A stretch of DNA of 64,000 nt from Methanobacteriota archaeon (GTDB lineage Archaea > Thermoplasmatota > Thermoplasmata > SG8-5 > JAGLSY01), in NCBI GenBank assembly GCA_020697715.1, contig JAEHCO010000003.1:128001-192000 (forward strand), written 5' to 3'. The translations under genes were made by a program, and so were the position numbers. Each line of letters starts with the position of its first letter. Positions within the stretch are counted from its first letter, which is position 1. The notes beneath the pieces are model-generated. The model saw only the letters and a list, made by a program, of their open reading frames with translations. It ran no database searches and was not told the origin of the DNA. This document shows, piece after piece, positions 1-64,000 of the stretch.

Positions 1-678
1 CTGGATCACTTCACCGATATGGTGAACCCGCTCATCCCGCACGCGGACACCTTGATGCTAACACGTGGAGCATTAAGGAACTGGGTAGACCCAAACACAG
101 ATGTGCCAATAGTCCTCAGGGTCTCTGGCGGGACCAGTATTCTGAATGATGACATGCTTCATGAAGGTCAGGTATGCTCCATTGAGGACGCGATACGCCT
201 CAATGTCTCGGGTGTTGCTTGGTCCATACTGGTGGGTGCGAAATACGAGCGTGACACAGTACTTGGGTTCACCGAGGTCATTGACCAGTGCGAGGAATAC
301 GGCATCCCGATGATAGCTGTCACGGCTGTCGGGAAGGACATGGTACGAGATGCCAGATACATGGCTCTGGCCTCAAGAATGGCAGCCGAGTTGGGTGCTC
401 ATATTGTCAAGACATATTTTGTCGATGGCTTTGAAAAGGTCGTCGATTCCTGTCCAGTGCCGATAGTCATAGCAGGTGGGAAGAAACAGCCCGAGGCTGA
501 TGCACTGAAGATGGCGCATGCCGCGATAGAGGCAGGCGCAATTGGTGTGGACATGGGAAGGAACATATTCCAGAGTGAGAGCCCAGTCGCCATGATCCAG
601 GCGGTCAATGCTGTCGTGCACGATAACCATACGCCACAGGAAGCATTTGAGCTGTTCAACAAACTGAAGACCCAGTAG
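1..678 (+). CDS. lsrF: Class I aldolase/thiolase of the LsrF/DhnA family (5'-truncated by the window)
   Basis: Frame is open from base 1 (LDHFTDMVNP...). Motifs LMLTRG, LRVSGG, AELGAHIVKTY (Schiff-base Lys), IVIAGGKK and GVDMGRNIFQS. Confidence 0.8.
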   Translation: MDHFTDMVNPLIPHADTLMLTRGALRNWVDPNTDVPIVLRVSGGTSILNDDMLHEGQVCSIEDAIRLNVSGVAWSILVGAKYERDTVLGFTEVIDQCEEYGIPMIAVTAVGKDMVRDARYMALASRMAAELGAHIVKTYFVDGFEKVVDSCPVPIVIAGGKKQPEADALKMAHAAIEAGAIGVDMGRNIFQSESPVAMIQAVNAVVHDNHTPQEAFELFNKLKTQ

Positions 679-715
679 AGCAGATTCCCAACATTTGCAT
701 GCGTAATTCTGCGAA

Positions 716-868
716 CATGCCCCGTCCCGAGAGACGCAGGGTCGGGGTACTGCATTCTTTATCTCAGTGAGTGACAGCGATGTGTATGCAAAGAAATTAC
801 CCACTCGCCTTAAAAGCGAGTGGTCAAATCAAACCCCGCCTCGATCAAAGCAGGGGCGGAGTCTTTAT
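716..868. repeat. Structured intergenic element, family A, copy 1
   Basis: CATGCCCCG...CGGGGTAC stem, TATCTCAGTGAGTGACAG (identical at 40640-40657), hairpin CCACTCGC/GCGAGTGG and terminal AAACCCCGCC...GGGGCGGAG stem. Confidence 0.75.
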
Positions 869-897
869 CCACACCCAGCTTGACAAACCTATCCTAT

Positions 898-1512
898 CTA
901 CACCCAAAACGCCATCATGAAATAGATGCCGAACACCACGAGGACCGCTCCGCAAACTCCGAATATGATGGCATGGCTTTTGTCTGTCCAGAGATCCTTG
1001 CTCCTGTGCACGGAATAGGATAAGAACCAATCCCACAGCACGTCGCATGTTTCATGAACTATCACGAAGGCGACTATCCCTATCCAGCCGAATTCCAATG
1101 CTCCGATTATCAGGGTGGCTCCAATTGTCGCCCACCATAGAATGAAATACGGGTTGCCAACAGTCGTGATTATCCCGGCCAGGATGGGATGGCCGGGGAA
1201 TGCTTTCTCCACCACTTCTTTTTCCTCGCGCATCCTGATCATCTGGATGCCCATGTACAGTAGAAGTGCTCCTCCGCCAACTCCGATAATCCCCTGAACC
1301 CAGTTATCTGTTAGAACATAATAAAACCCCATCGCTATCAGGGCGATGAGTGGGATCTCGATCATCAGATGACCAAGGGCGATCCACAATCCCGCGTGCT
1401 TATTTTCCGAGCCCTTGGCTATTGCGGCGACCATGACTGGCCCTGGCATCATCACGCCGGATAGCGAGATAATGCCCACAGCTCCCAGAAATGCCCAGAA
1501 TTCCCAATTCAT
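898..1512 (-). CDS. LysE family translocator
   Basis: Motifs SGVMMPGP, G(L)GH..IE and GNPYFILWW; about 6 hydrophobic helices. Confidence 0.85.
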   Translation of the reverse strand: MNWEFWAFLGAVGIISLSGVMMPGPVMVAAIAKGSENKHAGLWIALGHLMIEIPLIALIAMGFYYVLTDNWVQGIIGVGGGALLLYMGIQMIRMREEKEVVEKAFPGHPILAGIITTVGNPYFILWWATIGATLIIGALEFGWIGIVAFVIVHETCDVLWDWFLSYSVHRSKDLWTDKSHAIIFGVCGAVLVVFGIYFMMAFWV

Positions 1513-1608
1513 TGTTGAGGAATTGAATTTTGATATTAAGGTTTATGGCCTGAGGTGTTCCAAAATATTAATTATCCTGCTACCTATCATCTTGCGAGGG
1601 AAATTGAA

Positions 1609-1773
1609 ATGCAGAAGATGAAATGTACGATATGTGGCTGGATATATGATCCTGTTGCTGGAGTTCCAAATGCGGATGTAGCACCAGGCACGTCCTGGGA
1701 AGATGTGGATGCGGAATTCCGATGCCCCGAATGCGGGGCAGTGAAGAAATGGTTCCAGCCTGTGGACGAGTGA
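1609..1773 (+). CDS. Rubredoxin
   Basis: CTICGWIYDP...CPECG; ATG at 1609 follows GAGGG and gives 54 aa. Confidence 0.92.
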   Translation: MQKMKCTICGWIYDPVAGVPNADVAPGTSWEDVDAEFRCPECGAVKKWFQPVDE

Positions 1774-1777
1774 ATAT

Positions 1778-2182
1778 ATGGAATACAAGAATCCCGCACT
1801 GACCGTCGATGGAATAATCATCATCGACGGCAAGCTCCTTCTTATCAAGCGTGGCAGAGAGCCCTTCAAGGGTCAATATGCTTTACCGGGCGGTTTTGTA
1901 GAAGTTGGTGAACGTGTGGAGGAAGCCGTTGAGCGCGAGGCCAAGGAAGAGACTGGTCTCGATACCGAAGTGCGTGATCTGATAGGCGTGTATTCCGCCC
2001 CTGATCGAGATCCTCGAGGTCACACTGTTTCAGTTGTGTTTTCCCTGGATATAATTGGTGGTCGGATGAAGGCCGGTGACGATGCCTGTGATATCAAATT
2101 GTTCGATCTGGATGCATTGCCAGAGCTGGCTTTTGACCATTCTAAAATAGTAGAAGATTATCTTGCCGATAGTTTAGGGTGA
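1778..2182 (+). CDS. NUDIX hydrolase (ADP-ribose pyrophosphatase-like)
   Basis: Nudix box GGFVEVGERVEEAVEREAKEETGL; RDPRGH and LAFDH motifs. Confidence 0.9.
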   Translation: MEYKNPALTVDGIIIIDGKLLLIKRGREPFKGQYALPGGFVEVGERVEEAVEREAKEETGLDTEVRDLIGVYSAPDRDPRGHTVSVVFSLDIIGGRMKAGDDACDIKLFDLDALPELAFDHSKIVEDYLADSLG

Positions 2183-2222
2183 TGTTGCAGTATCCGCTAT
2201 TGAAAATGGATGCCTGGCTAAT

Positions 2223-2441
2223 TCATTCCCTTCTCGTGCTCACGGTATAGATGGCCTTCGTGCCCTTGAGCATGGAATGAAGTTTCTGCAGGATCTCTCC
2301 GTATTCTTCGGGAGTTGCGAAATCCATTACAAAATCATAGTCGCCCACATAAGGTGCGAAGCCCATTTCCTCAGCTATCTTGATTATGTCGAGAACTGAA
2401 GACCCGTCCGAGTTGATGAATATCTTTAGATAAACTTTCAT
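2223..2441 (-). CDS. Small hypothetical protein (72 aa)
   Basis: ATG-started ORF with globular composition and an AT-rich TATA-like upstream region; no motif recognised. Confidence 0.6.
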   Translation of the reverse strand: MKVYLKIFINSDGSSVLDIIKIAEEMGFAPYVGDYDFVMDFATPEEYGEILQKLHSMLKGTKAIYTVSTRRE

Positions 2442-2585
2442 TAAAGACCAGTATACCAGTGCGGGATAAATATGTTACTGCCATTATAGCCAATTCATCA
2501 ATATCAAAATGCATATTATGATATTATCATCAATATTGTGCATCAAAAAGCAAAGCCAGTTACCAAGGATCCATAACAGATCTTA

Positions 2586-3218
2586 TCAACCGGCGGCGTC
2601 CCCTTGCTTGTCCTCATCGGGTGTTTCTAATTCTGTATCATCCGATAGTAGCCATGGTAATCCGTATTCATGGGCATAGATGTACATGGTTCCGAACAGA
2701 GGCACGAAAATAAGAGTGCTGAGAATGTGGATGATGGTGAAAGGCACCTGCGCCATGAGCACGACCTCGATATTCATGTCTGGGACTATCATCTTGTAAC
2801 CGATAATGGTCCAGAGGTCGTACAATATCGTTAGTACGACCGCCACTCCCGTGAAGACTGCCACCCCCTTCATCCTGTAAAGGAAAGTGGGCTTCATTCG
2901 TGTTCCCATATAGCCTACGAATATCATGCCAGTCCATGTGAAGAGCGATATGCCGACCAGTTGCTGCCATGAGAATGTCATTCCATAATGCATGGCATTG
3001 ATGGCCCAGTCAGATAATGCCATGATCGCAAGGGGTACTATGAAGGCCCACAGTCCACCCAGAACAAGACCAGCTATCATGGATATGGCAAGAACTGGCT
3101 CGATATTCGCGTACTTTGCCATGATGATCCTGAGAAGTATTCCTGAGATTATGAACAGCAGTGCCTGTTGCACCTTTCTCGGGCTCGTATCCAGCTTGAA
3201 CACTTTCTTCAGTTTCAT
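2586..3218 (-). CDS. ECF-type transporter S component, possibly for a corrinoid or other vitamin
   Basis: About 6 TM helices, a NIEPV motif and LYD.WT; directly downstream of a DUF4430-like gene. Confidence 0.6.
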   Translation of the reverse strand: MKLKKVFKLDTSPRKVQQALLFIISGILLRIIMAKYANIEPVLAISMIAGLVLGGLWAFIVPLAIMALSDWAINAMHYGMTFSWQQLVGISLFTWTGMIFVGYMGTRMKPTFLYRMKGVAVFTGVAVVLTILYDLWTIIGYKMIVPDMNIEVVLMAQVPFTIIHILSTLIFVPLFGTMYIYAHEYGLPWLLSDDTELETPDEDKQGDAAG

Positions 3219-3228
3219 TTTATCTCCA

Positions 3229-4047
3229 TCATCCTGTCCAGGTTTCGAATACCCATTCTACTGAATCCCCATCCTGAAGAACATACTGGCCCGCGCCTAC
3301 AGGTCCGTATTCTCCATCGATATACCATATCCAGTAATAGGCCGAGGTGTCATCGATCCCACCGACCGTGCTTCCTGGTGAGATGCCTTCGATCCCATTG
3401 ACGAACTCGCCCCATCCGAAATCCTGCATATCGAGGCTGTCATATCCAACCGCCTCTTCTAAGGCTCCAAGAGCTGTGTAATTGTCTGTTATCATCGTAT
3501 GGTTCTGATAGGTTCCATTGCCGAAGTTGATTATCACTTCGACAGAGATGCCAGTTTGTTCAAAAACACCACTCGGACCGTCAGCAACTATGAAATTAAC
3601 ATCTATCTCCTGGCCATCATGCACTATGGCGATATCATCCTTCGCGACAAAGGACTCGTTGGTCACTGGAGCCTGAAATCCATCGAAGGAATAGGACCAC
3701 CACATGCTGGCCGTATCCCCTATTCCCTGTACCGTGACATTGTTAGCCACATTGTTAATTGACTCAAGATATGCGACGCCTTCCATGCTGCGTCCCATCT
3801 CGAACATGTCATCTCCGATACTGGCCGCCAGCACTCCAGGAAGCGTGTTATTGGTCGTGGTCACATTGTGCCATTCCACATCCCCATTCCCATAATCGAT
3901 GATCAAAGTCACTGAGATCTCATCGGGATTGATCTCCACTTTATTCATTTCCTGCATGAGAATTATTCCACCGATAGCGGCTCCTATCACCAATGCGACT
4001 ATGACCATGGGCATCCAGCCCAATTCCGCCTTCTCTTCTTCTGCCAA
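3229..4047 (-). CDS. Membrane-anchored protein with two DUF4430/transcobalamin-like beta domains
   Basis: N-terminal TM helix, then two repeats of I(D/N)(Y/F)GNG...(Y/F)..SI..V / GI.GI...WW.Y / YWIWY. Start taken as TTG 4047 after GGAG; ATG 4062 is an alternative. Confidence 0.65.
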   Translation of the reverse strand: MAEEEKAELGWMPMVIVALVIGAAIGGIILMQEMNKVEINPDEISVTLIIDYGNGDVEWHNVTTTNNTLPGVLAASIGDDMFEMGRSMEGVAYLESINNVANNVTVQGIGDTASMWWSYSFDGFQAPVTNESFVAKDDIAIVHDGQEIDVNFIVADGPSGVFEQTGISVEVIINFGNGTYQNHTMITDNYTALGALEEAVGYDSLDMQDFGWGEFVNGIEGISPGSTVGGIDDTSAYYWIWYIDGEYGPVGAGQYVLQDGDSVEWVFETWTG

Positions 4048-4111
4048 TCTGAATCTCTCCATTTCATTCCGAGCTTTTGAATACAATCACTTCGTTCTCG
4101 TATTCAATCAC
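4045..4111 (-). promoter_or_regulatory. Junction cassette (family B), leader-type copy
   Basis: Minus strand TGAATACGAGAACGAAGTGATTGTATTCAAAAGCTCGGAATGAAATGGAGAGATTCAGATTG aligns along its length with 14378-14439. Mini-ORF from GTG 4111 to TGA 4064. Confidence 0.7.
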
Positions 4112-4212
4112 CTTTCCACCTCTTTTCGAGGGGTGGACAATATATCCACCCTAAAGCCCATTGGCTATTAAAGGTTTTTGATTTTATTTGTTAAAACTAT
4201 GTGCTTTTCCGA

Positions 4213-4824
4213 TCATGCAGTAGTGGATGATATCAAGAGGCCGGAAGCAGCTGCAAAGGCTCCATCTTCTGCCTTTGCCTCACTGTTGCCAGTTCCGATG
4301 ATGACAATGTCCCCATCCTTGAGATCGAAAGTTTCTCTTATCTTATTCGCGACCTGCGGCATCTGATCATCTATATTGAAATGATCTGGAAGTTCAAGAC
4401 CATCATTGACGAATAGGATGGTCGTCGCACCACTGGAGCCCGCCTTTATGGCTTCATCTCTCTCCATTATGCCATCCTTTACAGAACTTGCAATTTGTGA
4501 TAATCTAATTGCGAAATCATATTCGTCCACAGTGAGTCCGAATACCTCTATAATAGAGGCCTGAAAGCCAATATCATTCAGATATCTCGAACCTCGATTT
4601 GCCAATTTGAGCCCATCTTCCTTTCTCTGTATGAAGCCATGTTCTTCAAGATGGGATATAAGTCCGCGGGAGCTTCCCTCGCCCAGTTCCAGCCTGGAAG
4701 CCAGGCCCTTGCGGCCTATGGGTCCATATTCTCGAATGATATGTAATGATTTAAAAACATGTAAAGGTCCGAAAAGGGGGGCTGCCCCCCTTTTCGGCAT
4801 CTCTATCTCGAATATTCCAGACAT
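4213..4824 (-). CDS. Winged-helix protein (DUF4443/DUF2111-like)
   Basis: GPIGRKGLASRLELGEGSSR helix-turn-helix and the RDEAIKAGSSGATTI motif; ATG 4824 lies just after the mat stop. Confidence 0.7.
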   Translation of the reverse strand: MSGIFEIEMPKRGAAPLFGPLHVFKSLHIIREYGPIGRKGLASRLELGEGSSRGLISHLEEHGFIQRKEDGLKLANRGSRYLNDIGFQASIIEVFGLTVDEYDFAIRLSQIASSVKDGIMERDEAIKAGSSGATTILFVNDGLELPDHFNIDDQMPQVANKIRETFDLKDGDIVIIGTGNSEAKAEDGAFAAASGLLISSTTA

Positions 4825-4828
4825 CGGA

Positions 4829-6031
4829 TCAGAAGGTTCCGATCTTGCCCTTGACAACGAGGTTGGTGATCTTGCTGGTATCCTGTAACCAGCCGTCAAC
4901 GACTCCTTCGATGTCTGACTTGACATCCTTCATCTTGACACTGTCTGCAAGTTTCACCTTCACACTGGCTGCCTGTGGATTGTTAATTGGCATTCCGATC
5001 TGTGATAGAAGGCGGACATGACATTCCAGTATGTCCCCGCCACCGACCTTTGCAACATCCTGGGCGATCTGATTTGATAATAGATTGTAGATCTTTCCAA
5101 CATGTGTCACCGGGTTCTTTCCAGATGTGGCTTCCATGCTCATCGGTCTGTATGGGGTGATCAATCCATTTGCTCTGTTTCCCCTGCCTACTGAACCATC
5201 GTCGCCGTTCTCCATTGATAAACCTGTTACGGTCAGGTAGTAGATACCTTTCTTGTAATCATCAGCTGTATTGACATCCACATTGATCTCACGCTCGGTG
5301 AATCTCTCTGCCTGTTTGTGAACTTTATCTTTGAGCTCCTGAACAACGCTCTTGTAGTGGTCACTATCCGGGATCTCTTTCCCGACCATGGCTGCTGCCA
5401 CTGTGATATTTATCTTGTTTCCGATCCTGGCTGCCATTACCTTGACATCCTCTCCAACTTCTGGCATGGACTTCTTCAGTCTACCATTGATGTATTGTTC
5501 AGCATCCAAGACGATCGTCTCGGTCTCGCTGAAGGGCGCGTGGCCAACACCGAATGAAGTATCATTGGATAGGAAATCCTTTGGTTTATTATCATAGACA
5601 CCCATGAGATCGACCGATCCCTTGCTTATCATGCAGTCCAGCATGACATCTGCATCGACATCCAGGTGTGAGCAGTGCTTCTTCAGATACTTACGGGCGG
5701 CCTTAATGGCAACCGATCTGTATGGAAGTCTCTCACCGTCCACTTCGGTAGTAGCACGGCCGACAAGAAGAATGTAAACCGGCTCAAGAACAACTCCGCC
5801 TCCAAACTTAGGAGCTGACTGTCCACCCACGATCTGAGTTTCGTCAGTATTATGATGAAAGATATGATCATATTTTTCAAGGTACATGTTACAAAGGGAT
5901 CTTGACACGGACTCAGCCAGTCCATCGGCTATGCTGTCCGGATGTCCAATTCCCTTTCTCTCTACGATCTCAATTTCCTGCTTCTCGATGTACGTCTGTG
6001 CCAAAGGCTCGACAAAGATATTTCTTTTCAT
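4829..6031 (-). CDS. mat: Archaeal-type S-adenosylmethionine synthetase
   Basis: [42 protein letters not shown] and [13 protein letters not shown]. Start at ATG 6031 or 6040. Confidence 0.95.
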
Positions 6032-6165
6032 ATCAAACATTCCTGAGTTATGATTGAATTATCACCAAGCATGGCTTGGGTTGAATTCAATAGGGCTCAT
6101 ATCCCAAGCTTTTGCATTGGGGAGCCCTTATTAGTCAGCCTGCAAATACGAGAGTTGATAAAACC
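6028..6165 (-). promoter_or_regulatory. mat promoter (BRE/TATA at about 6155-6172) and structured 5' leader
   Basis: Minus strand CCGAAAGGG-TTTTATCA, then hairpins AGGGCTC/GAGCCCT and ATTGAATT/AATTCAAT. Confidence 0.55.
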
Positions 6166-6264
6166 CTTTCGGTTGAATTTGCTTTTTCCATGCCTAAATA
6201 TGCATTATCGCACTCATCTTTGACAATATCTCTAATATCACTATCTGGATAGCTCTTAGGGGAC

Positions 6265-7179
6265 TCATATTCTAGATACGATATCAACCACAACACTGAT
6301 ATCATTCAGTGTGAATAAATGAACGCCAGGTGCTCCCATTTCCTTCAGTTTCTGGCACAGCTCGACAGAAAAGTCAATACATACTTTTCTGGCTTCCTCT
6401 GGCCCGAGTCCTTTCAATGACTCTTTCAAACTATTTGGTACATTGGCCTTGAACACTTCTTCCGCAACCTTCACATGCTCGGCCTTGGTGACTGGCCTGA
6501 TCCCTGGGATCACTGGAATATCGATGCCTCTCTCTTTCAATTTCTTTACATAATCCGAATAAGCATCTGCATCGAATATCATCTGGGTGATGGCGAAATC
6601 CGCTCCTTTCTTCACCTTCTGTTCCATGACCATGAGCTCCTTGTCCATGTCATCAGCTTCTGGATAGGCCGCTATTCCGATACAGAAATCAGTCTCCATA
6701 CCGTTCCTTGGCTGGCTGGTATCTTTGAGATGAATATATCTACCTTTGTTCATATCATCTACCTGGCCCACGAGCTCGGATGCATATTGATTGTGTTGCT
6801 CAGGATCTAGAGGACACTCGGGCTCGCCCTTTATCGGATCACCCAGCACAGCCAGTATATTCCTTATTCCGAAATAAGTATGGTCCACAAGCATATTTTC
6901 CACATCACGCTTGTTCATGTCCCGGCATCGAAAATGTACCAGGGAGTTCATCCCATACCTCTCGGATATCATGTAGCCAATGGGAATTGTTCCACCGCGC
7001 ATGCTCCCCATCGCTCCCTTGGTTATACTGATAAAATCAAGGTCCAGCTTGCTCAATTCTTCTATCTTCTTGAGGATGATCTCCGGGCTCTTCCCATTTC
7101 GAGGAGGGAAGACCTCCACGCTGATGGTGAAATTCTTTTTGGCAAGTATATTGGTTATCTTTTCAGGCTGGAACATCAT
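6265..7179 (-). CDS. metF: 5,10-methylenetetrahydrofolate reductase
   Basis: SVEVFPPR, GIRNILAVLGDP, AAYPE, GADFAITQMIFD and GVHLFTLN. Confidence 0.9.
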   Translation of the reverse strand: MMFQPEKITNILAKKNFTISVEVFPPRNGKSPEIILKKIEELSKLDLDFISITKGAMGSMRGGTIPIGYMISERYGMNSLVHFRCRDMNKRDVENMLVDHTYFGIRNILAVLGDPIKGEPECPLDPEQHNQYASELVGQVDDMNKGRYIHLKDTSQPRNGMETDFCIGIAAYPEADDMDKELMVMEQKVKKGADFAITQMIFDADAYSDYVKKLKERGIDIPVIPGIRPVTKAEHVKVAEEVFKANVPNSLKESLKGLGPEEARKVCIDFSVELCQKLKEMGAPGVHLFTLNDISVVVDIVSRI

Positions 7180-7239
7180 AAGCTGGAATACTGCCTTTGA
7201 TTAAAAATCTTTGTTTATCCCAATACATATCTCGGATCA

Positions 7240-7707
7240 TCAAAATATTTTGGCCAGGTTACCATTTTGTCCCGTGTAGCCTAGCTTCGCATACAAGGCT
7301 TTGGCCGGTTCATTGTGATCGAAAACATGGAGGGCGATGATGCCGATGCCCATGTCCTTCGCCTTATCTTCCATTGCCTTGAAAGTGCTCTCTCCATAGC
7401 CTTTCCGTCGGTGTTCTTCAAATATCTGGATATCGATTATGAAGATCAATTCCTGATCCTGGCCTTCAGCCTTCGCGAACCACAGACCGCCCACTTGAGT
7501 ATCTTCGCCTTCCACAATATTGAAGAAATAATGGTCTTGTGTATCGAGACCATTGTTCAGCACCTTGCTCTTCATCTCTTTCATATTATCCAGGGCATTG
7601 GACTCGGTCCATTCACCAGCCTTTATCTGGGACCGCATATGGTCTTTCATGGAAATTTCCATGAATGCCTCATACTGGTCGGTGTTCATTGATTCTAATT
7701 TTATCAT
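7240..7707 (-). CDS. GNAT family N-acetyltransferase
   Basis: Acetyl-CoA motif EHRRKGYG and LHVFDHN.PA.ALY.KLGY. Confidence 0.88.
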   Translation of the reverse strand: MIKLESMNTDQYEAFMEISMKDHMRSQIKAGEWTESNALDNMKEMKSKVLNNGLDTQDHYFFNIVEGEDTQVGGLWFAKAEGQDQELIFIIDIQIFEEHRRKGYGESTFKAMEDKAKDMGIGIIALHVFDHNEPAKALYAKLGYTGQNGNLAKIF

Positions 7708-7823
7708 CGATATTCACTGTATGGGAAATATAGTGTGGCCTTATATTTGTTGTGTGATATTATGACCATCAATTCAAAAATATCTTATATCCATCTTCCA
7801 ATCCGGTTACGAGTGTGATATCG

Positions 7824-8924
7824 ATGTCAGAAGTTTATTTTGCCAAAGTGGGCGCCAGCAAGCACAATGAAAGACTCCCGAATAAAGTTCGCCAGCTATT
7901 TGACAAAGCTGGTTTTAATGATCTGATAACGGAGAAGGACATGGTCGCTCTCAAGCTTCATTTTGGAGAGCCTGGGAATACGACTTTTCTCAGACCGCAA
8001 TTCACTCGCCAGATAGTGGATAAAGTGAAAGAATATGGTGGCAAGCCTTTCTTGACTGACGCCAACACACTCTACACTGGCCAGAGGTCGAATGCGGTGG
8101 ATCATCTCAATGCCGCTGCCCTTCATGGATTCCTGCCAGCGGTTGTCGACGCCCCCATCATCATCGCGGATGGACTTACTGGCCGCGATTTCGTCGAGGT
8201 GGATGTGGATCTGAAACATCTGAAAACGGTCAAGTTCGGAGCAGCTGCCTATCACGCTGACGTTATAGGAGCGATATCTCATTTCAAATGTCACGTTGTC
8301 GGTGGTATCGGTGGCGCGATAAAGAATCTGGGCATGGGCTTAGGAAGCCGAGCTGGCAAACAGCAGATGCACTCGGATACCAAGCCAATTGTCGAAGGAG
8401 AGAAGTGCATAGGTTGCGGTACATGTGCGAAATGGTGCCCGGAGGATGCGATAGACATTCCGGACAAAGCGATCATCAACCAGGATAAGTGCATCGGATG
8501 TGGAGAATGTCTCATCCAATGTCCGACCAAGGCCATTAATGTGAGATGGGATGCCAGCAGCAAGAACATGCAGGAGAAAATGGTCGAGTACACCTATGGA
8601 GTGATGAAGAATAAAAAAGACAAGACATTCTTTTACAATTTCCTGCTGGACATAACACCGGATTGCGACTGCGTGCCCTGGAGTGGGAAGCAGATAGTGC
8701 CAGATATTGGAATAATGGCTTCAACCGATCCGATAGCCATTGACCAGGCGTCTGCGGATCTGGTAAATCAACAGACGGCCAATCCAGGCTCGAAGATAAA
8801 GACCAATGTGAACCCGGGTGATGACAAGATACATGAGGTTCATAATATCGACTGGGATCTGCAACTGAAATACGGTGAGGAAATTGGTCTGGGTAGTCGG
8901 CAATATAAGATAATCGAGATCTAA
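7824..8924 (+). CDS. DUF362 domain protein with a 2x[4Fe-4S] ferredoxin domain
   Basis: KLHFGEPGN, SHFKCH, GGAIKNLGMG, two CxxCxxCxxxCP motifs, PDCDC and DPIAIDQAS. Confidence 0.88.
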   Translation: MSEVYFAKVGASKHNERLPNKVRQLFDKAGFNDLITEKDMVALKLHFGEPGNTTFLRPQFTRQIVDKVKEYGGKPFLTDANTLYTGQRSNAVDHLNAAALHGFLPAVVDAPIIIADGLTGRDFVEVDVDLKHLKTVKFGAAAYHADVIGAISHFKCHVVGGIGGAIKNLGMGLGSRAGKQQMHSDTKPIVEGEKCIGCGTCAKWCPEDAIDIPDKAIINQDKCIGCGECLIQCPTKAINVRWDASSKNMQEKMVEYTYGVMKNKKDKTFFYNFLLDITPDCDCVPWSGKQIVPDIGIMASTDPIAIDQASADLVNQQTANPGSKIKTNVNPGDDKIHEVHNIDWDLQLKYGEEIGLGSRQYKIIEI

Positions 8925-8949
8925 TTAGATTGAATATAGTAAGATAAAT

Positions 8950-9648
8950 TCAATTCCCATCCAGCTCAGTCAGCACCTTCTGAAGCTTATCAGGTCTATC
9001 TGTGATGATGCCGTCAACATCCAATAATGCCAGCTTCTTCATTTTGATAGGGCAGTTGATCGTCCATACAAAGACCTCCATATCATTCTCATGGGCTTTG
9101 TCAACCAATTCCTGGCTCACCAGCTTATACTCTGGAAATATTGCGCAAGTTCCCAGTATCTTGGCCACCTGCATGATATTGGCTTTCCTGTCATCGCATG
9201 AATAGCCAGTTCTGGCCTTCTCCTTGTCCTTGAGTTGGGCGACCGCGATCCCGTCCTTTGAAGTGAATATCACCCTATCCAGCATATCGGCCTTTTTCAC
9301 AACTTTGTACGCGGGTATCATGGCCTTCCTGGTCTTAATATCTAAAATTATCCCACATTTCCCCCCGAAGGTTTCCAGAATATCAGCCAGCTTTGGAACT
9401 GCCTCTTTTCTCTTCACCTTCAGCTCACTCAGCTCTGAATATTCCGTCTGGCTGAGGAATCCAGCTCCATTGGTCATGCGATTCAGCTTCTCATCATGCA
9501 ATATGACAAGGATGTCATCCTTCGTTATCCTGACATCCAATTCGACATAACTGGCTCCGAATTCCAGGGCCTTTTCTATTGCTGAAACCGTGTTCTCTGG
9601 AGCAAGACTTCTTGCTCCCCTGTGTCCGATGATGGCTGGCTTTTTCAT
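8950..9648 (-). CDS. Glycerophosphodiester phosphodiesterase
   Basis: IIGHRGA...PENT, ELDVR.TKD, HD, VWTIN and VDGIITDRP. Confidence 0.92.
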   Translation of the reverse strand: MKKPAIIGHRGARSLAPENTVSAIEKALEFGASYVELDVRITKDDILVILHDEKLNRMTNGAGFLSQTEYSELSELKVKRKEAVPKLADILETFGGKCGIILDIKTRKAMIPAYKVVKKADMLDRVIFTSKDGIAVAQLKDKEKARTGYSCDDRKANIMQVAKILGTCAIFPEYKLVSQELVDKAHENDMEVFVWTINCPIKMKKLALLDVDGIITDRPDKLQKVLTELDGN

Positions 9649-9710
9649 TGGGAGAGATAATACTAGCATTGGATAAAAACAATGTCATGTCCCAAAACGG
9701 CCTATATGAT

Positions 9711-10439
9711 TCAGTCTTCAGATGTCTGGCTTTCATCAGACTTATCTTCATCAGGTTGATATTCATCAGCCTGACCTTTTTCTGTCTGGCCTTCGATCTC
9801 TTCCTTCTTTTTCACTCGGCTGAAGTATAGGATTATGGCAACTATCGCTCCGCCGATGATAGATGATATTATGACAAGGGATTCGAGGTTCATCTCCATA
9901 TTGTTCAGTGTGAACGCTCCTGCAATTCCAACTATGAGTCCTCTTGATAGTCCCGCCCAGAAATTTGTCTGGACGAACCATTTCATCTCGAAGACCTCCC
10001 CGTCCTTATTGAGCAGGGAGAATATGTAGAGGGTGATGGTGTCTGGCATTATCGGAAGGCTTAGAATGAGGTAAATGGCAATGTATCCGAACCTCTCGCA
10101 GAATCTAGTTAGGAATTCTGTAAGACCCACGAACCACTTCCACTTGAACCATACTCGAATACTATCTTCGATCTTCTCTCCAATTATGAAGACCATCCAG
10201 CTCCCTACGGCCTTGCCAAGTCCCATGACCAGGCTTACGATAAAAAAGGCTGGGAAAATAGTGGTGAAGCCCAGGAACTCCCCACCCTCTACGATGAAGG
10301 GAATAAAACCCGCCAATCCTAATTCGACAGGGATAGGCAGAATGACTGCAGCTAGCACGCAGAATATGAAGAATAGTAAGAGGTAAGTGTATGGATTGTT
10401 CATGTCCAGCATACCCATCAGATCATCAATGAAGCCCAT
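9711..10439 (-). CDS. Membrane protein, DedA/VTT-like
   Basis: Several TM segments with ILPIPVE and PIMPD motifs; acidic C-terminus. Confidence 0.55.
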   Translation of the reverse strand: MGFIDDLMGMLDMNNPYTYLLLFFIFCVLAAVILPIPVELGLAGFIPFIVEGGEFLGFTTIFPAFFIVSLVMGLGKAVGSWMVFIIGEKIEDSIRVWFKWKWFVGLTEFLTRFCERFGYIAIYLILSLPIMPDTITLYIFSLLNKDGEVFEMKWFVQTNFWAGLSRGLIVGIAGAFTLNNMEMNLESLVIISSIIGGAIVAIILYFSRVKKKEEIEGQTEKGQADEYQPDEDKSDESQTSED

Positions 10440-11371
10440 TATTCATCCCCTATTATCAAGTCCGAGGCATCCTTGCCAAGTACGAGAACACGGCTCTCGG
10501 GAGCTTCATCCAGTATCTGGAATCCCATCTCGTGTCCCAGCTTTTCTCCGAATTCCCGAACCTTATCGTATTTTGGCATATTCGCCATGGTCATCCTCTC
10601 ACGGGAATATCCAACGTACACATAACCTTTTGGTTCTATGAAGAGTGGATCGGCCATCTTATCCAAATGAGCATATTCCTTTTCCCATCCTATGTTCCAT
10701 CCGTCTACCAGGGTGTGCCGAATGACTGTCCTGGTATCAAGGCTGGCCATGATCTCCAGGCTCTTCTGCAATCTCCCCCAGCCGTCCTTAACAAGAGGCA
10801 CGCATAATCTCTTGTATATCTCCCGGGTGGGAGCGGCAACTGTGATATAAAGCTGGGTTGGAAGTGGGTCCAGGTTCTCAAGAACTTCTGGCTGGATACC
10901 ATTACTGACAATGAAAGTTGTCATATTTCGCTTATGACATTCTTCAATGAACTCTCCCAATCTGGAATATAGTGTGGGCTCTCCGGATAATGATATGGCC
11001 ACCTGATTTGGCTCGAAGGCCTCCTTCCATATCTCTGGACTGCATCTGGCATCCCCCTTGTACCCTGTGATGAGCTTTCTCTGACCCTCAATACAGCCAT
11101 CCAGTATCTCGATGGGATCATCTTCATCCTGTATGCCCAGTTCATTCATTCCCTGGAATCTCCAGCAGAACAGGCAATTATGTGTGCAATGGGAGACAGT
11201 GGGGGTCATCTGAAGGCATCGATGTGATTCGATACCATAGAACCTTTCTTTGTAGCAAGGTCGATCCCTGAGAAGCTTTTCACCCATCCAGTGGCAGAGT
11301 TTCACGCCACTGTGCTCCCCCACGACATGATAATGCTGCTTCTCCAGTATCCTCTTCATATCGTCATTCAT
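10439..11371 (-). CDS. taw1: 4-demethylwyosine synthase (radical SAM, TYW1/Taw1)
   Basis: HSGVKLCHW, CYKERFYGIESHRCLQMTP, CTHNCLFCWR and AISLSGEPT. Confidence 0.95.
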   Translation of the reverse strand: MNDDMKRILEKQHYHVVGEHSGVKLCHWMGEKLLRDRPCYKERFYGIESHRCLQMTPTVSHCTHNCLFCWRFQGMNELGIQDEDDPIEILDGCIEGQRKLITGYKGDARCSPEIWKEAFEPNQVAISLSGEPTLYSRLGEFIEECHKRNMTTFIVSNGIQPEVLENLDPLPTQLYITVAAPTREIYKRLCVPLVKDGWGRLQKSLEIMASLDTRTVIRHTLVDGWNIGWEKEYAHLDKMADPLFIEPKGYVYVGYSRERMTMANMPKYDKVREFGEKLGHEMGFQILDEAPESRVLVLGKDASDLIIGDE

Positions 11372-11388
11372 TTTTCATCTCCTCATCT

Positions 11389-12843
11389 TTAAAAGTCAAA
11401 AAGGTTCTTCTGTTTTGTTGGCTCTGGAACATCTGGCTTTATCTTCTCGTCACCCACATTTTCCTGGGTCATATCGTTATCCTCATCATCGTCCCCATCA
11501 TCTTTCTGCTTGTTTCGAGCCTTTACCGAACTTTGCTTCTTCTTGCTAATATCATCAAATACATTCTTGACATGATTAGAATCCGGCTTCTCATCCATAA
11601 GGAAGCCGACCTCATATTCTCCCAATGAAAGCTTTTCTGTCATCTGTAGGCAGAATTCCCTATCTGAATTGAAAAGAAGTTTGAAATAAGGAAGCTGGTC
11701 TTGAAGTGCTTGCTCCCTCGAGGTGTGCATCAACTTCCCCAATTTCGAGCCTATGGAATTTCTCACCTCTCTTATTCCTTTTGATCGCGACATATTGGTG
11801 AGCCAGCTTGGGAATTGGTATCGGACGAATCCTCTGTATTCCCTGCTTTTGGACAGTGAGACACCCGCACTCATCATAGCCGATGAATATTTCCAGAGAC
11901 CATAATATTGCCTTCTTTGGACCCTGCCCAGATATACATCGGCCTTGGAAACTGCTTCATAGGCTCTCATCCTGTCACCCGAGAGAGAATATGAGACTGG
12001 TATGTTCTCATCTATCCATAATATCGTATAGTTCGGATCCTCGTCAAGCTCCATCAATGCATCTCGTGAGACCCTGCAATTGTTAGTCCTGAATACTTTG
12101 GCCATACCCTGGAATATAGTACTTTTCTGATCTCTTCCACCCAAGGCCAGAACATCCTTCTCTGTGAGCTTTTCTTTCCCCTCTACCAATGACTGGAGAT
12201 CATTCACTGCCCCTCTAATGTCTCCTTCACATCTCTTTGATATCGCTCTTACAGCATCGGGGCTGACATCCACTCCCTCTTTATGGGCGATCTCCCTGAG
12301 CAGTTTGGCTATAGATGCAGGCTGTGGTTTTCTATATTGTATCTGCAATGCCTTGTTGGATATTATGGATGATCTTCGTTTCAATGAGTAGAAATCATTC
12401 ACTATTAAGATGACTGGCTGCATGGTATTGGTGATAAGTTCACCCATTGCTTTGATCCCACCACGATCTTCTTTTCCGAAGACATTGTCTGCCTCATCAA
12501 GTATTATCAGCTTTCTGCCGCCTTCCTTGCTGCTTGTGAACTCTCCCGAATCTGTGAAAGTATCCCACATCGCACCAAGGCCAGCTATGCTCTTTATGGC
12601 ATTGGCATTTCTTGAATCAGATGCATTGAGCTCCACAACCTGCCAGCCATATTCGCGAGCAACCGCATGTGCACTGGTCGTCTTTCCGATGCCTGGCTCT
12701 CCAATGAGTATCACAGCCCTATTCTTTTTCGGGATGCCATTATTCCATGTTTCAGCCCAGCTCCTAAGCTTCGAAATTGCCTCTGAATTACCAATGACGT
12801 TCTCTAAGTCATTTGGTCGGTATTTGCCTGTCCAATCCTGCAT
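11389..12843 (-). CDS. rfcL: Replication factor C large subunit
   Basis: WTGKYRP, Walker A GEPGIGKT, ELNASDSR, ILDEAD and C-terminal PIP box QKNLFDF. Confidence 0.95.
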   Translation of the reverse strand: MQDWTGKYRPNDLENVIGNSEAISKLRSWAETWNNGIPKKNRAVILIGEPGIGKTTSAHAVAREYGWQVVELNASDSRNANAIKSIAGLGAMWDTFTDSGEFTSSKEGGRKLIILDEADNVFGKEDRGGIKAMGELITNTMQPVILIVNDFYSLKRRSSIISNKALQIQYRKPQPASIAKLLREIAHKEGVDVSPDAVRAISKRCEGDIRGAVNDLQSLVEGKEKLTEKDVLALGGRDQKSTIFQGMAKVFRTNNCRVSRDALMELDEDPNYTILWIDENIPVSYSLSGDRMRAYEAVSKADVYLGRVQRRQYYGLWKYSSAMMSAGVSLSKSREYRGFVRYQFPSWLTNMSRSKGIREVRNSIGSKLGKLMHTSREQALQDQLPYFKLLFNSDREFCLQMTEKLSLGEYEVGFLMDEKPDSNHVKNVFDDISKKKQSSVKARNKQKDDGDDDEDNDMTQENVGDEKIKPDVPEPTKQKNLFDF

Positions 12844-12969
12844 TCCAATCCTCTAATGATTAGGCTTCTAAATACATTTGCCTTGTTTCCAATATTCGTC
12901 ATGCCAGCCCAATCTTATTCTCAACCTTTTTCCTTAATATACTATATAATTAATGATTTAACGGTCACG

Positions 12970-12977
12970 TTTATATA
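12970..12977 (+). promoter_or_regulatory. TATA box of the rps13 operon
   Basis: TTTATATA about 60 nt upstream of rps13, in an AT-rich divergent intergenic region. Confidence 0.55.
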
Positions 12978-13034
12978 CAAGTATGTATTCCTCAGCATAC
13001 TTCCCAGAAGCAAAAAATATACTGGAGGGTGACA

Positions 13035-13514
13035 TTGGCAGATAATAAGAAACCTACGGATATTGAGAAAGACGACGATTTCAAGTACATATTGAGATTG
13101 TCCGGTAATGACATAGATGGTGAGAAGCCAGCTTTCGTTGCACTTACGGACCTGAATGGGATCGGGATCCGTATCTCAGAGATATTGATAGAAAGATTGG
13201 GGTACCCCCGTGACAAGGCCATCGGACACATGAGCGATGAAGATGTCGAAAAGCTCGAGGATTTGCTAGAAAGTCTCGAGGAAACTATACCCCAGTGGTT
13301 GCTCAACAGAAGGAAGGATTGGGAATCAGGCGAGGACCTTCACCTTTTTGGTATCGAGCTTGAACAGACTAATAAAGATGACATTAACAGGATGAGAATG
13401 ACCCGTTGCTACAAAGGTGTAAGGCATGATACGGGCCAGAAGGTCAGAGGTCAAAGAACCAGATCCAATGGTAGGAAAGGATTGACACTCGGCGTATCCA
13501 AGAAAAGAGGCTAA
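13035..13514 (+). CDS. rps13: 30S ribosomal protein uS13
   Basis: GIGIR, PQWLLNRRKD and GVRHDTGQKVRGQRTRSNGR. Start at TTG 13035 or GTG 13029. Confidence 0.96.
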   Translation: MADNKKPTDIEKDDDFKYILRLSGNDIDGEKPAFVALTDLNGIGIRISEILIERLGYPRDKAIGHMSDEDVEKLEDLLESLEETIPQWLLNRRKDWESGEDLHLFGIELEQTNKDDINRMRMTRCYKGVRHDTGQKVRGQRTRSNGRKGLTLGVSKKRG

Positions 13515-13529
13515 TTGAGGTGAGTGATT

Positions 13530-14384
13530 TTGGGAGACCCTAAGTTCAGTAGAAGACGGTATGCTACACCATCACATCCTTGGCAAAAAGAAAGGATAGA
13601 TGAAGAGAATGAGATGATCAGAAAATACGGTCTTAAGAATAAGAAGGAACTCTGGAAGGCACAGTCCCTCCTGAGGAACTTCAGACAGAGATCCAGGATC
13701 CTTCAGGCTCAGATCAGGTATGGTAATAAGCAGGCGGAGAAGGAAAGAGACCAGCTTCTGGCCAGATTAGAACGTGCAGGAATACTCGGTAGCGAGGCTT
13801 CCCTGGATGATGTTCTGGCATTGGATGTTGAGGCTGTACTTACAAGAAGATTGCAGACCCTGGCATACATGAAGGGACTGAGCAACAGTGCGAAACAAGC
13901 CCGCCAGTTCATTGTTCATGGACATGTATCCATCGGAGATAGGAAGGTAACTATTCCCGGTTATTTGGTCAAGAGGACCGAAGAAGAATCCATTGAATAT
14001 CTATTAAGCTCGCCGATAGCGAATGACATGCATCCAGCAAGACCAAAGGATGAATTGGAATTGGCTGAGCAGAAGAGAATGCAGGAAGAGGCCGCCAAGG
14101 CCGCGGAAGCACCAGTTGCCGCACCAGAAGGCGCAGATGCTCCAGCCGTGGAACCAAAACCAGAGGGCGAGGCACCAGCAGCAGAGGTAAAACCCGCAGA
14201 GGCTAAGCCAGCTGAAGCAAAACCTGAACCAAAGGTTGAAGCAGCTCCAGCAAAGGAAAAGCCTGCAGAGGCTAAGCCAGCTGAAGCAAAACCCGAACCA
14301 AAGGTTGAAGCAGCTCCAGCAGAGAAAAAGCCTGCAGAGGCTAAGAAGCCAGCAGAAGATAAACCAAAGGAGGCCAATGAATGA
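13530..14384 (+). CDS. rps4: 30S ribosomal protein uS4 with a long Ala/Glu/Pro/Lys C-terminal tail
   Basis: GDPKFSRRRY.TP.HPW, YGLKNKKELW, RRLQT and ARQFIVHGH. Confidence 0.96.
   Translation: MGDPKFSRRRYATPSHPWQKERIDEENEMIRKYGLKNKKELWKAQSLLRNFRQRSRILQAQIRYGNKQAEKERDQLLARLERAGILGSEASLDDVLALDVEAVLTRRLQTLAYMKGLSNSAKQARQFIVHGHVSIGDRKVTIPGYLVKRTEEESIEYLLSSPIANDMHPARPKDELELAEQKRMQEEAAKAAEAPVAAPEGADAPAVEPKPEGEAPAAEVKPAEAKPAEAKPEPKVEAAPAKEKPAEAKPAEAKPEPKVEAAPAEKKPAEAKKPAEDKPKEANE
14196..14346 (+). repeat. 69-nt tandem repeat (about 2.2 copies) in the uS4 tail
   Basis: GCAGAGGCTAAG begins at 14196, 14265 and 14334; the unit encodes AEAKPAEAKPEPKVEAAPAKEKP. Confidence 0.9.
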
Positions 14385-14440
14385 GCGAATGTAATGAGCG
14401 CATTCATAAGCTCCGATCTCAAGGAGGAGATTCAGAATGA
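14378..14440 (+). promoter_or_regulatory. Junction cassette (family B) with coupled mini-ORF 14381-14440
   Basis: TGAATG/CATTCA stem plus a stem over [27 protein letters not shown] overlaps the rps4 stop (ATGA) and the rps11 start (ATGA). Confidence 0.75.
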
Positions 14441-14820
14441 CCAAATGGGCCCTAGCACACATATACGCATCTTACAACAATATATTGATAACATTGACCG
14501 ACCCAACCGGTGCAGAGACAATTACGAAATGCACTGGAGGTATGGTTGTCAAATCTCAGAAGGATGAATCATCTCCATATGCAGCCATGAAGGCAGCAGA
14601 GATGATCGCCGATATCGCAAAGGAGAGGGGCATCGACAGTGTTCATGTCCGTGTAAGAGCTCCAGGCGGTAACAAAGACCTTTCCCCTGGACCAGGAGCA
14701 CAGGCCGCGATCAGAGCACTGGCAAGGGCGGGTTTGAGAATAGGAAGGATAGAGGATGTAACCCCTATCCCTCACGACGGCACCAAGAAGAAAGGCGGCA
14801 GACGTGGAAGAAGGGTGTAA
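14437..14820 (+). CDS. rps11: 30S ribosomal protein uS11
   Basis: [30 protein letters not shown] and [11 protein letters not shown]. Confidence 0.97.
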
Positions 14821-14824
14821 TCAA

Positions 14825-15889
14825 ATGGATATCAAGATCATTGATATTAAGGACGATTTCATCAAATTCGTCATATCTGGCGTTGACTTCAGCTTTGTGA
14901 ATTCCATCAGAAGGACACTTTTGGCCGATATACCTAAAATGGCCATTGAGGATGTTGAGATCCATCTGGGAGCAATAAGCGATGAGGAGGGTAAGACATA
15001 TGAGAGCACGACCCCTCTTTTCGATGAGATAATCGCTCACAGAATGGGCCTGATACCTATCCCAACAGACCTGGATATGTTGACCTTCAAAGATGAATGT
15101 GATTGCGAAGGTGAAGGATGTGTCAATTGCAGCATCATGTACTCTCTGAATAAGAGGGGGCCATGCACTGTTTACTCTGGTGACCTGGAGCCATTGGGCG
15201 ATCCAAGCCTGAGGCCAAAGGATACCAAGATACCAATAGTCAAGCTTACGGAAGATGAGGGTATCCTTATCTACGCGACCGCCACAATGGGAACTGGTAA
15301 GGGGCATGCGAAATGGCAGGGAATTCATGGTGCTGGCTACAAATTATATCCTACAGTTGACATCGATCCAAAAAAATGTGACAATGGCGGAGGGTGCATA
15401 CCGATATGCCCAGTCAATGTCTTTGTAAAGGAAGGAAAGAAGGTCAAGATGGTCAATACGGAGAACTGCACAATGTGCAATAGCTGTGTGGAGATATGCG
15501 AATTAGGCGCTGTCACCATCGGCCATGAGGAAGATAAGTTCATATTCAGATTCGAGACAGATGGTTCGCTCTATGCAAAGGACGCACTTCTCTATGCAGT
15601 GGCTCACTTAGGAGCATCCTTCGAGGGAGTGATCGACCTTGTTGAAACCATGAAGCCAAAGGAGTACAAACCGATCGAGGCCGTGAAATTGAACTTCGAT
15701 CATGAGGAAAATCCAGAAGGCGTGGCATATATTCCAGCAGGTGAAAGCACTCACGCTCCTGAAGAGGAGACAGAGGAAGAGGAAGAACCTGTTGCTGAGG
15801 AAGAGCCAGTTGTCGAGGAAGAGAAGCCCAAGAAGAAGGCAGCTGCCAAAAAGAAGGCACCTGCAAAGAAAGCAGCCAAAAAGAAATAG
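14825..15889 (+). CDS. rpoD: DNA-directed RNA polymerase subunit D (Rpo3) with ferredoxin domain and charged tail
   Basis: NSIRRTL, DEIIAHRMGLIPI, GKGHAKWQ, Cys-rich ferredoxin insert and FRFETDGS. Confidence 0.95.
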   Translation: MDIKIIDIKDDFIKFVISGVDFSFVNSIRRTLLADIPKMAIEDVEIHLGAISDEEGKTYESTTPLFDEIIAHRMGLIPIPTDLDMLTFKDECDCEGEGCVNCSIMYSLNKRGPCTVYSGDLEPLGDPSLRPKDTKIPIVKLTEDEGILIYATATMGTGKGHAKWQGIHGAGYKLYPTVDIDPKKCDNGGGCIPICPVNVFVKEGKKVKMVNTENCTMCNSCVEICELGAVTIGHEEDKFIFRFETDGSLYAKDALLYAVAHLGASFEGVIDLVETMKPKEYKPIEAVKLNFDHEENPEGVAYIPAGESTHAPEEETEEEEEPVAEEEPVVEEEKPKKKAAAKKKAPAKKAAKKK

Positions 15890-15932
15890 GCTTCCGATCT
15901 CTCGTATCTATAATGATCATAATAGACGCAAA

Positions 15933-16004
15933 GCCGCTGTGGCTAAGGGGTATAGCGATTCATTGGTAATGAATAGGTCGTGGGTTCAATTCCCATCAGC
16001 GGCT
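15933..16004 (+). tRNA. tRNA-Thr(GGT)
   Basis: Acceptor GCCGCTG/CAGCGGC; anticodon arm ATTCA-TT GGT AA-TGAAT; T arm GTGGG-TTCAATT-CCCAT. Confidence 0.95.
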
Positions 16005-16025
16005 CCTTATTATTTTATTAGTGTT

Positions 16026-16240
16026 AGCTGATGGGAATTGAATCAAGCCCGTAAGTGCATATTATCTGAATGCTGGCTCAATGTAAGGGCGCAGGTTGAA
16101 ATTTACGTTTATTGGTATTTTACTTGTAGTAAATTTCAATACATGCTCTTGTCTAGGGCTCTTTGCATTTTTTAAGACAAGTCTGGATTTATGTTAATAG
16201 CCTTGTCCAGTATAGCTGATGTGGAATTGAACCAAGCCCG
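16026..16240. repeat. Two direct copies (16026-16051, 16214-16240) of a sequence antisense to the tRNA-Thr 3' half
   Basis: AGCTGATGGGAATTGAATCAAGCCCG and AGCTGATGTGGAATTGAACCAAGCCCG. Bases 16027-16042 are the exact reverse complement of 15985-16000. Confidence 0.8.
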
Positions 16241-16274
16241 AAAGAGTTTTAACCGCCTCCCCAATCTCCAAGCA

Positions 16275-18275
16275 ATGAAAGTCAAGACCCAAATGTCAAA
16301 TTTCGATATCTCAGCCTTTGTTAGAGAGAGTCAGGATTATCTCGGTATGCAGGTGGAGAAGGTATTCCAGATGTCCTATACCGAGGTCTGGCTTCGGCTT
16401 TCTGCCAAAGGCAAAAAAGCGACCCTCGTGGTCAAGCTGGGCAAGGCCATGTGGTTTGAAGATGAATATCTGAAATCCGATCTTCAGCCGCCGAACTTCG
16501 CCATGTTGATGAGAAAATACCTGGGTAAAAAGAGGTTGAATTCTATTAGCCAGCATGGTTTTGACAGGATCGTCGTGATGGAATTTGGAGCTGAGAATCA
16601 ATTCAAACTTATAATCGAGGGCTTCGGCAAGGGTAATATGATCCTGGTCGAGGGAGATAAGATAATAAAGCCCATGACATCCAAATCATGGAGGCACCGG
16701 GATATCAAGCCAGGTGCGATCTACAAATTCCCTCCAGAGGGTATCAATCCATTGGATCTCGATCTGGAGGATGTATCCGAAATATTGACTGGCTCGGACA
16801 GAGACATGGTCCGAGCATTGGCCACACAGGTCAACCTCGGCGGTAGTTACGCCGAGGAGATCTGCGAATATCTTGATCTTGATAAATCCATGAAAGCAAG
16901 TGAGGTGAATGAATCCCAGATCGCCAGTATCATGGAGGCCATGGGTTCCCTGATAGCTCGTCTGGATACTCCATTCCCGGTGATAAAATATGATGATGGG
17001 GAAGTTTTGGATTTCCTCCCCCTTGCTTTGCAGGACCTTTCTGATAGAGAATATAGGTCATTCGACACCTTCAATATCGCTCTCAAGGAATATTTCAATT
17101 CCCTTCCAGATGTCGTGAATGATGAGGATGAGGATTATGTATCGCCTGAGACCCAGCGCCTTGAAAGACAGGCTGAACATCAGACCGAGGCCATTGAAAA
17201 GATGGAATTCGATATAGTGGAGTATCAGCGATTGGGCGATCTCATATATGCGGAATATGCCAGGTTCGAGAAGATACTGGCAGCTACAAGGGCCATACTG
17301 GATGACAAAGGCTGGAAGGCATCCAAGGCGGAGCTGGAACAATGGGACAAGGTGATATCTTTTGACCCGGATTCCGGCATATTGGAGATGAAGTTGGAAG
17401 ATGATTCTCACATCTCATTGGATGTGAGGAACAATGTGAATGACAATGCTGGTTTCCAATATCACAAATCCAAGAGATCGAGGAAAAGACTTGAAGGGGC
17501 GAGGGAAGCCCTGGGCGAGACCCTCGGACTTCTTAAAAAGACCATGAAGGAGGATTTCAAGAAGACAGTCGCTCGTAAAAAATCACCAACCCGTCAGATG
17601 TGGTTTGACAGGTATCGGTGGTTCCTTTCAAGCGAGGGATTCCTCGTGGTGGGGGGACGAGATGCCAGATCCAATGACAAGGTGGTGAAGAAGCATCTGA
17701 AAGATGATGGCATCTATGTTCATGCGGATATACATGGAGCTCCCAGCATAATCGTGATGAAAGGCCGTGATGCTGGTGAAGATACTCTCACTGAGGCCTG
17801 TGAGTTCGGAGTTTGCCAATCAAAGGCATGGAAGGCCAAGCTAGCCAGCGGCAATGCCTTTTGGGTCAAGCCAGACCAGGTGAGCAAAACAGCTCAGCCC
17901 GGGGAGTTCCTCGCAAGAGGGGCATTCATGATAAGAGGCAAGAGGAATATCCAAACCAAGCTGGAAATGAAATTGGCCATTGGAGAGATAATGTTTGAAG
18001 GTGAGCGCAAGATCATGTGCGCCCCCATAAGCTCCATGAAGGCCCACACTTCGGATTTCTACGAGATAATACCTGGAGAGATGAATTCCAATATATTTGC
18101 TAAAAAGGCATCCGACCATTATAATGTGCCGATCGAGGAAATAAGTAGAATATTACCTCCTGGGGATCTTGATATTGTTCGTTCACCCTCTGTAATAAAA
18201 GTAGATCCAGAGCCCGAAGTCGATACAGGTTCTGAAGTTGATATTGATAATGAAGTTGATATAGATACCGAATAG
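16275..18275 (+). CDS. rqcH: Ribosome rescue protein Rqc2/RqcH (NFACT family)
   Basis: PPNFAMLMRKYL, FDRIV, WFDRYRWF, GGRDARSND, HADIHGAP and GEFLARGAFMIRGKRN. Confidence 0.93.
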   Translation: MKVKTQMSNFDISAFVRESQDYLGMQVEKVFQMSYTEVWLRLSAKGKKATLVVKLGKAMWFEDEYLKSDLQPPNFAMLMRKYLGKKRLNSISQHGFDRIVVMEFGAENQFKLIIEGFGKGNMILVEGDKIIKPMTSKSWRHRDIKPGAIYKFPPEGINPLDLDLEDVSEILTGSDRDMVRALATQVNLGGSYAEEICEYLDLDKSMKASEVNESQIASIMEAMGSLIARLDTPFPVIKYDDGEVLDFLPLALQDLSDREYRSFDTFNIALKEYFNSLPDVVNDEDEDYVSPETQRLERQAEHQTEAIEKMEFDIVEYQRLGDLIYAEYARFEKILAATRAILDDKGWKASKAELEQWDKVISFDPDSGILEMKLEDDSHISLDVRNNVNDNAGFQYHKSKRSRKRLEGAREALGETLGLLKKTMKEDFKKTVARKKSPTRQMWFDRYRWFLSSEGFLVVGGRDARSNDKVVKKHLKDDGIYVHADIHGAPSIIVMKGRDAGEDTLTEACEFGVCQSKAWKAKLASGNAFWVKPDQVSKTAQPGEFLARGAFMIRGKRNIQTKLEMKLAIGEIMFEGERKIMCAPISSMKAHTSDFYEIIPGEMNSNIFAKKASDHYNVPIEEISRILPPGDLDIVRSPSVIKVDPEPEVDTGSEVDIDNEVDIDTE

Positions 18276-18276
18276 A

Positions 18277-20046
18277 TCAGTATCCGGCTTTGATGTTCTC
18301 AACCATGGCGAGGCATTCGTTCATCTTATCAAATGATTCCTTGAATTTCCTTTCTTCAAGGAGTTTTTTCGCCATGCTGACCGAATCTATTATTCGATCC
18401 ACATTCTGGCCTTGTATCTTCATGTCCCTGGCCATTTGAGCTATAAGCCCTAGATCTTCATTGGCCTTATTGACGAAGGCCTCTTCTATCTGTCTTCGTC
18501 CCTGTTTCATGAGGGCGACTGCTCCATGCAAGTTCTGTTTCTTGCTCTCATTGACCCCCTGGGCGATGATCTTCTTCTGAGGCAATACGTCTATGGATAA
18601 TTCCTTGGCAAGTAATAGAAGCGGCTTAATGGCACCTGCGTGAATAGCGAGACTTCTCTTCAGAACCTTTGGATCCTCTTCAGGTTCTGGCTCCGGTTCT
18701 GCCTCCATGACCTCGATGGTTTCCTCGACGATCTCTTCCTCTTCCGGAACTTCTTCTTCTTCCACGGTTTCGTATATGACTTCCTCTTCCGGAACTTCTT
18801 CTTCCACGGTTTCGTATATGACTTCCTCTTCCGGAATTTCTTCTTCCACGGTTTCGTATATGACTTCCTCTTCCGGAACTTCTTCTTCAATGAATTCTGG
18901 TGCTGCGACCTCAGGTTCTTCAGTTTCCTGGAATTCTTCCACGGTCTCGTATGTGGTTGTTTCTTCTTCCGTGGGATCATCAACTTCTTCGTTCTCTGGT
19001 ACATCAGATAGGATATCATCATCTTCGACATCCTCCAATGATCCGGATTCTATCGTGGAAGGTTGGATGGCTTCAAGGACATCCGTATCTGACATCTCTC
19101 CATCATCCAGATCATCTATGTCCTCATATGAAGGTAATTCAAATCCCTGGGATGAAATAACATGTGAATAGCAATCTGCGGCTTTCATTGGCTCGCTCAT
19201 CTTATTGTATACCTCGGCCTTGGATATCCAGGCATTTTGATATCCATCATCTATCTCCAGAGATTTATCAAAGGATGCCAGTGCCATATCGAACTCTTCC
19301 ATCTTCATGAGGGTCGAACCTCGTGCGTACCACAGCTCTTTATTGCTAGGATCCTCCTTTAGTTTTGTATCGTAATATGCCAGAGCCATCACATCTGGGT
19401 CATCACCATCAGCTCCCTGTTCCTGATGGTCGCGTAGTGTTGTGCCACATTCATAGCATCGGAATTCGAATGAGCTCACGATCGTATTGCATAGAGGGCA
19501 TGCATTCTCTTCCTCTATCTGAGCAAGATCCAGCTCCTTGCTTCTGATCTCTTCAAGGTCAATATCCCTCAGAGCTGTTTTGATCTCTCCAGCTGATTTT
19601 CGGCCTATGCCTTTTATCTTGACCAATTCCATTACAGAAGCTCTTTTCAGCTTCCTCAGATCTCCGTAGCCAGCGCCCAGAAGGATCTCCGCTCTAAGAG
19701 GTCCGACACCTGGAAGTTTTAGAAGATCTTCCATCTCCTTATCTATGTTCTCAGGGTCAAAGGTTCCACTGAGATTTAGATCATCAATATCCATATCTGG
19801 GTCAGGTTCCGAGAGAATGATCTCTTCCTCATCTGGCTCTTCGATAGTTTCATACTCATCATCCGAGGCCATTCCGATGCGGGTGCCACATTCATTACAG
19901 ATATTCTCCCCTTGTGGGACTATGTTTCCGCAGTCCGGGCACTCTACTGGCTCGGGTGCGGTGAAAACAGTTCCACATATGCTACAAGTTCCCTCATTAG
20001 CATTGATGGAGCCACCACAAATGGGACAATTATCACCAGACGTCAC
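18277..20046 (-). CDS. Multi zinc-ribbon / helix-hairpin-helix / TPR protein with acidic repeats
   Basis: Three pairs of CxxC motifs, HhH motifs LPGVGP and IKGIG, TPR-like LWYARG/AWISKA and EEEVIYETV repeats. Confidence 0.75.
   Translation of the reverse strand: MTSGDNCPICGGSINANEGTCSICGTVFTAPEPVECPDCGNIVPQGENICNECGTRIGMASDDEYETIEEPDEEEIILSEPDPDMDIDDLNLSGTFDPENIDKEMEDLLKLPGVGPLRAEILLGAGYGDLRKLKRASVMELVKIKGIGRKSAGEIKTALRDIDLEEIRSKELDLAQIEEENACPLCNTIVSSFEFRCYECGTTLRDHQEQGADGDDPDVMALAYYDTKLKEDPSNKELWYARGSTLMKMEEFDMALASFDKSLEIDDGYQNAWISKAEVYNKMSEPMKAADCYSHVISSQGFELPSYEDIDDLDDGEMSDTDVLEAIQPSTIESGSLEDVEDDDILSDVPENEEVDDPTEEETTTYETVEEFQETEEPEVAAPEFIEEEVPEEEVIYETVEEEIPEEEVIYETVEEEVPEEEVIYETVEEEEVPEEEEIVEETIEVMEAEPEPEPEEDPKVLKRSLAIHAGAIKPLLLLAKELSIDVLPQKKIIAQGVNESKKQNLHGAVALMKQGRRQIEEAFVNKANEDLGLIAQMARDMKIQGQNVDRIIDSVSMAKKLLEERKFKESFDKMNECLAMVENIKAGY
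18740..18888 (-). repeat. 42-nt tandem repeat (about 3.5 copies) encoding EEEVPEEEVIYETV
   Basis: CTTCCACGGTTTCGTATATGACTTCCTCTTCCGGAA recurs three times in tandem. Confidence 0.9.
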
Positions 20047-20151
20047 AATACCCAGTATGTGATATATAAATAATATACTTTTCTCCTATGGGTATTTAAT
20101 ATTTTTCATTGCTCAAGCTTGAGCAATGGAAAATCCAAATAATATGGAAAG

Positions 20152-20268
20152 TGCCCGAACCGGAATTCGAATCCGGGTCAAAAGCTCCGCAAGCTTTCAG
20201 GATATCCTTTGTAGGAGCAACACGAAGCCTCGCAAGGCGAAGTGATGCTCTAGCTACCCCATTCGGGC
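20152..20268 (-). tRNA. tRNA-Arg(GCG) with a 43-nt non-canonical intron in the D-loop (20209-20251)
   Basis: Acceptor GCCCGAA/TTCGGGC; anticodon arm AAAGC-TT GCG GA-GCTTT; T arm CCGGA-TTCGAAT-TCCGG. Removing the insert at the BHL cut sites gives D arm GGGTAGCTAGGATATCCT and a 74-nt tRNA. Confidence 0.9.
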
Positions 20269-20349
20269 GTATTGAATCATCCCAAAGCTAATACCACAAT
20301 CTTTAGATTTTTAGATATAGAGTGATTGTGGTTAGCTTTGGTTGATTTC

Positions 20350-20430
20350 AATAAGGGCTCACTATCCTCAGTTCATCTTTACAGATTAACTGAGAGGATA
20401 CCCACGGCTGAAGCCGGGGAGCCCTCATTG
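20350..20430. repeat. Structured palindromic element (family C)
   Basis: AATAAGGGCTC...GAGCCCTCATTG closes two inner hairpins. The same basal stem occurs at 6088-6132 on the minus strand. Confidence 0.5.
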
Positions 20431-20522
20431 GCCTTGAAATGCGAACCTGTTTATGAATGTTTGTGTGGCTCATTATATCCAGACATGATCTTCTTACATG
20501 TCTTTCGGCAGTATCGGCCTCA

Positions 20523-21002
20523 TCAGCCCAGCTTATTTCGCGTATATGCTAACAACCCACCAGCATCTCTAATGGCCAGTATCTCTTTGGGCAGTAAGGG
20601 GAAATTGAACTTCTGGCCGTCGATGATGATCTCGCCAGCATCGATGTCCATCTCCACCTCAGCACCTTCTTTGTAGGCCTGTACCGCTTCTGGACATTCG
20701 ATGAGCACCAGACCTTGATTGATGGCCGCCCGGTAGAATATCCTGGCATAGCCCTCGGCCACAATGGCCTTGATACCTATTGCCTTGAATCCCACAGTTG
20801 GCTGTTCACGGCTGGATCCGCAACCGAAGTTCCGGCCTGCGAATATTATGTCGCCGGCTTTCGCACCCTTGGCGAAGTCCGGGTCCAGGTCCTCCAGCAT
20901 ATGTGGTAGTATCTCCTCGGCTGTTCCACAAGTGTAGGTGTACTTGCCGGGAAATAGCATATCGGTGTTCACGCTGTCTCCGTATTTCCAAACTTTACTC
21001 AT
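20523..21002 (-). CDS. leuD: 3-isopropylmalate dehydratase/homoaconitase-type small subunit
   Basis: YGDSVNTD, NFGCGSSREQ, ARIFYR and AGGLL. Substrate not determinable. Confidence 0.85.
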   Translation of the reverse strand: MSKVWKYGDSVNTDMLFPGKYTYTCGTAEEILPHMLEDLDPDFAKGAKAGDIIFAGRNFGCGSSREQPTVGFKAIGIKAIVAEGYARIFYRAAINQGLVLIECPEAVQAYKEGAEVEMDIDAGEIIIDGQKFNFPLLPKEILAIRDAGGLLAYTRNKLG

Positions 21003-21003
21003 T

Positions 21004-22266
21004 TCACACCACCGTCCTTGGGTCTGTAATTCTGCCATTGATCGCCGAAGCCGCCACGGTCTCCGGGGAAGCCAGGTATATCTCGGCTTCCTTGCACCCC
21101 ATCCTTCCCTTGAAGTTGCGATTGGCCGTGCTTATACATTTCTCTCCGGGAGCCAGCACGCCTTGATGAGCTCCAAGGCAAGGTCCACAGCCAGGTGGTA
21201 ATATCACACCGCCTGCTTCGCTCAGTGTCTTGATGATGCCCATGTCCAGTGCCTCTTCGTATATCTTCCTGGAGGCTGGCAGTACCAGTAATCTTGTATC
21301 CGGGTGGACTTTTTTGCCCTTCAGGATATTGGCCGCGGCCACCAGATCCGATAGGCGGCCATTGGTGCATGTTCCGATAAGGCATTGGTCCACCTTTGTG
21401 TCTGATAGATCCTTTGCCAGGCATTTATTGTCAACCTGGTGAGGGCAAGCGACCACTGGCTCGATAGCCGAGAGATCGTATTCCTTCTCCATGTAATATT
21501 CAGCGTCATCATCTGCCCAAACCGCATCATAATCAGATGGAGCCAGTCCTATTGAATTGAGATATTCCACAGCCACTTTATCAACTGGGAAGGTGGCATT
21601 TTTTGCCCCCATCTCGATACCCATATTGGATATGACGAATCGGTCTTCAATTGAAAGCTGACCGATATCTCCCCAGAACTCGACCGAGCAATAGGTTGCT
21701 CCATCGGCGGCTATATCGCCGATGATGTGCAGGATTATGTCCTTGGCCGATACTCCTTTCTGCAACTGGCCTTTCAATGTCATCTTGATGGTCTTGGGAA
21801 CCTTGAGCCATGTCTCTCCGGTCAGAATGAGGGACGCGGCCTCGGTTCTGTCGATGCCAGTTGAAAAACATCCAACAGCTCCATATGAACATGTATGCGA
21901 ATCACTTCCAAGAACTATTCCGCCAGGCAATGCCAGTCCCTTCTCAAAGACTATCTGATGGCAGATGCCATGACCGACATCGAAGAAATTCTCGATGTCG
22001 AATTTCTTCACGAATTTCCGTATGTCTTGATGATTGGTAGCTGTCTTCTCGCTGGCCGCTGGTGCGACATGATCTATAACTATGACTGGAAGCTGTTTGC
22101 TTACCACGCCATGCTTATCCAGGTCATCTTTTATCTTGGCGGTTATTGCCGCGGCATTATCGTGCATCAGGAGATGGTCTGGCTTGATCATCACGATCTG
22201 ACCGGGAACAACCGAATCGTTCCCGGATCTCTTTGCCAGCACCTTCTCCGCAAAGGTTTTTCCCAT
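21004..22266 (-). CDS. leuC: 3-isopropylmalate dehydratase/homoaconitase-type large subunit
   Basis: GICHQ, GSDSHTC, IGTCTNGR, PGCGPCLG and STANRNFKGRMG. Confidence 0.88.
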   Translation of the reverse strand: MGKTFAEKVLAKRSGNDSVVPGQIVMIKPDHLLMHDNAAAITAKIKDDLDKHGVVSKQLPVIVIDHVAPAASEKTATNHQDIRKFVKKFDIENFFDVGHGICHQIVFEKGLALPGGIVLGSDSHTCSYGAVGCFSTGIDRTEAASLILTGETWLKVPKTIKMTLKGQLQKGVSAKDIILHIIGDIAADGATYCSVEFWGDIGQLSIEDRFVISNMGIEMGAKNATFPVDKVAVEYLNSIGLAPSDYDAVWADDDAEYYMEKEYDLSAIEPVVACPHQVDNKCLAKDLSDTKVDQCLIGTCTNGRLSDLVAAANILKGKKVHPDTRLLVLPASRKIYEEALDMGIIKTLSEAGGVILPPGCGPCLGAHQGVLAPGEKCISTANRNFKGRMGCKEAEIYLASPETVAASAINGRITDPRTVV

Positions 22267-22282
22267 TATGAATCACTCCATC

Positions 22283-22861
22283 TCACTCGTTGATCAAATT
22301 GCCCTTTGTTATCATGACCAGTGGATTGAAAGTGGCGAAATCCGCCTGATGTACCAGCACGGTCTCTATGACCTGTGGCCTGCCATCGCCTTCCTTGGCA
22401 TGGCATCCTATGACATTGACAATTTCCTCAGGCAATCCTATCTCATCGGCCAGGATAGCTCCGGATATTGGGTGTCTGGCACACTTTCCAGCATGGCTTT
22501 TCCTGTATCCGCCTTGTCCATCCTTCTCGAACTCCATGAGCTTGCCGACATCATGGAGAATTCCTCCGGCTATGAGCCGATCATAATCAATTCCATAGGG
22601 CATGTTGGCATAGTGCTTTTCCTGGGCCTTTGCCAACTGTAGTGCGCCCTCGGTAACTGCTAGGGTATGCTCGATGAAGTTAACGCCCTTACAATCCGTC
22701 AGTAGTGTGAAGGGCATTGCCTTCAGCTCGTCCACACTCTGCCAGTTGCCTCTCTCGCAACCGATCACCCAGGCCTTGACAGTGCCTTCGCGGATGTTCT
22801 CGTCCTTGATCATTGACAGGTATGGGCCAAATAATTCTTCGATATCGCTTTTGCTTATCAT
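22283..22861 (-). CDS. HD-domain (HDIG) phosphohydrolase
   Basis: IEHT, ILHDVGK, RHP.SG and HQADF. Confidence 0.85.
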   Translation of the reverse strand: MISKSDIEELFGPYLSMIKDENIREGTVKAWVIGCERGNWQSVDELKAMPFTLLTDCKGVNFIEHTLAVTEGALQLAKAQEKHYANMPYGIDYDRLIAGGILHDVGKLMEFEKDGQGGYRKSHAGKCARHPISGAILADEIGLPEEIVNVIGCHAKEGDGRPQVIETVLVHQADFATFNPLVMITKGNLINE

Positions 22862-22942
22862 GATTAATCATCTCCTTTCTGAGACTTTCAGGTTTTACCT
22901 GAAACAATAAAGGGGTTAATGAATGTTGGTATTTATCCTATA

Positions 22943-23812
22943 TCAGCTGATGACCAATTCCTTTTCCAGCTTCTTCCAGATATCCTTTATATCAGCGGCC
23001 AGCTGACCAACAGAGAATTCCACCACCGTTTTCTCATCCATCATGGCCCTGGTGGCTGTTTCGTCATAGGCCAGTTTTCCGATAACCCCAATTCCCTCTG
23101 CCTTGCAGAACTCGATTATGTCGGCTGTATTCTCTTCATTGATATCGTATTTGTTTATGCAAGCCACCGTGGGAACCTGAAAATGTCTGGCAACCTCGAT
23201 CATCCTCTTTGCATCATGTATGCCAGACAGTGTGGGCTCTATGACTATAAGAACAAGATCAACGCCAGTTATCGAAGCGATGACCGTACATCCGGTTCCT
23301 GGCGGTCCATCAATGATAATGAGATCATTTTCTTCTTTTTCGGCTATCTTCCTGGCCTTCTCCCTTACCAGGGCAACCAGCTTGCCAGTTGCTTCCTCAC
23401 CTGGATGCATCTTCGCATGTACCATCTTTCCAAACCTGGTATCCGATACATAGGATTCGCCAGCCACTCTTTGGACCATTTTGATGGCTCCAACTGGACA
23501 TACCAGTTCGCAGACAGCGCACCCTTCGCATTTTTCGAGATGCAGAGTATTGTCGGAGTCAAATGAACTATATCTGCAATTATCATAACATAGGCCACAA
23601 TCCGTGCAGATATCATCATTCTTCTGCGCGACATTCAGGCCGTGAAAGTTCTCACTGCTTCTAATTTGAGGATGGAGCAGTAGGTGCATGTCCGCGGCAT
23701 CAACATCTGCATCGACTATCACGAGGTTCTTAGCCAGTGCTGTAAAGGCGGCTGTAAGGGTGGTCTTTCCAGAACCACCCTTTCCGCTTATAATCGTGAT
23801 CTGTTTGACCAT
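22943..23812 (-). CDS. MinD-superfamily P-loop ATPase with inserted ferredoxin domain
   Basis: SGKGGSGKT, DADVDA, two CxxCxxCxxxC motifs, DGPPGTGC and EPT.SG.HD. Confidence 0.9.
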   Translation of the reverse strand: MVKQITIISGKGGSGKTTLTAAFTALAKNLVIVDADVDAADMHLLLHPQIRSSENFHGLNVAQKNDDICTDCGLCYDNCRYSSFDSDNTLHLEKCEGCAVCELVCPVGAIKMVQRVAGESYVSDTRFGKMVHAKMHPGEEATGKLVALVREKARKIAEKEENDLIIIDGPPGTGCTVIASITGVDLVLIVIEPTLSGIHDAKRMIEVARHFQVPTVACINKYDINEENTADIIEFCKAEGIGVIGKLAYDETATRAMMDEKTVVEFSVGQLAADIKDIWKKLEKELVIS

Positions 23813-23813
23813 A

Positions 23814-24662
23814 TTATTCCACCCCCTGGGTTTTGACGATCTCTTTTATTTTATCATAGATCTTAATGAACTCCTGTTTGAACTCTGGGATTCCTTCAAC
23901 AATTGGAATTCCTTTCGAGTACAACTTGGCGATATCCAGGTCATTGGGGATGGTGGCCAAGAGTGGAATACCATCTTCTTCACAAAATATCTCCACTCTA
24001 TTATCACCTATTCCAGCCCGATTTATCACGACTCCAAAAGGCGTTCCGATATTCCTTACCACGTCCACAGCCAGTTTTAGATCATGCAATCCAAAAGGTG
24101 TTGGCTCGGTCACCAGAATGACAAAATCCGAATCACTCATGGCCTCCACCGCAGGGCACGCTGTACCTGGTGGGGAATCAAAAATGATATTCTTATCTGG
24201 AGAAGCCAATTCCTTGACCGCTTTGATTATTGGAACTCCAAAAGGCTCTCCGATCTTAAGAAGGCCATGGTACAGTTCCATTTCTTCCATACCCCCTTTT
24301 TCTATGATGCCCAGCACATGTTCTGTCTCGGATACTGCGTCATTCGGGCATATGATCTTGCACCCTCCACAGCCATGACAAAGCTCCTCAAAGAAGAGTA
24401 ATTTATTTTTGATGATAGCTATGGCATTGTATTGGCAGAATTCCGCACATTTCCCACATCTATCACATTTTTCCAGATCGAACCTGGGTATTGGAATTCC
24501 AATTTCCCTGACCCTTTCCATGGGCTCCTTGAAGAATAGATGGCAATTCGGCTCCTCCACATCACAATCTATGAGCATGGCATTATCCATGCTCAATGCT
24601 AGATTGACCGATATAGTGGTCTTGCCAGTTCCTCCTTTTCCACTGGCTACGGATATTTTCAT
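23814..24662 (-). CDS. MinD-superfamily P-loop ATPase with inserted ferredoxin domain (paralog)
   Basis: SGKGGTGKT, DCDVEEPN, ferredoxin motifs, DSPPGTACP and TEPTPFGLHDL; start ATG 24662. Confidence 0.9.
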   Translation of the reverse strand: MKISVASGKGGTGKTTISVNLALSMDNAMLIDCDVEEPNCHLFFKEPMERVREIGIPIPRFDLEKCDRCGKCAEFCQYNAIAIIKNKLLFFEELCHGCGGCKIICPNDAVSETEHVLGIIEKGGMEEMELYHGLLKIGEPFGVPIIKAVKELASPDKNIIFDSPPGTACPAVEAMSDSDFVILVTEPTPFGLHDLKLAVDVVRNIGTPFGVVINRAGIGDNRVEIFCEEDGIPLLATIPNDLDIAKLYSKGIPIVEGIPEFKQEFIKIYDKIKEIVKTQGVE

Positions 24663-24687
24663 TGTATCACGCTTCATCTTTTCAATA

Positions 24688-25104
24688 TTAATTCCCGCAG
24701 CCTCCGCCATGATCATGACCCTGCCCATCTCCATGCCCTTCACCCCTGAAGGCATGTTGTGCACAGGCTGAATCCTGAGTGGCCTTGGTAAGTTTCTCGC
24801 TCATGTATAGGCCTATGGCATCCTCCACGGTTCCAGTGGCACCCATGTAAACACAAATGCCCGCCTGTTCGAACATTTGTATGGCCTTCTTGCCCAAGCC
24901 ACCACAGAGCATGATGTCCACTCCCAGCTTCGCGATGTTCTCGGCTGGATAGCCAGTCCCTCCTGTGTGAGAGCTGTTATTAGGTACTACTTTGACATCC
25001 TGCGTCTCGCTGTCATATATCGTGTATGTTGGAACTCGTCCAAAATGCTCGCCCACTTGCTCCTCCAGTCCTTTCTCTCCCATTGTCGGTATACATATTT
25101 TCAT
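24688..25104 (-). CDS. NifB/NifX family protein with a His/Gly-rich tail
   Basis: HFGRVP and CGGLG motifs; C-terminus GHGDGQGHDHGGGCGN. Confidence 0.85.
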   Translation of the reverse strand: MKICIPTMGEKGLEEQVGEHFGRVPTYTIYDSETQDVKVVPNNSSHTGGTGYPAENIAKLGVDIMLCGGLGKKAIQMFEQAGICVYMGATGTVEDAIGLYMSEKLTKATQDSACAQHAFRGEGHGDGQGHDHGGGCGN

Positions 25105-25114
25105 ATTAGATCAC

Positions 25115-25489
25115 CTACCTTCTACCGCCCATGCCGGCATGGGAGCCGACATTCGCGCTATTTGCCTCCTCCAATTCTCCATTCTTGAATTTCTGTATCA
25201 TATCTTTGATAATGCCATTTGAACCTGTCAGAACCCTAATCCCAGCTGCCTCAAGGGCCTGGTATGCATTGGGTCCAACATTCCCTGTTATAAGCACTTC
25301 CACTCCTTTCTTGGATATTGCCTGTGCGGCTTGTGGTCCAGCCCCACCACTGGCATTCGCACTCTCATTGCTCACGGCCTCGAACTCCATTGTGTCTGGA
25401 TCAACTATTATGAAATAAACACATCTTCCAAACCTGGTGTCCACTTCAGATTCAAGGTCTTTGCCTTTTGATGTCATTGCGATCTTCAT
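25115..25489 (-). CDS. NifB/NifX family protein
   Basis: RFGRC, GGAG.QAAQ and ITGNVGPNA. Confidence 0.88.
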   Translation of the reverse strand: MKIAMTSKGKDLESEVDTRFGRCVYFIIVDPDTMEFEAVSNESANASGGAGPQAAQAISKKGVEVLITGNVGPNAYQALEAAGIRVLTGSNGIIKDMIQKFKNGELEEANSANVGSHAGMGGRR

Positions 25490-25493
25490 TAGA

Positions 25494-26831
25494 TCACCTC
25501 ATGTTCTTTATCGCATTCTCTGAAGCATTTACCAGTTGGTAGGCTATGGGCGATGCTGTGACTGCTGGATGTGTTCCGATCTGGAAAGTGGCCAGGTCAT
25601 CAAAGGTCATCTTTTTCTGAATGCAGGCGCTTACGGTGTTTATCAATTCTCCAGCACTGGAGCCACCTCGTATCTGACCCCCAATTATTTCACCAGTTCT
25701 CTTATTAAATGTTAATTTGACCTTCATCTTCGACATGCCAGGCATTCCACCAGGATGTCTATTTGGAGCTTCTGCTTCACCACATGTTATCTCATAACCC
25801 CTTTCTTTTGCGAGGTCTTCTGTTAGGCCAGCCATGGCAAATACCTTATCTCCGATGGCAGTTGAGAATACTCCAACAGCTCCGTAATTGTGCCTTCTGG
25901 GACTGAAAAGATTGGCTCCAGCTATCCTGGCTTCCATTGTCGCTATTGATGCAAGTCTTAACCCTATCTGCCTTCCTGTGAAGAAAGATGTCTTGCTTGT
26001 ACAATCCCCGCAAGCGAAGATATTGTCATCCGAGGTTCTCATATTCTTGTCTACAACTATTCCTCCTCGATTCACATCAAGGCCTGCATCTGCTGCTAAT
26101 TTTGAATTTGGCTTGACACCAACTCCCACTATCAAAAGATCCGCCTTCAATTCCTGACCATTGGATAATCTAACACTGGAAATTGACTCGTCTCCATTGA
26201 CCTCTTCAAGCTTGACACCTGTTATGATATTCACGCCTCTTTCCTTCAGAGCCTCTCCAGCCTCGATACACAGATCCTCCTCGAAGGCCAGCATCAGACA
26301 ATGTGGCATAAGCTCAACAATTGTCACATTCGCATCTCTGTTCTTCTTGCATTCATCAGCGAACTCGACACCGATGAATCCGCCACCCAGTATCACGATG
26401 TCCTTTGCATCGTTCACTGCATCCAGCATCTTGTTAAGATGATTCACTTCCTTTTTCACGGTGAAGACATTCTTCTTATCCAACCCAGGTATCGGCAGAT
26501 CAAGAGGCTCCGAGCCTATAGCCATGATGAGCTTGTCATATCTCACTTCTTCGCCATTAGCTGTGCTTACTATCTTCTGAGTTTTGTCTATACTCTTTAC
26601 CTCGTCTATCAATAACTCTATTTCATTGTTGGACAGAACACCATCTGGTATCATATTGTTGTCAGGGGAATTCACGGTCCCATAGATATATGGAATTCCA
26701 CAGGGTATCTGGACCTGCTTTTCTTTCCTTATCAACATTACATTCTTTTCTGGATAGTGCCTACGGCAAGTTATGGCCGCGGGTATTCCAGCTGCGCTCC
26801 CTCCGATAACTACTACATCTGTTTGTTTCAT
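25494..26831 (-). CDS. FAD-dependent pyridine nucleotide-disulfide oxidoreductase (NADH oxidase/CoA-disulfide reductase family)
   Basis: GGSAAG, active-site PCGIPY, GGGFIGVE and IFACGDC; start ATG 26831. Confidence 0.85.
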   Translation of the reverse strand: MKQTDVVVIGGSAAGIPAAITCRRHYPEKNVMLIRKEKQVQIPCGIPYIYGTVNSPDNNMIPDGVLSNNEIELLIDEVKSIDKTQKIVSTANGEEVRYDKLIMAIGSEPLDLPIPGLDKKNVFTVKKEVNHLNKMLDAVNDAKDIVILGGGFIGVEFADECKKNRDANVTIVELMPHCLMLAFEEDLCIEAGEALKERGVNIITGVKLEEVNGDESISSVRLSNGQELKADLLIVGVGVKPNSKLAADAGLDVNRGGIVVDKNMRTSDDNIFACGDCTSKTSFFTGRQIGLRLASIATMEARIAGANLFSPRRHNYGAVGVFSTAIGDKVFAMAGLTEDLAKERGYEITCGEAEAPNRHPGGMPGMSKMKVKLTFNKRTGEIIGGQIRGGSSAGELINTVSACIQKKMTFDDLATFQIGTHPAVTASPIAYQLVNASENAIKNMR

Positions 26832-26932
26832 CCATCTAACCTTCTTAACGATTTTTAACACTGTTATTAACAGCGTTACGTACAATGGCCGATGGTTTAT
26901 AAAACCCTACGATAATGATAGTTAAGTTTTAA

Positions 26933-27760
26933 TCAATTCCTCGAATCCTCAATGTTCTTGATTATATCCATGAAGGCTTTGGCAGAATCCGTATTTCCCT
27001 TAACAACTGGATTACCAGAATCACCCATGATCACCATTTGTGGGTCAACAGGAACTGCTCCCAGGAAAGCGACATCCATTTCTTTGGCTGTTCTTTCTCC
27101 TCCACCTATCTTGAAAAGGTCTATGGTCTCCGAGCAATGAGGGCATTTGAAACCACTCATGTTCTCGATTATCCCGAGAACCGGCATCTTCAAGGCTCTT
27201 GCGAAGCTCACTGATTTTCTCGAATCCAGAAGGGCAACATCCTGAGGCGTTGAGACGATGATCGCCTCGGCCTGGGGTATCTTCTGGGCAATACTGAGAG
27301 GTTCGTCCCCTGTTCCGGGTGGTAGATCCACGACCAGGTAGTCTAATTCACCCCAATTGAAATCTCCCAAGAACTGATCGATAAGCTGCATCTTCATAGC
27401 CCCTCTCCATATGACTGGTGCATCTTTATCCGGAAGCAGGAAGGCCATGGACAATACGCTGAGATTATCTGATACTTTGATGGGCTTCAGTGTTTCATCA
27501 TCCAATTCCAGTTCTCTATCTTCTATGCCCAGCATCTTCGGAACATTAGGTCCATGAATATCAACATCCATGAGACCGACCTTATAGCCTTGGTCTGCAA
27601 GACCTGTGGCCAGGTTCACGGCTACAGTGGTCTTTCCAACCCCGCCTTTTCCGCTCATTATTATCAGCTTGTTCTTGATCTTGCTGATATTGTACATAAT
27701 TCTTGCATTCAGTTCCGCTGCTTCTTTGTTGGGTGCGCCCATACCACATGATTCTGCCAT
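26933..27760 (-). CDS. mrp: Mrp/ApbC/NBP35 Fe-S cluster carrier ATPase
   Basis: SGKGGVGKT, DVDIHGPN, VIWRG, DLPPGTGDE and ENMS.FKCPHC. Confidence 0.93.
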   Translation of the reverse strand: MAESCGMGAPNKEAAELNARIMYNISKIKNKLIIMSGKGGVGKTTVAVNLATGLADQGYKVGLMDVDIHGPNVPKMLGIEDRELELDDETLKPIKVSDNLSVLSMAFLLPDKDAPVIWRGAMKMQLIDQFLGDFNWGELDYLVVDLPPGTGDEPLSIAQKIPQAEAIIVSTPQDVALLDSRKSVSFARALKMPVLGIIENMSGFKCPHCSETIDLFKIGGGERTAKEMDVAFLGAVPVDPQMVIMGDSGNPVVKGNTDSAKAFMDIIKNIEDSRN

Positions 27761-27880
27761 TTTCCATTCCTCCAAGATACATTTGAGTATACCTGGTATC
27801 AACCCGTCAAAGTATTTATTATTATAACCTTAACGCCATTAACAATATTAAATAATTAATAAAAAGTGTGGGGTCGACCA

Positions 27881-28081
27881 TCATTCGGTCGATCCCATTG
27901 TTCTACGACCTCTGCCGCGTCCCCTTCCAGCTCCACGACCACGTCCACCGCCTCCACGGGCCATGCCCATCCTTCCTTCGGGGTTCGTGTATCCTGGTTC
28001 TTCTTTTCCAGCGCAGTATCCCATACCGCGCCCTGTCTTTGGTCCTTGACCTTCTGGCCCTGTTTTATCTCCTCTTGGTAT
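27881..28081 (-). CDS. DUF5320-family Gly/Arg-rich small protein with apparent ATA start (absent from the ORF track)
   Basis: GGAGGTGA-GAAG-ATA followed by PRGDKTGPEGQGPKTGRGMGYCAG...GRGRG, 66 codons to TGA. Typical neighbour of DUF134/NifX/Mrp genes. Confidence 0.8.
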   Translation of the reverse strand: MPRGDKTGPEGQGPKTGRGMGYCAGKEEPGYTNPEGRMGMARGGGGRGRGAGRGRGRGRRTMGSTE

Positions 28082-28101
28082 CTTCTCACCTCCTTTTTCT
28101 T

Positions 28102-28503
28102 TTATTTTTCTGCCTGGGTCGAATGCCTTCTTCCACGTCCCCTGCGACGATAAGGAAATTGGCTATCAATTTCCTTATCGTCCATCTCTCCCACAATGGA
28201 ATAGGAGCCGCCGGCTATCCTTATAGCACAGCCATTGACCAGTGCGAAGGCGACCTTTCGTCTCGCCTCCATCAGATCGTTCCAGAATGTCCTTCTGGAC
28301 ACGCCCATTTCCATCGAGGCCTCTTCTTGGGTAAGCCCCTCTATGTCTGTGAGTCTCAGTGCCTCTACCTCTACTATGGTCAGGACAATGGTTCTCATAT
28401 CATCGCGAGAAACTCCCACAGGATTGAAGAAGGTGGTCTCTGGCACATTACTGACCCATCTTGGGTTTCGTCCTCTACCTCGGCCACGTCCTCTTCCAGG
28501 CAT
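28102..28503 (-). CDS. DUF134 family putative DNA-binding protein
   Basis: FNPVG, EVEALRLTD.EGLTQEEAS..MGVSRRTF and ARRKVA.ALVNG; start ATG 28503. Confidence 0.9.
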   Translation of the reverse strand: MPGRGRGRGRGRNPRWVSNVPETTFFNPVGVSRDDMRTIVLTIVEVEALRLTDIEGLTQEEASMEMGVSRRTFWNDLMEARRKVAFALVNGCAIRIAGGSYSIVGEMDDKEIDSQFPYRRRGRGRRHSTQAEK

Positions 28504-28588
28504 AATATTACATATATGAGAAGAAATATATAAACTTTTTGGCATATTTGAGCAATTAAGCTTCAATTATGTAAGATATACACCCCAT

Positions 28589-31486
28589 CTATTTTTCTAG
28601 CTCATCAAGCACTTTCTGAACCTTATCAATATTTTTTTGGTCGCCCATTTTCTCATATTTTTCTTTGGACATATTTAAAAATTCAATAGACTGGATCTTA
28701 TCACCTTTCTTTTTCCACAAGAGGCCGAAATTATAGTAAAGGTCCGAGAGTTGATTGTGTTCGAGCTCTTCCATTATCTCTCTAGACATCTGTAGATTCT
28801 CTTCAGCTATATCCAGGTCATCCAGAGCCATGTATGCTGTGCCAAGATTGAGATAGCTCATACCCATGCCATCCTTGGTCTTGATCTCCTGAGAGACCTC
28901 CAAAGCGAGCTTTGCATTTTCCAGAGCATCATCTACCTTACCAGATATCAAATTCAACTCGCACAGGCCGTTATAACAGTATATGATGATATATTTGAAG
29001 TCATATTTCAAGCAGATGTCCTTTGCCTCGGTCGTTATCTCGATGGCACGCTCGAACTCTTCCTTTATGTAATAGGCCACATTCATATTGACAAGAGAAA
29101 TGGCCGCCCCTCTCATATCCCCTATTTGCTTCTCGATGCTCACACTCTGTTCGAGATAGGGAATTGCATTATCCGCCTCCCCTCTTCCAAGATAGACAGA
29201 TCCAATATTGGCGAGGGTATTTGCCTCCCCCATCTTATTTCCAAGTTTCTTCGCAACTTCAATTGCTATTTCATAATATTCAAGGGCTTCCTTGTATTCA
29301 CCCTTTCTGGCATACACATTTCCAATATTGTTCACGGTCGCTGATTCTCCAGATATATCATTTACTTCTCTTCGATGATCCAATGCCTTCTGTAGATTAT
29401 TCAATGCTCCATCATAGTCACCTTGATACAGAAGGGTCGATCCCAAGATATGATATATCCTGCCCATCTCCCATTTATTCTTCAGTTTGTCAGCTATATC
29501 CAGGCTCTTTTTGAGTATAGCCTTTGCCTCATCATAATCTCCCTTTCTCATTTCAATATTACCAAGGGTGGTGTACAGCTTCGTCTTTTCAATGCTGATA
29601 TTATCGGCCAGCAATGAAAGGCCGATATTACATTCTTCCTTCCCACTATCGAATTCGCTCTTCTTCTCGTACACATCGGCGATCTTCCTGTGGACATTCG
29701 CCCTGTGGCTGACATCATCGGATGATTCACTAACCGCTCTGTATATGCCGATGGAACCATCGAAATCCCCAGTGACGGAATAAAGGTCACCAAGCCTTTC
29801 TTGCAGATTTATACTCGGGGTGTAATCCCTCATGGTGCTAATGGCCAGTGCTTTTCTGTAGAACTCGATGGCCTGTTCAGGAGCGAATGTGCTCTCAGCT
29901 TTCTCTCCGGCCTTTATGCAATAATCCAAAGCCTTTCTGTGCTCATTGCTGTTCGCGAAATGCCTGGCAAGATCATACAATGCATCATCTATCCTGTTCT
30001 TGTAAGCTGTTTCATAATATTCTCCAATGCTTTTGTGATATGCAATTTTCCATCTGTCAGTCATGCTATTATATGTGACATTGTGGAAGATGGCGTGGGT
30101 GAATTCCGCCTTCTCATTGTCTATGATTATTATGCCAGAATTCTCAAGGCTGCTGAGTGCCATTCGAGGGTCAACGATGGAGGGCAGGGAGCATACGACA
30201 TCGCAACTGAATTCCTTTCCCATGCAGGAAGCGTATTCCGCAAGGGTCATGGCATCCAGGTCCAGGCTCTGAAGCCTTTGGTGAACCACCCCCTCGACCG
30301 AGCTGGGTATGTTGATGCTAACCCTTTCAAGAACATAAGTGCCATTTGATCCACTTATGTCCCCCTCCTCTTCCATATGCCAGAGTATCTCCTTCACAAA
30401 GAGGGGATTTCCCTCGCATTTTGATGAAAGGTCTTCATAAAATGTGGATGGGAAGGAATTGTCTGGATAGAGGTCATTCACAATAGCCGATATACCATCA
30501 CTGCCCAATCTGTCGAGCGCCAGTTCATGCAAAGTGCCCTCTTCCTTCATTATCTTGAGCTTCGCCTCTAGGGTTTCACTCTCCGCAGGCCTGGATGTTC
30601 CCACAATGAGGATATTTTCAAGTCCCACATTACGAGCCAGGTAATTGAGAACAAAGAGAGATGATTCATCCGCCCAGTGCAGATCCTCCAGGATAAGAAG
30701 TAATGATCTCTCCTGTGTCCGAGCCTGTAAGGATGCCAGCACCTCATCCGCGATCCTTATTCTCTCATCATCCAGGTTCATGTTCTCTATGTCCCGACGC
30801 ACCATGAACTTCGACTCGGCCAATAGCGTGATCTCGTCCTGGACTGGTTTCATCTCGCCCATGCTTCCCGACCAATCTTCAAATAACTGGCTGTCTGCCT
30901 CGATAGTATCGAGACAGTTCTTCAAGGACGCTCTCATCCCACTATGCTCCGAACCCTTGAAGACCGCGGTGAGAAATAGATGCTCTCCATGCTCGATCAA
31001 TATGGTCATGTCACCGTATTCCAGACGACCAAGCCCAGACATTTTACCGCCTGTATTGACGAACGAATCTCTTATGAACCCCTGTACCGCGGAAAGCATA
31101 CCTGCGAAAATATCCGCATCCATATCCCCTTCTCCTGAGGATGCCTGGCCAACTAATAATCCCGCACTATCTACTGCAAAGATCTCTGTGAATTTGATAT
31201 ATTCCTGGTCTTGGAATAGGGATGAATCATCCCCCAATGCCTTTGAGAATATTTGAAAAGGTATCAGAGAATCCTCGCTTGCCGAGCCAGAAAGTATATC
31301 CATATTCCCATTACTGGCAATGGAGATCAATTCCTCAATAAGCCTGGTCTTACCTATCCCAGCTTCTCCTGATATCAGAATAGTGCTTCCAGAACCTGTG
31401 GCCACATTATCCAAGCACTGCTGGAGCTGACCCATTTCATTGTCCCTTCCAAATAGCCCCCGGTCTAATATTGGATGATCTAACAT
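28589..31486 (-). CDS. STAND-like AAA ATPase with inserted longin/roadblock-like domain and C-terminal TPR array
   Basis: FGRDNE, GEAGIGKTRL, LILEDLHWAD, EGNPLF and many TPR repeats. Insert IFAGMLSAVQGFIRDSF...LEYGD lies between Walker A and Walker B. Confidence 0.8.
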   Translation of the reverse strand: MLDHPILDRGLFGRDNEMGQLQQCLDNVATGSGSTILISGEAGIGKTRLIEELISIASNGNMDILSGSASEDSLIPFQIFSKALGDDSSLFQDQEYIKFTEIFAVDSAGLLVGQASSGEGDMDADIFAGMLSAVQGFIRDSFVNTGGKMSGLGRLEYGDMTILIEHGEHLFLTAVFKGSEHSGMRASLKNCLDTIEADSQLFEDWSGSMGEMKPVQDEITLLAESKFMVRRDIENMNLDDERIRIADEVLASLQARTQERSLLLILEDLHWADESSLFVLNYLARNVGLENILIVGTSRPAESETLEAKLKIMKEEGTLHELALDRLGSDGISAIVNDLYPDNSFPSTFYEDLSSKCEGNPLFVKEILWHMEEEGDISGSNGTYVLERVSINIPSSVEGVVHQRLQSLDLDAMTLAEYASCMGKEFSCDVVCSLPSIVDPRMALSSLENSGIIIIDNEKAEFTHAIFHNVTYNSMTDRWKIAYHKSIGEYYETAYKNRIDDALYDLARHFANSNEHRKALDYCIKAGEKAESTFAPEQAIEFYRKALAISTMRDYTPSINLQERLGDLYSVTGDFDGSIGIYRAVSESSDDVSHRANVHRKIADVYEKKSEFDSGKEECNIGLSLLADNISIEKTKLYTTLGNIEMRKGDYDEAKAILKKSLDIADKLKNKWEMGRIYHILGSTLLYQGDYDGALNNLQKALDHRREVNDISGESATVNNIGNVYARKGEYKEALEYYEIAIEVAKKLGNKMGEANTLANIGSVYLGRGEADNAIPYLEQSVSIEKQIGDMRGAAISLVNMNVAYYIKEEFERAIEITTEAKDICLKYDFKYIIIYCYNGLCELNLISGKVDDALENAKLALEVSQEIKTKDGMGMSYLNLGTAYMALDDLDIAEENLQMSREIMEELEHNQLSDLYYNFGLLWKKKGDKIQSIEFLNMSKEKYEKMGDQKNIDKVQKVLDELEK

Positions 31487-31543
31487 AGGTTAACGTAATT
31501 GAAATTATACTTCATTAACGTTTGTACATTTCAAGTATCGTGC

Positions 31544-34500
31544 TTATTTTTCCTCGTCAATATCAGTTTCCTCGGTTGATGATTCCTCAGAGTCTTCTTC
31601 TTCCTCTTCTTCAAGGTCTTCCTCGTCCTCTGGTTCATCGTCTACTTCTTCATCCTCATCAGATTCTTCAGAGTCTTCCTCTTCGGTTGGTTCTTCTGGC
31701 TCTTCATCATCCTTCTTCTTGCGTCCAAAGATAAGGATCATTACCAAGACTATGACAACAACGAGAATGATCCACCAGTAGTCTGCCAGGAAATTATCTT
31801 CACTGTCTGCATCGTCATCATCGTCATCGGCTGGATCATCTCCAGTAGGCGTATCATCATCGACATCTGGAACTCCGTCTCCATCATCGTCTGTGTCAGT
31901 ATTGTCACCTACACCATCTCCATCAGTGTCTGTATCTTCGTCAGGATCATCCGGGAAATCATCAGCATTGTCACCTACACCATCCCCGTCTGTGTCTGTG
32001 TCCTCATCTGGGTCATTCGGGAAGTCATCCTCTGAGTCCGGCACGCCGTCTCCGTCCGTGTCAGTCTCCGTTGTTGTATTATCATCCGTGTCTGGTATTC
32101 CGCTTCCTACTGTGATATTGAAGAATATGGTATCAGATGCTCCTAAGTCATCTTCGGCAGAGAACTGTATTAAGAATGTACCATTTGCAGTTGGGGTCCC
32201 TATCAATGTACAAGCAGGATCCGTTATATTTGGAACCATGCCAAGCCAGGTATTATTTGTGTTCAATGTCCAGGAAATAGTATCATTCTCATCTATATCT
32301 ATTACACTGATCACAATGCTCCATTCTTCTCCTACTGCTCCATCAGGAACCGTGAAGGTCTCAATAACTGGCGCATCATTGACATTGGTGACTGTCACGG
32401 TCACAGTTGCATTCACAAGCAGACCGCTACCGTCTCCTATAGTGTATGTGAATGTATCCACACCATTGAAATCCGCATCTGGCACATATGTCACATTGAG
32501 GCCGGAATCGATTATCGCGACCGCGCCATTGATTGGTTGTGTCACTGCAGATATGGTCAATGTGTCTCCATCCAGGTCACTGTCATTATCCAGTACATCG
32601 ATAGTGGTCGCAGTGCTGTCCTCATCCACTGTGGCCGTGTCATTTACAGCCACAGGTGCTTGGTTTGGAGCGACAGCTTCTGGCTGAACAGTGACATTCA
32701 CGGTCGCTGTATCCGATCCTCCATTTCCATCAATTATGGTATATGTGAATGAATCCGTGCCGCTGAAGTCTGTGTCTGGTGTATAAGATACATTGCCAGT
32801 CTCGAGAATCACTGCACCGTTCGTACCCTGTGTCACTCCATCGATATTGAGGCTATCGCCATCTATATCTGTATCATTTGCCAGTACATCGATGTATATT
32901 ATTCCACCATTCTCAATGGCTATTGCTGTGTCATCAAAGGCCATAGGCACATCATTGACACTCGTGATGGTCATGCTGACAGTTGCAGTATCTGTCAGAC
33001 CTTCCATATCCTCTATTGTGTAAGTGAATGAATCCACGCCAAAGTAGTCTGCATTTGGTGTGTAGGACAGATCAGCTCCGCCATTGGTGATGGCAACTAC
33101 TCCGTTCGTACCCTGTGTTATGCCTATGATGGTTATGGCATCACCGGCATCTGGGTCATTGTCATTTGCCAATACATCGATAGTGTTCGCTCCACTGTCC
33201 TCCAGAATAGCCGCAGGTGCATCATTGACCGCGTTTGGAGCTTCATTATTGGCTGTCAGCTCGAAATCCTCATTTGGATAAAGTCCATTGTCTGTGGATG
33301 ATGCATTGACATCCACAGTGCAGTTCAGGACATCTTCCACAGCAGATATGACTGTCACGTTTATGCTCCAGTATTCCACTTGCCCAACTGTCATGTTGCC
33401 TATCTCCCATGACAGATTGCTCTGCCCCCAGAAGATCATAGTCTGATTGCTGGAGACATAAAGAACATCAGCTGGCAGGTGTATGGTGGCATTGACCATT
33501 GTGGCATCTACAGGGCCGTAATTTGTCACTGTCACATTGTAGAACAGGGTGTCGCCTACCATTACTGGATCCGCTGAATCCGTGATATTGATCCCCAGAT
33601 CTGCAGAAGGTGGTGGTGTCAGAGCCGCGAATGCCTGCAAGAATGGGTAAGTGTAATTCTCATGAATTCCCCATATCGATGTGAAGTCCCAGTTGGTGAA
33701 AGTGGCCTGCATCATCATCTCAGTTGTGTTATAGGGCGTGATGTCTGGAGCCGGTCCACCACCGATAACTCCAATTTCGATATCTGTACCGGATGTTTGA
33801 TTGTCGAAATAACAGTCACTTATACCTCCATTTCCACGATATCCGATGAATCCACCGACCTCTGGCATAGTTCCTGAGGCATTACCTGTGGAATAAGATG
33901 TGAAAACTCCATTATAGTTCTGGCCTATAAGACCTCCAACATTCTGTAGGCCGATCACATCACCTTGTGCATAGCAATCTGTCACAGAGCTACCCCATTT
34001 GTTACCGATCAAACCTCCGGCATTATCACCTGTGGCATTTACGTTTCCTGTAGCGAAGGATTGTGATATTTCGATATCTGAAAATCCGCATAGACCGCCT
34101 ACATCCGTCACTCCATAGACATTCCCGGTGGCATAGGAAAATGATATGGTGCCTGTCGTGGATCCTACGAGCCCACCATGCCCAGTTCCTCCACTTGATC
34201 CGACATTTCCGGTGCTGTAGGACATGCTCACGGCCCCAGTATTATCGCCAATTAAACCACCAACATTGTTGCCTGTTCCATTGACACTACCAGTACTGTA
34301 GCAGTTAGATACCGTGCCCCCATCATTATATCCTATGAGTCCACCAACATCAATTCCAGTTCCGCTGACACTACCTGTGCTGTGGCAATCCGTGATATCA
34401 CCATTGCTCCATCCTGCAAAGCCGCCTGCATAATCCGATGAGCCACTGACGGCTCCTGTGCTGGAACAATTGTCTATTGTTCCAGAAGAAGATCCTGTAA

Positions 34501-35809
34501 ATCCACCTGCATATTCCATCGAAGCATTGGCCATACCAATGCTGGTACTATGCGAGATGGTTCCGAGATTAGCACCTATGAAGCCGCCAACATGGATACG
34601 GCCGCTGGAATTGCCAATACTGTAGCAATCTATTATATCCCCATCACTTCGTCCTGCAAAAGCGCCAACATAGTCATCTGTTCCATAAGCATCTCCAGTG
34701 CTGTGGGACATGTTCACGGTTCCCGTGCTGTAGCCAATTAATCCACCCACATTGATAGATGTTCCACTGGCCATTCCATGTGCTGAGCAACCATATATGT
34801 CGGCATCGCACATTCCAATAAGTCCGCCAACATTAGATGTTCCATTGACGTTCCCATAAGCCGAACTGTTACTGACCGAGGAACCCAGATCTGCCTCTGC
34901 AACGAGCCCGCCTACGTTCGCTGTCCCGGTCGTGTATCCGCTTGTGGTGCAATTCTCAACCATTCCATTACTGGTCAGACCACCGACGAGCCCGCCAGTA
35001 TTTGCATTTCCGGTGACATCTGCGAAGGTTGTACAATTGACCACATCTCCATTGGTCTCTCCAACAAGACCTCCAATGTAATTAGTTCCATTAACACTGG
35101 CAATTGAATATGTGTTGAATATATCTCCACCAACAGAAACACCTACGGCACCACCAATTATGGTTGTTCCCGTAACACTTCCCGTTACTGTACAATTATC
35201 CACCACACCGTTGAGCATCCAGCCAACCAGTCCACCAGAGCGATCGGCTGTGGAGGTAATGATACCATTATAAGAGGAGTGTTTCAAGGTCCCTCCTCCC
35301 AAGTAACCGACTATACCTCCAACACGACTATAACCTGTGATATTACCATTGATATTGCAATTGACCACAGAGCCTCCTGAATTACCGAATAGGCTCTGGA
35401 ATCCGACATCTGGACGGTTAATGAAAAGCCCATTTATGGAATATCCTCTGCCATCTAAGGAGCCAGAGAACCATGGTCCTTGATGAGTGGTCTGTGTTGA
35501 ATTGTCCGTATCATAGGCGATCGGCACGAATCCCTCGAAAGAGGTGGTGGTCGCATTCCAGCCCCATGTCAGGGTCGCGGTCGCATCAATGTCATTGCCC
35601 AGTGCATAATGCGCCATGAGATCCATGTTCATGGCCTGGAGTTCTGTCACATTCTGAATTATGTATGGATCGCCAATAGTACCAGTACCTCCGGCAAAAG
35701 GACTTTCTCCAATTCCTGATATTTCTCCAGAAATTCCTGGGATAATAACGCTCAAAGATACTGTACTCATCAATATTGCTAATGCAATTGCGGTGATTTT
35801 TCCTCTCAT
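31544..35809 (-). CDS. Large cell-surface protein: GLUG repeats, DUF11, Ig/cadherin-like repeats, TSP3-like Ca-binding repeats, C-terminal TM anchor
   Basis: Signal peptide, many VGGL(I/V)G repeats, three IDVL.ND.D.D...YTP...G.DSFTY repeats, DTDGDGVGDN repeats and WWIILVVVIV followed by RKKK and an acidic tail. Confidence 0.85.
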   Translation of the reverse strand: MRGKITAIALAILMSTVSLSVIIPGISGEISGIGESPFAGGTGTIGDPYIIQNVTELQAMNMDLMAHYALGNDIDATATLTWGWNATTTSFEGFVPIAYDTDNSTQTTHQGPWFSGSLDGRGYSINGLFINRPDVGFQSLFGNSGGSVVNCNINGNITGYSRVGGIVGYLGGGTLKHSSYNGIITSTADRSGGLVGWMLNGVVDNCTVTGSVTGTTIIGGAVGVSVGGDIFNTYSIASVNGTNYIGGLVGETNGDVVNCTTFADVTGNANTGGLVGGLTSNGMVENCTTSGYTTGTANVGGLVAEADLGSSVSNSSAYGNVNGTSNVGGLIGMCDADIYGCSAHGMASGTSINVGGLIGYSTGTVNMSHSTGDAYGTDDYVGAFAGRSDGDIIDCYSIGNSSGRIHVGGFIGANLGTISHSTSIGMANASMEYAGGFTGSSSGTIDNCSSTGAVSGSSDYAGGFAGWSNGDITDCHSTGSVSGTGIDVGGLIGYNDGGTVSNCYSTGSVNGTGNNVGGLIGDNTGAVSMSYSTGNVGSSGGTGHGGLVGSTTGTISFSYATGNVYGVTDVGGLCGFSDIEISQSFATGNVNATGDNAGGLIGNKWGSSVTDCYAQGDVIGLQNVGGLIGQNYNGVFTSYSTGNASGTMPEVGGFIGYRGNGGISDCYFDNQTSGTDIEIGVIGGGPAPDITPYNTTEMMMQATFTNWDFTSIWGIHENYTYPFLQAFAALTPPPSADLGINITDSADPVMVGDTLFYNVTVTNYGPVDATMVNATIHLPADVLYVSSNQTMIFWGQSNLSWEIGNMTVGQVEYWSINVTVISAVEDVLNCTVDVNASSTDNGLYPNEDFELTANNEAPNAVNDAPAAILEDSGANTIDVLANDNDPDAGDAITIIGITQGTNGVVAITNGGADLSYTPNADYFGVDSFTYTIEDMEGLTDTATVSMTITSVNDVPMAFDDTAIAIENGGIIYIDVLANDTDIDGDSLNIDGVTQGTNGAVILETGNVSYTPDTDFSGTDSFTYTIIDGNGGSDTATVNVTVQPEAVAPNQAPVAVNDTATVDEDSTATTIDVLDNDSDLDGDTLTISAVTQPINGAVAIIDSGLNVTYVPDADFNGVDTFTYTIGDGSGLLVNATVTVTVTNVNDAPVIETFTVPDGAVGEEWSIVISVIDIDENDTISWTLNTNNTWLGMVPNITDPACTLIGTPTANGTFLIQFSAEDDLGASDTIFFNITVGSGIPDTDDNTTTETDTDGDGVPDSEDDFPNDPDEDTDTDGDGVGDNADDFPDDPDEDTDTDGDGVGDNTDTDDDGDGVPDVDDDTPTGDDPADDDDDDADSEDNFLADYWWIILVVVIVLVMILIFGRKKKDDEEPEEPTEEEDSEESDEDEEVDDEPEDEEDLEEEEEEDSEESSTEETDIDEEK

Positions 35810-35999
35810 ATCAAACACACTCTTGTCTGTATATCTACCAATTAGATAAAGAGAGGATATTTGTCATATATGATAAAGGTTATCTAAACAATGTTATAGT
35901 TGTACAATATAATTGAATTATCTTGTATTACCTTGTATTATCTCGATTTTGCCCTAAAGTTTATGATATGTAAATCATTGTCCGGGCTTGGAGATACAC

Positions 36000-37646
36000 A
36001 TGACCGAGTACAAGGCACCTAGAGGAACAGATATCACCTGCCAGAACTGGCGGATAGAAGCCATTTTGAGAACACTCCACAACAATCTGGAGAATGCCGA
36101 GAGGCCGGATGATCTTATCATCTATGGTGGAACAGGAAAAGCCGCCAGGAACCACGAAGCACTGGCTGCTATAGTCCGCTCACTCAGGGACCTAAAACCC
36201 GATGAGACCTTGCTTATACAATCCGGCAAGCCAGTCGGCATATTCCAAACCTTTGAGAACTCACCCCGAGTTCTGATAGCCAACTCCAATTTGGTTGGTA
36301 ATTGGTCCAATTGGGAGCATTTCAATGAGTTGGAAGCAAAGGGCCTGATGATGTATGGCCAGATGACAGCTGGCTCCTGGTGTTATATTGGAACTCAGGG
36401 CATAATTCAGGGAACTTATGAGACATTCGCCGCCCTCGCGGACAAGCATTATGATGGCTCTCTTGAAGGCAAGTTCTGTCTAACTGGCGGCATGGGCGGC
36501 ATGGGCGGAGCTCAACCTCTGTCCATCAAGATGGCTGGTGGTGTCGGCCTTGTCGTGGAAGTGGAGGAAAGCCGGATCAAGAGAAGGCTCGATGCAGGAT
36601 TCTGCGATGTCATGGTGGAGGATCTCAATGAGGCACTGGCCCTTATCGATCTGGCAAGGAAAGAAGGCAAAGCCACATCCATCGGCTTGCTGGGAAATGC
36701 CGCTGATATATTCCCCGAGATGGTCAAGCGGGGCATAGTGCCGGATGTCGTGACAGACCAGACATCCGCTCATGACGAATTGAATGGTTATGTGCCAAAG
36801 GGCTACTGGGGCGATAATTTGGCGGAAGCCGATGAACTGAGAAAGAACAACCCGGAGCAATACAAATCAGAATCCATGCAGTCGATGAAAGAGCATTGCA
36901 AGGCGATGGTGGACTTCCAGAAGATGGGGTCAGTTGTCTTCGATTACGGTAATAATCTCAGAGGCCAGGCGCAGAAAGCTGGACTCCAGGAGGCATTTGC
37001 ATATCCGGGCTTCGTGCTGGCATATGTGCGCCCATTGTTCTGCGAAGGTCGAGGACCATTCCGATGGCTCGCGCTCACTGGCGATCCGGAGGACATACTC
37101 AAGACTGATAGAGCGATAAAAGCCACTTTCCCAGATAATCAACTTCTCATGAATTGGATCGACCTGGCAGAGGAACACCTGCCATGGGAAGGCCTGCCGG
37201 CGAGAGTATGCTGGTTGGGATATGGAGAAAGAATGAAATTCGCGCTTATCATGAATAAAATGGTCCGAGATGGAGAGATCGGGCCAGTCGCGATCACCAG
37301 GGATCATCTGGACTCCGGTTCGGTCGCTTCCCCGAACCGCGAAACTGAAGGTATGAAGGACGGGACCGATGCAGTGGCTGACTGGCCATTGCTCAGCGCG
37401 CTGATAAACGCATCCGCGGGAGCCGATATGGTCGCGCTCCACAATGGAGGCGGAGTTGGAATTGGCCTCAGCCAGCATAGTGGGATGATAGTCGTTTGCG
37501 ACGGCACAGAGGACACGGACGAGCGCATAAAACGTGTATTCACGACAGATCCTGGCATGGGTGTCATCAGACACGCGGACGCGGGCTACGAGATCGCGAT
37601 AAGAACAGCCAAGGAAAAAGGCGTGAGAATTCCGATGCTGGAATAA
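36000..37646 (+). CDS. hutU: Urocanate hydratase
   Basis: [42 protein letters not shown] and [17 protein letters not shown]. Confidence 0.97.
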
Positions 37647-37697
37647 GCATATTCTATGCATAATCATTCCAGCAGTATGTCAGTATTTTCCCAACGG

Positions 37698-37832
37698 CAT
37701 GCCCCGTCTGGATGATTCATAGATCATTCATCAGGGCGGGGTACTATATTCAATGAGGATTCAAGTGACAGTCACAGAGTGCTCTGATATTCGGAACCCC
37801 GTCAGGAGTTCAACGATGGACGGGGGGATCAA
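37698..37832. repeat. Structured intergenic element, family A, copy 2
   Basis: CATGCCCCG...CGGGGTACTATATTC, AGTGACAGTCAC and TATTCGGAACCCCGTC...GACGGGGGGATCAA. Confidence 0.75.
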
Positions 37833-37935
37833 TCTTTCTGAAGCCTCAAACCACGCCACCATCCGCTCCCACCCACACTGGGACAATGAACTTACCCACC
37901 CACGTTTGAGAGGATTGTAAGAATTATAACTACAA

Positions 37936-38853
37936 CTATTCCTCAGAATACCCTATCTTATACTCAGAAAAATCATCTGCCACAACCACATTGTCAAAGA
38001 CTGTTTTCGCATCAGCCAGCACGATATCACTGCTATCGTATCTTGGGCTGATGTGAGTTAAGATAAGCATCTTTACTTCGGCATCCCTGGCGATCTCCGC
38101 CGCCTGCTTCGCGGTCGAATGCCCGTATTCATTCGCCTTTTGCTCAAGGGTTGTATCGGCTGTCGCCTCGTGTATGAGGACATCCGCACCCTTCGCAAGC
38201 TCTTGGATGATATTACTGGGGCCAGTATCTCCACTGTACACCAGTTTGATCCCTTTTCTGGGGGGGCCGAGAACCATATCGGGAGTGAAGGTCTTGCCAT
38301 CATGCTCCACCTCCTTACCTTGCTGAAGCTGGCTGAATAATCTCCCCTCTGGAATACCAAGCTCCAAGGCCTTTGGCTTATTGAACTTCCCAGGTCTTTG
38401 ATGTTCTTCCAAGGAATAGGCCAGTGCGGGGATCGAGTGGTTTGCCTCAGCCACCCGGATACTGTATCCGTCATCCTCGAAGTTCAGTTCATCACCCGGA
38501 TAGACATCGTGTAGTTTGATCGCGTATTTCGATTCGAAATAACCCTGCTCCAGAATTGTCTGGACTGTCTTGATAGTCCCCTCGGGGCCATATACTTCCA
38601 AAGGCGAATCGCGATTGTTCAGGGACATGGACTGGATCAATCCCGGCAATCCGAGAAAATGATCTCCATGATAATGTGTGATGAATATGCGCTTTATCTG
38701 CATGAAAGAAACTGATGATATCATGAGCTGGCGTTGTGTCCCCTCGCCGCAATCAAAGAGAATTATTTCCTTACCTCTCTTGACTGCCAGTGCGGACACA
38801 TTGCGGTCTGGTGAAGGCCAACTTCCTCCGGTTCCGAGAAACACTATCTGCAT
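37936..38853 (-). CDS. rnz: Ribonuclease Z
   Basis: FLGTGG, FDCGEGTQRQ, THYHGDH, exosite GIPEG, YSGDT, HEAT and THISPRY. Confidence 0.96.
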   Translation of the reverse strand: MQIVFLGTGGSWPSPDRNVSALAVKRGKEIILFDCGEGTQRQLMISSVSFMQIKRIFITHYHGDHFLGLPGLIQSMSLNNRDSPLEVYGPEGTIKTVQTILEQGYFESKYAIKLHDVYPGDELNFEDDGYSIRVAEANHSIPALAYSLEEHQRPGKFNKPKALELGIPEGRLFSQLQQGKEVEHDGKTFTPDMVLGPPRKGIKLVYSGDTGPSNIIQELAKGADVLIHEATADTTLEQKANEYGHSTAKQAAEIARDAEVKMLILTHISPRYDSSDIVLADAKTVFDNVVVADDFSEYKIGYSEE

Positions 38854-38972
38854 CGTGTTTGGATAAGTGATGAAGTATTAATAATTCTCCTTAATCGACT
38901 ATTTGGCGTATTATTTTATATTAATCTCACTTTGTCGGTGTCATCAAACCGGAGTCAAAAAGGAGTGAGAAA

Positions 38973-40496
38973 ATGACATTGATAATTGACGGAGACAGCC
39001 TGAAGATAGAGGACGTTGTTGCAGTGGCCAGACATGGCAAGAAGGTGGAGCTTGACCCACTTGCAGTGGAGCGCATAAACAAGTGCCGTGCGATGTTGGA
39101 GAGGAAGATCGAGGCCAATGAGATCATGTACGGTGTGAACACTGGCATTGGCGAGTTCTCCGAAGTTGTTCTCAATGATGACCAGGTCAAGGATTTCCAG
39201 AAATATCTCGTCTACAACCATGCTGCTGGCATCGGTGATCCAGCACCCCTCGAGTATGTCAGGGGAGCCATGCTGGGCAGGGTAAATGTCCATGCCCACG
39301 GCAACTCCGGCTGCCGCCTGAATATCACCCAGACCCTTGTCGATATGCTGAACAAAGGTGTCACTCCATTCGTATGCCAGAAAGGTTCTGTCGGCGCATG
39401 CGGTGACCTCGCCCCGATGTCCCAGATCGCACTTCTCATGATGGGCGAAGGCAAGGCTTATTTCCAGGGCGAACTCCTCGATGGAAAAGAGGCCATGGAC
39501 AAGGCAGGAATTCCAATACCTGGCTTGCAAGCCCGTGACGGACTGGCGACCATCAATGGTTCCAATGTTCTAACCGCGATGAGCGCGATCTTCCTTTATG
39601 ATGCAGGAAGATGGCTGAAGCAGGCGGAAATAGCCGCCGCGATGTCACTCGAAGCACTCAAGGCGAACATGAAGCCATACACCGCTAGGCTTCATGAAGT
39701 ACGCGGATTCCAGGGCGCGGTCAGGTCGGCCAATGCGATCAATATGTTGATAGCCGACGGCGATCTAAAAGAACAGCGCATCAAAGTGAAAGTTCAAGAC
39801 GCTTACAGCATGAGATCCAGTCCCCAGGTCATCGGAGCAGCCCACGATGCAATTCGATGGGCCAGAAGCCAAGTGGAGATCGAACTGAACGGTGTTGGTG
39901 ATAATCCGATCTTCTTCCCGGATGAGAACATGGCACTTTCTGGAGCCAATTTCCAGGGCTCGCCAGTATCCTTGCCGATGGACATGGCCGGCATCGCGAT
40001 CACCATGGTCAGCGTGCTCTCAGAAAGGCGTATGAACCGTCTCAATAATCCGGCTTTATCAGAAGGATTACCACCATTCCTGACAAAAGGCGCAGGAATG
40101 TTTTCGGGACTCATGCTCAGCCAGTACACGGCGGATATGCAGATAGTGGAGCAGAGGATCCTATCCGCTCCAGCAAGCATCCAGTCAATTCCAGCCGCCG
40201 CCGATCAGGAGGATTTCGTCTCAATGGGCATGAACACCGCCATCAAGAACTTCCAGATACTGGACAATGCTTACGGCATCTTGGGCATCGAGCTGATGGC
40301 TGCCGCTCAGGCATTGGATTTCAGGGATTTCAAATTCGGAATAGGAACGACCAAGGCGAAAGAGGTTATCAGAAGGCATGTGGACTTCCTTGACATTGAC
40401 AGGCCGCTGTATCCCGACCACACGAACATGAAGGAGCTCGTGAGATCTGGCGAGATACTGGAAGAAGTGGAGAAAGTGGTTGGCAGTTTGGGATGA
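38973..40496 (+). CDS. hutH: Histidine/aromatic amino acid ammonia-lyase (MIO family, ACG triad)
   Basis: YGVNTGIG, GSVGACGDLAP, INGS, QDAYSMR, GANFQG and QEDFVSMG; close to hutU. Confidence 0.8.
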   Translation: MTLIIDGDSLKIEDVVAVARHGKKVELDPLAVERINKCRAMLERKIEANEIMYGVNTGIGEFSEVVLNDDQVKDFQKYLVYNHAAGIGDPAPLEYVRGAMLGRVNVHAHGNSGCRLNITQTLVDMLNKGVTPFVCQKGSVGACGDLAPMSQIALLMMGEGKAYFQGELLDGKEAMDKAGIPIPGLQARDGLATINGSNVLTAMSAIFLYDAGRWLKQAEIAAAMSLEALKANMKPYTARLHEVRGFQGAVRSANAINMLIADGDLKEQRIKVKVQDAYSMRSSPQVIGAAHDAIRWARSQVEIELNGVGDNPIFFPDENMALSGANFQGSPVSLPMDMAGIAITMVSVLSERRMNRLNNPALSEGLPPFLTKGAGMFSGLMLSQYTADMQIVEQRILSAPASIQSIPAAADQEDFVSMGMNTAIKNFQILDNAYGILGIELMAAAQALDFRDFKFGIGTTKAKEVIRRHVDFLDIDRPLYPDHTNMKELVRSGEILEEVEKVVGSLG

Positions 40497-40538
40497 AAAA
40501 CCTGATTGCAATAATATGCAAGGCAATAATTATTCGAG

Positions 40539-40719
40539 CATGCCCCAGGGCGAGTGTATTTTGCGTTAAATGCGCAAAATAATAGTTCGAGAAGCACAGC
40601 GATTCGAACTATGACGCAGACCTGGGGTATTATATTCTATATCTCAGTGAGTGACAGTCACCAATTGTTCCCTATTCGAAAACCCCGTATGTAGCGAAGC
40701 GAAGGGCGGGGATGTTCAA
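40539..40719. repeat. Structured intergenic element, family A, copy 3
   Basis: CATGCCCCAGG...CCTGGGGTATTATATTC with two inner hairpins, TATCTCAGTGAGTGACAGTCAC and TATTCGAAAACCCCG...GGGCGGGGATGTTCAA. Confidence 0.75.
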
Positions 40720-40778
40720 AATTTTGATATATCGATACATTTAACTATCAAAATCAAATTCAAAGGTCTGGTTAGAAC

Positions 40779-41732
40779 ATGAGATACATCGTTACTGGGG
40801 GCGCGGGATTCATCGGCAGCCACATCGTTGACAGGCTGCTTGCTGAAGGACATGAGGTTACTGTAATTGACAATATGACCACTGGTTTTCCAGAATATAT
40901 CAGTCAGCATGATGGCAATCCCAATTTTAAGTTAGATAAGTTCGATCTCAAGGACCTTGCCAGGACCAAGGAGGCTTTCAAGGATCAAGATGCTGTATTT
41001 CATCTTGCTGCCAATGCCGATGTCCGCGGAGGTCTGGAAGATAATTTCCGCGACCTGGAGAGAAATGTCCTGGTCACCCACAATGTGCTGGAAGCCATGA
41101 GGGCGAATGATATTTCCAAGATATTATTCTCCTCGACAGCCGCGGTCTATGGTGAGCCAGATGTATTTCCCACTCCCGAGACCTACCATCCCCGGCAAAC
41201 CTCATTTTACGGGGCCTCAAAGCTTTCATGCGAGGGCTTCATCGAGTCCTTCTGCGAGGCCTATGGATTCCAGGCCTGGATGTTCAGATTCGTTTCCATC
41301 CAGGGTGAGCGGCATCCTCATGGAGTTACATATGACTTCGTGAAGAAGCTGAAGGCCGATCCCACCCAGATGGAGATAATCGGCGATGGAACCTCCAAAA
41401 AATCATACTGCCACGTGGATGATTGTGTTGATGGTTTCATGATGGCCTTCGAGAAGGCCAATGATAAAGTGAACTTATTCAATATCGGCAATACCGAATA
41501 TGTGGATGTGACAAGCCTGGCTGGGTATGTGACCAGCGAGATGGGTTTGGATAATGTCAAATTCAATTACACTGGCGGAATGCGCGGATGGATAGGCGAC
41601 TCGCCACTGGTCCAGCTTGATATTTCCAAACTTCGAGCACTGGGCTGGGAGCCGAAGAACAATATCGAACAGACCGTCCGTCGAACAGTACGCTGGCTCA
41701 TGGACAATCCTTATGTTTACGGAGAAAGATGA
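40779..41732 (+). CDS. NAD-dependent nucleotide-sugar epimerase/dehydratase (extended SDR)
   Basis: [22 protein letters not shown] and YGASK. Confidence 0.9.
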
Positions 41733-41755
41733 AGAGATCAATGCGGGTGTGAAAA

Positions 41756-42472
41756 ATGACCGAGGGGAAAGTGGAGCAGGCAGTGGTCTTATGCGGGGGA
41801 CTTGGAACCAGGCTTCAGTCGGTTTCCAAGGATATTCCCAAGTCCATGATGCCCATTGATGGGCGCCCCTTCCTCGAGATACTGGTGTCGCAGTTCAAGA
41901 ATCACGGCATCACTCGCTTTCTTTTCCTCACAAGTCATCTTCACGAGGTCATCGAGGAACACTTTGGAGATGGCTCTGCTTTCGATGTCGATATTGAATA
42001 TTCAACAGAGCCAGAGCCCATGGGGACTGGTGGAGCTCTGGAACTTGCCAAGGACAAGCTGGATGATGTTTTCTTCCTGGTCAATGGCGATACCATACTT
42101 CCAATTGATCCGACAATGCTCATTGCTGGATTCTACAGACAGAAATGTCTTGGATATGTCACGGTATATGACAATCACGAGGAGATCGCGGATAAAAATA
42201 TCATAATAGATGGAAAGGGCCAGGTATTGCTCTACACTAAACGGACATCTCTGCCGGAGATGACCGGGGTGGAAGCTGGCATGTCCATTCTGGATAAGAA
42301 GGTGCTGAAGATCTGCAAGAAGGAAAGCTATTCCCTGGAAATGGAGGTCTTCCCGAAATTAATAAATAATGGCCGTCTCTTTGGTTTATTAACGAGCCAG
42401 CGTTTCTACGACATTGGAACACCCGAAAGGCTGGAACTTGCAAGGAGTGTATTGAATGACCTTGGTTGGTAG
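41756..42472 (+). CDS. hddC: Sugar-phosphate nucleotidyltransferase (HddC-like heptose-1-phosphate guanylyltransferase)
   Basis: CGGLGTRL, PK, EPMGTGGAL, NGDT and FYDIGTPE; the specific call rests on the heptose gene context. Confidence 0.7.
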   Translation: MTEGKVEQAVVLCGGLGTRLQSVSKDIPKSMMPIDGRPFLEILVSQFKNHGITRFLFLTSHLHEVIEEHFGDGSAFDVDIEYSTEPEPMGTGGALELAKDKLDDVFFLVNGDTILPIDPTMLIAGFYRQKCLGYVTVYDNHEEIADKNIIIDGKGQVLLYTKRTSLPEMTGVEAGMSILDKKVLKICKKESYSLEMEVFPKLINNGRLFGLLTSQRFYDIGTPERLELARSVLNDLGW

Positions 42473-43463
42473 AGCACCAGTTAGAATAAGTTTCGGGGGC
42501 GGAGGAACGGACCTGGCCTCTTATTACAAAAAGCACGGAGGAGTCGTGGTCAGCGCGGCCATAAACAAATACTTTTACACAATTCTGGAACTCAGGCAGG
42601 ACGAGCGCATCCAGATAATTTCTTCGGATCTACAGCTCAATCACACCGTGGAGGATTGCTACAGCCTGAAGTACGGCGAAGGACTGGACATACCAGTTGG
42701 TGTGCTGAAGCATATGCATGTCCGCAGAGGCATGAACCTTCTCATGGCATCCGAGATACCACCAGGCACTGGCCTGGGATCCTCGGGAGCAGTTACGGTC
42801 AATATAATCAATACGATCAATCACCTGGAACATCTGAAGATGACCAAGAAAGAGCTGGCGGAGATGGCATACCACATAGAATACAATGAGTTGGGTCTGC
42901 CCATTGGCAAGCAGGATGAATACGCATCTGCTTTTGGAGGACTAAATTTCATCACATTTGACAGGTCTGGCGACACCACGGTCGAGCCACTTCATGTTCC
43001 AAAGGAAGTGCGCATGAGGATGGAGGACGATGTCATGCTCTTCTTCACTGGCAGAACACGCCAATCATCCAAGATATTGAAGAGCCAGGACTCCTCGACC
43101 AAAGAAGATACGGGTGAAGTCGTCGAGCGCCTTCACGAGATAAAAAATATCGCTTTCAAAGTCAAGAAAGCGATAGAGATAGGCGACCTGACCGAGATGG
43201 GTCACCTTCTTGATATGAGCTGGCAGAATAAGAAGAAGCTGGCCAAAGGCATTAGCAATCCTCGTATAAACAAGATATACGAGACAGCTAAGAAAGAAGG
43301 AGCCGTGGGTGGTAAGCTGACCGGCGCAGGCGGCGGAGGATACATGATGCTCTTCTGCCACAAGAAATACCAGCCAGCAGTCAAAAAAGCAATGCATAAG
43401 GAAGGTCTTTCATTACTTGATTTCAAATTCGACCACAAGGGCGCGAAGACCATGCTGGGATAA
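42456..43463 (+). CDS. hddA: GHMP kinase, D-glycero-alpha-D-manno-heptose-7-phosphate kinase-like
   Basis: RAPVRISFGGGGTD, PPGTGLGSSG, GKQDEYA..FGGLN and GKLTGAGGGG. Confidence 0.82.
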   Translation: MTLVGRAPVRISFGGGGTDLASYYKKHGGVVVSAAINKYFYTILELRQDERIQIISSDLQLNHTVEDCYSLKYGEGLDIPVGVLKHMHVRRGMNLLMASEIPPGTGLGSSGAVTVNIINTINHLEHLKMTKKELAEMAYHIEYNELGLPIGKQDEYASAFGGLNFITFDRSGDTTVEPLHVPKEVRMRMEDDVMLFFTGRTRQSSKILKSQDSSTKEDTGEVVERLHEIKNIAFKVKKAIEIGDLTEMGHLLDMSWQNKKKLAKGISNPRINKIYETAKKEGAVGGKLTGAGGGGYMMLFCHKKYQPAVKKAMHKEGLSLLDFKFDHKGAKTMLG

Positions 43464-43576
43464 ATTATCTATGTCTAGACAATTAATCCATACCGGGATA
43501 GATTATCCTGATACGGATGATCAATCCACGCTGGGATAATCTATATCTAATACAACGATCATGATACATTGGAATA
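43457..43576. repeat. Degenerate 38-nt-period repeat between hddA and gmhA
   Basis: GG(G/A)ATA starts at 43457, 43495, 43533 and 43571. Confidence 0.5.
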
Positions 43577-43591
43577 AGGGGACGTGATGAT

Positions 43592-44182
43592 TTGGACGAG
43601 TTCAGAAAAAAATTCATTGATGGCTATTTGAAAGACGTGATAGACTGTCTGGAGGATTACAGGAAGAACCCGGAGTTCTTCGACGAGCTGGCAACCATAT
43701 TTTTGGATGCCAGGAAGCGAGGTAATACTGTCTATTTCATGGGTAATGGGGGAAGCGCGGCAACAGCCAATCATTTTGTCTGCGACCTCGGAAAGGGTAC
43801 GATCGTGGAAGGATATCCAAGGTTCAAGGTTTTATCATTATCGGACAATATCCCGATGATGCTGGCATGGGGAAATGATGCTTGTTATGAGGATATATTC
43901 GTCGAGCAGTTGAAGAACTTGATGAACCCTGGCGATGTAATCGTCGGAATCAGTGGAAGCGGAAACTCTGGCAATGTTCTCAGAGCCATAGAATGGGCGA
44001 ATGAGAATGGCGGAATAACCGTCGGCCTCACAGGTTTTGCAGGTGGCAAACTGAAAGACATGGCCAAGCACGTGCTGGTCGTTCCAATCCACTACATGCA
44101 GAAGATCGAGGACATCCACATGCTGGTCGACCATCTTGTGACCTCGCTCATCAGGGAAGAGGAGATGTCCAACCTTGAATAA
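43592..44182 (+). CDS. gmhA: Phosphoheptose isomerase (SIS domain)
   Basis: GNGGSAA.A.H, ND, GISGSGNS.NV and EDIH; TTG start. Confidence 0.85.
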   Translation: MDEFRKKFIDGYLKDVIDCLEDYRKNPEFFDELATIFLDARKRGNTVYFMGNGGSAATANHFVCDLGKGTIVEGYPRFKVLSLSDNIPMMLAWGNDACYEDIFVEQLKNLMNPGDVIVGISGSGNSGNVLRAIEWANENGGITVGLTGFAGGKLKDMAKHVLVVPIHYMQKIEDIHMLVDHLVTSLIREEEMSNLE

Positions 44183-44675
44183 GGCCGTTTTTTTAGATCG
44201 TGATGGAGTAATCAATCGCCTGAATCTGGGCAAGTACGTGACCAAGTGGGAGCAGTTCGAGTTCCTTGAAGGCGTGCTGGACGCGATCAAGGATCTGGCA
44301 GCTGCCGATCTTAAAATAATTGTTATTACGAATCAATCCGCTATCAACCGAGGATTCATGACCGACTACGAACTGGAAGTGATACATGAGCATATGGTGG
44401 ATGCTATCCAGGAAGCTGGTGGACGTATAGACTCTATCTACCACTGTCCGCATGCGCCTCATGAGGAATGCACCTGCCGGAAGCCGGAGCCTGGGATGTT
44501 CGAGAAGGCGATAGGGGACCATGATGTTGATGTGACCCGATCATGGTTCGTCGGAGACTTCCAGAGCGATGAAGAGGCAGCCGCGAGAGTTGGCCTGAAA
44601 TTCAAGCTGGCCGAGGGCGATGGTGGGTTGAGAAGGGCGGTGGATGAGATCTTGAGGGAAAGTCAATCCCCATAA
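44175..44675 (+). CDS. gmhB: D,D-heptose 1,7-bisphosphate phosphatase (HAD)
   Basis: FLDRDGVIN, ITNQS, CPH...C.CRKP.PGM and VGD. Confidence 0.9.
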   Translation: MNKAVFLDRDGVINRLNLGKYVTKWEQFEFLEGVLDAIKDLAAADLKIIVITNQSAINRGFMTDYELEVIHEHMVDAIQEAGGRIDSIYHCPHAPHEECTCRKPEPGMFEKAIGDHDVDVTRSWFVGDFQSDEEAAARVGLKFKLAEGDGGLRRAVDEILRESQSP

Positions 44676-44745
44676 ATGCCCCCTTCATGATTATTTATTG
44701 AATGTACCCACCCACTGGATAGTTATTTTTCTGTGTGACCACGAG

Positions 44746-44852
44746 TTTATATATCATAATCATTTTGTGGATTTGACTCAAATAGTCAGTATATCACAAT
44801 AGCCCCGAAGTGTGAAGACGGAGCCAAGCTCCTTACTTTACACAACAGGGCT
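44746..44852 (+). promoter_or_regulatory. TATA box and leader hairpin upstream of the tRNA-like RNA and gatE-gatD
   Basis: TTTATATA at 44746. Hairpin 44801-44852 is built from AGCCC/GGGCT, GTGTGAAG/CTTTACAC and GGAGC/GCTCC. Confidence 0.6.
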
Positions 44853-44876
44853 TCTGTAAATAAAACAAATCAATAC

Positions 44877-44950
44877 AGCCCCGTTGTGTAACGGTAGCAC
44901 GGGAGGTCTTGCACCTCCAGGCATCAGTTCGATTCTGATCGGGGCAACCA
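44877..44950 (+). tRNA. Atypical tRNA-Gln(TTG)-like RNA with encoded CCA
   Basis: AGCCCCG/CGGGGCA-A-CCA; D arm GTGT/GCAC; anticodon arm GGAGG-TC TTG CA-CCTCC; T arm ATCAG-TTCGATT-CTGAT. Deviations are A1.A72, C33 and C37. Confidence 0.8.
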
Positions 44951-44975
44951 TACCTATTAGCAAAAAGTGAGAAAA

Positions 44976-46796
44976 ATGATAGACCCCGAGAAAATCGACT
45001 ACAGGAAACTGGGCTTCAAGGCGGGCCTCGAGATACACCATCAGCTCAAGTCCTCCCGGAAGTTATTCTGCCACTGTCCAGCCGAGTTGTCGGCCGACCT
45101 GCAGAAGAACCCGGATTTTACATTCCACAGGCGCTTCAGGGCCGTGATGGGCGAGATGGGGGACTTCGACCCCGGTATGCTGGTCGAAGTTGAAAAGGGC
45201 TATCTGGTCATCTACCATGCGAATGACGCCCATGTGTGCACTTACGAGATGGACGATACTCCTCCATTCTGGCTGGACATGGAATCCGTGGATACTGGTT
45301 ATAAGCTGGCCAGTCTTTTCAATTGCGAGTCGCCAGCCGAGGAAGTTGTCATAAATCGAAAGCAGTACTTGGACGGTTCGATAACCACTGGTTTCCAGCG
45401 TACGATGATAATCGCCAGGGACGGTCATGTGAAGCTTGCCAGTGGCAAGAAGATCACTATCACGAATATCCTTATCGAAGAAGACTCGGCCAGGAAGATC
45501 AAGGCCGAGGATCGCGGTCGAACAGTCTATTACAATCTGGATAGGCTGGGTGTTCCACTTACAGAAATTATAACAGATCACAATGAGATCGACACGCCCG
45601 AGCTTTTAATTGAGGCCATAAAGATGATCGGTATCAATCTCAGATTAACGGGACTGGGTCGTCGCGGTATCGGTGTCGGCAGACAGGATGTGAATATCTC
45701 GATCGATGGTGGTGACAGAGTGGAGTTAAAGGGAGTTCAGGATCTTTCTTTATTGACAAAGTTCTGCGCCCACGAGGTTTGCAGACAGCACGCGCTCATC
45801 GATATTCAATCTAAATTAGCCAGCTTGAATCTGAAGAAGGAAGACTTCGAGCATAATTACATAGATATTACTCATTTATTCAATGATCTGGGTGAGGGAG
45901 AATCAGCCTTCGCGGTCAGGCTGCCCGGTTTTGAGAATATCCTCAAAACCGAAGTCCAGCCAGGCAAGGACTTTGGATATGAGATATTCGAGAAATGCAA
46001 TTTAATTACTGGCATCCTGTACGACGAAATGTTCCATTCGGGCGAGATGAGTCCGGGATCCATTCGCATGATGAACAGGTCGGATGATCTTTTCATCAAT
46101 AAGGGACAGGATGGCGAAATTCGAGCCATCCTGAAACTCGCACCAGGAGATGGATACGTAGCTGCCAGGGGTAGTGAGAAACCAGTTCTCCATACCCTGA
46201 AGAAGACAGTGGAGAGATGCAAGCAGGCCTTTGATGGCGTGCCCCAGGAGACAAGGCGAGTGTTGCCAGATGGTAATAACGAGTTCCTGCGCGTGATCCA
46301 TGGAAAAGGCCGTCTTTACCCGGATACGGACACTCCGCCAGCCCCCTATTCGATGGAGAAATTCCACGCGATAAAGGAAAAGGGCTGGACAAGACCACTT
46401 GACCTTCTCCAGAAATATGAGGAGAAGGGATTGAAATTGCCAATGCTGGAACTTATTATCCGCGATCAGAAGGTTCCATTGTTCCAGAAGTTGGTGGACG
46501 AGGCCAAGGTTCCAGTCTCTCTGGCTATTCGATTGACTGTGGAAATTCCCCGGTGGCTGAGGAGGAAAGGTCATGATTCGGAGATAATCAGCCAATTCAC
46601 AATGATCAGTATTGCTGGCAATGTCATGTCAGGAAAGCTACAGACAAAACACCTGCGCCCGATGATGAAGGAAATATGCATGGCTCCCAAGGAGAACCAG
46701 AGTTCGATAGTGACCAAATGGGTGGATCAGAACAATAAAAAGGATGAAGCGGGCGATGTAAGGGACAAATGGCCAGATGATGCGAGGTGTGTTTGA
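44976..46796 (+). CDS. gatE: Glu-tRNA(Gln) amidotransferase subunit E (divergent)
   Basis: GLEIHHQL, KLFCHC, DGSITTGFQRT, LDRLGVPL.EI, RQDVNISI, RVELKGVQ, GVPQETR and RLYPDTD. Confidence 0.9.
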   Translation: MIDPEKIDYRKLGFKAGLEIHHQLKSSRKLFCHCPAELSADLQKNPDFTFHRRFRAVMGEMGDFDPGMLVEVEKGYLVIYHANDAHVCTYEMDDTPPFWLDMESVDTGYKLASLFNCESPAEEVVINRKQYLDGSITTGFQRTMIIARDGHVKLASGKKITITNILIEEDSARKIKAEDRGRTVYYNLDRLGVPLTEIITDHNEIDTPELLIEAIKMIGINLRLTGLGRRGIGVGRQDVNISIDGGDRVELKGVQDLSLLTKFCAHEVCRQHALIDIQSKLASLNLKKEDFEHNYIDITHLFNDLGEGESAFAVRLPGFENILKTEVQPGKDFGYEIFEKCNLITGILYDEMFHSGEMSPGSIRMMNRSDDLFINKGQDGEIRAILKLAPGDGYVAARGSEKPVLHTLKKTVERCKQAFDGVPQETRRVLPDGNNEFLRVIHGKGRLYPDTDTPPAPYSMEKFHAIKEKGWTRPLDLLQKYEEKGLKLPMLELIIRDQKVPLFQKLVDEAKVPVSLAIRLTVEIPRWLRRKGHDSEIISQFTMISIAGNVMSGKLQTKHLRPMMKEICMAPKENQSSIVTKWVDQNNKKDEAGDVRDKWPDDARCV

Positions 46797-46859
46797 ATGA
46801 AGTCGCCATTGCTCCTCATTCAACTCGAAACCTCCAAAATTATGGAGGTTTCCCAATGA
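46793..46859 (+). promoter_or_regulatory. Junction cassette (family B) with coupled mini-ORF 46797-46859
   Basis: Stems TTGAATGA/TCATTCAA and GAAACCTCCA/TGGAGGTTTC. ORF MKSPLLLIQLETSKIMEVSQ* abuts the gatE stop and overlaps the gatD ATG. Confidence 0.8.
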
Positions 46860-48259
46860 GTGAAGAATACCAACCACCAGATGGTTACAGAGGTCCTCTT
46901 CTTGAGCGATTGGTCGAGGCCAAGATACGCACGTGGTCAGTGATCCAGGTGAATAAGACTGACGGATCACATTATGAGGGTGTGCTTCTGCCACGTTCCA
47001 TCCACACTTCTGATGATTATCTTTCCATCAAGGTGGACACTGGCTATAATATTGGCATCCAGCTTCCCGATGATGCCACAATAAAAGAGGTCGGCTACAA
47101 TGCGGGATCGTATCAAATTCCTGAGAAGATAGTGGAGAAGACAGCTGGACTTCCAAATGTCACGCTACTGGGCACAGGAGGAACAGTGGCCAGTCGTCTT
47201 GATTATCGAACTGGAGCCGTACTACCAGCCTTCACCCCATCCGAGCTTTTCTCCGCAGTTCCCGAGCTCATCGACATATGCAATTTAACTCCAAAGACCC
47301 TTTACCAGATACTTTCAGAGAACTTCTGCCCCGAATACTGGATAAAAACAGCTGAGGCAGTGGCCAAGGAGATCGAGGGCGGAGCAGATGGTGTGATAAT
47401 CGGTCATGGCACCGACACAATGAGCTATTCTGGCTCGGCACTTTCATACATGTTCCAGGACCTTCCAGTTCCAGTGGTCATCGTGGGCTCGCAGAGAAGC
47501 AGTGACCGCCCATCCAGTGATGGGCCCATAAACATGATGAACGCCACCACACTGGCCGCCTATGGTGATTTGGCAGAAGTGGTCGTCGTCATGCACGGGA
47601 CGACGAGCGACAATTACGACCTCATCCACAGAGCGACAAGGGTGCGCAAGATGCACAGTGCGCGGAGAGATACATTCCGCACTGTCAGTGATACCCCATT
47701 GGGCCAGATCAAGGATAAGGAGATCAAATACTTCAAGGACGATATCAGACGCCGCAGCCCGAAAGAGGACTTCCATCTGAACACCAAGATGGACGAGCGC
47801 GTGACCATGTTGTATTTCTACCCTGGCATGGAACCGGATGTCATGCACGCGGTCATCGACAAAGGCTATCATGGAATTGTCATGATCGGCACCGGATTGG
47901 GACATGTTGGCAAGCCCATGTATGAGGCTCTGGACAGAGCGCAGGAAGAAGAAATTCCTGTGGTCATTGTCGTCCAGCCAATGTTCGGCTTCTCACATCT
48001 TAGGGTTTACGAAACGGGCCGTGACATGCTTGCCCGTGGAGTGATAGAGGGCAAGAACATGCTTCCCGAGGCAGCACTTCCAAAACTCATGTGGGCGCTT
48101 GGCCAGACACAGGATGTGAAGGAAGTGGAAAAGATCATGCACACCAATCTCGCGGGCGAGATCACACAAAGAGAGCCATACAGTGGATTCCCAATATTCC
48201 AGGGTGGCGTTCCGAACTTCTATGATAATTATCGGAATGTCGATAGGCTGGAGAAGTAA
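46856..48259 (+). CDS. gatD: Glu-tRNA(Gln) amidotransferase subunit D
   Basis: GYNIGI N-domain, TGGTVASRLDYRTGAV, HGTDT, GSQRSSDRPSSD and RKMHS.RRDTF; ATG 46856 follows GGAGGT. Confidence 0.93.
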   Translation: MSEEYQPPDGYRGPLLERLVEAKIRTWSVIQVNKTDGSHYEGVLLPRSIHTSDDYLSIKVDTGYNIGIQLPDDATIKEVGYNAGSYQIPEKIVEKTAGLPNVTLLGTGGTVASRLDYRTGAVLPAFTPSELFSAVPELIDICNLTPKTLYQILSENFCPEYWIKTAEAVAKEIEGGADGVIIGHGTDTMSYSGSALSYMFQDLPVPVVIVGSQRSSDRPSSDGPINMMNATTLAAYGDLAEVVVVMHGTTSDNYDLIHRATRVRKMHSARRDTFRTVSDTPLGQIKDKEIKYFKDDIRRRSPKEDFHLNTKMDERVTMLYFYPGMEPDVMHAVIDKGYHGIVMIGTGLGHVGKPMYEALDRAQEEEIPVVIVVQPMFGFSHLRVYETGRDMLARGVIEGKNMLPEAALPKLMWALGQTQDVKEVEKIMHTNLAGEITQREPYSGFPIFQGGVPNFYDNYRNVDRLEK

Positions 48260-48530
48260 AAATCACTTATTTAGGTCATTCATTATATCGAATTTATTTG
48301 TTGATCAATCATTCAGATATGATTTTGGTAGGGCCTGATATCGATTGAATATTTTAATTTATTATATTTATTCATATACCCTAAATAGCTATAATAAAAG
48401 CAAACCTTGATAAAGGAGGTCTCATATCGGGAAGCGCGCACACCCGTGCGCATATCAATCGCATAGTGATGTGTGTAATACGCGCATACTGTCGCGACCA
48501 TTACACATTAGAGAGAGAGGAGGATCATAA

Positions 48531-49598
48531 ATGATGGATCTCTATGAGCTCGTTGAAAGTATCGTCGTCATGCTAATTGGCTGGATCGACCAGTGGGTCC
48601 CAGATCAATTAGACTTTCTGATATCGCCTACTAGCATACATGCTTACGTGGTATTGGGAATGGCCGCCGTGATACTGGTGATATGTCTTTTGAATGTCGT
48701 CGTAATGATATGGATAGAACGTAAGTTCATCGCCAGGTTGATGGATCGCCGAGGTCCAACAGAAGTTGGTTTCATGGGTTTCCTTCAGAATGTCGCTGAT
48801 GGTCTGAAGCTCTTTCTCAAAGAGGTCATCACCCCACAGGGTGTCGATCGCTGGGTGTATGTCATGGCTCTCGTGCTGTACATCGGTTCCTCCATCACCG
48901 TATTAGCCCTTGTCCCAATGAGTGACAGGTTCTTCATGGCAAATGTAGAAGGCGGACTTTTCATGATATTCGCCATATTCACCCTGGCTCCCTTTTTCAT
49001 ATTCATAGCTGGCTGGTCGCAGAATAACAAATACTCCTTGATCGGGGGAATGCGTTCAGCCGCCCAGATGATCAGTTACGAAATACCACTTATGCTATCA
49101 GTTATAGGTGTGATATTGATGGCTGGCTCCCTGAGCATATCCGCGATAGTCAATGCCCAGAGCAGTATCTGGTTCATCATTCCTTCATTCATAGGATTCT
49201 TTGTTTTCATAATTGGTGTACTGGCTGAAGTCGAAAGAATTCCTTTCGATCTTCCAGAGGCAGAAGCCGAGTTGGTCGAGGGATGGACCACGGAATACGG
49301 TAGTATCAGGTTCGGCCTGATAATGTTCGTTTCCTATCTTCGTGGCTATGTCGGTTGTGCACTGGCGGTCTTCCTCTTCTTCGGAGGATGGCTTGGACCC
49401 TTCACCGCTTACATGCCACCAGAGGCCTGGTTCCTCATCAAGGTCTATATCCTTTTCATGATCTTGGTCTGGCTTAGAGCCTCCGCACCAAGGATAAGGA
49501 TAGATCAGCTTATCCAGATTGGCTGGAAGAGGTTATTGCCTTTGGCCATGCTCAATATAGTGATCGCAGTTATATTTACAACAATGGGGTGGATTTAG
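48531..49598 (+). CDS. nuoH: Complex I-like subunit H
   Basis: ERKFIAR..DRRGP, ADGLKL..KE, NNKYSL.GGMRS.AQMISYE and RIPFDLPEAEAELVEG. Confidence 0.95.
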   Translation: MMDLYELVESIVVMLIGWIDQWVPDQLDFLISPTSIHAYVVLGMAAVILVICLLNVVVMIWIERKFIARLMDRRGPTEVGFMGFLQNVADGLKLFLKEVITPQGVDRWVYVMALVLYIGSSITVLALVPMSDRFFMANVEGGLFMIFAIFTLAPFFIFIAGWSQNNKYSLIGGMRSAAQMISYEIPLMLSVIGVILMAGSLSISAIVNAQSSIWFIIPSFIGFFVFIIGVLAEVERIPFDLPEAEAELVEGWTTEYGSIRFGLIMFVSYLRGYVGCALAVFLFFGGWLGPFTAYMPPEAWFLIKVYILFMILVWLRASAPRIRIDQLIQIGWKRLLPLAMLNIVIAVIFTTMGWI

Positions 49599-50360
49599 AT
49601 GGCTGATATCAAAATAAGAACATCATCCGATAGGCCTGATACCCGAGATCCAGGATTTACCACTGGTGCATCTGGATTCGTCAAGCTTGTCGTTAAGCCA
49701 ATGGGAGTTTCCATGAAGCAATTCCTAAGGAGCTTGAAGCGCCCAACTACCTTGATGTATCCGAGGGAAAGACCGGATGGTCAGGTGGAGCTGAAACCCG
49801 AGAACAGGTTCGGTGTCGAAGGGTGCTGGGAATTCTTTAGAGGATGTCATGGTCTGGATGAAAACCTATGTGTGAGCTGTGGGCTCTGTGAAAGGATATG
49901 CCCCAATAATTGCATCACACTGGTCGAATATGAGGGCAGGAAGCTTCCGCAAGTGGATCAGAGTCGATGTATGTTCTGCACTCTGTGTGTGGAGATATGT
50001 CCGAAAGACGCACTTGGTATGACCCATGATTTTGATATTTCCGGATTCACCAGGGAAGAACTTCTTTCCACGGTTGCGGACCTGATAGCCAGGAAAGATA
50101 GGATGGCGAGGCCAGCTCTACCTGCCAAGGTCATAGCATTCCCTGTTATCGATCTGGAAGGCTGTATTGGCTGTGCCAAATGTGCGAAGGAATGTCCACC
50201 TGGGGCTCTGGAAATGTATGAGCCAGCAGATCAGGTCGTTCCAGAAGGCAAGAAGCCGAAGAAGAAACCAAAGCTCAATCGTGAGATATGTGTTTCATGT
50301 GGCATCTGTGAGTCACAGTGTCCAAAAGATGTTATAGATATGAAGGAGGTAAATCCATGA
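49599..50360 (+). CDS. nuoI: Complex I-like subunit I with an extra 2x[4Fe-4S] domain
   Basis: T.MYP.E and FRGCH, with four CxxCxxCxxxCP motifs. Confidence 0.88.
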   Translation: MADIKIRTSSDRPDTRDPGFTTGASGFVKLVVKPMGVSMKQFLRSLKRPTTLMYPRERPDGQVELKPENRFGVEGCWEFFRGCHGLDENLCVSCGLCERICPNNCITLVEYEGRKLPQVDQSRCMFCTLCVEICPKDALGMTHDFDISGFTREELLSTVADLIARKDRMARPALPAKVIAFPVIDLEGCIGCAKCAKECPPGALEMYEPADQVVPEGKKPKKKPKLNREICVSCGICESQCPKDVIDMKEVNP

Positions 50361-50629
50361 TAGATTTTGAACAGTTGGCATTCTTTTCAATAAGTGCCAT
50401 GATACTTGTATCGGCGATACAGGTGCTGCGATGTAATGAGATTATACACAGTGTCATGTGGCTTGGCCTATCCTTCATAGGCATAGCGGGCATATTCATT
50501 CTCCTGAATGCGGAGTATTTGGCGATAGTACAGATATTAGTATATGCAGGAGCAATAACAATTCTGATACTCTTTGCGGTCATGCTTACAAGGCGTCAGA
50601 TAATGGATCAAAAGGGGGGTGAAAAATGA
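50357..50629 (+). CDS. nuoJ: Complex I-like subunit J, N-terminal half
   Basis: L.AEYLAIVQILVYAGAI.IL.LFAVML; ATG 50357 follows GGAGGT. Confidence 0.9.
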   Translation: MIDFEQLAFFSISAMILVSAIQVLRCNEIIHSVMWLGLSFIGIAGIFILLNAEYLAIVQILVYAGAITILILFAVMLTRRQIMDQKGGEK

Positions 50630-50856
50630 ACTCTTCTAATCTATTCAAGTCGGTCGTGGCTTTGATGCTCATCGTCTTCATGTTGTTCATTATCACTCAA
50701 GCCGATTTCGATGATGATACCAAGCAGGAATCATCAATGAACGATCTGGGAACCAGTCTGTTCGAGGACAATTACCTACCATTCGTGCTTCTGTCACTGG
50801 TATTGTTCGCGGCCATGATGGGCTCAGTATATATTGCGAAGGAGAGAGACGAATGA
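50626..50856 (+). CDS. nuoJ: Complex I-like subunit J, C-terminal half (split gene)
   Basis: LG..LF..NYLPF..LSLVLFAAMMGSV.IA; ATGA-coupled to both neighbours. Confidence 0.8.
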   Translation: MNSSNLFKSVVALMLIVFMLFIITQADFDDDTKQESSMNDLGTSLFEDNYLPFVLLSLVLFAAMMGSVYIAKERDE

Positions 50857-51155
50857 TACCTCTAAATTATTATCTGGTACTATCCGCCATGCTCTTTTGC
50901 ATTGGTGTATACGGTGTATTGACCAAGAAGAATGCGATATACGTGCTGATGTCCATTGAGATCATGTTGAACTCGGTGAACATCAACTTTGTCGCTTTCT
51001 CCACTTATAATGGAGATATGTCCGGGCAGGTATTCGCCCTCTTCTCCATCGCACTGGCAGCAGCTGAAGTGGCTATTGGATTGGCCATATTCCTGTTGCT
51101 CTACAAGAGGCATGGGACCGTGGAGCTCAACAATATAAGGATACTGAGGTGGTAA
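50853..51155 (+). CDS. nuoK: Complex I-like subunit K
   Basis: LF.IG.YGVL, LMSIEIMLN, GQVF and AAAEVAIGLA. Confidence 0.95.
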   Translation: MIPLNYYLVLSAMLFCIGVYGVLTKKNAIYVLMSIEIMLNSVNINFVAFSTYNGDMSGQVFALFSIALAAAEVAIGLAIFLLLYKRHGTVELNNIRILRW

Positions 51156-51156
51156 A

Positions 51157-53112
51157 ATGACATGGGTAGAATTTTCTTACTTGATACCGATCATACCTTT
51201 CATCGCCTTCCTGATAGTGGCTTTCTTCGGAAATAAGATGAAAGAAGGCGGAGCGCCAGTGACAATTGCAGCTGTCGCTACCACTTTCGTACTATCTGTT
51301 CTGGTATTGTTCGATGTAATTGAGAATGGATCTTATGAGACATCCATGAATTGGATCGCAGGAACTGGTCTGGAGGTTGGTATATACATCGACAGCCTGA
51401 CAGCTCTGATGCTCATCGTGGTCACCTTTGTTTCCCTGATGGTATCGATATACTCTCTGGGTTACATGCATGATGATCCATGCAAGAGGCGTTACTATGC
51501 CGAGATAGCCCTTTTCGTAGGCTCCATGCTCGGTCTGGTACTGGCCAATAATTTCCTATTGATGTTCATCTTCTGGGAATTGGTGGGAGTTTGCTCCTAT
51601 CTTCTCATTGGATTCTGGTATCAGAAACCCGCGGCTGCAAGCGCGGCTAAAAAAGCTTTCCTTGTTACCAGGATAGGAGATGTTCTTTTCCTAACTGGCA
51701 TAGCGATGTTGTATGTGAAGTTCGGAACATTGAACTTTGTTGAATTGGAACATCTAATGGGGCATGATGTCCAGGGACTTCTGCTTCCAGCTCTCCTCCT
51801 GTTCGCAGGAGCGGTTGGAAAGAGTGCGCAGTTCCCATTGCATGTCTGGTTACCAAATGCGATGGAGGGTCCGACCACGGTCAGTGCCCTTATACATGCG
51901 GCCACGATGGTCAAGGCAGGAGTGTATCTGGTAGCCAGATCGTACTTCATTTTGGAGCATGTTCCTGATGCTTTCCTTATTATAGCGATAATCGGAGGGA
52001 TAACAGCTCTCATGGCAGCGACAATGGCGCTTGTCCAGTACGATATCAAAGGCGTGCTGGCATATTCCACCATCAGCCAGCTGGGGTACATGATGCTGGC
52101 TCTTGGAGCCGGGGCTCATGCCTTTGGTTATACCGCTGGTATGTTCCATCTGATGAACCACGCCTTCTTCAAGGCTCTACTCTTCTTGGCAGCTGGCAGT
52201 GTGATACACGCGGTCGGTTCCAATGATATGCGGAAGATGGGTGGTTTGCACAAGCACATGAAGATCACATCGATAACCATGCTGATAGGCTCGCTATCTA
52301 TAGCGGGATTCCCATTTATGAGTGGTTTCTTCAGCAAGGACGAGGTACTTTCATCGGTCTGGCATGCGGCAGCTGATAACAATATCTACTACGTACTGTA
52401 CGCGATGGGAGTGATAACCGCTTTCCTCACAGCCTTCTACATGTTCAGGCTCTGGTATATGACATTCTCCGGAGAACAAAGGGACAAGAGCTATCATCCT
52501 CACGAGTCGCCAAAGACAATGACGATACCACTGATGCTTCTGGCCATATTGGCCGCAGGAGCCGGTTTCTCCTTCTTCTTCGGCTTCCAGGACTTCATTT
52601 ACTTCGGGCACGCACCGCATGTCACTATCGTTCATATGTTCGAGATGTGGCAGACCTGGCTATCAATTGCCGCTGGTCTGGGCGGTATCGGCCTCGCGAC
52701 CCTGGTCTACTATAAGGGAACGATATCACCAAGTACCTTCACCGCAGGACCTGGCAGAAGGGCAGTACGCCATATGCTGGAAATGAAATACTGGATGGAT
52801 GAGATCTACATGGGCATAGCGGAGAAAGGCGTGTACGGTCTATCTCTACTCATGGACAAGTTCGACAGAAATGTCGTGGACGGTGCTATCAATGGTATAT
52901 CCAGTGGTGGTATTGGCCTTGGTCATGCATCCAATGAGTTCGACAAGGGCGTCATAGACGGTGCTGTCAATGGATTGAGCAAGGGCTCTTTCAAGGGCGG
53001 AAAGGCACTCTGGAACCTCCAAAGTGGCAGGGTTCAGGATTATGCCTCGATGATGATATTGGGTGTTTGTGGATTGATTGTCCTTATGATGTTGACGGGG
53101 GTGATCTCTTGA
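51157..53112 (+). CDS. nuoL: Complex I-like antiporter subunit L with extended lateral helix
   Basis: FWELVG.CSYLLIGFW, GKSAQFPLHVWLP.AMEGPT, AYSTISQLGYM and HAFFKALLFL; 26-aa duplication near the C-terminus. Confidence 0.95.
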   Translation: MTWVEFSYLIPIIPFIAFLIVAFFGNKMKEGGAPVTIAAVATTFVLSVLVLFDVIENGSYETSMNWIAGTGLEVGIYIDSLTALMLIVVTFVSLMVSIYSLGYMHDDPCKRRYYAEIALFVGSMLGLVLANNFLLMFIFWELVGVCSYLLIGFWYQKPAAASAAKKAFLVTRIGDVLFLTGIAMLYVKFGTLNFVELEHLMGHDVQGLLLPALLLFAGAVGKSAQFPLHVWLPNAMEGPTTVSALIHAATMVKAGVYLVARSYFILEHVPDAFLIIAIIGGITALMAATMALVQYDIKGVLAYSTISQLGYMMLALGAGAHAFGYTAGMFHLMNHAFFKALLFLAAGSVIHAVGSNDMRKMGGLHKHMKITSITMLIGSLSIAGFPFMSGFFSKDEVLSSVWHAAADNNIYYVLYAMGVITAFLTAFYMFRLWYMTFSGEQRDKSYHPHESPKTMTIPLMLLAILAAGAGFSFFFGFQDFIYFGHAPHVTIVHMFEMWQTWLSIAAGLGGIGLATLVYYKGTISPSTFTAGPGRRAVRHMLEMKYWMDEIYMGIAEKGVYGLSLLMDKFDRNVVDGAINGISSGGIGLGHASNEFDKGVIDGAVNGLSKGSFKGGKALWNLQSGRVQDYASMMILGVCGLIVLMMLTGVIS

Positions 53113-53161
53113 GACTACTGAATCAAGATAAGACCGCAATGAAATGGAGGTCGATATAGTG
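53107..53161 (+). promoter_or_regulatory. Junction cassette (family B) with coupled mini-ORF 53109-53159
   Basis: Stems TCTTGA/TCAAGA and GACC/GGTC (the second covers part of GGAGGT). ORF (TTG)RLLNQDKTAMKWRSI* overlaps the nuoL stop (TTGA) and the nuoM GTG (TAGTG). Confidence 0.7.
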
Positions 53162-54640
53162 GCTATCGCAGATCTACCTTTATTGACCATCACACTTCTG
53201 ATACCAGTTATCGGAACTCTAGCAGTGTTCTTCATGAAGAATGAGGATAATGCGAAAAAGCTAGCCCTCATATTCTCATTGATACCTCTTGGAATGTCCA
53301 TTCTCATATGGTCATTGTTCGAGATAGGTGGCGGATACCAGTTCATGGAATCCCATACCTGGATAGAATCCATCGGGATCTCATATACTGTGGCTATCGA
53401 TGGACTGAGCTTACCAATGCTCTTCCTCACGACCCTGCTGATCCCTCTTTCCATCGTGTTCGCATGGGATACCAAGAAAAGACAGAAAGAGTTCTTCGGG
53501 CTTCTTCTCATGATCGAGGTTGGACTGATCGGTGTGTTCGTATCACTGGATTTCTTCCTGTTCTACATATTCTGGGAACTTGTTCTGATCCCGATGTATT
53601 TCTTCATCGGCATTTGGGGAGGTCCAAGAAAGCATTATGCAGCCATCAAGTTCTTCATATTCACTCATGTTGGCAGTGTGATAATGCTTCTTGCTATATT
53701 CGCGCTTTACTTCGAGTCAGCCAGCGTATTAGGATATGCCACCTTCAATATGATGGACATCGCCACCGTGAGTCCGACCTTCACAGCGGCTTTCCAAGGA
53801 GCGGCTTTCCTTGCATTGTTATTTGGCTTTGCAGTGAAGATGCCAGCAGTTCCTGTTCATACTTGGCTTCCAGATGCTCATGTCGAGGCACCAACAGCCG
53901 GCTCAGTTATCCTGGCTGGAGTCATGCTTAAGATGGGCGGATACGGTCTGTTCAGAGTGGGTATAACGATGTTGCCAGAAGGCGCGATGGAGTATTATTG
54001 GGTCATGGCCGCCCTTGGAGTGGTGGGCATGATATATGGTGCTCTAATATGCCTCGCACAGGTCGATCTGAAAAAGATGATCGCTTATTCCAGTATCAGT
54101 CATATGGGATTCGTGCTGTTGGGTGCATCTGCTCTTAATCTGGTAGGTGTGGCTGGTGGAATTTATCAGATGTTCAGTCATGGTATTGTGACCGCTGTTC
54201 TTTTCATGATGTGCGGTGTCATTCACCATAAGACTGGAACAAGGGATATCCCAAAACTACAAGGTCTGATAACCAAAATGCCACAGGCATCTTTCATATT
54301 GATAATCGGATTCCTGGCATCACTTGGTCTTCCAGGTATGAATGGGTTCGTCAGCGAGCTCATGGTGTTCGTGGGTGCTTATGAAGCATATTCCATCTTC
54401 ATAGTCGTGCCTTTGATAACACTCGCTATTGGAGCCGCTTACTATATCTGGACTATGCAGAGGATCCTCATGGGCGATTTCAATGAGAAGCTGGGTAATG
54501 TCACAGATCTTGAAAAATATGAATTGATACCACTAGCAATATTGGTGGTATTCATAATATTCCTCGGTTTCTATCCAAACCCGTTACTTGATGTGATATA
54601 TCCTGCAGCTGAGGCAGTTCTTGGAGGTGTTTTGTTATGA
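53159..54640 (+). CDS. nuoM: Complex I-like antiporter subunit M, copy 1
   Basis: FWEL.LIPMY, HTWLPDAHVEAPT.GSVILAGV.LKMGGYG and AYSSISHMG; GTG 53159 follows GGAGGT. Confidence 0.95.
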   Translation: MAIADLPLLTITLLIPVIGTLAVFFMKNEDNAKKLALIFSLIPLGMSILIWSLFEIGGGYQFMESHTWIESIGISYTVAIDGLSLPMLFLTTLLIPLSIVFAWDTKKRQKEFFGLLLMIEVGLIGVFVSLDFFLFYIFWELVLIPMYFFIGIWGGPRKHYAAIKFFIFTHVGSVIMLLAIFALYFESASVLGYATFNMMDIATVSPTFTAAFQGAAFLALLFGFAVKMPAVPVHTWLPDAHVEAPTAGSVILAGVMLKMGGYGLFRVGITMLPEGAMEYYWVMAALGVVGMIYGALICLAQVDLKKMIAYSSISHMGFVLLGASALNLVGVAGGIYQMFSHGIVTAVLFMMCGVIHHKTGTRDIPKLQGLITKMPQASFILIIGFLASLGLPGMNGFVSELMVFVGAYEAYSIFIVVPLITLAIGAAYYIWTMQRILMGDFNEKLGNVTDLEKYELIPLAILVVFIIFLGFYPNPLLDVIYPAAEAVLGGVLL

Positions 54641-56082
54641 TACCATATATATCTCTGATATTGTTGATAACCTTGTTAGGAGCGATCCTGACATACCTAT
54701 TGGGCAAGGAAGACAAAACTGCCAAGCTGGTAGCTATAATCTTCTCCATCATACCCTTGATCCTCACCATCGTGATGTGGGCGACAATGGACTTTAATCT
54801 ATTGGAATTCCAATTCGTGGAAGATATCCCCTGGATAAGCCAATTGGGAATATCCTACACACTTGGTGTGGATGGATTGAGCTTCCCGATGGTCCTATTA
54901 GCGACAATACTGATGCCATTGGCTCTCATATTCTCATGGGATGTCAAACACAGGGTGAAGGAATACTTCGCTTTGATGCTGATGCTGGAAGTCGCCATGA
55001 TCGGTGTGTTCGTATCACTGGACATGTTCCTCTTCTTCATATTCTGGGAAGTTGGACTCGTTCCAATGTACTTCCTCATATCGGTATGGGGAGGCCCAAG
55101 GAAGAAATATGCCGCAGTCAAGTTCTTCCTTTTCACCCAGGCGGCAAGTATCCTTGTCCTGCTTGGTATAGCGGCCATATACTTCGAGATCGGTTCTTTC
55201 AGCCTCATAGACGCTCTGGCGAATGCAGGATCTATGGCAAGGGCAGTTCAGATACCGATATTCTTGGGATTCCTGATAGGGTTCGGGGCAAAGATGCCTA
55301 TTGTGCCATTGCATACTTGGCTTCCAGATGCGCATGTTGAAGCTCCAACCGGAGGTAGCGTTATCTTGGCAGGTGTGCTTCTGAAGATGGGAGGATACGG
55401 CCTGATAAGGTTTGGTATTCAGCTAATGCCCGAAGCAAGGGAATATTTCATGCCAGTCATGGCCGTGATCGGTGTTATAAGTATGATATACGGAGCAATG
55501 CTCTGTCTAGCACAGACCGACTTCAAGCGTTTGATAGCATATTCCAGTGTGAGCCACATGGGTCTTGTTCTTCTTGGTATAGCCACCATGACGATGAGTG
55601 GCCTGAGCGGTGCGATCTATCAGATGTTCGCTCATGGTCTGGTATCTGGTGGTCTGTTCATGATGGCCGGTGTCCTGCTCCACAAGACGGGCACGAGGGA
55701 TATCAGGGTGCTCCGAGGTCTTGCTCCAAAGATACCTCTCGCGGTAGTGGCATTGATCACTCTTTCAATGGCATCACTTGGATTACCAGGTCTTGTTAGC
55801 TTCATAACAGAAGTTCTCATATTCGTGGGAACCTACGAGGCCTTTGGTCTCTGGGTGTTCGTGCCATTGATAGCAGCTGTTCTTACTGCCGCTTACTATC
55901 TGTGGATGCTCCAGAAGGTTGCTTTCGGGCCATACAATGAGGAATTGGGCAATGATCTACATGACCTCTATGGTTACGAGCTCATACCATTGGCCATACT
56001 GATGTTCCTCATAGTGCTCTTTGGAATATATCCTGCAGCGGTGCTTAACATGGTGACAGCCTTTTCAGGAGGGATAATATGA
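54637..56082 (+). CDS. nuoM: Complex I-like antiporter subunit M, copy 2
   Basis: Same NuoM motifs (HTWLPDAHVEAPTGGSVILAG, AYSSVSHMG); a full-length diverged paralog. Confidence 0.95.
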   Translation: MIPYISLILLITLLGAILTYLLGKEDKTAKLVAIIFSIIPLILTIVMWATMDFNLLEFQFVEDIPWISQLGISYTLGVDGLSFPMVLLATILMPLALIFSWDVKHRVKEYFALMLMLEVAMIGVFVSLDMFLFFIFWEVGLVPMYFLISVWGGPRKKYAAVKFFLFTQAASILVLLGIAAIYFEIGSFSLIDALANAGSMARAVQIPIFLGFLIGFGAKMPIVPLHTWLPDAHVEAPTGGSVILAGVLLKMGGYGLIRFGIQLMPEAREYFMPVMAVIGVISMIYGAMLCLAQTDFKRLIAYSSVSHMGLVLLGIATMTMSGLSGAIYQMFAHGLVSGGLFMMAGVLLHKTGTRDIRVLRGLAPKIPLAVVALITLSMASLGLPGLVSFITEVLIFVGTYEAFGLWVFVPLIAAVLTAAYYLWMLQKVAFGPYNEELGNDLHDLYGYELIPLAILMFLIVLFGIYPAAVLNMVTAFSGGII

Positions 56083-57545
56083 ATTATCTGATACTTCTAC
56101 CACAGATCATACTCGTGGCAATAGCCATGTTGATACCAGCCATTGACCTTTACTTCAAGGACAAGACACGCATATTGCCATATCTGGCCGCCGGAGCCTT
56201 GGGAGTTTCCCTGTTAATATTGTCTATATTCACAGGCATCATCCCATTGGAGATATTCGATGTCACCATACCCACATCTTTGTTCGGTGGAATGCTGGTC
56301 GTCGATAGGTTCGCACTATTCCTTCAATTATTGTTCGGAATGGTCACCTTCTTCGTGGTCATGGCATCGTCATCCTACATCAAGCAATACGATCGCAACC
56401 AGGGTGAATATTACTCCCTACTTCTGATAGCGACCGTTGGTATGATGACCGTGGCAATGGCCAATGATCTGATAACTTTGTTCATCGGTCTCGAAGTTGC
56501 CAGTATATCATCCTATGCGCTTACTGGTTTCAGAAAGAACAGTAAGAAGAGTGCGGAAGCCGCGATGAAATACTTCATAATCGGGGCTCTTTCCTCATCT
56601 ATCGTTCTGTATGGTATATCCTTGTTCTACGGATTGACTGGCACAACGGACCTTGCCCAGTTTGGAACCCAATTGCAGAATATCGATCCAAGTCAGGATG
56701 GCCTGTTAGCGATGGCCACGATATTCCTTATAGCGGGATTCAGCTTCAAGGTGGCCGCCGCCCCATTCCATATGTGGGCTCCTGATGTTTACCAGGGCGC
56801 GCCAACGACAATAACCACCTTCCTGGCCGCAGCGTCGAAGAAGATGGGATTTGCCGCTCTGTTCAAGGTCTTCCTTTTCGGTCTGATAGCTTTCAAGGCG
56901 GATTGGGCCATTGCCTTCGGTGTCATGGCAGCACTTACCATGACAGTTGGTAATCTCGCGGCATTGAAGCAAGAGGACCTGAAGAGGATGCTCGCATACT
57001 CCAGCATTGCACAAGCCGGTTACATAATGATGGCTCTGGCAATTGCGACCCAGTACGCTCTGGGAGGTGCATTGTTCCACATACTCACACACGCCTTCAT
57101 GAAGACTGGCGCTTTCATAATCGTGGCAATGTTATCCGTCATGCTCATTGGCTCCAAGGTTGGAGACCTTCGCGGTCTGAGGATCAAATCACCAATTACA
57201 GCTTTCTGTATGGCGATAATGATGTTGTCCTTGGCCGGAATTCCGCCTCTGGCAGGTTTCGCTTCCAAGTTCGTGCTGTTCTCAAGCGCGATAGATGCAG
57301 GCGGCTGGCTCATATGGTTGGCTGTAGTTGCTGTGATAAACAGCGCGATCTCCCTGTACTACTATGCGAGAGTTCTGAAGGAGATGTACGTTCTGCCAAC
57401 TGATCATATACCGATCAGGATGAAGGAACCACTGGCGATGCTGATACCTGTCGTATTGACAACAGCAGCTGTGATCATCGTCGGTCTGTATCCAGAGCCC
57501 TTCATAGATGCGGCAATGGACGCGGCAAGAGCTTTGATCCCATGA
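56079..57545 (+). CDS. nuoN: Complex I-like antiporter subunit N
   Basis: EAAMKYFI.G, FK...APFHMWAPDVYQGAP, KRMLAYSSIAQAGY and SLAGIPP.AGF..K. Confidence 0.95.
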   Translation: MNYLILLPQIILVAIAMLIPAIDLYFKDKTRILPYLAAGALGVSLLILSIFTGIIPLEIFDVTIPTSLFGGMLVVDRFALFLQLLFGMVTFFVVMASSSYIKQYDRNQGEYYSLLLIATVGMMTVAMANDLITLFIGLEVASISSYALTGFRKNSKKSAEAAMKYFIIGALSSSIVLYGISLFYGLTGTTDLAQFGTQLQNIDPSQDGLLAMATIFLIAGFSFKVAAAPFHMWAPDVYQGAPTTITTFLAAASKKMGFAALFKVFLFGLIAFKADWAIAFGVMAALTMTVGNLAALKQEDLKRMLAYSSIAQAGYIMMALAIATQYALGGALFHILTHAFMKTGAFIIVAMLSVMLIGSKVGDLRGLRIKSPITAFCMAIMMLSLAGIPPLAGFASKFVLFSSAIDAGGWLIWLAVVAVINSAISLYYYARVLKEMYVLPTDHIPIRMKEPLAMLIPVVLTTAAVIIVGLYPEPFIDAAMDAARALIP

Positions 57546-57619
57546 TGATGAAATCTTTTGATTTCATAGTGATGGAATACCTGATACCATAGGCAAGGTG
57601 AAGTAGGAAAGCAGAGAAA

Positions 57620-57662
57620 GGGGCATGGTTGAACATGCCCCACTTTTCCCTTTTTAGTTTTT
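57620..57662 (+). terminator. Hairpin plus T-rich tract after nuoN
   Basis: GGGGCATG-GTTGAA-CATGCCCC followed by TTTTCCCTTTTTAGTTTTT. Confidence 0.6.
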
Positions 57663-57988
57663 AGATAAGGCTATTTTCGTATATCGCTCCCACCACCTTG
57701 TGGTTCCCCCAGCTTGAATATTATTGAATATTCTCACCCTCGATCTTGGATGTGTAAAATCCTGCTCGATTTAATGGTCATAATTATCATTATTTTTACG
57801 AATTGATCATTAATGTATCAACTAATGCTCAATAAAGTTTATATTACTAAGTTTCTTTACCGCCCTTTATAGCTATACAATATATATTATACATAAGAGT
57901 GAAAAGAATAATATATCGTATATGGCCCAAGTTTGGAATCGCTATACATACCGAATGTCAAATTTGGGATACGGGAGGCACGAAATCG

Positions 57989-58543
57989 ATGACAGTTACT
58001 GATAAGAACAATGTCAAAAGTGATGAGATCATTACCGCGGATCAGCTCGATCTAAATTTCAAGTACGAGGTGGCCGAGGAAATAGGTGGCGAAGGAATTT
58101 TACAATGTTTTCAATGCGGCACCTGCACGGCCACATGTCCAGTTCGTAAATTCGATCCAGACTTCAATGTGAGAAGGGTCATCAGATTAACTCTGCTCGG
58201 AGCCAAAGAGAAGGTCCTTACCAGTGACTTTGTCTGGATGTGTTCCACCTGTTATTCGTGTTACGAGTTGTGTCCTCAAAATGTCAAGATAACCGATGTC
58301 ATGACAGCTCTGAAGAACCTGGCCGTGAAGAATGGCCATGCTCATCCGAATGTCAAGGTCCATATTCCGATCTTGGAAGAATTTGGTCATCTCGGGGAGA
58401 TAACCGAGTTCGAGAACACTATCAGGGAAAAGCACGGTCTCCATGAGATAGTCCAGAGCCCTGATAAGGTCAAACTTATTTTTGAAAAGCGCAAGTTGAA
58501 GCTCTTCATGGAAGGCAAGCTTAAAGACGAAGGAGGCGAGTGA
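57989..58543 (+). CDS. hdrC: Heterodisulfide reductase-like subunit C
   Basis: CFQCGTCTATCP and W.CSTCYSCYELCP; ATG 57989 follows GGGAGG. Confidence 0.9.
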   Translation: MTVTDKNNVKSDEIITADQLDLNFKYEVAEEIGGEGILQCFQCGTCTATCPVRKFDPDFNVRRVIRLTLLGAKEKVLTSDFVWMCSTCYSCYELCPQNVKITDVMTALKNLAVKNGHAHPNVKVHIPILEEFGHLGEITEFENTIREKHGLHEIVQSPDKVKLIFEKRKLKLFMEGKLKDEGGE

Positions 58544-59422
58544 ATGGATTACTTACTATACACTGGATGTACTGTTCCTTTGAGGGCTGTTGGTTACGAG
58601 ATAGCGGCCATCAAGGTCGCGAAAGAACTGGGTGTCAATTTACTGCCAATGGAAGAATTCACGTGCTGTGGCTACCCGATAACCTTCCTTGATAATGACA
58701 GTTCCATGGCTCTGGCAGTTTTGAATATCTGCCTTGCGGAGGAGAAGGGATTGAACATCGCGACATTATGCAATTCATGCACCGGTAATTTAACTAAAGC
58801 AAATTACCGAATGAAGACTGAAGAGAAATTCAGGAACAGGATCAATGAACTTCTCAGCCCAACTGGTCACCAATGGAAAGGAACTATCGAGATCAAACAT
58901 TTCGCTCGTATCCTTTACGAGGATGTCGGAGAGGAAAAGATGAAGGCCAGGGTTACGAAAAGCTTGGCTGGCAGTAATATCGCTCCCATGTATGGCTGCC
59001 ATTATCTGAAACCCTCCAAGATCTACGATGGCTTTGATCATCCAGATCATCCAGAATCCATGGAGACATTGATCCGATCTACCGGGGCAAAGCCAGTTCA
59101 ATATGTTGAGAAGACCCTTTGTTGCGGAGGCCCAATATTGGCACTTGGAGAAGAGATGCCTATGAACATGTCCCAGCGCATACTGGACGGTATGAAGAGG
59201 GAGAAGGCGGACGTGGCTGTTGTCGTGTGTCCCTTCTGCAATGTGATGATGGGCGAGTACCAATCCACCATCGGCGATAAGGCCGGGACAGAGTATGGTA
59301 TACCCACTTTCTACATGCCTCAGATAATCGGCCTGGCCTTCGGTTTCACACCAAAGGAACTTGGCCTGAAGAAGAAACAGGTCAAGAAAGCATTTGGCGA
59401 TATCTTACAGGAGGATGAGTAG
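58544..59422 (+). CDS. hdrB: Heterodisulfide reductase-like subunit B
   Basis: Two CCG domains: YTGC...CCG...CNSC and YGCH...CCGG...CPFC. Confidence 0.92.
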   Translation: MDYLLYTGCTVPLRAVGYEIAAIKVAKELGVNLLPMEEFTCCGYPITFLDNDSSMALAVLNICLAEEKGLNIATLCNSCTGNLTKANYRMKTEEKFRNRINELLSPTGHQWKGTIEIKHFARILYEDVGEEKMKARVTKSLAGSNIAPMYGCHYLKPSKIYDGFDHPDHPESMETLIRSTGAKPVQYVEKTLCCGGPILALGEEMPMNMSQRILDGMKREKADVAVVVCPFCNVMMGEYQSTIGDKAGTEYGIPTFYMPQIIGLAFGFTPKELGLKKKQVKKAFGDILQEDE

Positions 59423-59423
59423 T

Positions 59424-62400
59424 ATGACGGCTGACAAGAAAGGAGTGATGGTCATCGGAGGAGGTATTGGAGGTATCCAGTCCGCTCTTGACCTGGCAGA
59501 TTCTGGAGTGAATGTCTATCTGGTCGAGAAAGGCCCATCGGTCGGTGGCCGAATGGCCCAGTTGGACAAGACCTTCCCGACAAATGATTGTTCCATGTGT
59601 ATCCTGTCCCCAAAATTAGTAGCCGCGGCCAGACACCCGATGATCAACCTGCTGACAATGTCACAGGTCAAGACATTGGAGGGAGAACCAGGAAACTTCA
59701 AGGCCACTATCACCACCCATCCAAGATACATCGATATTAGCAAATGTGTTGGCTGTGGAGAGTGTGCGAAGGTGTGCCCCATCGAAATGCCAAATGAGTT
59801 CGATGTTGGAACCGCCACGAGGGGAGCGACATACATACCGTTCCCACAGGCCACCCCACTCAAATATTCAATTACAAGACACGGCACGCCACCTTGTGAG
59901 GCCGAGTGTCCAGCTGGAGTTCATGTTCAGGGTTATGTCGCACTTATTGCCAAGGGCAAGTACATGGAAGCTCTGGACCTTCACAGGGAGTTCAATCCAC
60001 TACCGATAATCTGCGGCAGGGTTTGTCCACATACCTGTGAGAGCGTGTGCAACCGTGCGGAAGTGGATGAGCCGATCGCTATCGCTCATCTCAAGAGATT
60101 CATGGCAGCTTATGAGATGGATAATAGGGATGAGCCAGTAGAACCATTCGACCAGACCGATGGTAAGACCGTGGCCATAATTGGTTCCGGACCCGCTGGA
60201 TTGACAGCCGCTTATTACCTGGCCAGACACGGCCACAAACCAACCATCTACGAAGCACTGCCAGTTGCTGGCGGTATGCTGAGAGTGGGCATCCCTGAAT
60301 ACAGATTACCCCGTGATCTACTCCAGGCCGAGATAGACTATATCAAGGCCAAGGGAGTGGACATCCAGCTTAATAAGAGACTTGGAACTGACATAATGCT
60401 GGATGATCTGAAGAAGGATTTCGATGCAGTGTTCCTGGCCATAGGCTCTCATGTCTCAAAATCCATGAGAGTGACAGCTGAAGACACTCCAGGCGTCATA
60501 CCTGGTGTGGATTTCCTGCGTGATGTCAACCTGGGCAAGGAAGTGCAACTTGGAAACAAGGTCGCCGTCGTTGGTGGCGGAGATGTCGCTATCGATGCTG
60601 TAAGGGTCGCTCACCGTCTGGGAAAAGAAGCCTTCATGATCTACAGAAGGACAAGGAACGAGATGCCAGCTCATGAAACTGAGATCATCGATACCGAGGA
60701 AGAAGGTATCGATATCAAATTCCTCACACAGCCAGTCCGCGTCGTCGAGACAGGCGGGAAGGTATCTGGTATCGAGTGCGTCCGCATGGAACTGGGAGAG
60801 CCAGATGACAGTGGGAGGCGCAGGCCAGTTCCGGTCGAAGGTTCTGAATTCATAATAGAAGTTGATAATATCATACCAGCTATTGGCCAGGATTCAGATG
60901 TTGAATATCTGAAGAAGGCCGGTATCAGTACGACGGACTGGAAGACCATCGTCGCTTGTGAGGAAACTTACATGACCAGTGATGAAGGCGTATTTGCCGC
61001 TGGAGATGCAGTATCTGGCCCATGGACAGTTGTCGGTGCGGTTGGCGGAGCGAAGAAAGCCGCCGATGCTATCAATTCCTATCTATTGGGCGAGGATTTC
61101 CCAATGGAATGCAAGCTTCAAGACGTGATAACATTTGAAGATCTGATGCTGGAGAAGAAATTGGAAACAGCTCCAAGAGCATGTGTTGACACTCTGGATG
61201 TCGAGCAGAGGGAATGCAATTTCAAGGAAGTTGTCGGCCAGCTCACAGAAGCACAGGCAGTTGCCGAGGCAGAGCGTTGCTTAGCCTGTGGTGGTTGTTC
61301 AGGTTGCTGGCAGTGTATCGGGGCTTGTGAGGCAGATGCTATAGATTTCTCACAAGAGGAATACGAGACCGAGGTCGACATAGGCTCGGTCGTCGTCGCC
61401 ACTGGCTTCGATCTTATAGACGCGGGCTTCAGGCCGGAGTACAATTACGAGAACTTTGACAATGTCATAACAGGTATCGAATTTGAAAGATACCTGAGTG
61501 CGTCCGGACCTACCAGCGGTCATCTTATCAGACCAAAGGATCATAAATCTCCCAAGAAGATCGCCTTCATCCAGTGTGTGGGATCCAGGGATGAGCATTA
61601 TGGGTGCGCGTACTGTTCCAGAGTGTGCTGTATGTACGCGATCAAGGAAGCCATGCTGATCCGGGGTCATGACAAGGATGTTGAAGATATCACAATCTTC
61701 TTCATGGACATAAGGGCCTTTGGAAAAGGATTTGAGCAATATTATGAGCGTGCGAAGGATGAGAACATAAACTTCTCAAGGTCCAGACCATCTCATTTCA
61801 TAGAGGATCCAGAGACTGGAGATGTATTGATCCAGACCGAGGACACGGAAACTGGCGAGATCAGTGAATATCGAGCTGACCTCGTGATCCTATCATCGGC
61901 CATGGTGCCATCAAAGGGAACTGACGAACTGGCTGAGAAGCTGGGTGTGGAACTTAATGAGTCCGGTTTCTTCAAGGAAGGCGAGACCGACAATATCCCA
62001 CTCGAAACGACCAGGCCGGGAATATATTCCTGCGGCTGCTCGTCCGGACCTAAGGATATTCCGGATACCGTATCTCAAGCATCTGGAGCTGCCGCTAAGG
62101 CAGGCGAATGGGTGAAGGATTACAGGTCAGCTCCTGAGAAGAAGGACATCACACCAGTTGATCCATACGGCAAGCCCAGGATAGGTGTGTTCATCTGTCA
62201 CTGTGGTCTGAATATCGGAGGTACTATCGATGTGGTAGATGTTGCTAAATTCGCAAAAGAACTTCCATATGTCGAGTACACGGATGCCAATGTTTACACT
62301 TGCTCGGAGAACACACAGGGCGAGATCCAGGATCTCATACACAGTGAGAAGCTGAACAGAGTGGTTATCGCTTCTTGCAGTCCTCGAACTCACGAACCGA

Positions 62401-63869
62401 TCTTCAGGCAGATGTGTGCTGAGGCAGGCCTGAATCCATATCTTTTCGAGATGGTGAACATACGTGATCAGGGTTCATGGGTTCATTTGAATGAGCCCGA
62501 AGCAGCGACCGAGAAGGCCAAGAGTCTGGTCGCGGCCGCGGTTGCCAAGTCCAGATTCCTGAAGCCATTGGTGGCTAGTGAACTGGAAGTCAATCATGAC
62601 GCGCTCGTCATCGGTGGCGGAGTATCCGGTCTCACAGCAGCCACAAGCCTGGCATCTTTGGGATTCAAAGTGAATCTTGTGGAAAAGTCAGATGTTCTCG
62701 GTGGCGCATTGCTGGATAAAGACCTACTGATACCATCCAATGTCAAGGCAAGTGACATGCTGGCCGACCTGATAAAGAAGGCCGGGGACAAAGGAGTGAA
62801 GTTCTTCAAAGAGACCGAGCTCATTGACCTTGAAGGCTTTGTTGGAAACTTCAAGGTCAAAGCCATGCAGAAGGGAACTGAGGAACTTGACTTCGAGGTT
62901 GGAGCAATCATTCTGGCCATAGGTGCGAAACTCTATGAGCCCACAAAGGGCGAGTTCGGTTTCGGATTGCATCCGAACGTCATCACTAACCAGGATCTGG
63001 AAGATCTGATGATGGAGCATCAGGGTGACAAACTCATGCTCAATGGAAAGGAGCTGAAGCGTGTTGCAATGATCCATTGTGTTGGCTCTCGTGACAAGGA
63101 AGGCTTCAAGGACTGTTCCAGATACTGCTGTCAAGTCACCCTCAAGCAGATAGACGAATTGAGGGCTCTGGGCATCGATACCGTGGATTATAACAGGGAC
63201 ATACGTGCCTTCAGCAAGGGAGCGGAGGAATTGTACAGGAAGACCAGAGAGGATGGTACAATGTACATGCGCTACACTCCTGAAGAACTTCCGGAGATCA
63301 TCCCAGATGGTGATGGTGTGAAGATAAGGACCTACGATGCCCTTGTTGGAGCGACTGTCGAATTGCCATTTGACGCTGTTGTTCTATCAGTGGGAATGAG
63401 AGCTCATGAGATAGATGTTAAACATTTGAGAAGCCTGATGAAAGTTCCAATGGGCGCGGATGGCTTCTTCTTAGAAAGCCACCCGAAGCTGGGACCTGTT
63501 GAGACCAATACCGCCGGTATCTATCTTTGTGGAACCGCACAGTTCCCCAAGGACGTGGTCGATACCATCGCTCAGTCATATGGAGCCGCCGCTAAGGCAG
63601 CCACAGTCCTGTCCAAGGACAAGCTCCTGGGTGTTGCCCAGATATCCAGTGTCGATCCTGAACTATGCATAGGTTGTGAGACCTGTATCGATATCTGTCC
63701 TTACAATGCCATCGAGAAGGAGAATGGCAAGGCCAAGGTATTGGAGGCCGTTTGTAAGGGTTGCGGATCATGCGCGGCCGCTTGCAGGAACGGTGCGATA
63801 CAGCAGGCTGGTTTCAGAGATGAATACATTGTTACTATGATAGACAATGCTCTTGAGGAGGTGGAATGA
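59424..63869 (+). CDS. hdrA: Large HdrA (HdrL-type): two HdrA modules with an inserted GltD/NfnB-like NAD(P)H module
   Basis: LDKTFPTNDCSMCIL; insert with GRVCPH.CE..C.R, GSGPAG, GIPEYRLP and YRR; CVGSRD...CSRVCC; VFICHCG; second CVGSRD...CSRYCC; terminal ferredoxin. Confidence 0.92.
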   Translation: MTADKKGVMVIGGGIGGIQSALDLADSGVNVYLVEKGPSVGGRMAQLDKTFPTNDCSMCILSPKLVAAARHPMINLLTMSQVKTLEGEPGNFKATITTHPRYIDISKCVGCGECAKVCPIEMPNEFDVGTATRGATYIPFPQATPLKYSITRHGTPPCEAECPAGVHVQGYVALIAKGKYMEALDLHREFNPLPIICGRVCPHTCESVCNRAEVDEPIAIAHLKRFMAAYEMDNRDEPVEPFDQTDGKTVAIIGSGPAGLTAAYYLARHGHKPTIYEALPVAGGMLRVGIPEYRLPRDLLQAEIDYIKAKGVDIQLNKRLGTDIMLDDLKKDFDAVFLAIGSHVSKSMRVTAEDTPGVIPGVDFLRDVNLGKEVQLGNKVAVVGGGDVAIDAVRVAHRLGKEAFMIYRRTRNEMPAHETEIIDTEEEGIDIKFLTQPVRVVETGGKVSGIECVRMELGEPDDSGRRRPVPVEGSEFIIEVDNIIPAIGQDSDVEYLKKAGISTTDWKTIVACEETYMTSDEGVFAAGDAVSGPWTVVGAVGGAKKAADAINSYLLGEDFPMECKLQDVITFEDLMLEKKLETAPRACVDTLDVEQRECNFKEVVGQLTEAQAVAEAERCLACGGCSGCWQCIGACEADAIDFSQEEYETEVDIGSVVVATGFDLIDAGFRPEYNYENFDNVITGIEFERYLSASGPTSGHLIRPKDHKSPKKIAFIQCVGSRDEHYGCAYCSRVCCMYAIKEAMLIRGHDKDVEDITIFFMDIRAFGKGFEQYYERAKDENINFSRSRPSHFIEDPETGDVLIQTEDTETGEISEYRADLVILSSAMVPSKGTDELAEKLGVELNESGFFKEGETDNIPLETTRPGIYSCGCSSGPKDIPDTVSQASGAAAKAGEWVKDYRSAPEKKDITPVDPYGKPRIGVFICHCGLNIGGTIDVVDVAKFAKELPYVEYTDANVYTCSENTQGEIQDLIHSEKLNRVVIASCSPRTHEPIFRQMCAEAGLNPYLFEMVNIRDQGSWVHLNEPEAATEKAKSLVAAAVAKSRFLKPLVASELEVNHDALVIGGGVSGLTAATSLASLGFKVNLVEKSDVLGGALLDKDLLIPSNVKASDMLADLIKKAGDKGVKFFKETELIDLEGFVGNFKVKAMQKGTEELDFEVGAIILAIGAKLYEPTKGEFGFGLHPNVITNQDLEDLMMEHQGDKLMLNGKELKRVAMIHCVGSRDKEGFKDCSRYCCQVTLKQIDELRALGIDTVDYNRDIRAFSKGAEELYRKTREDGTMYMRYTPEELPEIIPDGDGVKIRTYDALVGATVELPFDAVVLSVGMRAHEIDVKHLRSLMKVPMGADGFFLESHPKLGPVETNTAGIYLCGTAQFPKDVVDTIAQSYGAAAKAATVLSKDKLLGVAQISSVDPELCIGCETCIDICPYNAIEKENGKAKVLEAVCKGCGSCAAACRNGAIQQAGFRDEYIVTMIDNALEEVE

Positions 63870-63932
63870 ATGAGTTCATTTACATTCACCATTCATTTCG
63901 ACACCTCCAAAATTATGGAGGTGCAGTAGATG
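63863..63932 (+). promoter_or_regulatory. Junction cassette (family B) with coupled mini-ORF 63870-63929
   Basis: Stems GGAATGAATG/CATTCATTTC and CACCTCCA/TGGAGGTG. ORF MSSFTFTIHFDTSKIMEVQ* abuts the hdrA stop and the mvhD ATG. Confidence 0.8.
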
Positions 63933-64000
63933 ACTGACAATAATGAGAACAATGAGAATTTCGAACCAAAGATAATCGCCTTCCTCTGCACCTGGTGTTC
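63930..64000 (+). CDS. mvhD: Hydrogenase iron-sulfur subunit MvhD (3'-truncated by the window)
   Basis: MTDNNENNENFEPKIIAFLCTWC matches the MvhD N-terminal motif; follows hdrA. Confidence 0.85.
   Translation, partial: MTDNNENNENFEPKIIAFLCTWC

Follow-up and report, generated by a model that had tools for sequence, protein, structure and literature searches.

The window analysed here, 64,000 nt of a Thermoplasmatota genome (G000; contig JAEHCO010000003.1, positions 128,001 to 192,000), contains the ribosomal protein genes rps4 and rps11 in the same orientation, separated by a spacer that holds a mini-ORF (Table 1). The ATG of the mini-ORF at 14381 overlaps the rps4 stop codon, and its TGA (14438-14440) overlaps the rps11 ATG at 14437. 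Seven nucleotides separate the mini-ORF start from a Shine-Dalgarno motif (SD1) in the rps4 3' end, and a second motif (SD2) precedes rps11. Both the rps4 stop and the ATG of the mini-ORF lie within hairpin 1. The hexanucleotide GAATGA, which a first-pass annotation had described as a direct repeat bounding the spacer, is found at 14379-14384 and 14435-14440. At minimum energy, the rps copy folds (z -2.7) with its anti-SD, GCUCC, paired to the upstream SD and with the downstream GGAGG mostly in a loop.

Table 1. Coordinates of the rps4/rps11 junction and of the other cassettes within the window
Feature	Position	Strand	Remarks
Fifth cassette	4040..4114	-	Canonical copy before a minus-strand gene without upstream co-directional gene
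rps4 CDS	13524..14384	+	Pfam S4; TGA stop at 14382-14384
SD1 GGAGG	14369..14373	+	Original rps11 ribosome-binding site, within rps4 3' end
Hairpin 1	14377..14407	+	Arms 14377-14383 / 14401-14407, inner pairs 14385-86/14398-99; minimum-energy fold
Inserted cassette, 56 nt	14378..14433	+	Diverged repeat-family member; covariance-model match E 1.9e-13
rps4/rps11 mini-ORF	14381..14440	+	19 codons + TGA; ATGA overlap at each end
Anti-SD GCTCC	14410..14414	+	Within mini-ORF; able to pair with SD1 or SD2
SD2 GGAGG	14423..14427	+	New rps11 ribosome-binding site from cassette; missing from empty sites
rps11 CDS	14437..14820	+	Pfam Ribosomal_S11
gatE/gatD cassette, ~60 nt	46790..46859	+	Mini-ORF 46797-46859, 20 aa
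gatE/gatD hairpin 2	46827-46835 / 46844-46852	+	Arms; sequesters SD; fold
nuoL/nuoM cassette	53107..53159	+	50-nt insertion 53107-53156; mini-ORF 53109-53159, 16 aa
hdrA-like/mvhD cassette	63867..63929	+	60-nt insertion 63867-63926; mini-ORF 63870-63929, 19 aa
hdrA-like/mvhD hairpin 2	63902-63908 / 63917-63923	+	Arms; fold

The spacer between rps4 and rps11 arose by recent insertion of one copy of a small repeated cassette. This spacer is absent from the rps4/rps11 loci of all relatives examined (19/19), where the junction is short and uninterrupted. Among sequencing runs, none of RNA was listed as containing the sequence, and one DNA run with a small share of its words yielded only short contigs of relatives, none of them across the junction. 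The four genomes of the same family (G001-G004) read GGAGG..AAGAATGACC with a plain ATGA overlap, which is the empty junction predicted in the first-pass annotation, and their GGAGG is identical to SD1. Alignment of the filled site with the empty site of G003 gave clean insertion edges without letters common to both ends. The last rps4 codons and the TGA stop are now supplied by the 5' end of the cassette; in the sister genomes, rps4 ends with ...KE and its stop at the ATGA overlap. The rps copy has a paralogue that it matches at 28 of 32 nt; over the full length, the closest relatives of the rps copy reach 72-83% identity, and neither this genome nor the other four of the family yielded a full-length donor with at least 90% identity.

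Mini-ORFs of 16-20 aa coupled at both ends had been reported for three more junctions in the window (gatE/gatD, nuoL/nuoM, and hdrA-like/mvhD), and all four were confirmed, with corrections. The nuoL/nuoM mini-ORF starts with TTG and finishes at the original TAG, which overlaps the GTG start of the downstream gene. The gatE/gatD mini-ORF shows a TGA-ATG abutment at one end and an ATGA overlap at the other; mvhD (Pfam FlpD) starts with ATG at 63930. The proposed pairing of stem 2 with the downstream SD was borne out for the gat and hdr copies, in which the SD is fully sequestered (fold z -5.7 and -3.9) and hairpin 2 has 24/25 nt in common. At the other two junctions, stem 2 of the rps copy is ambiguous, because the best fold pairs the anti-SD with SD1 and leaves SD2 largely in a loop, and the fold of the nuo copy is no better than that of shuffles (z -1.2). 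The gat, hdr, and nuo spacers are insertions too and are absent from the closest sister genome, G003, in which all four window junctions are empty. The gatE/gatD site of G003 is a TAA-GTG junction, and the nuoL/nuoM and hdrA-like/mvhD sites are also empty in G001. The mini-ORF of the fifth cassette is broken (6 codons, TTG start). An Rfam search of the window returned tRNA only; around the cassette, nothing came near the gathering scores (best E-values 0.21 and 2.6).

All four junction spacers fall within a single repeat superfamily characterised by two hairpins. They had been regarded as a separate 'Family B', but they are diverged members of this larger superfamily. A strict anti-SD/SD pattern scan recovered, besides one unrelated site, no copies other than gat and hdr and was superseded by profile searches, of which the nhmmer search of this genome converged on 50 matches. 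The covariance model suggested for a genome-wide count gave 54 matches (E<=0.01) in G000, 79, 47, and 57 in its congeners, and 36 in a genome of the sister genus, or roughly 40-60 per genome in this family of uncultured Thermoplasmata. Four genomes of a neighbouring family contain 2-5 matches each, two further genomes have single weak matches (E 0.001-0.003), and none were obtained in the remaining 20 of the 31 genomes. The exact hairpin pattern is present in only three assemblies among the species representatives, with one match in metagenome contigs and none in viral contigs.

All copies found by nhmmer are sense-oriented before a gene, most of them right at the start codon. In G000, 31 of the 35 complete units are followed, 6-22 nt past SD2, by a start codon that opens at least 40 codons. 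The downstream genes include those for L39e, S6e, L10e, S8e, L3, S11, NAC, a proteasome subunit, and an ATP synthase subunit and have no common function. The four window sites do lie between subunits of one complex, as had been noted, but the rule does not hold for the family, since 33 of 85 complete copies (about four in ten) precede genes without an upstream co-directional gene. Hairpin modules also occur in mosaic arrays (C28:60843-61012, C30:69252-69417, and others).

Within the unit, hairpin 1 covers the stop/start junction, and hairpin 2 consists of the anti-SD paired with the new SD. In canonical copies, hairpin 2 is short (5 pairs), and some copies are devoid of any ATG in hairpin 1. 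The family alignment showed pairing in 93.2% of cells compared to 74.8% in shuffles. Changes on both sides were detected in 16 of 17 pairs (hairpin 1, 12/12; hairpin 2, 4/5). The covariation score was 0.565 versus 0.214 for shuffles, none of which (0/500) reached 0.565, and slid controls attained at most 0.111. G-U cells outnumbered A-C cells (31 vs 6); therefore, the sense strand is favoured.

Cassette sites turn over between closely related genomes. Among 22 resolved sites of G003, 15 are empty in G000, with compared flanks about 84-95% identical. Orthologous filled sites sometimes hold different cassette variants; a copy at the transketolase junction is present in two taxonomic families. 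The empty sites are ATGA, TAGTG, or TAG-ATG overlaps or junctions between subunit genes. No consistent fixed-length target-site duplication was found: the rps, hdr, and nuo insertions have clean edges with 0-1 nt shared, two other sites share 5-7 nt, and at several sites a few nucleotides are replaced. At its 3' edge, the insertion retains the upstream gene's old stop codon, so the 3' coupling is partly inherited. With empty sister sites, multiple copies, and polymorphism between genomes, the earlier idea of a tiny mobile element that carries a replacement ribosome-binding site to start codons has held up.

The integrity of the mini-ORF depends on the context of the copy. Among the best-scoring copies of five genomes, an intact ATG-started mini-ORF that ends at the downstream start (scored within -9..+5 nt of the gene start) was present in 28/29 tight-junction copies and 6/12 near-junction copies but in only 1/27 copies without an upstream ORF, the other 26 being broken or read through; 17 of the 85 units were dropped from this count because no start was found. 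The bicistronic layout, in which SD1 is followed by a frame that contains SD2 and stops at the target start, is present at rps4/rps11 and in the 28 of 29 tight-junction copies. The single exception (C11:477416) lacks an ATG, and its frame spans just 5 codons. The contrast had the same direction in each of three genome sets. For 34/41 junction copies against 1/27 copies without upstream gene, a Fisher test gave p = 2.6e-11, and for the G003 copies absent from G000 (9/10 vs 0/3), p = 0.014; such p-values overstate independence, since copies share ancestry and the genomes have some orthologous sites in common. A narrower junction criterion (upstream stop within -9..+3 nt) had shown no contrast in the replicate genomes (6/11 vs 6/15, p = 0.69). 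In the replicate copies inspected, the upstream genes end 12-26 nt before the mini-ORF, and stops 10-42 nt away were then counted as junctions; the final contrast is thus partly post hoc, because the criterion was widened after inspection of the copies. For frames open to SD2, a stop codon falls in the window between SD2 and the start in 24/34 cases, compared to 11 expected for a random frame. Intact frames coupled at both ends, as claimed in the first-pass annotation, are nearly confined to cassettes at which an upstream gene terminates, and this lends indirect support to a function of the mini-ORF as a coupling device.

These data are probably explained by a mobile cassette that substitutes its own ribosome-binding site for the resident one and relays termination-reinitiation coupling through its mini-ORF. 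The cassette is non-coding and lineage-specific, with tens of copies per genome; it inserts in sense orientation 1-3 nt before a start codon and strands the gene's original SD upstream. It brings, in this order, a TGA-ATG within a hairpin that covaries, a short frame without stops, a second hairpin in which anti-SD and SD pair, and a new SD. A ribosome terminating the upstream gene would already have melted hairpin 1 and could reinitiate at the adjoining mini-ORF ATG. Translation of the mini-ORF through the anti-SD arm would free SD2, and termination on or next to the downstream start would be followed by reinitiation there. With such a relay at an operon junction, stop/start coupling would survive an insertion of 50-60 nt that would otherwise abolish it; a spacer of about 20 nt nearly abolishes termination-reinitiation in Haloferax and E. 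coli, as reported in one study (PMC10666635). Mobility and coupling had been put forward as alternatives, but both appear to hold.

The mini-ORF might instead be a by-product of a purely selfish small repeat, which would likewise be mobile and provide a replacement SD, with the downstream gene initiated directly at SD2. We regard this as unlikely, albeit with several observations in its favour. Copies without an upstream gene persist although their frame is almost always broken or read through, and one tight-junction copy has no usable frame. The canonical hairpin 2 is short, and direct initiation of rps11 may need no relay because the best fold of this copy leaves SD2 unsequestered. The 3' stop is partly left over from the old junction, the peptides vary, and seemingly synonymous changes are actually compensatory changes in the stems. 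Neutral decay alone, however, does not predict the difference in intact frames between tight junctions and copies without upstream gene, which recurred in three genome sets and among copies specific to G003, and the excess of stops between SD2 and the start also argues against a by-product. A functional micropeptide encoded by the mini-ORF is very improbable. A pattern M-R-E-x-S-D-C-I-Q-K...K-W-R recurs in many copies, but the likeness of the peptides results from nucleotide identity in the hairpin stems, frames and lengths vary among subfamilies, loop indels are not multiples of three, and most copies without an upstream gene have lost the frame.

The strong covariation, the favoured sense strand, and the position of every copy before a gene in sense orientation would also fit a non-mobile cis-regulatory RNA leader of the host, such as an SD switch that binds a protein or responds to temperature, shared by a regulon of highly expressed genes. 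Downstream genes for ribosomal proteins, NAC, and proteasome and ATP synthase subunits, the ability of the anti-SD to pair with either SD, and the transketolase copy shared by two families point in the same direction. This explanation is nevertheless improbable: presence differs at most of the resolved sites between genomes with such similar flanks, all four window junction copies are specific to this genome, orthologous filled sites hold different variants, the downstream genes lack a common function, and no Rfam family matches. Coincidence, with hairpins and a short frame arising by chance in an ordinary spacer, was rejected and keeps hardly any probability. Doubly coupled short frames do occur outside the family. 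A first genome-wide scan for them gave 93 cases, many within genes; when it was repeated with an SD required before the downstream start, 17 of 31 cases were not flagged as family members, most of them only 8-12 codons long and one of them nuoL/nuoM, a diverged member. The rps4/rps11 mini-ORF was also recovered by these scans. Its spacer, however, matches the family (Table 1), is absent from the relatives, and belongs to a family whose hairpins covary.

Dispersed repeats without terminal inverted repeats have been described in Neisseria (REP2, CREN) and Borrelia (IR). As described (Delihas 2011, PMC3184786), REP2 shares with the cassette the lack of terminal inverted repeats, two internal stem-loops, and a ribosome-binding site plus ATG directly upstream of an ORF. 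REP2 and IR are bacterial and are described there with a promoter, whereas no promoter-like sequence is evident by eye in the cassette. The cassette further differs from REP2 by its length of 50-60 nt, its location inside operons at stop/start junctions, a complete mini-ORF that reaches to the gene start, and filled versus empty sites between sister genomes. On the basis of this description, REP2 may be considered an analogue rather than the home family and, together with the synthetic bicistronic design, the nearest known counterpart of the cassette.

With MITEs and REP/BIME elements, the cassette has in common that it is short, non-coding, multi-copy, hairpin-forming, lineage-specific, co-transcribed with genes, and found in mosaic arrays. 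It shows the presence/absence polymorphism of MITEs and, as in REP/BIME, imperfect palindromes that occur singly and in arrays. Its ends (5' TGAATGAG..., 3' ...GGAG + 3-6 nt) are by eye not inverted copies, the inverted repeats being internal. The terms 'ribosome binding', 'Shine', and 'start codon' do not occur in a 2024 MITE review. REP/BIME elements are associated with RAYT; the single Y1 transposase gene (PF01797) of this genome has flanks without the cassette hairpin and with unrelated hairpins of its own. The Y1 transposase is present in 18/31 relatives, many of which lack the element, and no such gene turned up in the element-bearing G002 and G004 (74-83% complete). It was rejected as a partner because the flanking hairpins are unrelated and it is not co-distributed with the element. 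IS200/IS605 palindrome elements insert, without duplication, on the 3' side of a conserved tetra- or pentanucleotide and have a TnpA/TnpB partner. The cassette does not fit this type, as its left flanks differ (..CCAA, ..GGAA, ..GATC) and the TnpB domain PF07282 gave no match in this genome.

In its layout, the cassette resembles the synthetic bicistronic design (BCD), in which SD1 drives a leader frame with SD2 inside and a stop overlapping the target start; the ribosome unfolds the structure around SD2 because this leader frame is translated (PMC6302717). The BCD is engineered and static, whereas the cassette is natural, mobile, and multi-copy, and its leader is also coupled to the stop of the upstream gene. 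The resemblance would concern the way of working and not ancestry. An intergenic small ORF of Salmonella is reported to promote translation of the downstream gene (PMC8092293), and overlapping gene pairs with termination-reinitiation are reported to lie between subunit genes (PMC10666635). Archaeal ATGA/TGATG coupling involves one overlap, whereas cassette-filled sites have two with a frame of 16-20 codons in between. Integron cassettes that lack a ribosome-binding site are translated better owing to a short ORF in the attI1 region. No published description of an element like the one analysed here was found in the literature searched, in which subscription journals were thinly covered.

The broader proposal is put forward tentatively, as a possibility somewhat short of even. 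The cassette may be a self-compensating mobile element that homes to the nucleotides before start codons without terminal inverted repeats or target duplication. Its built-in relay of stop, hairpin-masked start, mini-ORF, and anti-SD/SD switch could let it sit in essential operons with coupling unbroken, and variants exchangeable per site might make the initiation regions of core genes fast-evolving and modular.

Small dispersed repeats are usually taken as intergenic passengers. The family described here instead occupies start sites and replaces the ribosome-binding site, including in ribosomal-protein, ATP-synthase, hydrogenase, and complex-I-like operons, and it accounts for odd gaps of 50-60 nt in the tightly packed operons of this lineage, which is of use for annotation. 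Insertion is start-codon-proximal and strictly oriented, lacks terminal repeats and target duplication, and is not explained by the transposases found here; it may be new. If the relay works, the cassette would amount to the engineered bicistronic design in a natural, mobile form and to a parasite-like element made invisible to, or even useful for, translational coupling. Its copies with intact or broken frames and one or two hairpins would then provide a natural variant set for the rules of archaeal termination-reinitiation.

The spacers at the four operon junctions are insertions. The rps4/rps11 junction was retrieved from 19 relatives, and the spacer is present in none of them. In the four genomes of the same family (G001-G004), a Shine-Dalgarno sequence (SD) precedes an ATGA overlap, and the sequence equals that of the window's own genome (G000) minus positions 14378-14433 exactly, as the first-pass annotation had predicted from deleting the spacer. 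The layout of spacer and mini-ORF that it had described for this junction and for gatE/gatD, nuoL/nuoM, and HdrA-like/mvhD was borne out by the sequence, and the gene names at the gat, nuo, and hdr junctions agree with Pfam. These three junctions are likewise empty in the closest sister genome G003 (TAA-GTG at gat); the hdr and nuo junctions are also empty in G001 (TAG-ATG and TAATG in G003 and G001 at hdr; TAGTG at nuo). The insertion edges are clean at rps, hdr, and nuo, where 0-1 letters are shared. The insertion point lies 1-3 nt 5' of the start codon, and the original SD of the gene remains upstream of the cassette, now ahead of the mini-ORF ATG. The cassette provides the new TGA of the upstream gene, whereas the original stop is left at the 3' edge and terminates the mini-ORF; the double coupling thus goes back in part to the junction that preceded the insertion. 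The features are listed in the table. The rps4 genes of relatives carry extensions at the same place as that of the window, which differ in sequence and length.

Coordinates of genes, mini-ORFs, and repeats (window positions unless a contig or locus is named)
Feature	Position	Strand	Remarks
rps4	13524-14384	+	Pfam S4 confirmed; TGA stop at 14382-14384
rps4 C-terminal extension	14030-14380	+	~100 aa; Ala/Lys/Pro/Glu-rich repeats
rps4/rps11 mini-ORF	14381-14440		19 codons; ATG at 14381 overlaps rps4 stop; GGAGG within rps4 end, 7 nt before; TGA (14438-14440) overlaps rps11 ATG
rps11	ATG at 14437	+	Pfam S11 confirmed
RpoD-like ORF 3' of rps11	14804-15889	+	long Glu/Lys-rich tail at end
gatE/gatD mini-ORF	46797-46859	+	layout as at rps4/rps11
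gatD start	46856		
nuoL/nuoM mini-ORF	53109-53159	+	TTG start; TAG overlapping a GTG
HdrA-like/mvhD mini-ORF	63870-63929	+	mvhD ATG at 63930; HdrA-like flavoprotein of 1491 aa
Mosaic array	G000 C28:60843-61012		before a single gene; 2-3 hairpin modules
Mosaic array	G000 C30:69252-69417		before a single gene; 2-3 hairpin modules
Mosaic array	G000 C11:655914-656043		before a single gene; 2-3 hairpin modules
Mosaic array	G000 C29:112664-112791		before a single gene
Mosaic array	G000 C31:61577-61704		before a single gene
Tandem units	G000 C29:143410-143519	-	two ~36-nt units between two genes, each with SD-like core
Y1 transposase gene (IS200 type)	G000 C1:16359-16709	-	locus L097
Cassette, locus L055	G020, near 1501-1577		intact relay frame
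Cassette, locus L056	G019, near 964-1041		intact relay frame

Beyond their shared architecture, the spacers are a sequence family. In short-word BLAST, hairpin 2 of the gat and hdr spacers was identical in 24 of 25 nt, and a paralogue of the rps spacer with a similar mini-ORF was found on another contig (28/32 nt). Iterated nhmmer converged at 50 matches in the 2.12-Mb genome, a number which includes both strands of single palindromes as well as separate units of one tandem array. With E 4e-10, the rps spacer belongs to the family as a diverged copy; the nuo spacer escapes the profiles and has a hairpin-2 core in common with many copies. Mean identity within the genome is 65% (maximum 91%), and Rfam holds no family matching the cassette. 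In a structural alignment of 31 complete copies, consensus hairpin 1 comprises 12 pairs around a TGA-ATG motif, and hairpin 2 comprises 5 pairs between an anti-SD and the 3' part of a GGAG-type SD. Paired cells amount to 93.2% (74.8% in shuffles), both-sided changes occur in 16 of 17 pairs, and the covariation score is 0.565, compared with 0.214 in shuffles (0/500 reach 0.565) and at most 0.111 with slid partners. The excess of G-U over A-C cells (31 vs 6; 12 vs 5 after the most G-U-rich column was dropped) favours a structure of the sense strand. When the spacers were folded singly, the z-score was -2.7 for rps, -5.7 for gat, -3.9 for hdr, and -1.2 for nuo. The proposed pairing of the second stem with the downstream SD held for gat and hdr, in which the SD is fully paired; it is ambiguous for rps, in whose best fold the anti-SD is paired with the upstream SD. 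In the mosaic arrays, each of two or three modules, internal modules resembling hairpin 2 are devoid of an SD (TTCGAA-type palindromes). The tandem units on C29, which form a doubly coupled frame of 35 codons, may be another related repeat type.

The genome-wide count suggested in the first-pass annotation was performed with a covariance model over 31 genomes, with at most 150 candidates scored per genome. At E<=0.01, it yielded 54 matches in G000, 79, 47, and 57 in the three genomes of the same genus, and 36 in the sister genus. Another family had 2-5 in each of four genomes, two further genomes had single weak matches, and the remaining 20 of the 31 had none. At E<=1e-5, among the 22 genomes of the order that were analysed, five contained 42, 47, 35, 62, and 32 matches, four contained 2-4 each, and 13 were free of matches. 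Among species representatives, the exact hairpin-1 pattern was confined to three assemblies (15 stretches), all labelled uncultured Thermoplasmata or Methanobacteriota archaea; it also occurred in one metagenome contig and in no viral contig. All profile matches lie directly 5' of a same-strand gene. The expected position at start codons was found in 31 of 35 complete G000 units, in which a frame of at least 40 codons begins with a start codon 6-22 nt after the cassette's own SD (SD2). The downstream genes encode, among others, the ribosomal proteins L39e, S6e, L10e, S8e, L3, and S11, NAC, the proteasome alpha subunit, ATP synthase B, a NiFe hydrogenase large subunit, and a NuoE-like protein.

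Two readings had been offered for the spacers, a mobile element bringing a replacement ribosome-binding site and a device for translational coupling. The former is shown directly by the empty sister sites and by the many, highly polymorphic copies of the family. Among 23 cassette loci of G003 compared with G000 (flanks ~84-95% identical), 22 were resolved, of which 15 are empty in G000 and seven are filled in both genomes; at four of these seven, unit number or type differs. At three single-unit sites filled in both, cassette identity was 95%, 72%, and 57%, compared with 84-95% in the flanks. Judged from these sequences, the modules look reshuffled. No donor of the rps copy was evident by identity in G000, where the nearest paralogue has 72%, or in the four same-family genomes, where the best full-length matches reach 77-83% and one match of 92% covers the hairpin-1 part only. 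Filled/empty pairs revealed no terminal inverted repeats at the cassette ends, no fixed-length target duplication, and no conserved left-flank motif at the insertion points. The only IS200-type Y1 transposase gene of G000 has flanking hairpins of its own, unrelated to the cassette. It was rejected as transposase partner: its flanks lack the cassette hairpin, and it was found in 18 of 31 relatives whether or not they carry the cassette. No TnpB domain was found. In two filled/empty pairs (gatD and locus L086), the downstream gene has an ATG start where the site is filled and a GTG start where it is empty; in some cases, the start codon may thus come with the cassette. In G020 and G019, genomes of another family, the upstream ORF at L055 and L056 resembles in its C-terminal residues the ORF preceding the cassette at G000 C11:819803, a putative transketolase; in G000 and G003, too, this junction carries a cassette with an intact relay frame. 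Either the copy is old or the junction has been targeted repeatedly.

The coupling reading bears on the mini-ORF, the frame integrity of which depends on context. Of 85 complete units classified in five genomes, 68 were evaluable, since the script found no downstream start for 17; a frame was scored as intact when it started with ATG and ended -9 to +5 nt from the gene start, and only the best-scoring loci of the sister genomes were included. Intact frames occurred in 28 of 29 copies with a co-directional upstream ORF stopping -9 to +3 nt from the mini-ORF ATG, in 6/12 with one stopping 10-42 nt before, and in 1/27 without such an ORF (4/27 with TTG or GTG starts allowed). Fisher's test of 34/41 against 1/27 gave p = 2.6e-11, with counts that include related copies and some orthologous sites. 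The direction was the same in each of the three genome sets (tight junction, near junction, and no upstream ORF: 12/13, 0/3, and 0/15 in G000; 10/10, 1/3, and 0/7 in G003; 6/6, 5/6, and 1/5 in G001, G002, and G004 together). A first, narrower junction criterion had given no contrast in the replicate set (6/11 vs 6/15) and was widened after inspection of the loci concerned. A younger age of junction copies is not obviously the explanation, because the contrast persists among G003 copies absent from G000 (9/10 vs 0/3, p = 0.014). Of 34 copies in which the frame remains open up to SD2, 24 have an in-frame stop between this SD and the start codon, whereas 11 were expected for a random frame. Genome-wide, SD-preceded doubly coupled short frames were found at 31 of 1727 gene ends; 14 of them were flagged as family members, to which the nuo copy adds one, and most of the remaining frames have 8-12 codons. 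Seemingly synonymous changes of the peptide are compensatory changes of the stems, which indicates that the peptide itself is not conserved.

With these results, the initial observation was confirmed and its interpretation was considered supported, translation of the mini-ORF being putative. We infer that the mini-ORF works as a relay. At an operon junction, a ribosome completing the upstream gene would have opened hairpin 1 and could reinitiate at the mini-ORF ATG abutting or overlapping the upstream stop; translating the mini-ORF, it would pass through the anti-SD arm, terminate on or beside the downstream start, and reinitiate there. Coupling is reported to be almost lost with a spacer of ~20 nt (PMC10666635), and such a relay would rescue it. 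The same study reports that subunits of heteromeric complexes are over-represented among overlapping gene pairs, which matches the hosts rps4/rps11, gatE/gatD, nuoL/M, and HdrA-like/MvhD; ATP synthase A/B, transketolase halves, and hydrogenase subunits are putative further hosts. The layout equals that of the synthetic bicistronic design (PMC6302717).

The literature search returned no description of such a cassette, and a term search in a 2024 MITE review gave no mention of ribosome-binding sites or start codons. The nearest kind described are the Neisseria REP2 and Borrelia IR repeats (PMC3184786), which lack terminal repeats and carry two stem-loops with a ribosome-binding site and ATG directly 5' of genes. 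The cassette differs from them in domain of life, size, and position inside operons; further differences are its complete relay frame and the presence/absence polymorphism shown between genomes. We class it as a small, ribosome-binding-site-bearing dispersed repeat, unusual in targeting start codons and in its context-dependent relay mini-ORF.

What the first reader, a model, noticed from the sequence alone, without database searches (positions are those of the whole stretch)
44877..48259. Aberrant tRNA-Gln-like RNA at the head of a divergent gatE-gatD operon
Seen: a full cloverleaf with encoded CCA and UUG at the anticodon, but with an A1.A72 mismatch, C33 and C37. All other stem positions pair, which argues against simple decay. 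It ends 25 nt before the gatE ATG, and the order is gatE then gatD. GatE has RKQYLDGSITTGFQRT where typical archaeal GatE has RKIVIDGSNTSGFQRT (recalled, not searched). Known: U33 and a purine at 37 are near-universal in decoding tRNAs, and archaeal GatDE recognises the A1-U72 pair. Inference: three options. It may be a dedicated non-ribosomal tRNA plus amidotransferase module, a tRNA mimic in the mRNA leader for GatDE autoregulation, or a tRNA needing editing.
Basis: partly seen in the sequence, partly recalled or inferred. Interest (0 to 1): 0.8.

Follow-up and report, generated by a model that had tools for sequence, protein, structure and literature searches.

The report
Odd tRNA-Gln gene tied to GatDE
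An archaeon that already makes glutaminyl-tRNA directly keeps a conserved extra tRNA-Gln with a deliberately unpaired first base pair, always next to its only, fast-evolving GatDE amidotransferase, which points to a private tRNA-enzyme pair.

Summary
Window 44877-44950 (+) is a full cloverleaf with UUG at the anticodon, A1.A72, C33, C37, A73 and an encoded CCA. It ends 25 nt before gatE, and gatD follows gatE.

It is neither decay nor chance. The same RNA lies beside the orthologous gatE in 7 of 22 genomes of the order (Thermoplasmata, SG8-5/Proteinoplasmatales kin). In those seven, 11 stem pairs show compensatory changes and A.A at 1-72 is kept in 7 of 7.

C33/C37 is not universal: four of the seven have it, three have U33/A37. 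The anticodon is always YUG.

The genome also has canonical tRNA-Gln(UUG) and (CUG), both A1-U72, and a bacterial-type GlnRS. It has only this one GatDE. That GatE sits on a long branch, keeps its catalytic core and lacks the C-terminal tail.

A second lineage (metagenome contigs) places an A1.A72 tRNA-Gln downstream of a related gatE.

Best reading (about 0.5): a trans-acting tRNA-Gln paralogue that is the private substrate of this GatDE. What its product is used for is unknown.

Rivals: a cis-acting leader mimic, an ordinary extra isoacceptor, or an aaRS decoy. No expression data could be obtained.

The parts
44737..44754 (+). Promoter-like BRE/TATA (GACCACGAG-TTTATATAT) in the 201-nt gap after the gmhB-like gene
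   Evidence: The same motif, GACCACGA[G/C]TTTATATATC, stands upstream of the tRNA-like RNA in G000, G003 and G001. Its role as a promoter is inferred and was not tested.
44801..44852 (+). Upstream hairpin whose outer arms (AGCCCCG ... CAGGGCT) copy the acceptor strands of the tRNA-like RNA. Its 5' part resembles the tRNA's first ~25 nt.
   Evidence: The MFE and centroid folds of 44676-44975 both contain it. A counterpart is present in G003 with a longer loop. In G001 it is a 7-bp minihelix, AGCCCTG...CAGGGCA, identical to that genome's own acceptor strands. Function unknown; recorded as noticed.
44877..44950 (+). tRNA-Gln-derived RNA with A1.A72 mismatch, anticodon loop UCUUGCA (C33, UUG, C37), A73 and encoded CCA
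   Evidence: Orthologues and covariation.
44951..44975 (+). 25-nt spacer without an oligo-T run, carrying a Shine-Dalgarno-like GTGAG (44967-44971) before the gatE ATG
   Evidence: No T4 within 12 nt after the RNA in 6 of the 7 genomes, against 21 of 28 normal tRNAs of this genome that have one.
44976..46796 (+). gatE (606 aa): the only GatE in the genome. Catalytic core kept, C-terminal YqeY-like tail not matched.
   Evidence: Tree.
46856..48259 (+). gatD (467 aa from the ATG behind GGAGGT; the frame is open from GTG 46787): the only GatD in the genome

Best explanation
The element is a functional, trans-acting paralogue of tRNA-Gln. It is the private partner, most likely the substrate, of the linked GatDE.

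Proposed pathway:
1. It is transcribed from its own promoter. In this genome it is co-transcribed with gatE-gatD and then cut out by the normal tRNA-processing enzymes (inferred).
2. Its YUG anticodon and A73 let the single GluRS load it with glutamate (inferred).
3. The co-evolved GatDE, which has an intact catalytic core and an altered tRNA-reading periphery, amidates it to Gln (inferred).

Ordinary tRNA-Gln (A1-U72) is served by the horizontally acquired bacterial-type GlnRS. I read the invariant A1.A72 mismatch as the mark that insulates the two routes from each other (inferred).

In this genome C33 and C37 make the RNA a poor decoder. Its Gln-tRNA product is therefore probably not, or only marginally, used by the ribosome. 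The downstream use is unknown; it could be a non-ribosomal glutaminyl donor, a nitrogen-status signal or a backup supply.
For: **Under selection.**
- 7 orthologues were compared. 20 of 21 cloverleaf pairs are standard in all 7, and 11 pairs show changes on both sides. 0 of 500 shuffles reach the observed covariation. RNAalifold finds the cloverleaf independently.
- A.A at 1-72 occurs in 7 of 7. All 22 canonical tRNA-Gln sequences displayed from the same order have A1-U72.
- The anticodon is UUG or CUG in 7 of 7, while positions 32, 33, 37 and 38 all vary. Something reads the anticodon.

**Tied to this GatDE.**
- In the order's 22 genomes the RNA (86-96 bits on model R1) is present in exactly the 7 that carry this GatE clade. 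It is in none of the other 15, whose best hits are 74 bits or less.
- It lies 27-52 nt upstream of gatE in 6 of those 7 genomes and on metagenome contig L094.
- On contig L088 an A1.A72 tRNA-Gln(CUG) lies about 145 nt downstream of a gatE of the related 'GatE2' clade. On contig L095 one lies about 235 nt downstream of the 3' end of a gatE; that fragment was not placed in a tree.

**Not needed for decoding or for ordinary Gln-tRNA.**
- Canonical UUG and CUG tRNA-Gln both exist in G000 and in G018. In G003 two canonical-scoring matches were found and one was displayed as CUG.
- GlnRS is present in G000: 700.5 bits on TIGR00440 (cut-off 425.8) and 675 bits to E. coli GlnRS. The gene sits next to canonical tRNA-Gln(CUG).
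- Of the 13 f4 genomes, 11 have no GatE. Eight of those 11 have a GlnRS match, 7 of them over the cut-off. GlnRS therefore suffices for canonical tRNA-Gln.

**The enzyme looks active but changed.**
- 85 of 135 columns that are near-invariant in canonical GatE are kept in all 7 clade members. These include the acidic, His and Arg core positions.
- The tail motif is lost in 5 of 7, and the stem branch is 0.83-0.85.

**Trans-acting.** In G017/L067 the RNA ends in a T5 run and is separated from gatE by a glutamine synthetase gene on the other strand.
Against: - There are no expression, processing or charging data, and no sequencing run could be listed.
- Published work makes A1-U72 a positive element for M. 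thermautotrophicus GatDE (passages in PMC2330236 and PMC2943598). A mismatch could therefore weaken recognition rather than define it.
- Three of the 7 orthologues have a normal-looking loop (U33, A37), so decoding is not excluded in those genomes.
- GlnRS was found in only 3 of the 7 module-bearing genomes (G000, G003, G001). It was not found in G002, G004, G017 or G018, which are 70-83% complete. If those four truly lack GlnRS, this GatDE must also serve their canonical tRNA-Gln, and it is not exclusive.
- The nearest outgroup GatE (Asgard) is the only GatE in those genomes, which have no GlnRS. It must therefore be an ordinary Glu-AdT.
- Four genomes holding the 'GatE2' type (G022, G029, G031, G037) showed only A1-U72 tRNA-Gln.
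- G041 has a clade GatE, but no such RNA was found. No tRNA-Gln of any kind was found there either.
- The genomes are close kin, so the counts are not independent. The G017 and G018 contigs are short and could be mis-binned.
- The four metagenome instances were found with a pattern that demanded A72-A73, so they do not test that feature.
Confidence: 0.5

Rival explanations
1. Cis-acting leader. The cloverleaf is part of the gatED mRNA. It works either as a tRNA mimic that GatDE (or GluRS:GatDE) binds to repress its own translation, or as an RNase P/tRNase Z processing signal that defines and stabilises the mRNA 5' end.
For: In 6 of 7 genomes plus L094 the RNA sits 27-52 nt before the gatE ATG. 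There is no oligo-T terminator between them, and an SD-like GTGAGG/GGAG precedes the ATG. By contrast, 21 of 28 normal tRNAs of the genome are followed by T4 or longer. A conserved TATA-like box lies further upstream, so the tRNA, gatE and gatD are probably one transcript. tRNA-like operators in aaRS mRNAs are a known kind (passages in PMC9976931).
Against: In G017/L067 and L097 the RNA is a separate unit: a T5 run follows it, and an opposite-strand GS gene lies between it and gatE. On L088 and L095 the A1.A72 tRNA-Gln is downstream of gatE. Processing needs only the acceptor and T arms, and GatDE is reported not to read the anticodon (PMC2330236 passage). Neither role explains the conserved D arm, anticodon stem and YUG anticodon. 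A cis role in this genome could coexist with a trans role.
Confidence: 0.17
2. Ordinary extra isoacceptor. It is simply a third, somewhat aberrant decoding tRNA-Gln that sits beside gatE for historical reasons. It may serve as a backup supply of Gln-tRNA through GluRS/GatDE when free glutamine is scarce.
For: Rfam scores it above the tRNA gathering score. G18G19, the T loop and A73 are all present. Three of the 7 orthologues have U33 and A37. A U32-A38 type pair is common among normal tRNAs here, at 11 of 30 parsed rows, counting this RNA itself and one mis-parsed intron-bearing tRNA. GlnRS was not found in four module-bearing genomes, where the indirect route may be the only one.
Against: This genome's copy has C33 and C37. 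All 28 normal tRNAs parsed have U33 and a purine at 37. The same loop, UCUUGCA, is kept in G000, G003, G001 and G017, whose GatE identity falls to 65%. Both Gln codons already have canonical tRNAs. An unpaired 1-72 kept in 7 of 7 is not expected of an elongator tRNA. It also has the lowest Rfam score among the full-length intron-less tRNAs of the genome.
Confidence: 0.2
3. Synthetase-binding decoy or regulator. The RNA is shaped to bind the bacterial-type GlnRS or the GluRS without being used, and so tunes the balance between the direct and indirect routes.
For: Weakened 1-72 pairs favour recognition by E. coli GlnRS (passage in PMC9976931 on glutamine-inserting suppressors). The GlnRS here is close to the E. 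coli enzyme. The anticodon stem extends by a Watson-Crick 32-38 pair in 7 of 7, using four pair types. From memory, and not from any call, this resembles the GlnRS-bound anticodon loop. mascRNA is a tRNA-like RNA that binds GlnRS without being charged (PMC9976931 passage).
Against: The genetic linkage is to gatED, not to glnS, and glnS sits beside canonical tRNA-Gln. The eight f4 genomes that have a GlnRS match but no GatE lack the RNA. GlnRS was not found in 4 of the 7 genomes that carry the RNA.
Confidence: 0.08
4. A decaying tRNA-Gln pseudogene that hitch-hikes with gatE.
For: It is redundant with two canonical genes and carries several non-canonical positions.
Against: 11 pairs show compensatory changes. 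No stem pair other than 1-72 is broken in any of the 7 orthologues. The anticodon and tertiary G18G19/T-loop positions are invariant.
Confidence: 0.03

Closest known systems
Archaeal indirect Gln-tRNA pathway: ND-GluRS plus GatDE acting on tRNA-Gln (M. thermautotrophicus model; PMC2330236, PMC2943598 and PMC9499178, passages read)
   Same: GatD and GatE with a conserved catalytic core. The tRNA has a YUG anticodon, A73 and a small D loop without the extra bases that mark tRNA-Glu.
   Different: The first pair is A.A instead of the A1-U72 reported as a GatDE recognition element. GatE lacks the matched C-terminal tail that reads the D loop. Gene order is gatE then gatD, whereas all 8 canonical loci where both genes were seen have gatD then gatE. 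The genome also has a GlnRS and two canonical tRNA-Gln genes.
pylT at the head of the pylTSBCD cluster (PMC9499178 passages; PMC1851642 seen only as listing and abstract start)
   Same: A structurally unusual tRNA gene placed directly in front of the genes for the enzymes that act on it. tRNA-Pyl has a lengthened anticodon stem (6-8 bp), and here the stem is 6 bp through a 32-38 pair. Both occur in Thermoplasmata-related archaea.
   Different: tRNA-Pyl reads a stop codon and carries a new amino acid. This RNA has a sense (Gln) anticodon, and no new amino acid is implied. This is a resemblance of architecture only.
Non-proteinogenic tRNA-Gly isoacceptors of Staphylococcus aureus (PMC7826273, listing and abstract start only)
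   Same: Supernumerary isoacceptors of a normal amino acid whose sequence departs from the rules of translation and which serve a non-ribosomal process.
   Different: No acceptor enzyme for a non-ribosomal use is identified here. The departure is at 1-72 and 33/37, not in the T stem.
Bacteria that keep GatCAB although they have GlnRS and AsnRS (Deinococcus, Thermus, Bdellovibrio; PMC4206432 abstract start in the listing)
   Same: An amidotransferase retained alongside the direct route.
   Different: In those bacteria the enzyme acts on the ordinary tRNA-Asn and supplies asparagine. Here AsnRS and two glutamine synthetase genes are present, and a special tRNA accompanies the enzyme.
tRNA-like operators in synthetase mRNAs, and mascRNA (PMC9976931 passages)
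   Same: A tRNA-shaped RNA standing in a leader (this genome), or a tRNA-like RNA that binds GlnRS.
   Different: Those elements are partial mimics or lack a conserved anticodon. This one is a complete cloverleaf with discriminator base, CCA and a conserved anticodon, and it stands apart from the operon in some genomes.

Membership tests
tRNA (Rfam RF00005) | Cloverleaf scoring above the family's gathering score | tested here: met
   45.8 bits against 29, model positions 1-71. ARAGORN also calls it.
tRNA (decoding elongator) | U33 and a purine at 37 in a 7-nt anticodon loop | tested here: not met
   C33 and C37 in this genome. All 28 other parsed tRNAs of the genome have U33 and a purine at 37. 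Three of the 7 orthologues do have U33/A37.
tRNA (decoding elongator) | Paired 1-72 at the top of the acceptor stem | tested here: not met
   A opposite A in 7 of 7 orthologues.
tRNA | Expressed, processed, CCA-bearing and aminoacylated | not testable with these tools
   CCA is encoded in G000 and G003 only. No sequencing run could be listed.
Archaeal tRNA-Gln | YUG anticodon, A73 and a small D loop | tested here: met
   UUG or CUG and A73 in 7 of 7. The D loop is 7-8 nt, against 8 nt in canonical tRNA-Gln and a longer loop in tRNA-Glu.
Archaeal tRNA-Gln | A1-U72 first pair (the reported GatDE recognition element) | tested here: not met
   A72 in 7 of 7. U72 in all 22 canonical tRNA-Gln displayed from the order.
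GatE (Glu-tRNA(Gln) amidotransferase subunit E) | Curated family score | tested here: inconclusive
   TIGR00134: 355.3 bits, above the 319.55 cut-off. NF003107: 422.6 bits, below the 456 cut-off.
GatE | Conserved catalytic (GatB_N/cradle) core | tested here: met
   Pfam GatB_N 141.6 bits. 85 of 135 columns near-invariant in 17 canonical GatE are kept in all 7 clade members. Which of these are catalytic residues was not checked against a structure.
GatE | C-terminal YqeY-like tail that contacts the tRNA D loop | tested here: not met
   Profile positions beyond about 555-565 are unmatched. There is no Pfam GatB_Yqey hit. Tail-motif columns are gapped in 5 of 7 clade members.
GatD | Curated family score and asparaginase domains | tested here: met
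   TIGR02153 504 bits against 324. Asparaginase N and C domains plus GatD_N are found.
Bacterial-type GlnRS (context gene, G000:C32) | Curated family score and closest solved relatives | tested here: met
   TIGR00440 700.6 bits against 425.8. NF011291 815 bits against 681. E. coli GlnRS chains score about 675 bits, and archaeal or other GluRS chains 188-287 bits.
cis-regulatory tRNA mimic in an mRNA leader | Always part of the regulated mRNA's 5' leader | tested here: not met
   It is in the leader position in 6 of 7 genomes. In G017/L067 it is separate, and on L088 and L095 it is downstream of gatE.

The most novel reading that the evidence does not exclude
These archaea run two insulated glutaminyl-tRNA systems. 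GlnRS with canonical tRNA-Gln serves the ribosome. GluRS plus a co-evolved GatDE with an A1.A72, non-decoding tRNA-Gln yields a Gln-tRNA that is used outside translation, as a glutaminyl donor or as a read-out of glutamate, glutamine and nitrogen status. This would be the first non-ribosomal role for a tRNA-dependent amidotransferase. It would also be a natural orthogonal tRNA-Gln pair defined by a single mismatch.
Probability: 0.25. Interest if true: 0.9.

Novelty: new variant of a known kind. Interest (0 to 1): 0.74.

Why it matters
Reviews still state that archaea lack GlnRS. They explain this by the co-evolution of GatDE with the A1-U72 pair of archaeal tRNA-Gln (PMC9499178 passages). PMC8762117 says 'almost all archaea'.

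This lineage is a natural experiment on that idea. A bacterial-type GlnRS is in place and canonical tRNA-Gln is unchanged. The old amidotransferase has been lost in 11 of the 13 f4 genomes. Elsewhere it has been kept together with a tRNA-Gln variant altered at exactly the 1-72 pair.

The case makes several questions directly testable with three recombinant enzymes and two transcripts:
- what the 1-72 pair does for GatDE, GluRS, GlnRS and EF-1alpha
- whether an amidotransferase can have a private tRNA
- whether a natural orthogonal Gln pair exists, which would interest genetic-code engineering

If the RNA proves to be only a leader element, it would still be a rare example of a complete tRNA used as an archaeal mRNA leader.

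Tried and rejected
**Expression.** The look-up of sequencing runs on window 44600-46000 listed no run and no RNA holder.

**A GatDE that makes Asn-tRNA.** Rejected: AsnRS is present at 418 bits, over its cut-off, and the RNA carries a Gln anticodon.

**tRNA-dependent route as the only source of glutamine.** Rejected: two glutamine synthetase genes are present.

**GlnRS serves the odd tRNA while GatDE serves the canonical ones.** Rejected. Eight f4 genomes have a GlnRS match but neither GatE nor the RNA. glnS sits within about 4 kb of a canonical tRNA-Gln in 10 of the 14 genomes that have GlnRS over the cut-off.

**tRNA-like RNA beside other GatE types.**
- No match to model R1 at E<=1 in the canonical, 'GatE2' or Asgard gatE loci searched.
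- No tRNA by ARAGORN in L010-L032, and none by Rfam in L010-L016.
- The Asgard genomes' best R1 hits are intron-bearing A1-U72 tRNA-Gln.

**A conserved third gene.** Neighbours vary: heptose-pathway genes and nuoH here, and TPR/AAA, VWA, UPF0029 and Kae1/TsaD plus an HTH regulator elsewhere. Only tRNA-gatE-gatD is conserved.

**Nitrogen-metabolism neighbours.** A glutamine synthetase gene lies between the RNA and gatE in G017, and gdhA precedes gatE on L088. I note these as hints of a nitrogen link, not as evidence.

**The 32-38 Watson-Crick pair as a hallmark.** It holds in 7 of 7 with four pair types. I downgraded it because U32-A38 is common in normal tRNAs here, and L088 and L095 have C.A and C.U at these positions.

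**5'-end editing to U1-A72, and an initiator-like role.** Both were considered. No tool could test them, and nothing supports them.

**Literature.** Searches found no paper describing an A1.A72 tRNA-Gln, a tRNA gene linked to gatE, or GlnRS in Thermoplasmata. Di Giulio 2020 was seen only as a citation in PMC8762117 and was not read. Supplementary files were not consulted.

Full report
**1. What is there**

ARAGORN finds two tRNAs in the window. One is tRNA-Gln(ttg) at 44877-44950 (+). Rfam's tRNA model scores it 45.8 bits (gathering score 29) and flags only the 1-72 pair as non-standard.

Read directly from the sequence:
- acceptor AGCCCCG/CGGGGCA, with A1 facing A72
- D arm GTGT/GCAC with loop AACGGTA
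- anticodon arm GGAGG/CCTCC with loop UCUUGCA (C33, U34 U35 G36, C37)
- T arm ATCAG/CTGAT with loop TTCGATT
- A73, then an encoded CCA

The gatE ATG is at 44976, 25 nt after the CCA and behind GTGAG. gatE (606 aa) passes TIGR00134 (355 bits against 319.55). It falls short of NF003107 (422.6 against 456). Neither profile matches its last 55-65 positions. Pfam sees only GatB_N.

gatD follows. It scores 504 bits on TIGR02153. Its likely start is the ATG at 46856 behind GGAGGT.

**2. The rest of the genome**

The assembly has 34 contigs, 2.12 Mb, and is 93.8% complete. Record titles of close relatives place it in Thermoplasmata, near 'Ca. Proteinoplasmatales' SG8-5.

It holds canonical tRNA-Gln(UUG) at C11:290920-290991 and tRNA-Gln(CUG) at C32:24331-24402. 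Both have A1-U72, U33, G37 and A73, and both are followed by T runs. The odd RNA is therefore a third copy.

There is one gatE and one gatD, and no GatB. A six-frame search with canonical GatE and GatD from relatives hits only these two frames.

Unexpectedly, the genome encodes a bona fide GlnRS (C32:22304-23878). It scores 700.6 bits on TIGR00440 (cut-off 425.8) and 815 bits on NF011291. E. coli GlnRS structures are its best solved relatives at about 675 bits. The gene lies about 450 nt from the canonical tRNA-Gln(CUG).

The genome also has one archaeal GluRS, an AsnRS and two glutamine synthetase genes. Ordinary Gln-tRNA, Asn-tRNA and free glutamine can thus all be made without GatDE.

**3. 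Conservation**

Among 41 relatives, close GatE homologues (65-93% identity) occur in G003, G001 and G002 (same genus), G004 (same family), and G017 and G018 (assigned to family f4). Every other hit is 44% identical or less.

ARAGORN and Rfam find a tRNA-Gln-like gene directly upstream of gatE in G003, G001, G002, G018 and G004. A covariance model built from six copies was searched in all 22 genomes of the order. It scores 86-96 bits in exactly these seven genomes. It scores 74 bits or less everywhere else, and those lower hits are canonical tRNA-Gln with U72.

On the seven-sequence alignment:
- All stem pairs other than 1-72 are standard in all seven.
- 11 pairs carry changes on both sides.
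- 0 of 500 shuffles reach the observed covariation, and slid registers collapse to 29-45% pairing.
- RNAalifold recovers the cloverleaf on its own.

This is a selected structure and not a decaying gene.

**4. What is and is not conserved**

- A opposite A at 1-72: 7 of 7.
- Anticodon: UUG or CUG, 7 of 7.
- A73: 7 of 7. G18G19 and the T loop are conserved.
- The anticodon-loop flanks vary. UCUUGCA (C33/C37) occurs in G000, G003, G001 and G017. CUCUGAG occurs in G002, GUUUGAC in G018 and AUCUGAU in G004, all with U33/A37.
- Positions 32 and 38 are Watson-Crick in all seven, with four pair types, which gives a 6-bp stem. However, U32-A38 is common in normal tRNAs of this genome (11 of 30 parsed rows). 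I treat this feature as secondary.
- CCA is encoded only in G000 and G003.

The invariant hallmark is therefore the open first pair.

**5. Linkage and transcription**

In six genomes the RNA ends 27-52 nt (counted from A73) before the gatE ATG. There is no oligo-T between them, and an SD-like sequence precedes the ATG. In contrast, 21 of 28 normal tRNAs of this genome have T4 or more within 12 nt. G000, G003 and G001 share a strong TATA-like box further upstream. Co-transcription with gatED is therefore likely here (inferred).

In G017 (L067), and in the matching metagenome contig L097, the RNA is followed by T5. It is separated from gatE by a glutamine synthetase gene on the other strand.

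A metagenome scan used a pattern that fixes A72-A73, so it is not a test of that feature. It found three things:
- a G018-like locus, L094, with the RNA 44 nt before gatE-gatD
- the G017-like locus, L097
- two contigs of a different lineage, L088 and L095

On L088 an A1.A72 tRNA-Gln(CUG) with loop CUCUGUA lies about 145 nt downstream of a full-length gatE. On L095 one with loop CUCUGAU lies about 235 nt downstream of the 3' end of a gatE fragment. The L088 GatE branches inside the 'GatE2' clade, sister to that of G027 at 60% identity with 98% SH-aLRT support. A cis-leader role cannot hold for the G017, L097, L088 or L095 loci.

**6. The enzyme**

A GatE tree separates 17-19 canonical Thermoplasmata sequences from a second group. 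That group holds a Thermoplasmata 'GatE2' set, three Asgard sequences and the clade studied here. The last sits on a stem of 0.83-0.85 substitutions per site.

Gene order by group:
- this clade and Asgard: gatE then gatD
- f2 'GatE2': the two genes are divergently oriented
- canonical loci where both genes were seen (8): gatD then gatE

GatD splits the same way by score.

Of 135 columns near-invariant in canonical GatE, 85 are unchanged in all seven clade members. Changes shared with Asgard and GatE2 include the RK.Y.DGSI motif. The C-terminal tail motif is gapped in five of seven.

The Asgard genomes have only this type of GatE and no GlnRS. Membership of the second group does not by itself mean a new function. 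What is special here is the long branch, the tail loss and the tRNA.

**7. Distribution of the two routes**

GlnRS is over its cut-off in 14 of the order's 22 genomes, and in 19 of the 41 sampled relatives. GatE is found in 11 of the 22.

In family f4, 11 of 13 genomes have no GatE, and eight of those 11 have a GlnRS match. GlnRS therefore suffices with canonical tRNA-Gln.

Among the seven module-bearing genomes, GlnRS was found in G000, G003 and G001, which are also three of the four with C33/C37. It was not found in G002, G004, G017 or G018, which are 70-83% complete. G018 has both canonical tRNA-Gln genes as well. Whether those four really lack GlnRS is open, and it matters for the interpretation.

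**8. Interpretation**

Selection on the whole L-shape and on the Gln anticodon argues that an anticodon-reading protein, a synthetase, uses this RNA. Strict co-occurrence and physical linkage with one GatDE clade, in two gene arrangements, argue that GatDE is its partner. Redundancy with GlnRS and canonical tRNAs argues that the pair is not needed for ordinary decoding in this genome. C33/C37 argue that it decodes poorly.

I therefore favour a private tRNA-amidotransferase pair, with the 1-72 mismatch as the insulating mark.

Published work reports A1-U72 and the D loop as the elements GatDE reads (PMC2330236 and PMC2943598, passages). It also shows that weakened 1-72 pairs shift identity towards E. 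coli GlnRS (PMC9976931, passage). Position 1-72 is thus exactly where the routes would be told apart, although which way the mismatch acts cannot be deduced.

Reviews state that archaea lack GlnRS (PMC9499178), or 'almost all' do (PMC8762117). My searches found nothing on this tRNA or on its linkage to gatE.

**9. Limits**

- There are no RNA data.
- The genomes are MAGs of related organisms.
- Two of the seven loci are on short contigs.
- One genome with a clade GatE (G041) showed no such RNA, but it showed no tRNA-Gln of any kind either.
- The fate of the presumed Gln-tRNA is unknown.

Noticed in passing
G000:C32:22304-23878 (outside the window); also 14 of 22 genomes of the order and 19 of 41 sampled relatives: A bacterial-type GlnRS (E. 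coli-like, about 675 bits to PDB 1qrs) is widespread in these Thermoplasmata. It usually lies within about 4 kb of a canonical tRNA-Gln(CUG). Reviews read here say archaea lack GlnRS. In family f4, 11 of 13 genomes show no GatE at all.
   Followed up: partly
window 44801-44852 (+); counterparts in L004/L063 and L005/L064: Just upstream of the tRNA-like RNA is a hairpin whose outer arms repeat the tRNA's acceptor strands. In G001 it is a clean 7-bp acceptor minihelix identical to that genome's tRNA-like acceptor stem. It may be a remnant of a duplication, a second processing or CCA-adding substrate, or an alternative pairing partner.
   Followed up: partly
window 46829-46851 (+): An inverted repeat, AACCTCC...GGAGGTT, holds the Shine-Dalgarno sequence of gatD in its 3' arm, within the 59-nt gap between gatE and gatD. 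This may couple or control gatD translation.
   Followed up: no
L066 (G018), L094 and L065 (G002), in the spacer between the tRNA-like RNA and gatE: A hairpin without a T run sits in the 44-52-nt spacer. G018 and L094 differ in the stem by changes that keep the pairing (GGCTGT/ACAGCC against GGCAG.../...CTGCC).
   Followed up: no
L067 801-2312 (-) and L088 6173-6493 (-): Nitrogen-metabolism genes lie next to the module in two lineages. A glutamine synthetase gene sits between the tRNA-like RNA and gatE in G017. A glutamate dehydrogenase gene sits directly upstream of gatE on L088.
   Followed up: partly
Relatives G005, G008, G022, G027, G029, G031, G036; trees: Several Thermoplasmata carry two GatE genes, one canonical (gatD then gatE) and one 'GatE2'. 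In f2 the GatE2 gene is divergently paired with its own GatD. The role of the second amidotransferase is unknown.
   Followed up: partly
whole genome G000: ARAGORN at default settings finds only 22 tRNAs, while Infernal finds about 37 over the cut-off. Many carry introns, some long or at unusual positions. Examples are C11:445252-445371, C11:675676-675801 and a weak split-looking hit at window 20152-20218 (-).
   Followed up: no
L094 2151-3143 (-) and L097 1175-2191 (-): A Kae1/TsaD (t6A37 synthesis) gene and an HTH regulator lie next to the module in two lineages, but on different sides. This is probably residual synteny.
   Followed up: no

Follow-up and report, generated by a model that had tools for sequence, protein, structure and literature searches.

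A repeated 60-base cassette that probably relays translation between partner genes in one Thermoplasmata family

Coupling by termination-reinitiation is, in both H. volcanii and E. coli, almost lost once the intergenic distance reaches about 20 nt, as reported by Huber et al. (PMC10666635), where short overlaps are also described as enriched in genes for heteromeric complexes. A synthetic arrangement for coupling, the bicistronic design (BCD; Mutalik et al. 2013, as presented in PMC6302717), uses an accessible RBS1 to drive a short leader ORF that contains RBS2. The leader stop overlaps the target start and, according to that account, the translating ribosome is thought to unfold structure around RBS2. 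Small ORFs between cistrons are also found in nature, one described case being Salmonella mgtQ, located between mgtC and mgtB (PMC8092293). Here, we analyze a short cassette found at two operon junctions of a 64,000-nucleotide stretch of archaeal DNA, from now on referred to as the window, together with its relatives in other genomes.

Distribution of the cassette and empty junctions in relatives

One copy in the window separates gatE from gatD, the other a HdrA-like gene (Pfam Pyr_redox_2 with Fer4 domains) from mvhD (Table 1). Both contain the exact 20-mer ACCTCCAAAATTATGGAGGT, at 46830-46849 and 63903-63922 on the + strand, for which 0.01 matches are expected by chance and whose observed count was equalled in 0 of 100 shuffles. 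Two reverse-strand matches at 2 mismatches are the same two near-palindromes. TGAATGA, at 46794 and 63867, starts 36 nt 5' of the 20-mer in both copies, and the alignment from TGAATGA through GGAGGT is gap-free. The common 20-mer, layout and spacing given in a preliminary description of this DNA were thus recovered, and the genome-wide search it proposed returned only these two copies of the 20-mer at up to 2 mismatches in the genome that carries the window (G000; 2.12 Mb, 34 contigs). Over a 62-nt core the two copies are only 68% identical, too little for either to have been freshly copied from the other.

Table 1. Features of the two cassette copies, in window coordinates
Feature	Position	Strand	Remarks
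SD1, first copy: GAGGTG	46784..46789	+	Within the last gatE codons; mini-ORF ATG follows after 7 nt
Hairpin 1: TTGAATGA pairs with TCATTCAA	46793..46823	+	Encloses gatE stop and mini-ORF ATG; consensus fold, 10 copies
gatE stop TGA	46794..46796	+	Inside the 5' arm of hairpin 1; GatB_N domain (Pfam)
Mini-ORF (putative relay ORF), first copy: MKSPLLLIQLETSKIMEVSQ	46797..46859	+	20 codons + TGA, directly after the gatE stop
Hairpin 2, first copy, 10-bp stem	46827..46852	+	5' arm ACCTCC; 3' arm with SD GGAGGT (46844-46849)
gatD, true start ATG 46856 (MSEEYQPPDGY...)	46856..48259	+	Start from orthologues; Pfam GatD_N, Asparaginase
SD1, second copy: GGAGGTG	63857..63863	+	Last codons of the HdrA-like gene
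60 bases extra in G000 compared with G006 and G008	63867..63926	+	New TGA stop, mini-ORF, both hairpins
Mini-ORF, second copy: MSSFTFTIHFDTSKIMEVQ	63870..63929	+	19 codons + TAG; mvhD ATG immediately after
Hairpin 2, second copy: CACCTCCA pairs with TGGAGGTG	63902..63923	+	SD GGAGGTG 63917-63923
mvhD (FlpD domain), start ATG 63930	63930..64000	+	Gene continues beyond the window end

At both junctions the spacer is an inserted element. In four of four same-family relatives (G006, with a 98% identical GatD, G008, G007 and G005), the MSEEY codon is likewise the start of GatD and lies on or beside the gatE stop, with neither spacer nor cassette; the overlap is GTGA or ATGA in G006 and G008. The BLAST alignment of G000 with G006 is interrupted exactly between window positions 46790 and 46857, which leaves 66 nt in G000 compared with 6 nt in G006. 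The hdrA/mvhD junction is likewise empty in the sister genomes G006 and G008, where stop and start are adjacent or overlapping, and pairwise alignment places exactly 60 additional bases of G000 between the last sense codon and TAG. The HdrA-like stop in G000 is the TGA at 63867-63869. SD1 of the first copy is the native ribosome-binding site of its junction, the same SD preceding gatD in the empty junctions of the relatives; the heptamer GGAGGTG is likewise found ahead of mvhD where G006 and G008 have no cassette. The preliminary description had suggested that one element was inserted independently into two unrelated operons and had pointed to orthologous junctions as the comparison to make; the empty gatE/gatD and hdrA/mvhD junctions support that view. 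Removing the spacer between the ATGA repeats, as that description did, gives only an approximation of the ancestral junction, because the last gatE codons also differ from those of G006 and G008.

In total, filled and empty alleles with 89-94% identical flanks were found at eight junctions among relatives. Three of these are gatE/gatD, hdrA/mvhD and mvhD/next gene. The other five are filled elsewhere and empty in G000, specifically two aconitase-family large/small subunit pairs, POR beta/gamma, POR gamma/delta and nuoI-like/nuoJ, where the G000 letters read TGA-A-ATG, TGATG, ATGA, TAATG and ATGA.

The two copies belong to a family of 59-60-nt cassettes, family B. Five genomes, all from one Thermoplasmata family (f1), together hold 11 of them, each at a junction unrelated to the others, and 146 other genomes of the class yielded no matches. 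All 11 copies are in sense orientation and placed exactly at SD/start junctions. Flanking pairs include GatE/GatD, HdrA-like/MvhD, aconitase-family large/small subunits (three junctions) and POR subunits. They share no single theme except encoding subunits of complexes, the kind of genes for which short overlaps are enriched. The best matches in a further genome (G013, contig C69) were left out of the independent counts because their coordinates are identical to those of G005 C58, while two matches on its contig C23 were retained as a variant locus. A scan of public metagenomes with CCTCCAAAWTTATGGAGG returned 70 loci and no real cassette, the best CM score being 37 bits compared with 84-105 for true copies. 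Scanning a genome collection with the same probe gave 54 loci by pattern match, among them only eight archaeal MAG records which, judged by title, fit the known f1 genomes; one contig occurs in two MAG records. Rfam gave no matches at E up to 1 for three cassette-bearing loci. Full-text searches of the literature (main texts) turned up no account of such an element, nor any paper pairing Thermoplasmata with 'miniature inverted-repeat'.

A sister family, A, is larger: nhmmer finds about 40 hits in G000, and every f1 genome has 25 or more CM matches. By a crude script, a simple chain of gene, mini-ORF and gene is present in only 8 of 26 family A hits. Four family A copies have lost the ATG of hairpin 1 through compensated changes with the stem kept, from which it follows that the structure can persist without a relay. 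Hairpin 1 of family A carries an invariant GA/GA internal loop.

Hairpins and mini-ORF of the cassette

Aligned copies share a consensus of two independent hairpins. Bases pair in 95.7% of its cells, and compensatory changes are seen at 11 of its 21 pairs, a level of support that 0 of 500 shuffles reach, slid controls giving at most 1. Hairpin 1 (consensus fold of 10 copies) contributes compensatory changes at 7 of its 11 pairs and folds alone with -7.3 kcal/mol (z -3.2); its internal loop, TC opposite TC, is at least 90% conserved while the flanking pairs covary. Hairpin 2 is more stable, at -15.6 kcal/mol (z -6.6), with none of 200 shuffles as stable, compensatory changes at 4 of 10 pairs and an almost invariant loop. 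The covariation noted earlier at the base of its stem, A-T in the gatE/gatD copy and C-G in the hdrA/mvhD copy, extends to the family, where the pair is AU in eight and CG in two of 10 copies. The 5' arm ACCTCC has the same letters as the 16S rRNA 3' end, which reads GGATCACCTCCT. The SD within hairpin 2 is thus paired with a copy of the 16S anti-SD. When the two cassettes of the window are folded whole, their minimum-energy structures depart from that of the family around hairpin 1, alternative pairings appearing solely in such single-sequence folds. An intrinsic terminator at hairpin 2 was ruled out, only T3-T4 being found 3' of the stem, and two independent consensus hairpins without a conserved stalling peptide do not fit leader-peptide attenuation of the erm/cat type. 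An archaeal bulge-helix-bulge intron, in which the boundaries would pair into two 3-nt bulges around a 4-bp helix, was rejected because the 5' and 3' boundary regions, judged by eye, are not complementary.

No family B copy lacks an SD, an ATG or an open frame. Relative to the downstream start, nine copies have the mini-ORF stop at -4, one at -1 and one at 0, and the gatE/gatD copy ends on an ATGA in which the mini-ORF TGA overlaps the gatD ATG at 46856. The mini-ORF start lies at 0 or -4 relative to the upstream stop in all 10 copies with a readable upstream side. Spacings typical of termination-reinitiation (-4, -1 or about 0) are therefore found at the downstream end of 11 of 11 and at the upstream end of 10 of 10 readable copies. 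Further, the mini-ORF spans the whole SD hairpin, so that the SD is held in a structure read through by an upstream ORF, as coupling by RNA unfolding would have it. The geometry also reappears in altered copies. In G005_C85 the consensus ATG was lost via two compensated stem changes, accompanied by a 7-nt deletion; another ATG, located 4 nt upstream, serves in its place, and the end on ATGA is kept. In variant and mosaic copies the mini-ORFs count 28, 46, 64 and 73 codons, or 35+36 where ATGA chains two in tandem, and stay open across extra hairpin modules to the next start. One B-like copy, G008_C157, has no clear restart. Taken for family B alone, the absence of stops does not reach significance (P about 0.12), since an open consensus is common to all copies.

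Among 35 distinct mini-ORF variants, five are synonymous and 30 non-synonymous, compared with a chance expectation of 21% synonymous. The mini-ORF peptide is not conserved; what selection acts on is the structure. We accordingly give next to no credence to the view that the cassette is a duplicated gene for a functional micro-protein of about 20 aa. The SD, ATG and open frame in every B copy would suit such a gene; against it stand the 30 residue-altering variants, compensatory stem changes that are themselves non-synonymous (e.g. N/S with I/T), lengths from 19 to 73 codons among related copies and the absence of the ORF from orthologous junctions.

Mobility and alternative readings

With 11 copies at unrelated loci and eight two-allele junctions, the family has the multiple copies and empty sites in relatives expected of MITEs. 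Terminal inverted repeats were not found: the ends of aligned copies are direct (A)ATGA repeats, and the inverted repeats are the internal hairpins. The 4-nt ATGA flanks most copies, yet it is also the native stop/start overlap, and the hdrA/mvhD insert is flanked by TGA and TAG. No flanking direct repeats of at least 10 nt were found except one trivial match in a tandem array. A long target duplication of the SD segment, suggested by GGAGGTG on both sides at hdrA/mvhD, was rejected as a general rule because, in the gatE/gatD copy, the SD and spacer on the right-hand side are matched by other cassettes and not by the target. A search of G000 for the Y1 family gave a single Y1_Tnp gene (C1:16359-16709), whose flanks are unlike the cassette and whose contig, C1, carries no nhmmer cassette match; no link between this gene and the cassette was found. 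REP/BIME elements with RAYT consist of short extragenic palindromes in either orientation, typically after gene ends, a description that does not fit 11 of 11 sense copies ending on a start codon. We use the word 'mobile' in the sense of presence and absence, neither a linked transposase nor terminal inverted repeats nor a clean target duplication having turned up.

Another possible reading is a small structured repeat, selfish or neutral and akin to REP, BIME or MITE, whose hairpins serve DNA propagation. The mini-ORF geometry would then be what survives selection against polar insertions, and downstream initiation would be independent as hairpin 2 breathes. The polymorphism at eight junctions, mosaic and tandem arrays of hairpin modules (L036, L023, L033), the abundance of family A, its copies that keep the stem and lose the ATG and a peptide without conservation all speak for such a repeat. 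However, random insertion should give both orientations and reach harmless non-operon spacers, whereas the 11 B copies are all sense and at SD/start junctions, and essential genes, gatD among them, would pay a high price for a stem of -15.6 kcal/mol over the SD if nothing opened it. Restoration of the frame after indels, the lack of terminal inverted repeats and of flanking direct repeats of at least 10 nt (save the tandem-array match) and the unrelated flanks of the sole Y1 transposase gene point the same way, and we regard a selfish or neutral repeat as unlikely. A different prospect is an RNA leader that acts in cis and responds to a trans-acting factor or physical signal, for example to an RNA-binding protein on hairpin 1 or as a thermosensor via the SD hairpin. 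Redox and biosynthetic complexes would then form a regulon whose translation this leader controls. RNA thermometers work by SD-sequestering hairpins, and the TC/TC loop conserved amid covarying pairs, the near-invariant hairpin 2 loop and the GA/GA loop of family A also speak for such a leader. We hold this to be improbable nonetheless, given that the same junctions work without a cassette in sister species, that Rfam gave no match at E up to 1, that no candidate factor was identified and that the flanking genes have no common theme beyond complex subunits.

A further alternative, which we consider highly improbable, is that the insertion, being in frame, adds about 21 N-terminal residues to the downstream protein, starting at TTG 46793 (in a TTGA overlap with the gatE stop) or GTG 46787, in the manner of the in-frame palindromic elements of Rickettsia. 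As far back as GTG 46787 the gatD frame is indeed free of stops; in 10 of 11 B copies the frame of the downstream gene runs uninterrupted through the cassette, and in G008_C101 it opens with an ATG that overlaps the upstream stop. However, the open stretch of gatD is not conserved protein in orthologues, where GatD begins at MSEEY and the upstream stop falls on the start codon; GGAGGT lies 6 nt 5' of ATG 46856; the hdrA/mvhD copy has an in-frame TAG directly 5' of the mvhD ATG; none of seven variant loci links this frame to the gene; and there is no synonymous excess in it (8 of 35 variants compared with 21% expected). Starts of GatD at TTG 46793 or GTG 46787 were rejected on the orthologue junctions. 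The preliminary description had named just such an upstream start, together with a lack of other copies, as what would speak against an inserted element; the relatives have no upstream start, and further copies exist.

A relay model and comparison with known systems

We favor, with reasonable but by no means full confidence, the interpretation that the cassette is a copy-and-paste translational relay, a natural "bicistronic design". The 60-base insert probably lets translation pass between partner genes despite the insertion. In this interpretation, copies of a lineage-specific family were placed at operon stop/start junctions of one uncultured Thermoplasmata family, each between the native SD of the junction and the downstream start codon. 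The cassette supplies an ATG at the upstream stop, a frame of 19-20 codons, a second SD locked by an anti-SD copy and a stop on or next to the downstream start. A ribosome ending the upstream gene would melt hairpin 1 and restart on the mini-ORF ATG, unwind hairpin 2 while translating the mini-ORF, and terminate at ATGA. Its mRNA channel would at that point hold the freed SD, and it could restart on the downstream gene. One -4/0 junction would in this way be turned into two, so that a 60-nt insertion does not break termination-reinitiation coupling. The cassette may even tie downstream translation more strictly to upstream translation.

More speculatively, and as a proposal we ourselves hold with some doubt, these copies could represent a novel class of small genetic element, 'translationally self-neutralising' in the sense that the start codon, the relay ORF, the SD locked by an anti-SD and the stop/start overlap it brings along would make the insertion invisible to 1:1 subunit coupling or would tighten it. 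Such elements would spread without inverted ends or classical target duplication, perhaps by copying anchored on SD and ATGA microhomologies.

If the relay works as proposed, nature reached the trick of bicistronic design and made it portable, providing a ready-made and evolution-tested part for insulating and coupling archaeal gene expression. Because the same gene pairs occur with and without cassette in sister species, a natural experiment on coupling by RNA unfolding, reinitiation or both would be at hand. It would also widen what small mobile elements can carry, namely translation signals and not promoters or terminators. For annotation, it should be noted that gene callers may add about 20 false residues to GatD and other proteins or call spurious 20-aa genes.

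Among known systems, MITEs, REP/BIME and Rickettsia palindromic elements are, as described in PMC10969869, likewise small, structured, multi-copy and polymorphic repeats, with ORFs sometimes kept in frame with host genes and some mosaic arrays. Unlike them, the cassettes have no terminal inverted repeats that we found and no shown partner transposase; they are all in sense orientation, sit exactly between SD and start codon and carry translation signals. Salmonella mgtQ resembles the cassette in being an intercistronic short ORF, the translation of which governs stem-loops that control translation of the next gene (PMC8092293). In contrast to the cassette, mgtQ is presented there as a single-locus regulator, said to act via ribosome-destabilizing residues, that is neither repeated nor stop-start coupled at both ends. 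In layout the cassette also resembles BCD, having a leader ORF with an internal RBS2 and a stop overlapping the next start (PMC6302717). However, it is natural, repeated in genomes and polymorphic between species, it lies between two cistrons so that its own start is coupled to an upstream stop, and its RBS2 is locked by an anti-SD arm. As in described cases of coupling by RNA unfolding and termination-reinitiation (PMC12548453, PMC10666635; see also PMC6728339), a hairpin-sequestered SD would be opened by upstream translation, and the -4, -1 and 0 spacings are found at both ends of the cassette. Whereas the known cases are gene-specific and evolved in place, the cassette is a portable 60-nt module that brings hairpin, SD and a putative relay ORF to many unrelated junctions.

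Filled and empty cassette junctions

The two family B cassettes of the window, 59-60-nt intercistronic elements at gatE/gatD and hdrA/mvhD, each combine two hairpins with a mini-ORF that runs from the upstream stop to the downstream start. They are 68% identical, and the common layout, equal spacing and exact 20-mer noted in the preliminary description were borne out: TGAATGA to GGAGGT aligns without gaps, with 36 nt from the start of TGAATGA to the 20-mer ACCTCCAAAATTATGGAGGT in both. For this 20-mer, 0.01 matches are expected by chance, the observed count was reached by 0 of 100 shuffles, and the proposed search of the whole assembly (2.12 Mb) returned only the two window copies with up to 2 mismatches allowed. 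The covariation described at the base of the Shine-Dalgarno (SD) stem was also found, the basal pair being A-T in one cassette and C-G in the other. The 'hdrA' ORF (59394-63869, +) contains three Pyr_redox_2 stretches, Fer4_20 and several Fer4 domains and is far longer than HdrA usually is, perhaps because of a fusion or because the true start lies further in.

Positions of cassette-associated features (window coordinates unless a contig, C, of the same genome is named)
Feature	Position	Strand	Remarks
gatE stop TGA	46794-46796	+	GatB_N domain
gatE/gatD mini-ORF	46797-46859	+	20 codons; its TGA overlaps the gatD ATG
gatD start ATG	46856	+	GatD_N and Asparaginase domains
ACCTCCAAAATTATGGAGGT 20-mer	46830-46849; 63903-63922		
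HdrA-like ORF stop TGA	63867-63869	+	ORF of 1491 codons
hdrA/mvhD mini-ORF	63870-63929	+	19 codons, stop TAG
mvhD start	63930	+	FlpD domain
Family A cassette, hairpin-1 ATG lost	4035-4110	-	two-hairpin layout before a start codon; ATG to ATA or AAG, partner base changed too
Family A cassette	14374-14449	+	two-hairpin layout before a start codon
Family A copies, hairpin-1 ATG lost	C22:45796-45870; C11:364172-364247; C11:477410-477484		ATG to ATA or AAG, partner base changed too
Variant-type locus	C30:26339-26415		

GatD homologues occur in 12 of 22 genomes of the order, counting the genome of the window (G000). Those of the four other members of its family f1 (G005 to G008; 83-98% identical) all start at the same codon, MSEEY/VSEEY/LSEEY, and their gatE/gatD junctions are without the spacer: the genes overlap by GTGA in G006 (GTG start) and by ATGA in G008, and the spacer is also absent from G007 and G005. 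In a BLAST comparison with G006 (89-90% nucleotide identity), homology is interrupted between 46790 and 46857, where G000 has 66 nt and G006 has 6 nt. The hdrA/mvhD junction of G006 reads last sense codon, TAG, ATG, and that of G008 is a TAATG overlap, compared with exactly 60 additional bases in G000. One junction further on in this operon, mvhD and the gene for the following Fe-S protein overlap by ATGA in G000 and G008, and in G006 a cassette lies between them; this cassette is the nearest relative (81%) of that at hdrA/mvhD and has the C-G pair in common with it. Five junctions filled in other genomes are empty in G000 (TGA-A-ATG, TGATG, ATGA, TAATG, ATGA), so that, with gatE/gatD, hdrA/mvhD and mvhD/Fe-S, eight junctions are known with both alleles.

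The gatD frame is open over the cassette (46787-46855, +), and TTG 46793 overlaps the gatE stop (TTGA). A GatD start upstream that would make the spacer protein, the outcome which the preliminary description named, with a lack of other copies, as contradicting its reading, is very unlikely given the start codon of the f1 orthologues and the spacer-free junctions, and other copies occur. These comparisons support the spacer being an insertion rather than conserved protein, and likewise the earlier suggestion of independent insertion into two unrelated operons. Gene callers may call GatD about 21-23 residues too long, and the same applies to 10 of the 11 family B copies.

At its two ends the cassette has direct (A)ATGA repeats, coincident with the native stop/start overlap, and terminal inverted repeats are absent. 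In some cases filled and empty junctions also differ in the final codons of the upstream gene (gatE; POR beta, G008 versus G000), a pattern that would, speculatively, suit copying with SD and ATGA(G) microhomologies as anchors. G000 has one IS200/IS605-type Y1 transposase gene (C1:16305-16997, -), which has no likeness or visible link to the cassettes and adjoins a stretch that looks tRNA-like.

Distribution of family B

Within the order, all four other f1 genomes and G013 were matched by a pattern scan, and a covariance model built from 10 family B copies matched only f1 and G013 there. Among 151 sampled genomes of the class, the five f1 genomes matched and the 146 others did not. The best-matching G013 contig, C69, shares coordinates with C58 of G005, and its matches were left out of the independent count. 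One assembled contig occurs in two MAG records (G013:C69 and G005:C58; loci L150 and L176), and counts across these two genomes are not independent for this reason. Family B comprises 11 copies (two in G000, one in G006, two in G007, three each in G008 and G005) with pairwise identities of 56-90%. Further, one B-like copy has an ACCCCC/GGGGGT stem, and in seven variant-type loci hairpin 2 reads RTTTCC/GGAAAY, with about 27 further bases after it that bear the SD. Public metagenome contigs yielded 70 pattern matches and no true cassette, and the cassette had no match in Rfam.

All 11 copies lie in sense orientation between two genes. Flanking pairs, named by Pfam, are GatE/GatD, HdrA-like/MvhD, MvhD/Fe-S protein, aconitase-family large/small subunit (three junctions), 2-oxoacid:ferredoxin oxidoreductase beta/gamma and gamma/delta, and polyferredoxin/NuoJ-like subunit. 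A PyrK-like Fe-S protein gene follows an upstream gene that is present in the locus and lay outside the Pfam scan, and a zinc-ribbon protein gene follows a contig edge.

RNA structure and mini-ORF frame

The consensus fold of family B consists of two hairpins. In hairpin 1, TTGAATGA pairs with TCATTCAA, enclosing the upstream stop and the mini-ORF ATG, while hairpin 2 is a 10-bp stem in which the SD GGAGGT is paired to ACCTCC. As the 16S rRNA of G000 ends in GGATCACCTCCT, hairpin 2 carries an anti-SD copy as its 5' arm. Compensatory changes affect 11 of 21 pairs, and 95.7% of cells in the 10-copy alignment are paired; this level was reached by 0 of 500 shuffles, and slid controls did not exceed 1. 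Folding energies are -15.6 kcal/mol for hairpin 2 by itself (z -6.6) and, for the whole window cassettes, -32.0 kcal/mol (z -5.7) and -29.6 kcal/mol (z -4.6). When copies are folded singly, the minimum-energy structures depart from the consensus around hairpin 1. Specifically, at 46816-46865 and 63888-63935 (+) its 3' arm pairs with the downstream start-codon region, lengthening hairpin 2, a pairing absent from the family consensus.

The mini-ORF (19-20 codons; 39 in one composite copy) starts 0 or -4 from the stop of the preceding gene in each of the 10 copies whose upstream side can be read, and ends at -4 (n=9), -1 (n=1) or 0 (n=1) relative to the downstream start in all 11. Its peptide is without selection: five of 35 distinct variants are synonymous, versus 21% expected, and compensatory stem changes alter residues. 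The downstream gene frame, open across 10 of 11 copies and closed in the hdrA/mvhD copy and the variant loci, likewise gives no sign of purifying selection. Tested within family B alone, mini-ORF openness is not significant (P about 0.12), and rearranged copies are the better argument for a kept frame. In G005_C85, two compensated pair changes removed the consensus ATG, and there is a 7-nt deletion; the start lies 4 nt upstream and the end is still ATGA. ORFs of variant and composite copies stay open through extra hairpin modules to the next start (28, 35+36, 46, 64 and 73 codons). L033 (G005:C10), between the ribosomal protein genes L24 and S4e, holds two tandem variant cassettes with ORFs of 35 and 36 codons that are linked by an ATGA overlap, and L026 (G000 C30:26293-26436) joins one family A and one variant module under a single ORF of 46 codons, which extends from the upstream stop to the ATGA of the next gene. 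No clear restart was found in the B-like copy G008_C157.

A possible translational relay and the sister family A

A study on Haloferax volcanii and E. coli reports that termination-reinitiation coupling is almost lost across an untranslated spacer of about 20 nt (PMC10666635), and an untranslated 60-nt insertion should therefore uncouple a gene pair. The cassette would restore a short-distance stop/start junction at both of its ends and would place a new SD at a site that the ribosome has unwound just before it terminates. A function as relay is plausible from this arrangement, and we consider a translational relay, on balance, the most likely mechanism.

Family A has the same layout, with a TGAATG/CATTCA hairpin around stop and ATG, a short second stem over part of the SD, and the start codon. 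About 40 copies are found in G000 (nhmmer, E < 0.01), and a shorter profile gives 26 matches at E < 0.001; each f1 genome has 25-31 matches among 31 candidates scored, and the other 146 class genomes have none, save two weak matches in G011. Compensatory changes are seen in 12 of 15 predicted pairs. Only 8 of the 26 matches form a simple gene-miniORF-gene chain, as judged by a crude script, and four copies have lost the hairpin-1 ATG while retaining the stem, so the relay reading is not simply transferable to family A. Its hairpin 1 contains an internal loop in which GA invariably faces GA (columns 15-16 and 24-25 of alignment A5), which we take to resemble the tandem sheared G-A pairs of L7Ae-bound K-turn/K-loop motifs.

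Full-text literature searches found no account of such an element. We rate the cassette as a combination of known kinds, namely a small structured repeat and translational coupling by a leader ORF, and the synthetic bicistronic design (PMC6302717) follows the same logic as that proposed for the cassette relay.
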